From a virus (Duplodnaviria > Caudoviricetes): DNA of 29,063 nucleotides. The notes beneath the pieces are model-generated. The model had not been told where the DNA came from and made no database searches. It worked only from the letters and a program-made list of their open reading frames with translations. Positions within the stretch are counted from its first letter, which is position 1. Each line of letters begins with the position of its first letter. A program made the position numbers and the translations under genes. The stretch lies in the IMG/VR virus record IMGVR_UViG_3300016472_000190, positions 1 to 29,063 of that record. One strand, given 5' to 3'. This document shows, one piece after another, positions 1 to 29,063 of the stretch.

Positions 1-11
1 CAGCAACTGAC

Positions 12-230
12 ATGGGCAACCTACTCGAGTTCATCGATCATAACTATAAGAACGTGGCATCGTATCTTATGGCTTGCGGCTTCGATTATTATGAGGGCAA
101 CTATAAGTATCGTAAATTTTACAACGATTACGAGAATAACCGCTGCATCATAATTGACCTCTACGATGACGCTGAACGCATTAATAAGGTCGAGATGGTA
201 CGAATGATTGACAAGGTGTATTCACGATGA
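12..230 (+). CDS. Hypothetical protein
   Basis: 72-aa ORF; ATGA overlap with next gene. Confidence 0.6.
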   Translation: MGNLLEFIDHNYKNVASYLMACGFDYYEGNYKYRKFYNDYENNRCIIIDLYDDAERINKVEMVRMIDKVYSR

Positions 231-625
231 ATAAACGCATTAAACGAGCCCACAAAGAGACAGACATCTACTTCGCCATTTCGCGATACATGAAGCATAA
301 GCATCCGAAAGTATTATGGCGTTTCGATTTCAGTGCAGGGGTGAAGATGACCATCGGGCAGGCGAAGTCGCACAAGGGGCTCAATCCGCATCGAGGCTAC
401 CCTGACCTGTTCATCTGCCAGCCAGCCAATGGTTATGCTGGGCTTTACATCGAGATTAAGAAGGATGGCGAACGAACGCAGCGCATCGATGGTACGCTCT
501 ACGCCGATCAGCATCTCGAAGAGCAACACGCGATGCTGAACCACCTCAATGCCATCGGCTACAAGGCAGTGTTCGGGATTGGATTGAATCAATGTATTGA
601 GATAATTGATGCTTATTTGAAATAA
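227..625 (+). CDS. VRR-NUC / PD-(D/E)xK nuclease (possible Holliday junction resolvase)
   Basis: GYPDLFI...GLYIEIK motif and C-terminal LNAIGYKAVF typical of phage VRR-NUC proteins. Confidence 0.8.
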   Translation: MNKRIKRAHKETDIYFAISRYMKHKHPKVLWRFDFSAGVKMTIGQAKSHKGLNPHRGYPDLFICQPANGYAGLYIEIKKDGERTQRIDGTLYADQHLEEQHAMLNHLNAIGYKAVFGIGLNQCIEIIDAYLK

Positions 626-631
626 AATTTG

Positions 632-639
632 TATATTTG
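632..639 (+). promoter_or_regulatory. Bacteroidetes sigma-A -7 promoter element
   Basis: TATATTTG matches TAnnTTTG, just after the stop of the upstream gene. Confidence 0.7.
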
Positions 640-641
640 AG

Positions 642-758
642 CGTTCAGAGGTCGAAGCCTGAATGATGTTTCAAAAATCTTGAAGCCCTTTGGGGGCTGC
701 GAGGCAAGGTTTAACAACCGAGCCGCTTCGACCGCAGCCATCAAAGGGCGTTTTTTTT
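642..758 (+). ncRNA. Structured leader RNA / attenuator candidate
   Basis: Hairpin 642-665 with loop GGTCGAAGC (650-658) complementary to GCTTCGACC (725-733); long stem 685-701/733-749; T8 tract 751-758. Confidence 0.65.
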
Positions 759-761
759 ACA

Positions 762-956
762 ATGGAAACTAATTATTTAGAACAAATCGAAGAGGCATTA
801 ATCAATGCAGCGATTAAAAAGCAAATTGAATTAGAACGTTTGGCTCATGATTTTAATGGCGACCATATTGCGGTTCTTGAACAATTGTTATTGCAAAAAA
901 GAAAATATTGGATTAGAAGAGGTTTAGAATTGTTTAACAACAACCTACCTTTTTAA
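762..956 (+). CDS. Hypothetical protein (start moved to ATG 762)
   Basis: The 5' part of the 690..956 ORF lies in the structured RNA; in-frame ATG follows the T tract. Confidence 0.6.
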   Translation: METNYLEQIEEALINAAIKKQIELERLAHDFNGDHIAVLEQLLLQKRKYWIRRGLELFNNNLPF

Positions 957-958
957 TT

Positions 959-1666
959 ATGTTTAATTACTTTAACGGTTATTGGAATTGGGCAGGCGAA
1001 AATCCTGCCCTCAATAACACTACCTCAACGGCTATTTATTTTTATATTGTTTCGGTAGCTAACCAACTTGGATGGAAGCCAGAGTTTAGCCTTTCATCAA
1101 CTCAAATTATGAACGGTTGCGGAATTGCAAACTATAAAACTTATAAAAAGCATTTAGACATTTTGATTGAAAACGGGCTAATAAAGGTTGTTCGTGAATC
1201 AAAAAACCAATATATGGCTAATGTATTTGCTTTGGTAAATTTTACCGAAGCACTACCGAAGCAAGACCAAAGCAATGCCGAAGCAATGCCGAAGCAATAC
1301 CAAAGCACAGCCCATATACATAAGACTATAAAGACTAATAAGACTAATAAAGAAAATAAAGAATATAGGTCTATAGATGAGATAAAATCATTTACTTTTT
1401 TTAAGACAGATGAAAAGCTGAATGAGGCATTCAAAAATTTTCTAATTAATCGAATAACGATTAAGGCATACCCAACAACTTTAGGAATTAGAAACCTTCT
1501 AAAGCAAATAGGTAAGATTTATAAAACACCTGAAGAAGCGATTGAAGGTATTGAAATTTCTATACAATCAAATTACAAAGGGTTATTTCCAGTTAATAAG
1601 CAAAACAACCTTAAACAACCTCAACCAACAAAGACACGCGCACAGATGGGCGTTAAGATGGAATAA
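959..1666 (+). CDS. Replication initiator (N-terminal winged-helix, lambda O/DnaD-like architecture)
   Basis: HTH-like N-terminus (STQIMNGCGIANYKTYKKHLDILIENGLI), central iteron-encoded linker, directly upstream of dnaB. Confidence 0.75.
   Translation: MFNYFNGYWNWAGENPALNNTTSTAIYFYIVSVANQLGWKPEFSLSSTQIMNGCGIANYKTYKKHLDILIENGLIKVVRESKNQYMANVFALVNFTEALPKQDQSNAEAMPKQYQSTAHIHKTIKTNKTNKENKEYRSIDEIKSFTFFKTDEKLNEAFKNFLINRITIKAYPTTLGIRNLLKQIGKIYKTPEEAIEGIEISIQSNYKGLFPVNKQNNLKQPQPTKTRAQMGVKME
1228..1365. repeat. Putative replication origin: iterons plus AT-rich repeats
   Basis: Six tandem 11-bp units RCCRAAGCAnn at 1244-1309, one inverted copy TGCTTTGGT at 1228-1236, then AT-rich 9-bp repeats (TAAGACTAA-like) at 1321-1365. 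Confidence 0.75.
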
Positions 1667-1676
1667 AATTACTACG

Positions 1677-1695
1677 TAAGCACTACGTGCCTAAA
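1677..1695. promoter_or_regulatory. Palindromic operator candidate, copy 1
   Basis: TAAGCACTACGTGCCTAAA; 18/19 identical to 3591-3609; immediately upstream of the dnaB -7 element. Confidence 0.6.
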
Positions 1696-1700
1696 AAAAA

Positions 1701-1708
1701 TAACTTTG
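1701..1708 (+). promoter_or_regulatory. -7 promoter element for dnaB
   Basis: TAACTTTG, 4 nt before the ATG. Confidence 0.65.
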
Positions 1709-1712
1709 AATT

Positions 1713-3104
1713 ATGAACAAACTGCCAAACACAGAACAAGCCCTCGTTTATCTTTGCCTTACCGGTGACGATAATTACAAGGAAATTGCGCCGCAGCTTA
1801 TCGATGAACACTTCAGCGATGAAACCGCGCTCAAAGCATTTAAGGTTATTAATGCCATAATGAAGGATGGTAAGCACCCGACATTCGTTACCTTCGGCAA
1901 ATACGCTCAAATCGATAAGCAGCTCACGCCTCAACAGATTTCAAGCGTTACACAATGGGGCAATGAGTTGAGCTATTCTGAACCGATTAATGAGTACATC
2001 GCAATTCTCAAAGATGAGCACATCAAACGCAATATTAACAGCATACTAACCGAAGAGGCACTCGGGCTTGGTAAGTTACGCAGCGGAGGTGAAACAGCCG
2101 TTAACATCATTAAACGCCTCAACACGCTGATCGAGAATGGTAGCCCTACCGATAACATCATTACAACGCTCGAGCTAACCCACGAAGAGCGGCAGGCATA
2201 CTACCGCCGCGCTGCATTGCATCAGAGCGGCAAGACAAGCGGACTCAATACAGGCATCGCAGCACTTAACCGATTCACAGGTGGCTTCCATCCCGAGCTC
2301 ATAATCATTGCCGGAAGGCCATCGATGGGGAAGACCGCCCTCGCGCTTTACCACGCTTGCCAGTTCAATGAGCCTGGCATTTACTTCAACCTCGAGATGA
2401 ACCAATCGCAGCTATGCCAGCGGTTAATCCTTCAACACTCAAAAGATGCAATCAATAGCGCAAGGCTTCGCGATGGCAACCTATCTCAGCCCGAGCTTCA
2501 CGCATTCGAATCCACGATCGGGTTAGTTGAGAAGCTACCCATCACGATTTACGATAAGCCTCGATGCGGTGTGCATGAGGCAATACGCATAATGCGCCGC
2601 GAGGCACGTAAGAAAAATTGCAAGTGGGCAATCATTGACTACCTTCAGCTAATGACCATTGAGGGCTTCAGAGGCGGTAATCGTGAGGCTGAGGTGGCTG
2701 AGATAAGCCGAACGCTAAAAGCCGCGCAGAAGGAGCTTAACATACCCATTATCGCACTTGCCCAGTTAAGCAGACAGGTTGAGCAACGCGCTGATAAGCG
2801 ACCGATACTTTCAGACCTTCGCGAATCGGGCAGCATCGAGCAAGATGCCGACACCGTGATGTTTGTCTATCGACCTGAATATTACGGATTGAATGATGAA
2901 GCTGGCAACCCTTATAGCTCAGATGTGTTTTACTTATTTGAAAAGCATCGACAAGGCTCAACAGGTGAGGTGCGGTTCAAGCATAACAGCACGCTCACGA
3001 GCTTCTACGATAGTGGCTCGAGTGGTGGCAGCACATACCTACCAGTTGAGGTCGAAACGAAGGCAATGCAGCCGAATGAATCTTTTGACATAACGCCGTT
3101 CTAA
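1713..3104 (+). CDS. dnaB: Replicative DNA helicase DnaB
   Basis: Walker A AGRPSMGKT, IIDYLQL, LAQLSRQVE and LSDLRESGSIEQDAD motifs. Confidence 0.95.
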   Translation: MNKLPNTEQALVYLCLTGDDNYKEIAPQLIDEHFSDETALKAFKVINAIMKDGKHPTFVTFGKYAQIDKQLTPQQISSVTQWGNELSYSEPINEYIAILKDEHIKRNINSILTEEALGLGKLRSGGETAVNIIKRLNTLIENGSPTDNIITTLELTHEERQAYYRRAALHQSGKTSGLNTGIAALNRFTGGFHPELIIIAGRPSMGKTALALYHACQFNEPGIYFNLEMNQSQLCQRLILQHSKDAINSARLRDGNLSQPELHAFESTIGLVEKLPITIYDKPRCGVHEAIRIMRREARKKNCKWAIIDYLQLMTIEGFRGGNREAEVAEISRTLKAAQKELNIPIIALAQLSRQVEQRADKRPILSDLRESGSIEQDADTVMFVYRPEYYGLNDEAGNPYSSDVFYLFEKHRQGSTGEVRFKHNSTLTSFYDSGSSGGSTYLPVEVETKAMQPNESFDITPF

Positions 3105-3322
3105 TGAAAAAAGAATATTTTGAAACAACGAGCACAATTATAAACGGAGATGTAAAAAGGTTTATAAGAAGGATTCATTATGAAGCCATGTGTAATATTG
3201 ACGATGGGCTTACTACTGATTATTGCAAAAAGTTAGAAAGAATGATAAAAAACCATATTGAAATTGAGCAATACGAAATAGCAGAAGGCTTAAAAATGTG
3301 TATTGAAACATTAACGCAATGA
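3104..3322 (+). CDS. Hypothetical protein
   Basis: 72 aa; TAATG coupling to dnaB; AT-rich. Confidence 0.6.
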   Translation: MKKEYFETTSTIINGDVKRFIRRIHYEAMCNIDDGLTTDYCKKLERMIKNHIEIEQYEIAEGLKMCIETLTQ

Positions 3323-3555
3323 CAATCGAAGAGCAACTAATCGAGCGCATGAATAATTACTACCCGAGCGATGTAGCCTTAACCGATGGATGTGTAACCT
3401 ATCACAGCACAGCCCGAACGCACCGAAGCTACGCAGGGCAATTGAAACACGCACCCGATGGCTCATTCGTGCGCAAGTTATATCTCAAACGCTGCTATGA
3501 GTGGCTAATGCTTCTGAAAAAAAACGGCATCGAAATGCATCACGCAATCAAATAA
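3319..3555 (+). CDS. Hypothetical protein
   Basis: 78 aa; ATGA coupling. Confidence 0.65.
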   Translation: MTIEEQLIERMNNYYPSDVALTDGCVTYHSTARTHRSYAGQLKHAPDGSFVRKLYLKRCYEWLMLLKKNGIEMHHAIK

Positions 3556-3560
3556 ATACT

Positions 3561-3568
3561 TATCTTTG
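3561..3568 (+). promoter_or_regulatory. -7 promoter element
   Basis: TATCTTTG, followed by in-frame ATGs at 3572 and 3575. Confidence 0.65.
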
Positions 3569-3571
3569 CAA

Positions 3572-3787
3572 ATGATGGAAAGCGAAAAAATAAGCACTAA
3601 GTGCCTAAACACAGGGCGAGGAGGTTACCGCGAGGGCTCGGGCGCAAAGCCGCTATATGGCGAGCGAACGGTTAACATTACCTTCCGCGTTCCTGAATCA
3701 CATAAGTCAACAATTCGCCGCATGGTTTACGATTACATGGATGGATTAAAGACTAACCGGAAGCATGAATCAGAATATGGCTGCTAA
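3572..3787 (+). CDS. Small ribbon-helix-helix-like DNA-binding protein
   Basis: GRGGYREGSGAKP arm followed by beta strand TVNITFRVP and helix ESHKSTIRRMVYDYM. Confidence 0.6.
   Translation: MMESEKISTKCLNTGRGGYREGSGAKPLYGERTVNITFRVPESHKSTIRRMVYDYMDGLKTNRKHESEYGC
3591..3609. promoter_or_regulatory. Palindromic operator candidate, copy 2
   Basis: TAAGCACTAAGTGCCTAAA, 22 nt downstream of the 3561 promoter element. Confidence 0.6.
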
Positions 3788-4160
3788 CTTATTGACCATA
3801 CCATGCGCCATTGAATCGGTAGCAACGCGCCGCGATAAGACCATCAAGGTTACAATCGGCACGCAGGAGCTTTCACCCGAACAAACGAGCGCACTCTTCA
3901 ACCAATGGATGGGTGGGGTAGGTGTTATGGCATTCAAGGGCGAGCAGTTCAATTACAACGATGAACAGCTACTCAATAACCTGAAGCTCGATGCTGCCGA
4001 GCTTGGAAGCAAGACACCGAGCCAGCGGCTACGCTCAACGCTCTACGTGCTATTCGAACACGCCCCAGAAGGGCATAAGGACTTTAACAGCTTCTACGCG
4101 GCAATGATGGAGAAATTCATTGATATGGTAAAGAAACGCATTGACACCTACAACCTATGA
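3777..4160 (+). CDS. Hypothetical phage protein (start 3765 or 3777)
   Basis: Long ORF coupled to both neighbours; KTPSQRLRSTLY segment. Confidence 0.75.
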   Translation: MAANLLTIPCAIESVATRRDKTIKVTIGTQELSPEQTSALFNQWMGGVGVMAFKGEQFNYNDEQLLNNLKLDAAELGSKTPSQRLRSTLYVLFEHAPEGHKDFNSFYAAMMEKFIDMVKKRIDTYNL

Positions 4161-4528
4161 CACGCAGATTAAGAGCCGGAGTATTCATTGATTCAGAGGT
4201 GAACGGCGTGCCGCATTACTTCGGCTACCTCACTCACCCAAGCATGGAGTACGATATTGCCGTTGCATTCACCGAAAAAGACCTTAAAGGCTTCGCAGAT
4301 GTAAATAAGCTAATTCTGCCCACCGATGAACCCGAGTATAAGTTCGGGGTAATATTACCAACCGAAGACCGCGATAAGAATAATGCCTTTACGTGCAAAG
4401 TATTCGCCGATGGTAAGATACATAACCTTGTAATTTATCCAAGGCAATACAATCAAATCGCAACTAACGGGCATAGCGTAAATGCACAGCACGAAAGCCG
4501 TATATTTAACGAATTAATCACAGCATAA
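4157..4528 (+). CDS. Hypothetical protein
   Basis: 123 aa; ATGA and TAATG couplings. Confidence 0.7.
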   Translation: MTRRLRAGVFIDSEVNGVPHYFGYLTHPSMEYDIAVAFTEKDLKGFADVNKLILPTDEPEYKFGVILPTEDRDKNNAFTCKVFADGKIHNLVIYPRQYNQIATNGHSVNAQHESRIFNELITA

Positions 4529-4671
4529 TGCCACTATTCCAAGGCGATAGCCAAACCATCATCAGCATGAACATCCGCAAGCTAATCAGCGAGGGATATT
4601 CACCTGAACAAGCGGCAGCGATAGCCTACGCCGAAGCTGAAAAGTATAAACAAAAGCGAGGTAAGCGATGA
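4528..4671 (+). CDS. Small phage protein, 47 aa (absent from ORF track)
   Basis: MPLFQGDSQTIISMNIRKLISEGYSPEQAAAIAYAEAEKYKQKRGKR; TAATG and ATGA overlaps at both ends. Confidence 0.8.
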   Translation: MPLFQGDSQTIISMNIRKLISEGYSPEQAAAIAYAEAEKYKQKRGKR

Positions 4672-5903
4672 ACGTGCAATTAATAAACATATCCGAGCTA
4701 ACGGTTAACCCGAACAATCCGCGCATCATTAAGGATGAAAAGTTCGATAAGCTGGTGCAATCGATTAAGGAGTTCCCCGAAATGCTAAAGTACCGCCCGA
4801 TAGTGGTGGATGAGAATAACGTGATTTTAGGCGGTAATATGCGTTTTAAGGCATGCAAAGCGGCAAAGCTGAAGCAAGTGCATGTCATGAAGGCAAACGA
4901 GCTCACAGAGGCTCAAAAGCGCGAATTTATAATTAAGGACAATGTAAGCGGCGGCGAATGGGATTGGGCGTTGCTTCAAACCGAATGGGACACCGAGCAG
5001 CTCGATGCTTGGGGTGTGGATGTGCCCGACTTCGAACGCGAGCAGGAACTCGAAGCAGTTGAGGACGATTACGAGATGCCCGATGAAATACAAACCGACA
5101 TCGTGCTGGGCGACCTATTCGAGATAGGCGATCATCGTTTGCTTTGTGGGGATAGTACGAATGCGGATGATGTGGCAAGGTTGATGGATCGAGGTAAAGC
5201 TATTTTAATGGTTACAGATCCGCCTTATGGGGTTAATTATGATGCGACTTGGAGAGCTGATGCTTTAGGAGATAAATTGATAGGAAAACCAAGAGAAGGT
5301 TTAGTGTCAAATGATGATCGTGCTGATTGGACTGAGGTTTGGGCATTATTTGAAGGCGATATTGCTTATGTGTGGCACGCTTCAAAATTTGCTGATGTTG
5401 TAATGAAAAGTTTGAGAGATTCTGGATTCGAAATAAAACAGCAAATAATTTGGAATAAATCTGTGATGGTTTTAGGAAGGGCAGATTATCATTTTAAACA
5501 CGAACCATGCTGGTATGCAGTAAGAAAAGGCAAGAACCACAACTGGCAAGGAAATAGAAAATTAACAACCGTTTGGGATGCAGCTCCGCCTACACATATT
5601 ATGAGTGGAAGCAAAGAAGAAAAAACAAGCCACCCCACACAAAAAGCATCGATTTGTATGTCTATTCCTATACAAAACAAGTCAAAAATAGGGGATGGAG
5701 TATATGATCCATTTCTTGGTTCAGGAACCACAATGGTAGCCGCCCACCAACTTAAACGCAAAAGCTACGGCATGGAACTTGACCCGAAGTATTGCCAAGT
5801 GATTATTGACCGCATGATAAAGCTCGACCCTACGCTTACAATCAAGCGCAATGGGCAGCCGTATAAAACAGACGAAATACAGACGTATGGCATTTCCGCA
5901 TGA
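4668..5903 (+). CDS. ParB-like N-terminal domain fused to beta-class N6A/N4C DNA methyltransferase
   Basis: NPNNPR...RPIVVD...GGNMR ParB motif; TDPPY catalytic motif precedes DPFLGSGTT SAM motif; HPTQK. Confidence 0.9.
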   Translation: MNVQLINISELTVNPNNPRIIKDEKFDKLVQSIKEFPEMLKYRPIVVDENNVILGGNMRFKACKAAKLKQVHVMKANELTEAQKREFIIKDNVSGGEWDWALLQTEWDTEQLDAWGVDVPDFEREQELEAVEDDYEMPDEIQTDIVLGDLFEIGDHRLLCGDSTNADDVARLMDRGKAILMVTDPPYGVNYDATWRADALGDKLIGKPREGLVSNDDRADWTEVWALFEGDIAYVWHASKFADVVMKSLRDSGFEIKQQIIWNKSVMVLGRADYHFKHEPCWYAVRKGKNHNWQGNRKLTTVWDAAPPTHIMSGSKEEKTSHPTQKASICMSIPIQNKSKIGDGVYDPFLGSGTTMVAAHQLKRKSYGMELDPKYCQVIIDRMIKLDPTLTIKRNGQPYKTDEIQTYGISA

Positions 5904-6189
5904 TGGAAAAAAAATGAAGAAGGGTGAAACACTAAACCCGAACGGTCGGCCTCGCAAGCTGCCCGAGCTTCACGTATTGCTCGCTGATGTATTGGGCGAA
6001 GAGAAGGACGGCATGACAGCAGCCGAAGCGATACTCAAAGCGATACGTGCTCGCGCTGCGAAGGGCGATACACGCGCAGCCGAGCTGTTGCTCGATAGGG
6101 CTTACGGCAAGCCGAAGCAGACAAACGAGACCACGCTCAAGACAACCGAGCCGTTGGTGATTATCAAAACGAAGGAGCCGGATGCTTAA
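5887..6189 (+). CDS. terS: Terminase small subunit (probable)
   Basis: KKGETLNPNGRP motif, AAKGDTRAAELLLDRAYGKP; upstream of terL; start moved to ATG 5887. Confidence 0.7.
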   Translation: MAFPHDGKKMKKGETLNPNGRPRKLPELHVLLADVLGEEKDGMTAAEAILKAIRARAAKGDTRAAELLLDRAYGKPKQTNETTLKTTEPLVIIKTKEPDA

Positions 6190-6307
6190 AGCGATTGGCA
6201 TCGGTGTGATTGCAACGCTGTTCATCGTTGCCCTTGCGTATGGGATTGTGCTTGTTATTCGGAACATGATCGACTGCCTGCCCGACCCGAATGATGAAGA
6301 GGATTAA
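6182..6307 (+). CDS. Small single-pass membrane protein, 41 aa (absent from ORF track)
   Basis: MLKAIGIGVIATLFIVALAYGIVLVIRNMIDCLPDPNDEED; overlaps the terS stop, TAATG coupling to terL. Confidence 0.65.
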   Translation: MLKAIGIGVIATLFIVALAYGIVLVIRNMIDCLPDPNDEED

Positions 6308-7584
6308 TGAACTACGAATTATTTGAAAGGCAGTCCATAGCACTCGAGGCAGTTGAGTCTGGGCAGTACCGTGTGATAGTGTTTGGGGGCAGTATACGTG
6401 GTGGCAAAACCACTTGGCTGCTAATCACACTTGTTTACCTTGCGCTGCAATATCCGCGCAGCCGTTGGGTGATTATTCGCCGCAGCCTGCCCGACCTGAA
6501 GCGCACCACATTCCCGAGCTTCAGCTCGATACTTGACGATGGCGTGAACCAGTACGTCGAGAGCTGGAATCGCGACACGCAAGTGGTGACCTTCATTAAC
6601 GGCAGTGAGCTTATCTTCATGGCAGAGAGCTTTGACGATGACAAAGACCTCAACCGCTTCAAAGGGCTCGAGGTGAACGGCGCGGGCTTGGATGAAGTGA
6701 ATGAGCTGCAAGAGCAGACATTCTACAAAGTGCAAGAGCGCATCGGCAGTTGGAACAAGGCAATAGGTCAGCCGCCAATCGTGTGCTTGGCAACATGCAA
6801 CCCAGCGAACAACTGGGTGAAGACCGTTATCTACGAACGCTACCGCGAGAACAGCCTACCCGAGCGATGGACATTCATCCCGAGCAAGATTACAGATAAC
6901 CCGCACATCCCAGCCGAATACCTTGAGAGCCTGAAGGAGCTGCCACCAGTTCAGTACGCACGATTCGTGGAAGGCGATTGGGATGTGATGGACGATGTAG
7001 CTAACCCATTCCTCTACGAGTGGGATGACGATAAGCACATCGATGACAGCGTGCAGCTCAACCGCAATATGCCAGTGCACATCAGCGTTGACTTCAACAT
7101 CAATCCGCTTTGCGCTTTGGTCATTCAGCACGTTGGCAGGGGCGCGGTTGTGGTGGATGAGATAAGGATTGAGAAGGGCAGCGTGGATGCGTTCTGCGAT
7201 GCCGTGCTTGCGTTGAGCGTACCAATCGGGCTGATACGCATAACAGGCGATGCGATGGGTAAGGGCGGCACGGTGCAGCAAAGGGATAACTCCAGCGCGT
7301 ACACCATGATTAAGCGAAGGCTGAACATGAGCGACAGCCAGTTTCTTATTCCGGCCAACCCAACGCACTACAACAGCCGCATCGATTGCAACGCTGCGCT
7401 GCGCAAGCTCGACATCCGCGTGAACTCGAAGCGGTGCAAGGGATTTGTCTTCGATGCGAAGCAAGTGCAATGTGATGCGAATGGTAGCATCATAAAGGCC
7501 AACCGAAAAAACATAGCCGAGCGTGCTGATTTTCTCGATTGTTTCCGTTACTTTGTAAACGCAATTCTAAAGCGATACCTATGA
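6307..7584 (+). CDS. terL: Terminase large subunit
   Basis: Walker A GGSIRGGKT, Walker B AGLDE, TCNP coupling motif, nuclease SVDFN and DFLDCFRY. Confidence 0.92.
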   Translation: MNYELFERQSIALEAVESGQYRVIVFGGSIRGGKTTWLLITLVYLALQYPRSRWVIIRRSLPDLKRTTFPSFSSILDDGVNQYVESWNRDTQVVTFINGSELIFMAESFDDDKDLNRFKGLEVNGAGLDEVNELQEQTFYKVQERIGSWNKAIGQPPIVCLATCNPANNWVKTVIYERYRENSLPERWTFIPSKITDNPHIPAEYLESLKELPPVQYARFVEGDWDVMDDVANPFLYEWDDDKHIDDSVQLNRNMPVHISVDFNINPLCALVIQHVGRGAVVVDEIRIEKGSVDAFCDAVLALSVPIGLIRITGDAMGKGGTVQQRDNSSAYTMIKRRLNMSDSQFLIPANPTHYNSRIDCNAALRKLDIRVNSKRCKGFVFDAKQVQCDANGSIIKANRKNIAERADFLDCFRYFVNAILKRYL

Positions 7585-7925
7585 GCGTATGTTCACCTTG
7601 TTTCGATAGCAGCATAACTGTCGATGATTGCTTTACCACGATAGAGTTCGGCGTAGTCGAGCCTAATACCGAATACCAAATCGATATAAAGCATAATGCG
7701 ACGAGCAGGGTGCAGAGCTATCAAACCACGTCAGATGCCAATGGCATGCTGCAAATATTTAGAGCCGACTTCTCCTTTGACCCGAACCAATGCTACACGA
7801 TAAGCCTGCGCAACTGCGCTACCTTCCTTATCTGCGAGGTTGAGTACACCTGCATCAGCTTTTGTGTTAGCAAGACCGACCTATCGGACACATTCATAAA
7901 CCTACTCGAATGCGTGGAGTGCTAA
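7581..7925 (+). CDS. Cys-rich beta-strand hypothetical protein (possibly virion-associated)
   Basis: ATGA overlap with terL stop gives start MSVCSPCF. Confidence 0.65.
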   Translation: MSVCSPCFDSSITVDDCFTTIEFGVVEPNTEYQIDIKHNATSRVQSYQTTSDANGMLQIFRADFSFDPNQCYTISLRNCATFLICEVEYTCISFCVSKTDLSDTFINLLECVEC

Positions 7926-8128
7926 AAAAACTAAAGAGCATCGCACACGGCTGGGCGTTGTGGGCGTTTGACAGCAAGGAAAGCCGCGAGGTGATGAAGC
8001 CGCGCATGGAGATATGCAAGACCTGCCCCTATCGCATTAAGCTGACCGACACTTGCCGCGAATGCGGATGCTTCCTACCTGCCAAGACCCGAGTGCCTGA
8101 TGAAGAGTGCCCGCTGCTCCGTTGGTAA
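7910..8128 (+). CDS. Small Cys-cluster protein (DUF6171-like)
   Basis: RMEICKTCP...CRECGCFLPAKT...CPLLRW pattern. Confidence 0.7.
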   Translation: MRGVLKKLKSIAHGWALWAFDSKESREVMKPRMEICKTCPYRIKLTDTCRECGCFLPAKTRVPDEECPLLRW

Positions 8129-8144
8129 GCAAGACCTGCCTGAC

Positions 8145-8399
8145 ATGATGACTGGCTTCATCTTGGTAAGTGCGCTCCAGCACAAGGATGAAGTCGATGA
8201 GCTGCTCGACAGCGAAGAGCGATGGCTTGACCTGGTAATTAACACAAGCGACATCAGCGTAGTCTATGAGGACGAGATTGGCGAAAGGTGCTACATAACG
8301 CTGATAAGTAATGACAAGGAGATAACAACAAAGAATACCCTGGATGAAATTATTCAAAAGATTAGGCGATCGACTGCAATCAATATTTACTCGCAGTAA
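8145..8399 (+). CDS. Hypothetical protein (start 8145/8148)
   Basis: In-frame ATGs just after the upstream stop; acidic, beta-rich. Confidence 0.6.
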   Translation: MMTGFILVSALQHKDEVDELLDSEERWLDLVINTSDISVVYEDEIGERCYITLISNDKEITTKNTLDEIIQKIRRSTAINIYSQ

Positions 8400-8967
8400 G
8401 CATCAGAAGCCATTGCGCCCAATGGTTGAGCTATTCAAACAGGACGGCCACACATACTACCGATTTCCAAAAGAATTGAACCTACCGCTTGAAAGGTTCA
8501 GCATGAGCATGAGCCTGATGGAGCGCATCAGTTCGGGGCTATCGGGCAGTGAGATGGATAAGATATTAAGTGGCATGGAGAAGGCTTTGAGCGCAGGATT
8601 GAGCAACCCAAAGAACGCGGCCGTTGTGGCTGCTTACATCCACGTTATTCGTGAGCGGCAAGACACGGTCATCCATCGCGACCTATTGCTTAACCTTGCA
8701 GCGACATGGGTAGTGCGTGGGGATGAAGACCCCGGCATCATTGACCCAACTATCCATCAGCAGAAACTTGAGTTATTCGAAGCGATGTGCAAGGAGGCTT
8801 CGCATGATTTTTTTACTCGCTTGGATATAGAGCCGCTGATGCCATTGCTAACTATGTCTCCGCAAGACTTTCAGATATTGTGGGAGTACAACGTGGAGGC
8901 ACAGCGAAAGCTGACTCAAGCACTCCAGCACTTAACTACTCACCTCGACACCGGGCGAAAAAAGTAG
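8344..8967 (+). CDS. Tail assembly chaperone (gpG-like)
   Basis: Upstream of the tape measure gene and ends in slippery A AAA AAG TAG. Confidence 0.65.
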   Translation: MKLFKRLGDRLQSIFTRSKHQKPLRPMVELFKQDGHTYYRFPKELNLPLERFSMSMSLMERISSGLSGSEMDKILSGMEKALSAGLSNPKNAAVVAAYIHVIRERQDTVIHRDLLLNLAATWVVRGDEDPGIIDPTIHQQKLELFEAMCKEASHDFFTRLDIEPLMPLLTMSPQDFQILWEYNVEAQRKLTQALQHLTTHLDTGRKK

Positions 8968-9113
8968 CCGATGAATTAAGGTCGCAAGCGATGAACCTAT
9001 GCGGTGGTAACATTGTTGAGTTCAATGAACTGATGGCTTCCGATGTTTCAACTTATTTGCTTAAATTTGAACTGTTCATAAAGCAGCAAAAAGATGGCTC
9101 AAGCAGAAGTTGA
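8958..9113 (+). CDS. -1 frameshift extension of the tail chaperone (gpGT-like)
   Basis: Heptamer A AAA AAG at 8958-8964; -1 frame open as VADELRSQAMNLCGG...DGSSRS to 9113. Confidence 0.75.
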   Translation, partial: KKVADELRSQAMNLCGGNIVEFNELMASDVSTYLLKFELFIKQQKDGSSRS

Positions 9114-11829
9114 GATTATTTACAAAGCCAATGCGCAAGGGCTTGAAGCTGCGGTTGGTAAGATAACGCAGACCAACGATGAACTTGTCAAAGGTGCTAC
9201 CGATACATCGAAGAAGGTAGCCGATGAATTTAAGAAGATAGGCGGTGCTGCGGCTGCGGCATTTGGCAGCACACAAGTAAAGGCCGCACTCGATCAGCTC
9301 AACAAGGAATCGGATAAGCTAACGGCGAACCTCAAGGAATTGCAGAAGGAGCAGCTCCAGTTGGTTGCTTCCGGCAATCGCGTGAGTAAGTCATATCAGG
9401 ATAACGTAAAGGCACAGGCCGCGCTGAAGGCACAGATAAGCCAAGTCAATCAGGAGCAAGCAGAATTGAATCGGACATTCGGCCAAACCGAAGAGAAGCA
9501 GAAAAGCCTGACCGGACAGCTTCGCGCATTAAAGCAAGAGCTCGCACAGCTTGAGCAGCAAGGTAAAGAGAACACCGAGGAGTTTGATAAGTTACTATTC
9601 GCAGCATCGCGGCTTGAAGACCAAATCGGAGACACACGCGAGCGAGTGCGTGTGCTGGCATCTGATACGTTCAAGTTCGATGCAGCGGTAGGCGCAACGC
9701 AAGCACTGGCATCAGGCTTCGAGGTAGCGCAAGGCGCGGCTGCGTTGTTCGGTTCTGAGGGTAAGGAGCTTCAGGAAGTGATTGCGAAGACAACTGCGGT
9801 GACTGCCATCGCGAACGGCGTGAATGAGCTTGCGCAGCAAATTACAGGACAGGGCGCATTGAAGCTCGCATTGCTTGCAGCAGGGCAGAAGGCTGTCGCT
9901 GTTGCAACGGCAATCAGCACGGGAGCGATAAGCGCATTCAGAGTGGCATTGGCTGCGACTGGGATTGGATTGTTTGTGACTGGCGTTGCTTTGCTTATCG
10001 ATAGATTCAAAGATGTAGCAAAGCAAAATGCAGAATTTAATCGTGTGCTTGAGTTGTCCAAAACGGCAGCCGACAATACACGCAAAGCGATTACGGACTT
10101 AAAGAACTCTTCATTAGATACGGCAACTCAAATAAGGATTGCAAATGGGGACTTGAGCCAATCGGAGGCTGATAGGCAGAAGGCTGTTGCTGAAACACAA
10201 AAGACGGTTGATACATTGCTTAAAACCGAAACAACACTACAAGAAAAGGCAAAGAATCAACGCTTGCGAATATTGGGGGAAATCGCAAATGCCGAGGCAA
10301 GCAATGAAGCAGCTGTCCGAAGCACACGAGAAAGCGCAAGGATTATTGATACCAAAGGATTAGAAAAGCAATTAGCAACTCAAGAATCAATTATCAAAGC
10401 AAGTGAGTCGCGAGTTCAAACAATAAGAACAAGCGGCCAGATTCAAATCGCTGCAACCAATCAGCTATTCGCAGCCGAGGAGAATGCCAAGCGTAGAGAA
10501 GAAGCACAGAAAGCTGCTGAGGATGCAGCAAAGGCAGCGGAAGATGCAGCAAAGGCCGAGCTTGAAGCAAGGAATGCAGCGAGAGAAAAGTTAAGACAGC
10601 TCGAGCTTGAAGCACTTGCCAGCCAGCTCGATGAGCGTGAGAAGATATTGAATGATAGCAATACCAAGATTGCGGAACTTGAAGCGACATTTGCTGAAGC
10701 TAAATTTGCAAAAGGAAGCGAACAAGAAAAGCAATTGCAGGATTCAATCACAGTAATTAAAGAGCAAGCCGCGAAGGATATTGCAGCACTTGACCAAAAG
10801 GCACTGGATGAAAAGGCAGCAAAAGAAAAGGAGGCGGCTGAGAAATTAGCCAAAGAAACAACCGACATTCGAATCGCTGGAATCGATGCCGAGATTAACG
10901 CTGTTAAAACGCTTGAGATAACCGAAGGCAGTATTCTTGACAGAAGGATTCAACTGATTGAATTGGATGCGAAAAAACGCATTGAATTGGCAAAAGACAA
11001 CGCAAGCGAAATCGAGCTCATCAATGCGCAAACAGAAGAAGCCATCCGAGCCGAGCGCAAGAAGTCAGCCGATGAAGCAATCGACCAAGCGTTTGAGCTT
11101 GCTAATGCAACCGTTGGCGCATTGGAAAGCATATTAAATTTGCAAAAGCAATTAACCGAGAACAGGATTGCAGATATACAGGCAACGAGCGAAAAGGAAC
11201 TCGAGGCTATTAATAACTCAACAATAAACGAAGCTGATAAACAGCGACAACGTGAGGCTTTAGAATTACGAACAAGTCGGAAGTTAGCAGCTGAAAAACT
11301 AAAGCAGGCGAAGCAAGAGAAGGCATTGAATATCTTTAAGGCTACAATCGACACCGCTGCATCAATTGTTAAGACAGGGGCGCAGCTCGGCTATCCAGCT
11401 GCGATTCCATTCCAAGTCCTTGCGGGTATCGTTGGGGCTGCTAACATTGCAGCAATTGCATCACAGCCACTGCCTAAATTCAAGAAGGGTGGTATGGTAG
11501 GCGGTCGAAGCCATGAAGCTGGCGGTACATTGATTGAAGCCGAGCGTGGCGAGTACGTGGTGAATAAGGCATCGGTCGCCCAGCATCGCAAGGCGTTGGA
11601 TGCGATGAACACATCGAGCGCAGCGTTCCGCAAGTTCATCGATGACAAGTATGTTCGCCCAGCCATCGCTGGCTATGCGCTGAATGCCAAGGATAGAAAG
11701 ATTGAAGTGAATGCGCAGCTGAACTCAAAAGCGATGGAGCGCAAGCTCGATAGGCTGAACAAGACAATGGCAGGGAAGCAAATGATTGTAAACATTAACG
11801 GCAGCGACTCGCGGTATTCATGGCAGTAG
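9094..11829 (+). CDS. Tape measure protein
   Basis: 911 aa, Ala/Glu/Lys-rich coiled coil with hydrophobic segments; C-terminal FKKGGMVGGRSHEAGG...GEYVVN motif. Confidence 0.85.
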   Translation: MAQAEVEIIYKANAQGLEAAVGKITQTNDELVKGATDTSKKVADEFKKIGGAAAAAFGSTQVKAALDQLNKESDKLTANLKELQKEQLQLVASGNRVSKSYQDNVKAQAALKAQISQVNQEQAELNRTFGQTEEKQKSLTGQLRALKQELAQLEQQGKENTEEFDKLLFAASRLEDQIGDTRERVRVLASDTFKFDAAVGATQALASGFEVAQGAAALFGSEGKELQEVIAKTTAVTAIANGVNELAQQITGQGALKLALLAAGQKAVAVATAISTGAISAFRVALAATGIGLFVTGVALLIDRFKDVAKQNAEFNRVLELSKTAADNTRKAITDLKNSSLDTATQIRIANGDLSQSEADRQKAVAETQKTVDTLLKTETTLQEKAKNQRLRILGEIANAEASNEAAVRSTRESARIIDTKGLEKQLATQESIIKASESRVQTIRTSGQIQIAATNQLFAAEENAKRREEAQKAAEDAAKAAEDAAKAELEARNAAREKLRQLELEALASQLDEREKILNDSNTKIAELEATFAEAKFAKGSEQEKQLQDSITVIKEQAAKDIAALDQKALDEKAAKEKEAAEKLAKETTDIRIAGIDAEINAVKTLEITEGSILDRRIQLIELDAKKRIELAKDNASEIELINAQTEEAIRAERKKSADEAIDQAFELANATVGALESILNLQKQLTENRIADIQATSEKELEAINNSTINEADKQRQREALELRTSRKLAAEKLKQAKQEKALNIFKATIDTAASIVKTGAQLGYPAAIPFQVLAGIVGAANIAAIASQPLPKFKKGGMVGGRSHEAGGTLIEAERGEYVVNKASVAQHRKALDAMNTSSAAFRKFIDDKYVRPAIAGYALNAKDRKIEVNAQLNSKAMERKLDRLNKTMAGKQMIVNINGSDSRYSWQ

Positions 11830-13781
11830 AAATTAAATTCTTAATCGATAACATCGACCGAGGGCAGCCGCTCAATCCTGAAGACTTCGGCATAAACATA
11901 ACCGAGGATGATTCAATCGGGGCGCGTATCGTATCATTCGACAGCGAGCTTATCTTTGGCGGCGATGTTTACACTTACCTATACACCAAGCTCGCCACAT
12001 CAGGCTACTGCGAGCTGGTGCGCGTAACGGTTCAATACCTTTGCAGCTTGGGAACCTGGGAGAAGTTGGTCGATGGGTATATCATTGTTACCGAGTCAGT
12101 CTTTTTGCTTGAGAAGTGCCAAGTGAAGACAAAGCTCTACGATGAAACATTCAGCACGAAGATTAATAACAACAAGAGCATACCATTCTCGCTGCGGTTA
12201 ACCACATCAAAGAACGGCACAACGATAGTGCCGCCAACAATTCGCAGGCTTGACATCTTTAACATCGCGCAAGGCACTTGGTATGCTAACTTCACTTACG
12301 GCTATGGTGTTTATGATGTGTTCGCCCATTTAGTTACGTGCATGAGCGATGGGCTAATAGACTTTGATTCAAACCTTTTTGCCTATTCAGACCCGACATA
12401 CGATATACCAGTTTACACGCAGGGCAATGTATTAAGGACTCGAGCCGATATTGAAATGTTCGTAACCTTTGAGCAGCTCTATCTTGCACTGCGATTAAAG
12501 CTCAACCTCGGTATGGGCTTCGAGAAGCAAGCGAATGGCAGGCCGTTATTACGCATCGAGCCGATTGCATACTTTCAGCAATCGGTCGCGTCGGCTAACC
12601 TATACGATCAGCCTGAGATTGAGATGAAGTTTGACACCTCGCGGCTGTATGCTTCGGTTAACTTTGGCGCAGAGCCATACCTATTCCCTAACGAGTGCAA
12701 CGGCGGGGATGGGTTCTGCTTATTCCCGCAGCCAGTATTCAGAGGTTTCAGAGATGAAACATTCGGATTTGTTGGTCAGTGCAATACCTCAAATGTGTTA
12801 CGGCTCAAGACATCCGATGTAGTATTTGACACGAATGTCATCGAGGACATCTTGCAATATAACAGCGAAGAGTATGAGTTAAGTCCGATAATTATTCAGT
12901 CGGATTATTATAGCCGATTTGCTGCCAATTCATTCAGCGCAAGGGTTTATAATTTGCCGGGGCTCACGATACCATTCTACAATCTAAACTTTAACAATGA
13001 AGGCGTATCAGGCAACTGGATAAGCGGATATCCTAATTCATTGCAGGCTTTCTTTAATGCCTTTGACCCAACTCAAACGCCATTCAGCGCACAGGTAATA
13101 AATGCGCCAACCTTACCATCGTGGAATATTATAAATACAACGTCAACAGCATACAGCGAGGACATTGGAGATTTTGTTCCATTCAATAATGAGATAACAG
13201 ACCCCGGCAATAATTTCAACATCAGAAGATATACCGTGCCGTTCAGCGGTGTTTATACTTTCAATGTTCAATTCGTTTCTTTATCGGATGTTGGTAATAG
13301 AACATTGATAGCAATTATTCGCAGATTGGATGGAGCTGGTAATGAGGAACAAGTTTTTTTAGGCACACCAGTGAGCGGAAGCGTTGCGCTTACAACGAGC
13401 GTATCAGCGACAATATATTGCAACCAAGGCGATCAGGTTGTGGCCGATATAACAGGCGCATCTACTGTAGGCAATCAAATTGAAACAATACAGATTGCAG
13501 CAGGCAATTCATACTTCAATGGCAATGGAACAAACTTCCAAGAGCCCGAATTACAGCCAGTCGACATTAACGATGTTCAAGCCTACCTCTACAAGTTCAA
13601 GCGACCGCTATCGATGGCAGAGATTAACGCCATTACATCCGAGACATCGAAGCCGATACAGCTCGGGCGCAGGGATGACAGCCTTGCCGTGATTGACACC
13701 TACATTAAGAATATTCAGATTGAATCAGTGATGCGCAAGACAGCGCAATTCGAGCTTCGTTCAAATAAACTATTGCCATGA
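11820..13781 (+). CDS. Tail tip / baseplate hub-type structural protein
   Basis: 653 aa after the tape measure gene; beta-rich; YTVPFSGVYTF C1q/TNF-like strand. Confidence 0.6.
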   Translation: MAVEIKFLIDNIDRGQPLNPEDFGINITEDDSIGARIVSFDSELIFGGDVYTYLYTKLATSGYCELVRVTVQYLCSLGTWEKLVDGYIIVTESVFLLEKCQVKTKLYDETFSTKINNNKSIPFSLRLTTSKNGTTIVPPTIRRLDIFNIAQGTWYANFTYGYGVYDVFAHLVTCMSDGLIDFDSNLFAYSDPTYDIPVYTQGNVLRTRADIEMFVTFEQLYLALRLKLNLGMGFEKQANGRPLLRIEPIAYFQQSVASANLYDQPEIEMKFDTSRLYASVNFGAEPYLFPNECNGGDGFCLFPQPVFRGFRDETFGFVGQCNTSNVLRLKTSDVVFDTNVIEDILQYNSEEYELSPIIIQSDYYSRFAANSFSARVYNLPGLTIPFYNLNFNNEGVSGNWISGYPNSLQAFFNAFDPTQTPFSAQVINAPTLPSWNIINTTSTAYSEDIGDFVPFNNEITDPGNNFNIRRYTVPFSGVYTFNVQFVSLSDVGNRTLIAIIRRLDGAGNEEQVFLGTPVSGSVALTTSVSATIYCNQGDQVVADITGASTVGNQIETIQIAAGNSYFNGNGTNFQEPELQPVDINDVQAYLYKFKRPLSMAEINAITSETSKPIQLGRRDDSLAVIDTYIKNIQIESVMRKTAQFELRSNKLLP

Positions 13782-15451
13782 GCTATACATCGATACCAAA
13801 CCAACCGATAATATTTAGCAGCACATTGCCCGAGGTATGCGAGGGATGCGGCTCGGAGTTCGCGCAGCTTGCTGACTTAAACGATCAGCTCTTCTGGCAG
13901 CTCGAGGCGGGTGAGTGCGGATACTTGCGATTCAATGAGGTTGTATTTGTCAATGATGCAACGGTGGATGGCTTCAACATTACCTTTCCCGGCAGCAATG
14001 ACGATACCGCTGGCGTCGGATATACTTTCTTTAAGTTCATAAATTGCCTCGAGTATAAGCTAACCATCACAATCAATCCCGGCGCGGTGGGTACGCTTAT
14101 CGTTGGCTTCACTAATGGTGACCAAATAGAGGTTAGCGCGGTTGGTACGCATACGATTTATCTTAAGGCTCTCGACATTCCGGCCAACACGAACAGCAAC
14201 ATTCAGGACTTAATCATTGCAACCAACCCAACCGTGCAAGAGTTCATCGGTGAGGTTGTGGTGGTGGAGTTCGTCCCCAACTGCAACGGCGCATTATTCG
14301 CTGGCTTGGTGGATGCTACCACCTTGGCAGTGGTTGAGCGGTTCGACCCGGTGCTTACAACCAAAGACCAATACCTCACCGCTGGCATTGCGTTGGCTGA
14401 TTACGATATTGAGCCGGGCTGCTATCGGTTAGCGATTGCCGACTTCTGCACCAACACATGCGGGCAGTATTACATTTACAATCCGTACTTTAACGATTGG
14501 GGTGGGTGTATCGATTGCCCACCGCTTGGATGGGATAACGTGCCTGTAACTGGTGGAGATACGTGGAACATCGGCGGCGGCGAGGCACAGATTGACCTAA
14601 CAGCAATCGGCAATGCTACAAGCCTTGAGTCGATTACCGAGCTATGCGAAGACACGGATTACTATGTTACCATCGAGGTTGAGTCAATTGTCAATGCTCG
14701 ACTGCGGCTTCAGGTGGATGGGATAAACTACGCCACAGCTATAAGCACAGCGGGCACGTATAACTTCACGATAACCGTAACGCAGAGCGGAGCATTGAGC
14801 TTGCTCGGTTCGCAGTTTGGGGCTTCACTCGATGGGGAGATAACGGTTAAGCGCATCACGGTTCGAGCTGATAAGAACTGGGCGAAGTATGATAAGTACA
14901 GCGACCTCATTCAGATTGGTGACTTCAGCGATGACTGCCGTTTCTTTAAGATTGAAGGCTGCAATGGCGAGAACCAATTCGGGCTCGGCTTCAGCGGCAC
15001 ATCGTTTCTGCCCGGCATCCGATTGGAGGGGCGCAGATTCCAACCGCAGTACGATACCGACACCGACCTCTTCAGATACGCATCGGGAAGGTGGCAGGCG
15101 AGCTTTGTAGACCGCAAAAAGAAATTGAGCTATCACTTCGGGCGGTTGCCTGAGTACGTGCTCGACTTCCTTTCGATTGTCTTCTACTTTGATAACTGCT
15201 ACGTGAATGGCAGCTTAGTATTCCCATCCGATAACGAGTTCCCGACCATCGAATATGACAATGCCGATGACCTTGGCAGCTTGACGATAGACTTATACAG
15301 CAAGCGCGAGAAGGTGCGTAAGACGGTGTGTATTGGCGTGGATGCTGATTGCCTACCTTCGATATTGGATAACGCTTCTGAGCCGTTTATATTAACGCAG
15401 GACAACGAGCGCATCACAACGGAAAACTTCATCAACTTGTATCAGCAATAA
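13778..15451 (+). CDS. Tail structural protein with carbohydrate-binding-like beta domains
   Basis: 557 aa, acidic, beta- and Cys-rich; C-terminal ILTQDNERITTE motif. Confidence 0.6.
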   Translation: MSYTSIPNQPIIFSSTLPEVCEGCGSEFAQLADLNDQLFWQLEAGECGYLRFNEVVFVNDATVDGFNITFPGSNDDTAGVGYTFFKFINCLEYKLTITINPGAVGTLIVGFTNGDQIEVSAVGTHTIYLKALDIPANTNSNIQDLIIATNPTVQEFIGEVVVVEFVPNCNGALFAGLVDATTLAVVERFDPVLTTKDQYLTAGIALADYDIEPGCYRLAIADFCTNTCGQYYIYNPYFNDWGGCIDCPPLGWDNVPVTGGDTWNIGGGEAQIDLTAIGNATSLESITELCEDTDYYVTIEVESIVNARLRLQVDGINYATAISTAGTYNFTITVTQSGALSLLGSQFGASLDGEITVKRITVRADKNWAKYDKYSDLIQIGDFSDDCRFFKIEGCNGENQFGLGFSGTSFLPGIRLEGRRFQPQYDTDTDLFRYASGRWQASFVDRKKKLSYHFGRLPEYVLDFLSIVFYFDNCYVNGSLVFPSDNEFPTIEYDNADDLGSLTIDLYSKREKVRKTVCIGVDADCLPSILDNASEPFILTQDNERITTENFINLYQQ

Positions 15452-15456
15452 ATTCG

Positions 15457-15464
15457 TATATTTG
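15457..15464 (+). promoter_or_regulatory. -7 promoter element
   Basis: TATATTTG in the intergenic gap; TTG at 15437-15439. Confidence 0.65.
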
Positions 15465-15536
15465 CAGTACATCATAGGAACGTAGGGGTTATGCCGTCCT
15501 ATTCAACAGGCTGACAATAATTAAAACTCTACTACT

Positions 15537-16076
15537 ATGGCTTGTGTAAGCTACTGCGATTCCTCGCTACTCGATCACAACTTAGTAAACTGCAACGAAT
15601 ACAAGCTCGGCGGCGTTTCTGCTATCCTTGTGGGCGCATGCGGTACTGAATTGGTAAACCCTTCAGATGAGACAGAAGTTCAGGCATTGATTAGTGCCGG
15701 AACTGCGAAGCTCATTGAGGACATCCGATTCGCGTTACCTGCTGGCTCACCTGTGACGGTTGACAGCCCGATAGGCTGCGGTACTCCAATTCGTATTAAC
15801 GAAGACCGTACTGCTACCCTTTACGATGCAAATGTTACCGATGAAAATAACACCTTTTGGAATGATGTAAACAACCGCCGCATTGCGTGGGTACTTGCGT
15901 ACCTATGCGACAGCGGTAAGGTGGTTTACATCGACCCACCAGTTGGTATTACTACATCGGCGAACTTCATCATTCCCGAGCAGAATAACGAATTGCAGCG
16001 TTACGAAGTAACATTTAGCTGGCGTGATAAAAATATCCCGGCACAATACGATGCGCCTCCGGGCATCTTTGGATAA
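15537..16076 (+). CDS. Major tail tube protein (probable)
   Basis: 179 aa, acidic, beta-rich, own promoter, terminal strand RYEVTFSW. Confidence 0.55.
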   Translation: MACVSYCDSSLLDHNLVNCNEYKLGGVSAILVGACGTELVNPSDETEVQALISAGTAKLIEDIRFALPAGSPVTVDSPIGCGTPIRINEDRTATLYDANVTDENNTFWNDVNNRRIAWVLAYLCDSGKVVYIDPPVGITTSANFIIPEQNNELQRYEVTFSWRDKNIPAQYDAPPGIFG

Positions 16077-16996
16077 TGGATATTCAACCAACAAATCAAA
16101 GCGGCAAGCCTACCTCAGCAGGGGTGGTGCTTGTTGCTTTTGGTAAGCCGCAATACTATTGGGCTGCTTACAACCTTGCCTATTCAATTAAGCGATTCAA
16201 TAAGGATTTGCAGATTGCGCTAATCAGCGACAGCAAGGATAGGGCATTGTACTATTGCCATGATCTGACAAACCAAATCGATGTATATGTCGAACTGCCC
16301 GAGCAGCACATCTACACGAATAAGAAATTAGACCCGGCCAAGGCGAAGGTCTTGCTCTACGATTACTTGCCGTTCCATTACAACCTGTACCTCGATGTCG
16401 ATGCTGTATGCCTCAAGGACTTGCAGCCGCTAATCGACCAGCTAATCGAGAACGATGCTCAATACGCAACCCGCGTAGTTGGTGAGCACACCATCGACAA
16501 AGGCCGCGACTTCAGGCAGATGCAATGGGCTTGGGCTGACCAGCTATGGCAGCATTTCGGATTGAGCAAAGCCGATAAGATTTACGCTATCAATAGCAGC
16601 ATTCAGTTCATTCAGAAGTGCGCAAATGCTGAAGCGATTTACCGCACAGCTGCTGACCTATACCTCAACAATCCGATGCCCATAAGTAAGTTACGCATGA
16701 AGTGGGGAGGCGGGCAACCCGATGAGCTTTACTTCAATGTTTCGTTTGGTAAGAATAAATTCAAGCCCTACGAGATTGATGCAGTTTGTTTTCAGATGAG
16801 CCGCGAGTTCAGCTATGCGCAAATTGAAGAACGCTTCTACCTGATGAGCTACTATGGTGGCAAAGGATTCACACCGAGCTTTTACATCGAATGGCTCGAC
16901 CGAAAACTGAAAGCATGGATGCAACAGGACGGCATCCAGCACAAATACTTCATTCACAGAATAACAGACCACAAGCATGCAGACCCAAAGCGATAA
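16076..16996 (+). CDS. GT-A fold glycosyltransferase (GT8-like)
   Basis: AYSIKRFN...AKAKVLLYDYLPF...LYLDVDAV DxD motif, NSS and GQPDE segments. Confidence 0.75.
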   Translation: MDIQPTNQSGKPTSAGVVLVAFGKPQYYWAAYNLAYSIKRFNKDLQIALISDSKDRALYYCHDLTNQIDVYVELPEQHIYTNKKLDPAKAKVLLYDYLPFHYNLYLDVDAVCLKDLQPLIDQLIENDAQYATRVVGEHTIDKGRDFRQMQWAWADQLWQHFGLSKADKIYAINSSIQFIQKCANAEAIYRTAADLYLNNPMPISKLRMKWGGGQPDELYFNVSFGKNKFKPYEIDAVCFQMSREFSYAQIEERFYLMSYYGGKGFTPSFYIEWLDRKLKAWMQQDGIQHKYFIHRITDHKHADPKR

Positions 16997-17540
16997 GCCA
17001 AAGAAAGGCAGACCTAAAAAGATTGTAACTACCGAAACATTCAAAGAGGTAGCACGCCATGAGTGGAACAGCGAGCCCGATGTGTGCGAGTTTATTGGAG
17101 CGTTAATTAAAATGCACCAAGTAAAGACAGCACTTGAGATTGGAGTATTCGAGGGTGAGACATCGATTAAAATGGTTGAAGCATTACCAGTTGGCGGTTA
17201 TTTTGCTGGTATTGATATTAAGGATTATCGCAAGCATAAGCTTGAGGGCAATGGCGTTGCTGTTGACTTCAAGCTCGGCGAATCGATAGCATTGCTCAAA
17301 GGCTTTCCGGCAAATCACTTTGACTTTATCTTTGTGGATGGAGACCATAGCTGGGATAATATATTGCCCGAATTCAAAGAGGTTGAGCGGGTGCTGGCCG
17401 ATGATGGCATACTTGCATACCATGACACCATACACATTGCTGATATAGCAAGGCTGATGGAATACGCAGCGCATTATAAGTATAACGTAGTTACGCTCAA
17501 CACTTCTGAGGGGCGTGGCTTATCAATTCTGAAACGATGA
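16977..17540 (+). CDS. Class I SAM-dependent methyltransferase (Methyltransf_24-like)
   Basis: LEIGVFEGETS, FDFIFVDGDHS, GILAYHD motifs. Confidence 0.85.
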   Translation: MQTQSDKPKKGRPKKIVTTETFKEVARHEWNSEPDVCEFIGALIKMHQVKTALEIGVFEGETSIKMVEALPVGGYFAGIDIKDYRKHKLEGNGVAVDFKLGESIALLKGFPANHFDFIFVDGDHSWDNILPEFKEVERVLADDGILAYHDTIHIADIARLMEYAAHYKYNVVTLNTSEGRGLSILKR

Positions 17541-17617
17541 AAGCACTAACCTTTTGCCGCAGTAAGAACTGCGGCTCGCACATCATTAACCAACCAACGA
17601 CAAAAGCAACTGCGTAA
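17537..17617 (+). CDS. 26-aa peptide upstream of portal (absent from ORF track)
   Basis: MKALTFCRSKNCGSHIINQPTTKATA; ATGA overlap upstream and TAATG overlap downstream. Confidence 0.55.
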   Translation: MKALTFCRSKNCGSHIINQPTTKATA

Positions 17618-19524
17618 TGGCACTAACTACTGAGGACATTGATAAGATTGTAAATAAGTTCGCAATGCTGCACAAGGGTTGGGAAGCCGCAGCAATGAAG
17701 ACACCTATCAATCCAATCACTAAGCAGCGCACAGGCGTGAGTCAATATCCTGAGTATTGGTCGGGGTATAACTATGCCGCTAAGATGTATGACAGCATCT
17801 TGCCGCACACTCGGCCTGACATTTACCCGGCGCACTTGTTAAGCGTTCGAGCTCCCAACCAAACCGATGCGCAGGCCGAATACATCAAAGCAAATTACAA
17901 GCCCACAACGCTGTCAGTGTTTGAGGACTTCAAAGCTACGATAAGCCGTGCGTTCGCGGACCAGAACTGGAGCATCAAATACAATCCTGAACTTGAGCCA
18001 ATCTTTGGCGAAGACACCTTCCAGCGATACGTGAACCAAGAGATTGAGCGGTTCGGCTCGCTCGAGGCATTCGTTAAGACGATGCTCCCAACGCTGAAGC
18101 TAATCGACCCGAATGGCATCATTGCAATCGAGCCCGAGTATATCGACACCTATGAGAACGAGCAAGGCGAAGAGGTTGTAAGTAACGAGCTTATTAAGCC
18201 GATGCCGGAATATTATTCATGCAAGAGCATTGTCGGGCAAGATTATGGCGAATACTACATGGTTATTTGCGATGAACGCTCGGAAGTAAAGGCTGGCAGC
18301 AAGGTTGAGAAGAGCGGCATCGTGCTCGAGATTTATGATACGATGAACATCTGGAAGGTGTACCAGGTCGGTAAAAAATCGGACTACACATTCAGCGAGC
18401 CTGTGCTTTACTATTCGCATAATCTCGGATATGTGCCAGCGCAAAAGTTACAAGGGATGCCGCAGCTTATCGGTGGGGAGATAAACTTCCAGTCACCGTT
18501 CATCACAGCTGTGCCATTGCTCGATCAGGTTATTCTCGATGAAAGCTACTTGCAAATCAGCAAAGCCACAAGTGCATTCCCGTTCATGGTTGCGCTCGGT
18601 GAGATATGCGAGTTCACAGACCGCGAGGGCAACAAGTGTCAGGATGGTCAAATCTTCGACCCGATTAACGGCGGCTATCGTACTTGCTCGAGCTGTAATG
18701 GCTCGGGCGTGAAGAGCCGATTCAGCCCGACAGGGATGCTACTGATTAAACCAAAGACCGCATTGAGCGAAGGGGACAGCGCACTATCGGGCGAATACCT
18801 CAAGTTCGTTAGCCCACCGATGGACACGCTGAACTTTCTGCGCACAGAGATTGAGCAGCAAATGAGCAAGGCGCGCAGGATATTGCATTTGCCTTCATCA
18901 GATGAATCGGGAACTATCGGCGAGGCATCGACAGCAACAGGCTCATTGAATAAGCTACGTGCGCTCTATGCATTTATTAAGCCTATCTCTGACCAGCTCT
19001 TCAACCTTTACGAGTTCTGCTTGGTGACGATGGGGCGCATGCGTTACGGTGAGAACTTTGGCGGTGTTAATCTTGTGTACCCGACCAGCTTCGACATTAG
19101 CACCCCGAGCGATTACTTGGCTGTGATCAGCGAAGGTGTGAAGGCTGGTGTACCTCCATCGATTACCTTCAGCAATGTGTACAATTACATCAAAGCAATT
19201 CACTACACCGACGAAGAGACAAGTGCTGTTTATGACCTAATTCTCAACGCCGATGAATTGCTACTGATGAACAGCGCAGACATCGCATTGCGCGTTGCCA
19301 ATGGCACGATTGAGAAGTATCAGGATGTAATTCACCACAGCGCACCACAGCTTATCATGGAGCTCATTCGCAATCACATTCCGACCGAGGATGCACAGCG
19401 ATTCATCGACCTACCAATGGCCGAGCAGATTGCAGCACTTAACCGATTGGCATCCGATAAGATTGCCGTGCAGCTCGACCCGATTCAACAGGCGCAACAG
19501 GAACTATTGAATGGCCTCGTTTGA
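17617..19524 (+). CDS. Portal protein
   Basis: 635 aa, precedes minor head and scaffold genes; contains a CxxCxGxG Cys insert. Confidence 0.75.
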   Translation: MALTTEDIDKIVNKFAMLHKGWEAAAMKTPINPITKQRTGVSQYPEYWSGYNYAAKMYDSILPHTRPDIYPAHLLSVRAPNQTDAQAEYIKANYKPTTLSVFEDFKATISRAFADQNWSIKYNPELEPIFGEDTFQRYVNQEIERFGSLEAFVKTMLPTLKLIDPNGIIAIEPEYIDTYENEQGEEVVSNELIKPMPEYYSCKSIVGQDYGEYYMVICDERSEVKAGSKVEKSGIVLEIYDTMNIWKVYQVGKKSDYTFSEPVLYYSHNLGYVPAQKLQGMPQLIGGEINFQSPFITAVPLLDQVILDESYLQISKATSAFPFMVALGEICEFTDREGNKCQDGQIFDPINGGYRTCSSCNGSGVKSRFSPTGMLLIKPKTALSEGDSALSGEYLKFVSPPMDTLNFLRTEIEQQMSKARRILHLPSSDESGTIGEASTATGSLNKLRALYAFIKPISDQLFNLYEFCLVTMGRMRYGENFGGVNLVYPTSFDISTPSDYLAVISEGVKAGVPPSITFSNVYNYIKAIHYTDEETSAVYDLILNADELLLMNSADIALRVANGTIEKYQDVIHHSAPQLIMELIRNHIPTEDAQRFIDLPMAEQIAALNRLASDKIAVQLDPIQQAQQELLNGLV

Positions 19525-20422
19525 TTCGTTAGTTAACCAAAAGATTAAGCTATTCGAGTCAGTACCGGATAAGCTGGCAACGGCAGCGGTAAAGACTCAA
19601 GCCGAGATATGGCGCAAGATTCGCCCAATACTCGATGATATGGATGTCAGCGCAGCGGGTAACATCGAACAGACTGAAGGAAACATCAGGCGCATCAGCC
19701 TCATTGCCGATGAACTCAAGAAGGTCTTGGCTGGTAGTGAATACAAGGAGGCGGTTCGCTCGTTCCTTGGTTCAATCGATGAAGGGGTGCAGCTAACCAA
19801 CGAGATTGCACGGACATTCGAAAGCGCATTCGAGCCGACAGAAGTGCAGAAGCAATTGCTTCAAATCTCAAAGCAGAATGCAATCAATACCTTCTACGGC
19901 AGCGGCTTGGATGCTCGATTCACTCAACCATTCCTTGAGCAGTTAACCACTAACATCGCAGCGCGAGCACCGCTGCGCGAAGCGGTTAAAGCTCTCGAGG
20001 CAACCGTTACCGGAACTGATACCAGCGATGGGCGATTGCTGGCTAACATTAAGACCACAGCCACCACAGCGCAAGCCGTTGCAGACCGCAGCTATTCAGC
20101 CGCTGTCAATGACGAACTCGGCATTGAATGGTATGAATATCTTGGTGGTGAAATATCCACAACCCGCCCATTCTGCGAGCATCGTGAAGGCAAGATATTC
20201 CACAAGAAAGAGATTGAAGCGTGGGGCGATGGCAAGAATAGCGGAGGCATCAAAGACATTCAAGACGGCACATGGGCTGGGCGCATTGATGGCACAGATA
20301 GCAAGTCAATATTCACTTTAGTGGGTGGGTGGAATTGCCGACACTATCTCGTGCCTGTGCCTGATCGTAAAGTGCCCGACACCGTTAAGGCTCGAGCAAG
20401 GGCTGAGGGGTATATTGATTAA
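19511..20422 (+). CDS. Minor head morphogenesis protein (SPP1 gp7 / Mu gpF-like)
   Basis: TRPFC...GKIF and GGWNCRH motifs; follows portal. Confidence 0.8.
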   Translation: MASFDSLVNQKIKLFESVPDKLATAAVKTQAEIWRKIRPILDDMDVSAAGNIEQTEGNIRRISLIADELKKVLAGSEYKEAVRSFLGSIDEGVQLTNEIARTFESAFEPTEVQKQLLQISKQNAINTFYGSGLDARFTQPFLEQLTTNIAARAPLREAVKALEATVTGTDTSDGRLLANIKTTATTAQAVADRSYSAAVNDELGIEWYEYLGGEISTTRPFCEHREGKIFHKKEIEAWGDGKNSGGIKDIQDGTWAGRIDGTDSKSIFTLVGGWNCRHYLVPVPDRKVPDTVKARARAEGYID

Positions 20423-20435
20423 TTCAAAATTTATT

Positions 20436-20443
20436 TATCTTTG
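20436..20443 (+). promoter_or_regulatory. -7 promoter element
   Basis: TATCTTTG, 4 nt before ATG 20448. Confidence 0.65.
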
Positions 20444-20447
20444 ACAC

Positions 20448-20714
20448 ATGAGACACCTAATACTTGCCGATGGCCGAATAATCAAAGCCTCCGATTTGGT
20501 GGCCGATTACCTTCTCACAAAGAAGGGCGCAAAGGAATTGACATTGCAACCAATTAACACCCCTATACTATATGCCGATCAAACCGGAGGAAGCACTGGA
20601 GATAGTGAACTTCCTAAACCTAAACGAAGCAGAAAGCCTCGAGGAAGCAAAGGAGAAATTTCAGGAGAACTGGGTAAACAGCAAAGAGCTAAACGAAAAA
20701 CTCGGAAAGATTAA
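20448..20714 (+). CDS. Small protein with basic C-terminal tail, overlapping the scaffold gene
   Basis: 88 aa; fills the gap after a promoter; 143-nt overlap with the next gene. Confidence 0.55.
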   Translation: MRHLILADGRIIKASDLVADYLLTKKGAKELTLQPINTPILYADQTGGSTGDSELPKPKRSRKPRGSKGEISGELGKQQRAKRKTRKD

Positions 20715-21396
20715 TGGCACAATTGCGCACGTTGCTCGCCGAGCTTTTGAGCCCTTCGGAGTTACGCTCACTGAAGAAGATTTCAAAGACAAGAAGGCGC
20801 AAGATGTATTGCGAATGGCATCCGAACGTGCTCGAGAGGCTTATGAGAAACAGCAAGAAGAGTGGCAGCAACGAGCCGATAAGTCGGGAAGCGAAGAGCT
20901 TGTAAAGGAATGGGAGAAAAAGCACAAATCCCTTGAGCGCAAACTGACCGAGATTGACACGGCACGCCAAGAAGCAATCAATCAGTTCGAGCAGTTCAAG
21001 CAGAAGATGGCCGAAGAGCAGAAGCTCACAAAGATTAACCATACCTTCGAGAAGGAGCTATCAGCAATCAAGCTCGACCCATCTGTGAATGAGTTCACCA
21101 TCAAAGGCTTTAAGGCTACCATCGGCGAGAAGTACGCAATCGACCTGGAAGACGATGGTAATATCTTCGTTAAGGACAAAAAGAGCGGCGAGCGGCTCAA
21201 ATCAAAAGAAAAGGCAGGCTCATTCCTCAACCTATCCGATGTGCTGCTTGCCGAAGCAACCGCAGCGGGTATCATTCAGAAGAACCCATCGGCTGGGCAG
21301 CGTGTACCAAGACCGGGGCAGGCTATCATTCCACCGCTCGAGATTCAAGCAGATAAGCGCATCAAAGGTGTTAACCCTCGATTCTTTACCAAATGA
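20572..21396 (+). CDS. Capsid scaffolding protein
   Basis: 274 aa, Glu/Lys-rich coiled coil with Pro/Gly-rich C-terminal tail; between minor head and capsid genes. Confidence 0.7.
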   Translation: MPIKPEEALEIVNFLNLNEAESLEEAKEKFQENWVNSKELNEKLGKINGTIAHVARRAFEPFGVTLTEEDFKDKKAQDVLRMASERAREAYEKQQEEWQQRADKSGSEELVKEWEKKHKSLERKLTEIDTARQEAINQFEQFKQKMAEEQKLTKINHTFEKELSAIKLDPSVNEFTIKGFKATIGEKYAIDLEDDGNIFVKDKKSGERLKSKEKAGSFLNLSDVLLAEATAAGIIQKNPSAGQRVPRPGQAIIPPLEIQADKRIKGVNPRFFTK

Positions 21397-21554
21397 CAGT
21401 TAAGCAAGCCTATAAGATATTGAAGCATCATGCCGAATGGCGGCAGGGCAATACTTCAGAAATGGTCACGCCAACAGACCTGACAAAAGCACTTGAGATA
21501 GTGCTTACGTATCTTGAGAACAAACTAATGAGGGAATACAATGCCGCAATATGA
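21393..21554 (+). CDS. Hypothetical protein, 53 aa (absent from ORF track)
   Basis: MTVKQAYKILKHHAEWRQGNTSEMVTPTDLTKALEIVLTYLENKLMREYNAAI; ATGA overlap with the scaffold stop. Confidence 0.7.
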   Translation: MTVKQAYKILKHHAEWRQGNTSEMVTPTDLTKALEIVLTYLENKLMREYNAAI

Positions 21555-21813
21555 AGGCTACAATGTCACGGCATCCGAACGCGCTGGTAAGAAATACAAG
21601 GCGATAGACGATGAGGGCAATGAGATTCACTTTGGTGCTGAAGGCTATCGGATTAAGCCCGGCACGGATGCAGGCAATTCTTACTGCGCTCGTAGTGCTG
21701 GCATCCCTTCACCGAAAGGCTCGGCGAATTGGTGGGCTCGGCAGCTTTGGAGCTGCGAGGGGCGAAGGTCGGTAAGTGATAAACCTTTTTTTGGCAGAAT
21801 CGATTTGCCGTAG
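21541..21813 (+). CDS. Small viral protein (DUF5754-like)
   Basis: KKY...IHFGAEGY...SYCAR...SANWWARQLW pattern. Confidence 0.65.
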   Translation: MPQYEGYNVTASERAGKKYKAIDDEGNEIHFGAEGYRIKPGTDAGNSYCARSAGIPSPKGSANWWARQLWSCEGRRSVSDKPFFGRIDLP

Positions 21814-21870
21814 TATATTGCGGCTCGTTCTTTATTCAGTCATACCAATAGTTTAGGCAAAAAATGAAAG

Positions 21871-21896
21871 AGCTTGCAGCAATGCAGGCTTTTTTT
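21871..21896 (+). terminator. Intrinsic terminator
   Basis: AGCTTGCA-GCAA-TGCAGGCT stem-loop followed by a T tract. Confidence 0.75.
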
Positions 21897-21924
21897 GTGC
21901 CACATAAAAATATTTTTGAAAAAG

Positions 21925-21955
21925 TTTGCAGTTTCAAAATAAGGATGTATATTTG
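21925..21955 (+). promoter_or_regulatory. Full Bacteroidetes promoter (-33/-7)
   Basis: TTTG (21925-21928), 19-nt spacer, TATATTTG (21948-21955). Confidence 0.8.
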
Positions 21956-21978
21956 TGTCAGATTTAAAAACAAACACA

Positions 21979-22224
21979 ATGGCACATAGAATTAACGAAA
22001 GAAATATTGGCAATAGCACATTGGAAGCTACACCAAAAAAACGCAGTCAAAAACTAACTGCTGATGAATTAGAAACTATTGCAATGATAGTTTCTAAGGT
22101 TTATGATGCAATGGAAGAAGATGAAATCACAGGCACACATACAGATGGTGGTAGAATTACATTATCACTAACTGGTGAACAAATGTTTGATTTATTTGAA
22201 GCAAAAAGAAAATTAAATGGATAA
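21979..22224 (+). CDS. Hypothetical accessory (moron-like) protein; start moved to ATG 21979
   Basis: AT-rich, own promoter, A-rich initiation region. Confidence 0.7.
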   Translation: MAHRINERNIGNSTLEATPKKRSQKLTADELETIAMIVSKVYDAMEEDEITGTHTDGGRITLSLTGEQMFDLFEAKRKLNG

Positions 22225-22258
22225 ACTAATCAAAACTTTCGGAGTGGTCGGTAAAATA

Positions 22259-22401
22259 GCAGCTAACGTTAAGGTGCTTTGTGCTGTGTGGGATTTAATG
22301 CACTACACTTTCAACCTTGCACTAAAGCTGATAAAAGGCAAAAACGCTGAATTTACCACGTCCGCCCACATAGCACAAAACACGTGTTATAGGCAGTAGG
22401 G
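22259..22401. repeat. attC-like imperfect palindrome
   Basis: GCAGCTAAC (22259-22267) ... 19-bp arms 22274-22292/22365-22383 (17/19 complementary) ... GTTATAGGC (22386-22394). Confidence 0.65.
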
Positions 22402-23234
22402 ATTTTTAGCACAAATGTTTAATCGAAGCACTAAATAAAAAAAAGAAAAAATGCGAAGCGAGGGAATAAAAAATATTGATTGTTTGGAACTACTTAAACA
22501 AGTAACAGACGAAACTATTGACTTAACGATTACATCACCACCTTATAATTTAGGGGTGAAGCACCATACAGGTAATAACGTATTTGAAGCGTATGACGAA
22601 TACATTGACGATATGCCCGAAGATGAATACCAACAGCAACAAATAAAGGTGCTGAATGAGATTTATAGGGCAACAAAACAAGGCGGAAGCATAATGTATA
22701 ACCACAAAAACCGAATTAAGAACGGAAAGCAAATAACGCCATATGAGTGGCTTTTAAAAACTGAATGGACTTTAAAGCAGGAGGTAGTTTGGTTTAATGG
22801 CTCACAAAACTTTGATAAGTGCAGATTTTATCCAATGACTGAAAGGATTTACTGGCTATCAAAAGGCACGAATACTAATTTTACAAATGCTATTAACCAA
22901 CACGATTTGATAAAAGACACAGCCGAAGGAACAGACAAAGAACATAAAAGGGCTTTCCCTGTAAAATTGGCTCAAAGATTTATTATTTGTTTTCCTGATG
23001 CCGAATTGATATTTGACCCTTATATTGGAAGCGGAACAACTGCAATAGCGGCTATAAGGGAAAACAGAAAGTATTTAGGTGCTGAACTATCAAAGAAGTA
23101 TTTTGAATTAGCAAACAAACGAATAGAATATGAAACAGCACAAACCAAATTGTTTTAAAAGTGCGGTGGGGCATTTTTTATTTTTTTCTTCCACAAATGT
23201 TGAAACGAAGAACGTCTGCCCTATTGCCTATAAC
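22268..23234. mobile_element. Integron-cassette-like module carrying a DNA methyltransferase
   Basis: Hairpin followed by 16-bp IRs GTTATAGGCAGTAGGG (22386-22401) / CCCTATTGCCTATAAC (23219-23234) enclosing one AT-rich gene; TAAC at both junctions. Confidence 0.65.
22451..23158 (+). CDS. Beta-class N4C/N6A DNA methyltransferase (orphan)
   Basis: DCLELL, ITSPPYN catalytic motif, HKRAFP, DPYIGSGTT SAM motif. Confidence 0.9.
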   Translation: MRSEGIKNIDCLELLKQVTDETIDLTITSPPYNLGVKHHTGNNVFEAYDEYIDDMPEDEYQQQQIKVLNEIYRATKQGGSIMYNHKNRIKNGKQITPYEWLLKTEWTLKQEVVWFNGSQNFDKCRFYPMTERIYWLSKGTNTNFTNAINQHDLIKDTAEGTDKEHKRAFPVKLAQRFIICFPDAELIFDPYIGSGTTAIAAIRENRKYLGAELSKKYFELANKRIEYETAQTKLF

Positions 23235-23251
23235 TTTCTTATACCCGCTAA

Positions 23252-23281
23252 TTTGTAGCATATTATTTTTTATTATCTTTG
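23252..23281 (+). promoter_or_regulatory. Promoter for the major capsid gene
   Basis: TTTG (23252-23255), 18-nt spacer, TATCTTTG (23274-23281). Confidence 0.75.
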
Positions 23282-23290
23282 CAGCACCTA

Positions 23291-23375
23291 TGATGTAGTG
23301 CGCCGCAACTTATCGCGGCAAAGTAGGCGCAACTTCCAGCCTTTTTAATTGGAAGGTCTTACAAAAACTACATCA
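23291..23375 (+). promoter_or_regulatory. Structured 5' leader of the capsid mRNA
   Basis: TGATGTAGT (23291-23299) pairs with ACTACATCA (23367-23375); inner stems GCGCC/GGCGC and CTTCCA/TGGAAG. Confidence 0.55.
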
Positions 23376-23378
23376 ATC

Positions 23379-24428
23379 ATGTCTATATCTCGTATTCTTT
23401 CAGAATGCCCGAATGTGCAGATGAGCCTTTCGGAGTTATTCATCGAAGTAGGGCAACGCGAGCAGCTTCCATTTTTGGAGTTTCTCTTATCGCCTGAAAA
23501 CACTAAACTAATCCGCACCGAGGTTGCACCCGGTGGTGGTAAATTAAAAACCGTTCAAGCTCGTTGGATTCAGCGTTTGCCTGAGACCGAAGTTGAAACT
23601 GAAGGTGACATCCTTACTTGTACTTCAGAGAACACTTACGGCGATTCAACAACCACGTACACGGTTGACACAACAGATACGTACATCGCATCTCAATTAA
23701 TTAACGCTGCTGACATTGCTCGCCATTGTCAAGAGAACAGCCGTTACGTGCTTGAGTCGGTAATGCGTTTGATGGATGTGCTCGACCGTAAGGTTGCTTC
23801 TGCTGCCGCTGTTCAGGCTGTTGCTGACATCGGCAAGTGGGGCACTGATGTTGAAGGCTTCTACACCGTAACTGGTGACTGCTTGGAGATTGCAACAATG
23901 AACGGCGCAACCGAGCCTAATCCATTCGCAATCGCTGACATCCAGCAAGCAACTCGCATGGCTAACTATCCTGGCGCACCTGTTGCGTTTGGCGGTGCTG
24001 CAATGCAGCGTTATGCTAACGCGATGGCTGCTGGCTGTTGCTCGCAGTATGGCTTGGACTTGTTGGCAATCACACAGCAGAACGGCTTCGGCTTCGCTTA
24101 CGATGCTCGTTTAGCCGCTGCGCAAGGAGACCAGACCTCAGCGTTGGTAACAACTGCCGGAGCAATCCAGTGGTTATCATTCAATTTGGCTGATTGGAAT
24201 CAGGGCATCACGCCTGTTGCTGGTAGCAATTACTCAAAGACCTTGGTGTTCACACCGGCTGGAGTACCTTGCGACCTTACAATGAAGGATGACTGCGGTA
24301 ACTTGTCAATCGTGTTAACCACAACTGGTAAGATTGTTACTCTTCCAACTGACATTTACGAGGCTGGCGATAAGTATGCTGGCGTTAACTACGTTAACTG
24401 CGTGAGCATCGTAAACCCGGCCCCGTAA
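23379..24428 (+). CDS. Major capsid protein (start moved to ATG 23379)
   Basis: About 350 aa, own promoter and terminator, after scaffold and before neck genes. Confidence 0.75.
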   Translation: MSISRILSECPNVQMSLSELFIEVGQREQLPFLEFLLSPENTKLIRTEVAPGGGKLKTVQARWIQRLPETEVETEGDILTCTSENTYGDSTTTYTVDTTDTYIASQLINAADIARHCQENSRYVLESVMRLMDVLDRKVASAAAVQAVADIGKWGTDVEGFYTVTGDCLEIATMNGATEPNPFAIADIQQATRMANYPGAPVAFGGAAMQRYANAMAAGCCSQYGLDLLAITQQNGFGFAYDARLAAAQGDQTSALVTTAGAIQWLSFNLADWNQGITPVAGSNYSKTLVFTPAGVPCDLTMKDDCGNLSIVLTTTGKIVTLPTDIYEAGDKYAGVNYVNCVSIVNPAP

Positions 24429-24508
24429 TTGGGTCAATGGGTTTACTCTCGCAAGATGATGAGGACTTATTGACCCAAAGCGGATTGGATAATCTAATGA
24501 CTGAATGA
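24413..24508 (+). CDS. Putative -1 frameshift extension of the major capsid protein
   Basis: A AAC CCG heptamer (24413-24419) and C CCG TAA; stem-loop 24429-24478; -1 frame VIGSMGLLSQDDEDLLTQSGLDNLMTE ends at the terminator. Confidence 0.65.
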   Translation, partial: KPGPVIGSMGLLSQDDEDLLTQSGLDNLMTE

Positions 24509-24534
24509 GGGGTGTAACAACCCCTCTTTTTTTT
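24507..24534 (+). terminator. Intrinsic terminator after the capsid gene
   Basis: GAGGGGT...ACCCCTC stem followed by T8. Confidence 0.85.
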
Positions 24535-24541
24535 ATCTTTG
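24534..24541 (+). promoter_or_regulatory. -7 promoter element
   Basis: TATCTTTG overlapping the end of the terminator T tract. Confidence 0.6.
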
Positions 24542-24556
24542 TAAAAAATAAAAGCG

Positions 24557-25603
24557 ATGTGTATTGAATCACTGCTTGGATTAAGAGACTGCGCTGGCGT
24601 TGAGCCATCGACAGGGCTTTACATCGATGACCTTGGGATTAACCAAACCTTCCTCGGTCAACTAATCACCGACCAATATCGCAACGGCGTTGAGCTGTTC
24701 GAAGATAAGCGAGCGTTCGCGTGGCGCAAGCTCTCATCGGATTTGCTGACTAAACTCAGCCCGATGATGAAAAGCGATACCGTCATCGAGAGCCGTAGGA
24801 TTGGGCAAGCGGTGAGCAACTATTCCAATGTGCAGACTGCCCTCGGTGCTGGCAACTATGGCGGCATCCGATTAAAGATTGACCCTAATACCATTGCATA
24901 CCTTAACTTTTACCTTGCGGATATTAACCTTGCCATTGACTCGACAAATACGAACGTGCCAGTGTTAATCTTCGATATGACTACCGGAAAACTGATTGAC
25001 ACGATTACCTATTCAGAGGGTGCGCTCGATCAGTTCATCGGTAAGACATATACCTCAGCACGGCGAAAGCTTGACATTGCAATCGTCTATGAATCCACAA
25101 TGAACACGGTTAAGTTCACGCCAAAGAAGGGCAATTGCACGAGCTGTGGCGGTGGCGTTAAGGAATCGCATATCTGCCCATTCGTGGATGCGATAGGCAT
25201 CGAGCTGACAACGAACGGCACGGATGTGTTGACCTCGCGAGCGAGTAAGTACACCACAGGCATGAGCGTAACTTATAATGTGAATTGCGACCGTCAAGGC
25301 TGGATGTGCTCCATCGGTGGGACGATGGCATTGCCACTTGCATACGCTACGGCTGTTGAGATTTACAACTATGCTCTAACCATTAGCCCGAATCAAAGGG
25401 TGAACACTGCTGTGGTGGTGAACAGAGGCTCCAAGCCCTTCGCCACTGCTGATGCATTCGAGGGTATCGTTGCAGCACGCGACATCGCAGCATCGAGGTA
25501 CAGCGAAGAGCTTGGAGCGATGCTTCAGAACATGCGACTGCCTGACGATACGCATTGCTGGGATTGTAAGCGAAACATGAAGTACGTAACTGCGTTACCA
25601 TAA
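24557..25603 (+). CDS. Structural protein, probable head-tail adaptor/neck
   Basis: 348 aa, directly after capsid; Cys-rich termini, helical C-terminal part. Confidence 0.55.
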   Translation: MCIESLLGLRDCAGVEPSTGLYIDDLGINQTFLGQLITDQYRNGVELFEDKRAFAWRKLSSDLLTKLSPMMKSDTVIESRRIGQAVSNYSNVQTALGAGNYGGIRLKIDPNTIAYLNFYLADINLAIDSTNTNVPVLIFDMTTGKLIDTITYSEGALDQFIGKTYTSARRKLDIAIVYESTMNTVKFTPKKGNCTSCGGGVKESHICPFVDAIGIELTTNGTDVLTSRASKYTTGMSVTYNVNCDRQGWMCSIGGTMALPLAYATAVEIYNYALTISPNQRVNTAVVVNRGSKPFATADAFEGIVAARDIAASRYSEELGAMLQNMRLPDDTHCWDCKRNMKYVTALP

Positions 25604-25604
25604 C

Positions 25605-26159
25605 ATGCCAACACCAGCCGAAATTCAGAAGAATCTTGACAGCTTGTATGAAGGCTGGCAGAGTCAATTCACTCCGCTGTATGGTGCAGTTCGAGAACTC
25701 AAGCGCATCATGTTCAAGCGAATCTTTGGAAATGGCTCAAGCGGTGGCACGAATACGGCGGGCGAGAAATTGCCAACTGTACCATACAGCACAAAGCCCA
25801 TATACGTGAGCCCGCGAAGTTTAACCAATGCACCAAGCCGCTTTAAGGTTGGCAAGCGAGGCGAGCCGATTGAATCGCTGTACTTTCCCGGCGGTTATGC
25901 TGAATTAAAAAAAGGCACTTCGCGAAAATTACCCCTCGAATTAACTGGAAGATTGAAGGGCGGATTCCTTGCAGCCGATGTGCTAACCGAAGGGCTTGAG
26001 GCAGCGATTACCGTACCCGCATCCGAGATAGGCAAAATTGATGGATTAGAAGCGAAATACGGCACTATCTTTTTGCCGACAGCCGAAGAGCAAGAGGCGA
26101 TGCTTGAGGAGCATGCAGCCGAGCTTGTGCAACAAATCATAAACGCAATGAGCAAATGA
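25605..26159 (+). CDS. Virion morphogenesis / tail completion-type protein
   Basis: 184 aa; LELTGRL motif and FLPTAEEQ tail resemble Mu gpG-type proteins; neck position. Confidence 0.5.
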   Translation: MPTPAEIQKNLDSLYEGWQSQFTPLYGAVRELKRIMFKRIFGNGSSGGTNTAGEKLPTVPYSTKPIYVSPRSLTNAPSRFKVGKRGEPIESLYFPGGYAELKKGTSRKLPLELTGRLKGGFLAADVLTEGLEAAITVPASEIGKIDGLEAKYGTIFLPTAEEQEAMLEEHAAELVQQIINAMSK

Positions 26160-28636
26160 ATATACTATCTACCATACTCGACAGGCTTAACCAACGCATT
26201 GAGGTCGGCAATATCTTCGATAAGATTTACGGCCTCAGCGAGCTTGTAGGCGAAGGCAACGATAAGGCATGGGCTTATTACATCGGCAACGGACAAGCTA
26301 TTCCTGTGACGGATTATGATGCGAAGCAGGGCACTCTCTTCTGGGCGAAGCGCGGCAAGATAAACGTAACCAAAAACGATTCGCTCAGGCTTGCAGGATG
26401 CCGCTCAATCTATGAGACACGCTTCAGCCTTACAGCCTATGCAATGGTGCGCAAAAGCCATTTACCTTGCGATGCTGCGGATGCACAGGACTGGGTAGCA
26501 TCGAGAGTGCTGCGGCTTATTAGCGGCACTGACCCGCAATTCAAGACGGCCATCGGTGCCATTGCCTACGAGGTAGTGCCAAGCGGATATGCAACCGAAG
26601 CCAGGTACTTGCCGGTCAATTATGAATGGGCTGCTGTTGCAATCGAGGTGGATGTCAATGTCAGCACCTCGTCTGAGGACGGCTGCTATGATACTTGCCA
26701 AACTGGTGACATACCTCTGCCTGACTTCGAGCCATGTGAGCCTTGCCTCACCTCGGTGGCTGTGGATGGGGTGACCATCACCGGAAACGGCACACCAGCC
26801 GATCCGTTGGTAGCAATAGGTGGAGGCGCGCCTTTACGAACACAGGATGAAGGCGTAAACGTAAGCACTAATACAACGACCTTAAATTTTACGGGCGACG
26901 GCGTAACAGCATCGCTAAGCTCTCCGGGCGTGGTTCAGGTAAACATCCCAAGCGGTGGCGGTGTTACAAGCGTGACAGCAAGTGCGCCATTGGCATCAAG
27001 CGGTGGGGCTACGCCAGACATCAGCATCCCACAAGCGAGCGCAAGCGTTGACGGCTATCTCGATTCTGCCGACTTCACAATCTTTGCAGGCAAGCAAGAT
27101 GCGCTCACGGCTGGCACTGGTATCGACTTAACTGGCAATATCGTAACCAACACAGCACCCGACCAGATTGTGAGCCTCACGGCTGGGACTGGCATCGCGG
27201 TGAGTGGTACATATCCGAGCTTCACCATTGACAATACGCAAGACCTCAGCGGTTACGTGCCATACACAGGCGCAACTCAGGACGTTGACCTCGGCACGCA
27301 TAAGATTTCAGTCGATGCGGTTGAGTTTAGCCTTACGCCTACCAATTCACCCGGCGCTGGGCAGATTGCATACGTTGGCAATACTGGTGCGCTTGCGTAT
27401 AACATGAACGGCTCGGCTGTAACAAGCCAAATCGGTCAGACCTTACACGCCTTTGTTCACAATGCCGACAGCGTAACCATAACCAAAGGGCAGGCGGTGT
27501 ACCTATTCGGAGCATCGGGCAATAAGGCTTCGGTAAAGCTTGCGAATAACACAGGCGACCCAACAAGCGCAAAGACTTTTGGGCTTGCCGCTGAAGATAT
27601 TACAAGCGGCCAGAATGGATTTATAACTGTGCAGGGTGTACTTGATGGCCTAAACACTGGAGCTTACAATGCAGGTGATACATTGTACCTTGGAGCAACG
27701 GCAGGCAGCTTGACATCTGTTAAGCCATACGCACCCAATCATCTTGTTTATATTGGTGTGGTGGAAAAGGCTAATAATGGCAACGGACAAATTTATGTGA
27801 GGGTGCAGAACGGCTATGAGCTTGATGAGATACATGATGTTGATTTAATCACTACACCACCGGTTAATAAAGACCTACTTACCTACGTAACTGGCACTCC
27901 TAATTTGTGGAAAAATCAAAGCTTAGGCACAATTTTAGGTGGCAACACATCTCAATATGTAAGAGGGGATGGCAGCCTTGCTACATTCCCTACAATTCCA
28001 AGCGGAACAGTGACATCTGTTGGTTTAACAATGCCTGCTGCATTTACGGTGGCCAATAGCCCTGTAACAAGCAGCGGAACGTTAGCCGTAACAGCAACAG
28101 GTACCACAGCGCAATACATAAGAGGGGATGGCTCGCTTGCAACCTTCCCAGCTGCCAGTGCTTCGGTAGTTTATAACTCTGCCATTAGTTCGGCAACTCA
28201 TACCGGCACAGCCAACACTGTTAAATATACTCAGCTCATCCCTGCCAATACATTTGCAGCCGGTGATGTAGTGCGCATCACTTATCGTACTGCTAAGACC
28301 GGAACTGCCAACTCAATGACATTGCGCATCTATGCCAATACAACTGCCAATCTTAGTGGATCACCTATTTTATTGGCATCCCACCAGAATGCAGGGGCAC
28401 CATCATTTTTGGTTAATCAAATGATCAGGCACCTTGCAATTAAAACGGCTAATAACAATACTGAGGTATATTTGGCATCAGGACTTGGTGTGGCAACCGA
28501 TTACGGTTTATATGACTTAACATCAACGGCTGCGGTGGACTGGACACAACAGCAGTACATAGTATTCGCATTGCAGCTTAATACAACAGGCACAGATGTA
28601 GCTTATGGCTCATTCTACATGATCGAAAAACCATGA
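26156..28636 (+). CDS. Fibre protein with N-terminal neck/tail-terminator-like domain
   Basis: 826 aa; about 175-aa globular N-terminus, Cys linker, then Gly/Thr/Ser-rich fibre motifs (VDGVTITGNGT, GTVTSVGL, LTAGTGI). Confidence 0.7.
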   Translation: MNILSTILDRLNQRIEVGNIFDKIYGLSELVGEGNDKAWAYYIGNGQAIPVTDYDAKQGTLFWAKRGKINVTKNDSLRLAGCRSIYETRFSLTAYAMVRKSHLPCDAADAQDWVASRVLRLISGTDPQFKTAIGAIAYEVVPSGYATEARYLPVNYEWAAVAIEVDVNVSTSSEDGCYDTCQTGDIPLPDFEPCEPCLTSVAVDGVTITGNGTPADPLVAIGGGAPLRTQDEGVNVSTNTTTLNFTGDGVTASLSSPGVVQVNIPSGGGVTSVTASAPLASSGGATPDISIPQASASVDGYLDSADFTIFAGKQDALTAGTGIDLTGNIVTNTAPDQIVSLTAGTGIAVSGTYPSFTIDNTQDLSGYVPYTGATQDVDLGTHKISVDAVEFSLTPTNSPGAGQIAYVGNTGALAYNMNGSAVTSQIGQTLHAFVHNADSVTITKGQAVYLFGASGNKASVKLANNTGDPTSAKTFGLAAEDITSGQNGFITVQGVLDGLNTGAYNAGDTLYLGATAGSLTSVKPYAPNHLVYIGVVEKANNGNGQIYVRVQNGYELDEIHDVDLITTPPVNKDLLTYVTGTPNLWKNQSLGTILGGNTSQYVRGDGSLATFPTIPSGTVTSVGLTMPAAFTVANSPVTSSGTLAVTATGTTAQYIRGDGSLATFPAASASVVYNSAISSATHTGTANTVKYTQLIPANTFAAGDVVRITYRTAKTGTANSMTLRIYANTTANLSGSPILLASHQNAGAPSFLVNQMIRHLAIKTANNNTEVYLASGLGVATDYGLYDLTSTAAVDWTQQQYIVFALQLNTTGTDVAYGSFYMIEKP
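27953..28150 (+). repeat. Duplicated 13-aa fibre motif QY(V/I)RGDGSLATFP
   Basis: Copies at 27953-27991 and 28112-28150. Confidence 0.85.
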
Positions 28637-28857
28637 ACAATATAAATATCACATCGACTCAAGTTAAATTTATCAGCACAGCCAGTGCTGAGATATCTGC
28701 CAATCTGATTGATCCTAAGTGGGAGACTGTTGATGACAATACCTTCCATGTGATTACTGAGCAGGGTGTATATCTGCTGACATTGACTGAGAATACTATA
28801 AACGGTCAAACCTATACAAGCTCGGTTGATTTAATTGAGTATCTAAATAATTTGTAA
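28633..28857 (+). CDS. Small hypothetical protein (possible fibre accessory)
   Basis: 74 aa; ATGA overlap with the fibre gene. Confidence 0.65.
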   Translation: MNNINITSTQVKFISTASAEISANLIDPKWETVDDNTFHVITEQGVYLLTLTENTINGQTYTSSVDLIEYLNNL

Positions 28858-28862
28858 CTTTG
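28855..28862 (+). promoter_or_regulatory. -7 promoter element
   Basis: TAACTTTG overlapping the upstream stop. Confidence 0.55.
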
Positions 28863-28877
28863 TAAAAACCTAAAACT

Positions 28878-29063
28878 ATGGCAGGGGTAAAAGTAACCGA
28901 CTTAACTACATTAGGGGCAGCAGATGCAACCGATGTGATGTATATTGTGGACACATCAGCCAATCAATCCAAGCAGATTGAGGTGCAGGATATCTATTCA
29001 GGTATGCCGCAATTTGAAAGCGGCAGCTTTACGCCAGTTATATCGAATGAGGTTGATTGTACT
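28878..29063 (+). CDS. Fibre/decoration-type protein, 5' part (runs off the window)
   Basis: Open frame MAGVKVTDLTTLGAADATDVMYIVDTSANQSKQIEV...; A-rich initiation context AAAACTATG. Confidence 0.7.
   Translation, partial: MAGVKVTDLTTLGAADATDVMYIVDTSANQSKQIEVQDIYSGMPQFESGSFTPVISNEVDCT

Follow-up and report, generated by a model that had tools for sequence, protein, structure and literature searches.

Our analysis of a 29,063-nucleotide stretch of DNA from a tailed virus (IMG/VR record IMGVR_UViG_3300016472_000190, positions 1 to 29,063, hereafter the window) indicates that positions 22268 to 23234 are probably one cassette of an integron-like phage array with reversed genes, whose cassettes move at TAAC junctions, likely by way of a host tyrosine recombinase that is related to the integron integrase IntI and lacks its specific insertion. 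The system works like an integron, but without IntI, without extrahelical bases, and without the classical gene direction. The window phage carries helicase, terminase, and portal genes, and the sequencing runs that cover it best are freshwater metagenomes, two of them being possible sources of the window DNA.

An earlier note on this DNA had given coordinates for a 9-mer (22259-22267), two inverted repeats, and a methylase gene, with the hairpin upstream of its gene, and all of these were confirmed. Specifically, the repeats consist of 19-nt arms at 22274-22292 and 22365-22383 (89% match) and of a pair at 22386-22401 and 23219-23234 that is complementary at 15/16 positions, and the open reading frame at 22451-23158 encodes 235 amino acids matching Pfam N6_N4_Mtase (E = 1.3e-30). 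The GC content of the cassette stretch is 35-38%, against mostly 43-55% in the surrounding structural genes. A detector of the hairpin layout reported a single site in the window and none in 20 Markov controls of 29 kb; the cassette observation is exact and beyond chance. The whole 148-nt site folded no better than shuffled sequences (z of -0.6 on both strands, not significant), because most of it is AT-rich loop. A search of the window against Rfam gave no match, and the window held one hairpin. GenBank phages contain no close copy of the window cassette, and at this locus the coverage of RNA run X15 is confined to 23294-23350. The features of the locus are as follows.

21872 to 21896, plus strand: short stem-loop with a T-run, likely a terminator and the left boundary of the module; read by eye, retained in relatives, and not flagged by the terminator scan
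21897 to 23265, plus strand: accessory module of promoter-like motif, small open reading frame, relic gene tail, one cassette, and terminal site; missing in most close relatives
21925 to 21955, plus strand: Bacteroidota-type promoter-like motif (match to TTTG-N17-23-TAnnTTTG) that likely drives the module
21979 to 22224, plus strand: open reading frame of 81 amino acids with no Pfam or NCBIfam match; a related frame heads the array of relative L004
22233 to 22267, plus strand: 3' relic of a gene of about 53 amino acids; in several unrelated arrays, this gene has its end at the first junction
22264 to 22389, plus strand: attC-like hairpin site, with TAAC, 5 unpaired nt, an ungapped stem with 1x1 mismatches, an AT-rich loop, 1 unpaired nt, and GTTA
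22268 to 23234, plus strand: cassette unit of 967 bp, hairpin and then gene body, as delimited by junctions against relatives, the body-pair test, and an exact move in cultured phages
22386 to 23234, plus strand: cassette body with the 15/16 terminal inverted repeat; 91-94% identity in six other arrays, each with a different hairpin ahead
22403 to 22431, plus strand: direct repeat, copy 1, 79% identical to 23185-23213; resembles the loop of other hairpins
22451 to 23158, plus strand: N6/N4 DNA methyltransferase, intact and orphan (PF01555), its catalytic SPPY motif preceding the SAM-binding motif
23185 to 23213, plus strand: direct repeat, copy 2; resembles the loop and right arm of other hairpins
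23231 to 23265, plus strand: terminal hairpin-less site, attI-like, the likely insertion point; common to all array-bearing relatives, with a branch of the assembly graph of run X2 at 23234
23252 to 23281, plus strand: motif resembling a promoter, for the downstream gene; the tail of the terminal site contains the upstream half of the motif
23349 to 24428, plus strand: likely the gene of the major capsid protein, with residue 11 as the probable start, from its position and its nearest named Atlas clusters, which are capsid families (0.95-0.96)

The cassette had been placed between scaffold and capsid genes; the capsid end of this placement is likely by position and Atlas neighbors, while neither name has Pfam or PHROG support and the presumed scaffold gene is separated from the cassette by two further open reading frames (21541-21813 and 21979-22224). 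The motif TTTG-N17-23-TAnnTTTG, the Bacteroidota promoter consensus, matches twice in the window against 0.88 times expected by chance, a weak signal on its own. The 53-amino-acid gene is intact in L004, and similar tails precede hairpins in L256, L264, L560, L591, and L659; L221 has such a tail, but ahead of another sequence. Its Atlas neighbors are unnamed viral proteins, and a ribbon-helix-helix label for it found no support in these neighbors or in family searches. The left flank of the cassette, 22233-22267, is the tail of this small gene, which also precedes other arrays. Elsewhere in the window, a ParB-fused DNA methyltransferase adjoining the terminase genes (4668-5903) and an O-methyltransferase-like gene (16977-17540) have no cassette ends. 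Matching cassette ends are also missing from 19 of 21 viral relatives of the cassette's methylase protein.

The window cassette is the one-cassette state of a variable array, and not the lone module it had been taken for. Among 80 viral loci found through the downstream (capsid) gene, five (L002, L004, L006, L023, and L052) carry the module with other content, as does L202, from a motif scan. Their arrays comprise four cassettes in L002, two in L004, at least three in L006, one in L023, two in L052, and one, with a different methylase, in L202, and all six end at the same hairpin-less site as 23231-23265. Relatives thus carry other cargo at the right-hand TAAC junction, an outcome that the earlier note had allowed for. 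Further, 15 of the 80 loci join 21896 directly to 23266 through the T-run, as does a contig of run X11 from another study, so the missing piece is the 1.37-kb module with T-run ends and not the 967-bp cassette. On a capsid tree of 26 rows, the 7 array-bearing rows are scattered among 19 without an array. The spot before the capsid gene is an insertion hotspot.

Run X2 contains a contig of depth 14.7 that stops at 23234 and has two continuations, one being the terminal site (depth 10.6) and the other a new hairpin (3.8). This is compatible with some members of the population having one more cassette; the overlap is 30 nt, and the hairpin possibly belongs to another phage. X2 is possibly the source of the window DNA itself, a point that we counted, along with the short overlap, against the preferred explanation. 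The predicted native empty site, 22267 joined to 23235, occurred in 0/7 terminal-motif viral matches and in none of the 80 capsid relatives, and neither this joint nor the predicted circle junction, 23234 joined to 22268, was present in the contigs of 8 runs, contigs being prone to drop rare variants. An early pattern scan for the layout was discarded as mostly noise (11 of 119 loci with detector matches, about 4 of them real).

These data bear on a reading in which illegitimate recombination at T-runs brought in the module as an inert passenger, with a cassette that has become immobile in the window phage. Outer breakpoints in T-runs unrelated to the cores, a truncated relic as the left flank, a patchy distribution on the capsid tree (7/26 rows), and neither an empty nor a circular form in relatives or in the 8 runs are what such a passenger might leave; against it stand seven modules with one terminal site and different end cassettes, an assembly graph that branches exactly at 23234, and a hairpin and cores that are intact. 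We consider this reading quite unlikely.

Separate observations concern the same spot in other phages. More distant relatives carry unrelated promoter-gene-terminator inserts, free of hairpin sites, before the capsid gene (L017:2270-3180, L026:4940-5950, and L056:4880-5980), and apparently noncoding inserts of 400-600 bp are also found there (L043:5280-6000, L056:5450-5980, and L075:1550-2200), those of L056 and L075 being alike. In an unrelated phage, nearly the same terminal site runs on into a short palindrome (L205:3585-3625).

Returning to the cassette as part of a mobile array, comparisons of similar bodies, which are partly nonindependent pairs and include two chromosomal self-matches, identify hairpin plus gene as the short-term unit of movement, with a slower exchange of hairpins at the other core. 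Where bodies at least 97% alike had different upstream neighbors, the upstream hairpin was kept in 12/12 pairs; the downstream hairpin was kept in 0/11 pairs (bodies at least 88% alike). For bodies 88-97% alike, the upstream hairpin differed in 29/37 pairs, 21 of them from the cluster of the window methylase; counted per cluster, one hairpin was kept in 15/22 and not kept in 7. The window methylase body occurs in seven contexts with seven different hairpins, and 293 hairpin pairs at least 93% alike precede unrelated bodies with different cores. Wastewater contigs contain hairpins 92-96% identical to that at 22264-22389, with the same right core. On such sequence comparisons, the hairpin-plus-gene unit is unstable in the long run, and a hairpin permanently tied to its gene was rejected over long times by both the body pairs and the shared hairpins. 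In the available text of Nivina 2016 (PMC5027507), removal of extrahelical bases favors top-strand recombination; by analogy, top-strand recombination without such bases would give hairpin swaps here.

Cultured Flavobacterium phages of the lillamy type carry 10-13 family sites in 9 kb, and a move is recorded among them. Between lillamy9-1 and 9-3, a 439-bp hairpin-plus-gene block has shifted from mid-array to the terminal site, with 0 mismatches in the block and in the 3,600 bp that it jumped over and with a crossover confined to 6 bp containing TAAC. Isolate 9-7 has the moved order too, and other isolates among the nine compared differ by whole units. Excision and reinsertion at one attI-type terminal site, as in integrons, are thereby seen in these phages, and at the window locus different last cassettes are found at one site. 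Together with the junctions of relatives, this exact move upholds the proposal of a mobile cassette bounded by two TAAC junctions. PF00589 was found in 0/5 complete genomes of these cultured phages, so the enzyme acts in trans, as the earlier suggestion of movement without a phage recombinase had it. In its available text, Nilsson 2020 (PMC7077304) lists 15 methylases in these Flavobacterium phages and links one methylase to plating efficiency, which methylase content tracks in these phages; the word "integron" is absent from that text.

The hairpin belongs to a wider family of sites, common in the phages and chromosomes of Bacteroidota. Its end pattern occurs in an estimated 210 or so viral and 1,300 or so genome stretches, and the genomes among the matches listed are nearly all Bacteroidota or Ignavibacteria. 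Viral arrays have up to 25 sites, in a chain in which each cassette's ends are complementary. The grammar of 695 hairpins, a set picked by a detector that favors such offsets, is TAAC, 5 unpaired bases starting with G, an ungapped stem with 1x1 mismatches, an unpaired T, and GTTA. In a set chosen by the downstream 21-mer only, 49/86 upstream stretches had at least 11/15 pairs, 43 of the 49 at the same offset (4), against 6/1,500 control sites. Across 35 distinct arm pairs, the paired counts include 32/35, 33/35, 35/35, and 29/35, versus shuffled means of 15.9, 16.5, 17.7, and 10.4; with relatedness among arm pairs uncontrolled, the site appears to be kept as a hairpin through compensatory changes. 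In terminal sites, TAAC and T are followed 5 nt on by a second box, which contains TA. They are diverse, and that of the window is unlike in sequence to those beside phage recombinases; terminal sites may be derived from hairpin left arms. Many chromosomal cassettes are solitary.

As in integrons, an AAC triplet with complementary cores is present at both cassette ends. The cores do deviate from RYYYAAC/GTTRRRY, as had been noticed, the family having TAAC/GTTA with free inner positions (GTTATAG at the window site), and the arms pair without gaps at offset 4, with no extrahelical bulged bases near the L box. The family is also distinct from insertion sequences and MITEs: its flanks are a hairpin and a terminal site, its arrays are chained, and the moved block has no target-site duplication. 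Gene direction sets phages apart from chromosomes. In viral cassettes (n = 512), 464 genes lie behind their own hairpin, 22 lie opposite, and 26 cassettes have no clear open reading frame; the chromosomal counts (n = 109) are 7 behind the hairpin, 86 in the opposite, classical direction, and 16 without a clear frame. In integrons, a gene precedes its own attC and points the way that transcription from attI runs; the phage arrays are built otherwise. Insertion of classical cassettes on the wrong strand was considered and rejected: phages and chromosomes do not differ in how the hairpin is oriented to the terminal site, and the gene alone is inverted. One phage (L271) has two arrays on opposite strands, one of which ends at a recombinase gene.

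The candidate enzyme is a tyrosine recombinase whose role in cassette movement is suggested by linkage. That the window holds no recombinase proved correct: its contig, which is 83% complete and could encode one in the missing part, has no PF00589 match. Nor was one found in the array-bearing L002, L006, L004, L023, and L052 (33-86% complete), and two complete relatives without arrays had none either. PF00589 was present in 12/50 array contigs and absent from 38/50, and 15/153 viral array loci had a recombinase of 240-294 amino acids in their flanks. At 14 of 16 loci examined (15 viral and 1 metagenome), the array end is followed after 43-67 bp, in gene direction, by the start of this recombinase. 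Chromosomal arrays have a longer form that points into the array in 11/15 cases (within 3 kb), and a hairpin lies at most 1.5 kb downstream in 13/29 chromosomal-form loci. In a genus sample centered on Flavobacterium, 39/61 genomes encoded a protein related to the chromosomal form (E <= 1e-60); the 22/61 with no match to it were counted against the host-enzyme explanation. The chromosomal recombinases in L472-L496 are extended at the N terminus by about 70-310 residues in comparison with the phage forms.

The array-linked recombinases keep the catalytic motifs, and most have a Phage_int_SAM_4 domain. The distance between two catalytic motifs is 56-63 amino acids in 31 array-linked proteins, versus 103 in 3 IntI, and about 41 residues present in IntI are missing. 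Their match to TIGR02249 is split and below the cut-off, and the IntI-specific insertion (I2) is lacking. They score 137-202 bits against XerC/XerD cut-offs of 330-335, and a quick tree places them with IntI in a clade separate from host XerC/D (SH-aLRT, 99). The phage recombinase has no near relatives among GenBank phages, where the best matches reach 32-38%. In the available text of Escudero 2016 (PMC4792948), extrahelical bases are accommodated by the I2 domain; the joint absence of both here is consistent with this.

It is unlikely that another enzyme drives the movement at TAAC junctions, be it XerC/D of the host or a phage protein for annealing or recombination that exploits the short cores the sites have in common. 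Such an enzyme would suit a recombinase link that is positional only, the 38/50 array contigs without PF00589, and the XerA/XerD-like best profile and structure-sequence matches of the phage recombinase. However, one recombinase family strictly adjoins the array ends in both phages and chromosomes, exchange at microhomology needs no conserved asymmetric hairpin with compensatory changes, and the move in the cultured phages was directed to the terminal site.

That the locus is an ordinary integrase-less cassette array (CALIN) moved by a genuine IntI seems very unlikely. AAC/GTT cores are present, true IntI occurs in 3/50 array-bearing genomes, and, in the available supplement of Qi 2023 (PMC9892861), HattCI called a family site of Polaribacter phage P12002L an attC. 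Yet 47/50 array-bearing genomes have no IntI over the cut-off, the hairpins have no bulged extrahelical bases and a spacer of 5 versus 1, and the gene direction is wrong for Pc at attI. Further, P12002L_attC1, which is the true family hairpin before the methylase, is the one site on which IntI1 failed in the available text of that study. The paper reports phage CALINs, that of P12002L included, and notes methylase cargo. P12002L resembles the window in having a family hairpin (30055-30009), a methylase gene, and then a terminal site, whereas Qi 2023 takes hairpin and terminal site as two divergent attC sites, attC2 being the terminal site backwards; in its available text, no Flavobacterium phage is listed, and inverted genes and a non-IntI enzyme are undescribed. 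P12002L has three more family hairpins near other methylase genes, beyond the tested pair (L746:38935-32224).

Set beside integrons, as the available texts of PMC4889954, PMC5027507, and PMC4792948 describe them, the family shares promoter-poor cassette arrays, AAC/GTT cores, hairpins between genes, a single end without a hairpin where new cassettes enter, and an adjacent tyrosine recombinase with a Phage_int_SAM_4 domain. It differs in a recombinase without the IntI-specific insertion, in hairpins that have a 5/1 spacer asymmetry and are free of bulged extrahelical bases, in phage genes and recombinase inverted relative to the sites, and in hairpins reassorted among bodies. The integron-like subgroup of tyrosine recombinases (Smyshlyaev 2021, PMC8138268) comprises IntI and relatives, with an insertion that is "not fully conserved"; its available text assigns no cassette arrays to insertion-less members, and our array-linked proteins may be of this subgroup. 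Treponema integrons with inverted integrases (per the available text of Cury 2016, PMC4889954) are similar in that the chromosomal Bacteroidota recombinase mostly points into the array and runs the same way as the cassette genes, but they have true IntI and classical attC, and the phage layout is the mirror image. The attG secondary sites (bioRxiv 10.1101/2022.09.11.507474, available text) are loose double-stranded targets, and family terminal sites are diverse too; unlike attG, family terminal sites share more than GWT, and that of the window is reused in seven phages. Within the literature searched, with subscription journals and preprint supplements outside its scope, phage CALINs (PMC9892861) were found and inverted cassettes with an insertion-less recombinase were not.

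Under the reading that we prefer, a reversed-gene array moved by a host enzyme, the coding strand would fold into the substrate and be cut in the AAC triplet, as in integrons. The excised circle would restore the long outer stem and reinsert at the terminal site, and rarer cutting at the other core would swap hairpins between genes. Both the enzyme named and the chemistry on single strands are putative parts of this scheme. The whole module may have entered the phage group as a block, with spread and loss through recombination between relatives, and the methylase would presumably protect phage DNA from a host restriction enzyme.

The relation between hairpins and genes goes further than their order. 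Among long hairpins, an ATG is open through the right core in 297/364 viral versus 37/98 chromosomal cases, and the TAA of the end core serves as the stop codon of 135 viral cassette genes; the start codon of the window methylase is in the body, outside the hairpin. Loop-like 5' flanks were found in 65/426 viral cassettes versus 10/426 mid-gene controls. In 82 metagenome bodies, enriched for the window cassette family, 38 and 29 had hairpin-like flanks, versus 1 mid-gene control. In the window itself, 22403-22431 and 23185-23230, which flank the methylase, resemble loop and right-arm sequence of other hairpins. L518-L627 present a single cassette scaffold, with the 5' flank of the window cassette and many cargo genes, many of which start with the same few residues as the window methylase.

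A broader and more speculative reading, which we hold to be possible though doubtful, is that an undescribed sister system of integrons, run by IntI relatives without I2, is common to Bacteroidota and their phages. The phages would maintain an inverted cassette pool of their own and rely on the enzyme of the host; hairpins, which often supply the start of the gene, and bodies would reassort as separate parts through cutting at either core; and bodies such as that of the window, with two loop-like flanks, would have been born by genes entering hairpin loops. If this is true, gene entry into a hairpin loop is a visible route of cassette birth. According to the available text of IntegronFinder 2.0, only one complete integron is reported in Bacteroidetes proper; our results suggest that standard integron finders miss most Bacteroidota arrays.

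Integron function is thought to need both the IntI-specific insertion and extrahelical bases. The arrays described here shuffle in integron style with neither, and this would make the step from a simple tyrosine recombinase to an integron testable, and, as cultured phage-host pairs exist, the mechanism is open to direct testing. The finding accounts for the variable methylase region of the cultured Flavobacterium phages, and it would give lytic phages of a major aquatic phylum a means of fast change in their methylase sets against host restriction.

Follow-up and report, generated by a model that had tools for sequence, protein, structure and literature searches.

A repeat-bearing methyltransferase cassette on a phage contig, assigned to an integron-like system of Bacteroidota and their phages

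A methylase cassette on a phage contig

A DNA methylase cassette at 22268-23234 of the window (the whole stretch of DNA analysed here, 29,063 nt) very probably belongs to an integron-like system of Bacteroidota and their phages, and cassettes are exchanged at the phage site that it occupies. The record is a 29-kb virus contig, 83% complete, with Pfam matches for a terminase and two methyltransferases; its capsid, portal and scaffold labels come from gene order, not from Pfam hits. The element forms a low-GC patch (35-39% versus ~48%). When 80 related phage loci, fetched via the gene at 23379, were compared by blastn, the flanks of 21897..23265 (an insert given no strand) proved to be directly joined in empty relatives such as locus L001. 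This insert lies between a terminator T-run and the region upstream of the capsid gene. A strict pattern found the empty site in at least 15 of the 80 loci; five others carry between one and four cassettes, in differing sets, all finishing in the same right-hand end site, and the remainder were too diverged or too short for the patterns used.

The right half of the target, an attI-like site at 23235..23265 (+ strand), fits AAC-N6-(A/C)T-N3-CG and is common to the ends of five other filled arrays. On the left, the flank at 22254..22267 (+ strand) ends in TAAC and in locus L006 precedes a different hairpin; in contigs from two other sequencing runs it exits at 22267-22270 into differing sequences. 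From this divergence of the flank, together with the exchange of cassettes at the phage site, the cassette is delimited as 22268-23234 with an AAC cut on both sides, the crossovers falling between 22267 and 22268 and between 23234 and 23235. A contig from another study covers the same hairpin and arm with 13 differences. In one run, the summed contig depth exceeded 1,000 on the frame arms (see below) versus 2-6 on the gene. Neither a circle junction nor an empty target was seen in the contigs of four sequencing runs; two cargo-skipping joints in one run, with a short side of only 25-28 nt, were not counted.

On the + strand, the cassette opens with an attC-like hairpin core of 118 nt (22268..22385), composed of a 6-nt spacer, a 19-bp stem found by stem detection (22274-22292 with 22365-22383), a 72-nt terminal loop of four 18/19-nt units (22293..22364) and a 2-nt spacer. 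Next comes an R'-like box (22386..22401), the 5' strand of a 16-bp outer stem that pairs, with one G·T, with the R''-like box at the far end of the cassette (23219..23234), which ends in TAAC. Between these boxes, again on the + strand, lie the frame 5' arm with units 1 and 2 (22402..22437), the A-rich 5' strand of an inner stem, which holds the start codon (22438..22454), the cargo, an N4/N6 DNA methyltransferase of 235 aa (22451..23158; PF01555, E 1.3e-30), the T-rich 3' strand of the inner stem (23171..23187, pairing with the 5' strand at 16 of 17 nt) and the frame 3' arm with units 3 and 4 (23188..23218). Both arms match the frames of relatives. G-rich motifs flank the cargo just within the inner stem, both on the same strand (22451-22461 and ~23160-23170), as they do in other framed bodies; in one frame type they are exact direct repeats, and the 5' copy resembles the 5' stem of the hairpin.

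The first-pass annotation, made from the letters alone, had described end motifs shared by the hairpin interior (22290-22303 and 22358-22367) and the gene-bearing segment (22399-22412 and 23212-23221). All four are present at these positions, the opening GGG and closing CCC being terminal pairs of the stem, not loop. Its recurring GCAC-like tetramers are there as well: GCAC at 22300 and 22319, GCAA at 22338 and CCAC at 22356 in the hairpin (spacings 19, 19 and 18), and GCAC at 22409 and 22428 and CCAC and GAAC at 23191 and 23210 in the arms (spacing 19 each). The direct repeat of 22 nt that it drew between the two arms (22410-22431 and 23192-23213) agrees at 19/22 positions, a value that none of 200 first-order Markov resamples of 22290-23221 reached.

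The left part of the insert holds an 81-aa ORF (21979..22224, + strand; 89 aa if read from the GTG at 21955), for which there was no Pfam match. L006 has the same flanks around this part of the insert, and the ORF may possibly be the body of a cassette whose hairpin was lost. The ends of the insert suggest that the array fragment and the target site arrived together as a block, via slippage or microhomology. T-runs (21870-21896 and 23259-23271) bound the 1.37-kb insert, and empty relatives have one single run. Unrelated, hairpin-less inserts occupy the same intergenic site in other loci (L021:2350-3000, L055:3000-3390, L041:3370-3900), two of them with a similar promoter-like leader. Elsewhere on the contig, five to six tandem 11-nt repeats (1245-1311; 11 is not a multiple of three) lie inside a 235-aa ORF at 959-1666, and the second methyltransferase (4668-5903), outside any cassette, is fused to a ParB N-terminal domain. 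The segment 22260-22470 gave no blastn match among 50,697 cultured-phage records.

The hairpin family and its loop units

Homologous hairpins were collected with a pattern on the hairpin 5' arm, which gave at least 128 bacterial loci, and with a similar pattern that gave at least 123 phage loci, to which 12 more were added from the unit motif itself. Both 5'-arm patterns leave the loop and the length free but favour one arm subtype. The stem detector returned 620 hits, some of them false positives; 484 have the spacer asymmetry of the family, and 326 are distinct. Named hosts include Flavobacterium, Chryseobacterium, Pedobacter and Cytophagales, and short-core arrays also occur in Desulfitobacterium and Desulfosporosinus. 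The modal core is exactly 118 nt, as in the analysed cassette (45/123 bacterial and 36/202 phage hairpins), and the bacterial hairpins keep this length in several Bacteroidota groups while many loop positions drift; other core classes lie near 40, 63, 80 and 181 nt. Taken alone, the analysed hairpin folds no better than shuffles (z ~ -0.7), so the case for it is made by the family and not by its folding energy. The element region and 11 array loci had no relevant Rfam match, and the Flavo-1 motif, considered as a candidate, found no support there.

Across these homologues, in bacteria and phages, the unit array is conserved at fixed offsets; the first-pass annotation had proposed a test of such conservation. 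GCAC-like words start at offsets 32/33, 51, 69/70 and 88 of 118-nt hairpins, and at 32, 51, 70 and 88 in the analysed loop. Loop autocorrelation peaks at lags 18, 19 and 37 in bacteria and phages alike, with z values of 7.5-11.5 at lag 18/19 and of 23 and 16 at lag 37. Moreover, 41 of 50 framed relatives have GCAG as their first arm unit, which lacks one base there and gives an 18-nt spacing. The spacing that had been put at 19 nt is thus conserved, but the period is really 18/19 nt and is strongest as a double unit of 37 nt.

The unit consensus is approximately AAGCACAAAA(C/G)TT(C/G)AA, and the four units of the analysed loop score 12.2, 14.6, 5.9 and 9.6 bits. Since the unit matrix was trained on bacterial loops, the 58/66 bacterial loops above the cut-off are a circular result; among phage loops (hairpins of 114-122 nt), 144/211 exceed the 95th percentile of shuffles and 67/211 fail it. 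The exact motif has 24 genome-wide matches in five genomes, 13 of them in detected hairpins and 4 more, by eye, in decayed or longer hairpins; the backwards motif, as a control, has 4. The motif is therefore largely confined to these sites (17/24 inside), and a global regulator site was rejected on the 7/24 exact matches outside them versus the 4 control hits. As marks of the family, the end motifs have limited reach: the opening motif recurs in 24/66 bacterial and 66/211 phage loops, the closing motif in 10 and 8. Clear units are absent from hairpins of 40-66 nt and from the Desulfitobacterium arrays, so the array is not needed for mobility. A one-off local duplication is ruled out by the unit array in hairpins and frames across the family. 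Two Firmicute arrays, L134 (Desulfitobacterium) and L159 (Desulfosporosinus), have the same build with 61-65-nt hairpins; L134 combines 11 detected hairpins with a related recombinase and a GC-rich motif directly repeated at both ends of several bodies.

The strand of the gene differs between the two samples. Its orientation is classical in 52/58 bacterial cases (4 reversed, 2 unclear) and opposite in 245/273 phage cases (5 classical, 23 unclear), the analysed cassette being of the latter kind. Among 176 long-hairpin phage cassettes, 91 have a reading frame that begins within the hairpin loop and runs through the 3' stem and the crossover box (e.g., L004:1030-1170 and L052:3262-3380), and the site thus encodes the N terminus of the protein.

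A frame around the gene

The first-pass annotation had seen the same array in a second, gene-bearing arm. The same four units are indeed found there, split 2+2, but an arm array is confined to 19 of 273 phage bodies, in which the units of both arms score above the highest mid-gene control. Of 58 bacterial bodies, five also pass the numeric arm cut-off, four from GC-rich Desulfitobacterium and one marginal; by eye, none of these five has the 2+2 layout. A search with the analysed 3' arm as query gave 93 loci and 96 hits, its own included, 0/96 of which fall in a loop, and yielded 66 complete frames, 52 of them distinct. At 70% identity the cargos fall into 29 clusters and at 35% into 12, a few of these clusters arising from miscalled ORFs; most cargos are N4/N6 methyltransferases, and nearly all are DNA-modification genes. 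Of five cargo N termini that were tested, two matched Mom and one MT-A70, and the others had weak matches to PAPS reductase and to methyltransferase.

The first 51 nt of the body are a median 94% (minimum 90%) identical in 49 other framed bodies, the 5' arm not having been selected for; the last 46 nt are a median 100% (minimum 93%) identical in the same 49, partly from selection on the motif. This frame, 94-100% identical, surrounds cargos that are 24-35% identical or unrelated. Its inner stem comes in three types, which agree between both ends in 47 of 48 classifiable frames, and the sequence after the frame end comprises 32 distinct hairpins and 38 distinct non-hairpin sequences. The analysed 5' arm finds its best match among family loops at the loop start and the 3' arm at several periodic offsets, so the frame probably arose, judging by these alignments, when a gene bounded by a stem split a hairpin loop.

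Hairpin and frame do not travel as one piece. Four methyltransferase bodies that are 96.6-98.3% identical stand behind four different hairpins, of 118, 107, 82 and 58 nt, and a short hairpin precedes 33/40 framed bodies versus 63/254 unframed ones; the pairing of a 118-nt hairpin with a frame, as in the analysed cassette, is a minority state. Because hairpin and arm reassort, the fixed two-armed unit initially proposed has to be given up, and the two-armed picture holds for the framed subclass and for the likely folded circle, not for the family as a whole. An occasional crossover at the GTT end would suffice for hairpin swapping.

Strand bias and loop sizes

Stems were scored without regard to strand, and G·T and A·C pairs were then counted on the analysed element's + strand. 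The G·T:A·C ratio is 61:10 in the outer stem and 147:98 in the hairpin stem of bacteria, and 274:22 and 520:212, respectively, in phages. This bias is fixed to one strand while the coding strand flips between bacteria and phages, so the fold is selected on a DNA strand; mRNA structure was rejected for the same reason. The G·T bias points to folded single-stranded DNA.

Terminal loops fall into size classes with medians of 34 nt (n=65), 66-70 nt (n=280) and 135-136 nt (n=15); the analysed cassette has its 72-nt loop and an internal loop of 36+31 nt. An exact inner inverted repeat of at least 11 nt is present in 67/240 phage bodies versus 27/1163 non-array segments, with 15/240 for direct repeats and 3/240 for reverse-only repeats as controls, and in 2/56 bacterial bodies. 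Among these 67, 44 enclose an internal loop of comparable size (offset sum 85-115; 10.9 expected). Counted in the 44 are 32 of the 53 bodies without the motif, some of which have both copies in coding sequence. By eye, the inner inverted repeat of the L082, L240 and L303 methyltransferase cassettes is coding at both ends, and there is a compensating base difference between L082 and L240. SSB, a protein that binds single-stranded DNA, is not known to be sequence-specific, so it would fit the loop sizes and not the conserved letters. E. coli SSB is described as occluding 17, 35, 56 or 65 nt and as acting on attC hairpins (PMC5737091); the match of these footprints to the loop classes is suggestive only.

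Recombinase and target site

Tyrosine recombinases adjoin several bacterial arrays and one phage array, and five bacterial arrays end near such a gene. A query with the phage enzyme returned 80 loci, of which three were dropped, the gene being at the locus edge. At the remaining 77, hairpins lie directly upstream and in the same direction in 65 and downstream in 5; 9 of the 12 loci without hairpins have less than 500 nt of upstream sequence. The phage array usually ends 43-115 nt (mostly 52-56) before the integrase match. The first-pass annotation had proposed looking for co-occurring protein families, and apart from the integrase none was found: no other gene family occurs in more than 11 of the 80 phage integrase loci, and a conserved partner gene beside the integrase was rejected. 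Many phage contigs (L353-L432), some larger than 200 kb, carry a complete platform, that is, array, conserved end site and the gene of a 267-aa recombinase on one strand, with the end site usually 52-56 nt ahead of the gene. The closest integrase relatives in cultured phages are 32-40% identical.

Five array-linked recombinases score 149-216 bits versus the TIGR02249 cut-off of 265, and match that profile in two stretches separated by a gap at about profile positions 178-241, the place of the IntI insertion. Some bacterial integrases (L162:8886-9150, L121, L134) are extended at the N terminus by ~90 residues, for which Pfam gave no match; the phage enzyme lacks this extension. As the binder of the units, this extension was rejected: it is present in Desulfitobacterium, whose loops lack units, and absent from the phage enzyme, and it had no Pfam match.

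After the last AAC, the pattern N6-(A/C)T-N3-CG is shared by five bacterial arrays (by eye, at the integrase-side end) and the analysed site, and its N3-YG form by 18 of 38 non-hairpin frame targets. Hairpins hold the same box three bases further in (61/90 bacterial). There was no PF00589 match on this 83%-complete contig or on five relatives (two complete), so the recombinase would be supplied in trans.

A model for the repeats and its alternatives

We tentatively favour a reading in which the repeats are a track for a protein wrapping the folded cassette's single-stranded loops of ~70 bases. The + strand would be excised as a single-stranded circle that folds into a rod. On one side of the crossover, the rod would present the 19-bp stem with its 72-nt loop; on the other, the 16-bp stem, the 36+31-nt internal loop and a 17-bp inner stem that would pin off the gene. 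A wrapping protein, either an SSB-like tetramer or a dedicated factor, would keep each loop compact, and a recombinase acting in trans, from the host or a co-infecting phage, would recombine the folded site with a double-stranded, degenerate target. Candidate partner genes were sought at the 80 phage integrase loci, and no binding protein came to light. A sequence-specific binder explains the conserved letters, not the motif-free inner stems. A further step, which we consider rather unlikely, would make the four-unit loop the core of a cassette-building machine, in which an incoming gene splits a fixed-size, protein-wrapped loop. On the folded single strand the gene ends would be copied so as to give a perfect inner inverted repeat, and phages could thus turn arbitrary genes into cassettes, to be plugged into degenerate targets by a recombinase lacking the I2 helix.

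The repeats may instead have no binding partner. Tandem duplication in an ancestral loop, with frames that persist as homology arms for cargo swap or gene conversion, would account for the larger autocorrelation at lag 37 than at lag 18/19, for a 118-nt class that is approximately the 80-nt class plus one double unit of 37/38 nt, for a near-identical frame around diverged or unrelated cargos and for the reassortment of hairpins among bodies. Plain descent, however, does not predict that the 118-nt length is kept amid loop drift, nor that motif-free inner repeats, some of them in coding sequence, obey the loop-size rule, and we hold this reading to be somewhat unlikely.

We think it improbable that the units are expression signals of the cargo (promoter or translation start) copied to the frame when the hairpin is too short. 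It is true that a phage reading frame starts in the hairpin in 91/176 long-hairpin cassettes versus 1/67 short ones, that framed bodies tend to follow short hairpins and that framed cargos are nearly all DNA-modification genes. Yet it is in bacterial loops that the array is conserved best; there the gene is on the other strand and only 2/40 have such an ORF, and the frame carries the array 3' of the gene too. Nor does the promoter fit. The Bacteroidetes -7 box is TAnnTTTG, which is rare in the loops on either strand, and the box-breaking variant dominates (53:9 and 88:33), which disfavours this promoter as the identity of the unit. No more probable is the view that the units are accessory sites of the recombinase on double-stranded DNA, serving as a topological filter in the manner of attI1 DR1/DR2. 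Direct repeats beside the core are described as helping attI1 x attC recombination (PMC8946536), and the unit motif is mostly restricted to these sites; against this, the unit consensus is unlike the R or L boxes of the family, 37 nt is ~3.5 helical turns and the step from 80 to 118 nt is not a whole number of turns, and the wobble bias favours the folded single strand.

Significance and comparison with known systems

Integrons are regarded as uncommon in Bacteroidota, and the ability to recombine single-stranded cassettes is ascribed to the I2 helix. The present family appears to be a widespread cassette system of Bacteroidota and their phages that sits beside a recombinase without the I2 insertion and shuttles anti-restriction genes between phages. 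Its repeat array and loop-size steps give a first concrete handle on a possible substitute for I2 and bulged bases. Both the single frame around many unrelated genes and the perfect inverted repeats at fixed distance, even within coding sequence, are candidate footprints of cassette making. If the cassette-building reading were true, a route to cassette formation would become visible, a subject still listed as open in integron reviews (PMC8618304). The literature that was searched, with few subscription papers covered, held no description of the cassette family, the loop array or the frame.

The system resembles the integron, above all the sedentary chromosomal kind, whose attC sites are long and uniform, but misses the IntI insertion, the bulged bases and, in phages, the gene orientation, and to this extent the suggestion that the element is distinct from classical integrons was borne out. 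Shared with integrons are tandem cassettes, TAAC...GTTA hairpins, complementary ends and one preferred folded strand; exchange at an AAC/GTT core within inverted core boxes; a tyrosine recombinase at one array end; and, in bacteria, one gene per cassette. Also shared are an unpaired, asymmetric central spacer, whose 5' side is longer by 3-4 nt in almost every detected hairpin (a feature partly built into the orientation filter), and an attI-type platform beside the integrase, whose conserved non-hairpin end site would function as attI. In contrast, the array-linked recombinases fall below the IntI cut-off and lack the I2-helix insertion, and none is encoded on this contig. The best 16-bp stem has no single-base bulge in 68/78 bacterial and 246/314 phage hairpins, nor in the analysed hairpin. 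Cassette genes are reversed in phage arrays and classical in bacterial arrays, and the fixed loop size classes, here with a four-unit array, set the family further apart. IntegronFinder 2 is cited for one complete integron in Bacteroidetes proper (PMC9024848).

CALINs of virulent phages share attC-like sites, methyltransferase cargo, a Bacteroidota host and the lack of an integrase in cis; the analysed DNA has one hairpin and no PF00589 match on its 83%-complete contig. Qi et al. (2023) describe phage CALINs with methyltransferase cassettes, including Polaribacter phage P12002L (PMC9892861), whose sites were detected by classical attC models and assayed with IntI1. In the portions consulted, that report describes neither a cognate phage integrase nor repeats in the loops, nor frames that recur around different genes. 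In IMEX such as the CTX phage, folded single-stranded DNA is recombined by XerC/D, enzymes without an I2 helix (PMC7790495). Here too, a recombinase without I2 would act on a folded single strand, whereas IMEX use host XerCD at dif and in this system a dedicated recombinase gene adjoins multi-cassette arrays and the frame ends in 38 distinct non-hairpin targets with a weak consensus. With attI1, whose DR1/DR2 are described as short direct repeats beside the crossover core that aid recombination (PMC8946536), the likeness is in the form of short direct repeats: those of attI1 lie in a double-stranded platform site, and the units described here lie four to a loop in the cassette's own loops and are unlike the core boxes.
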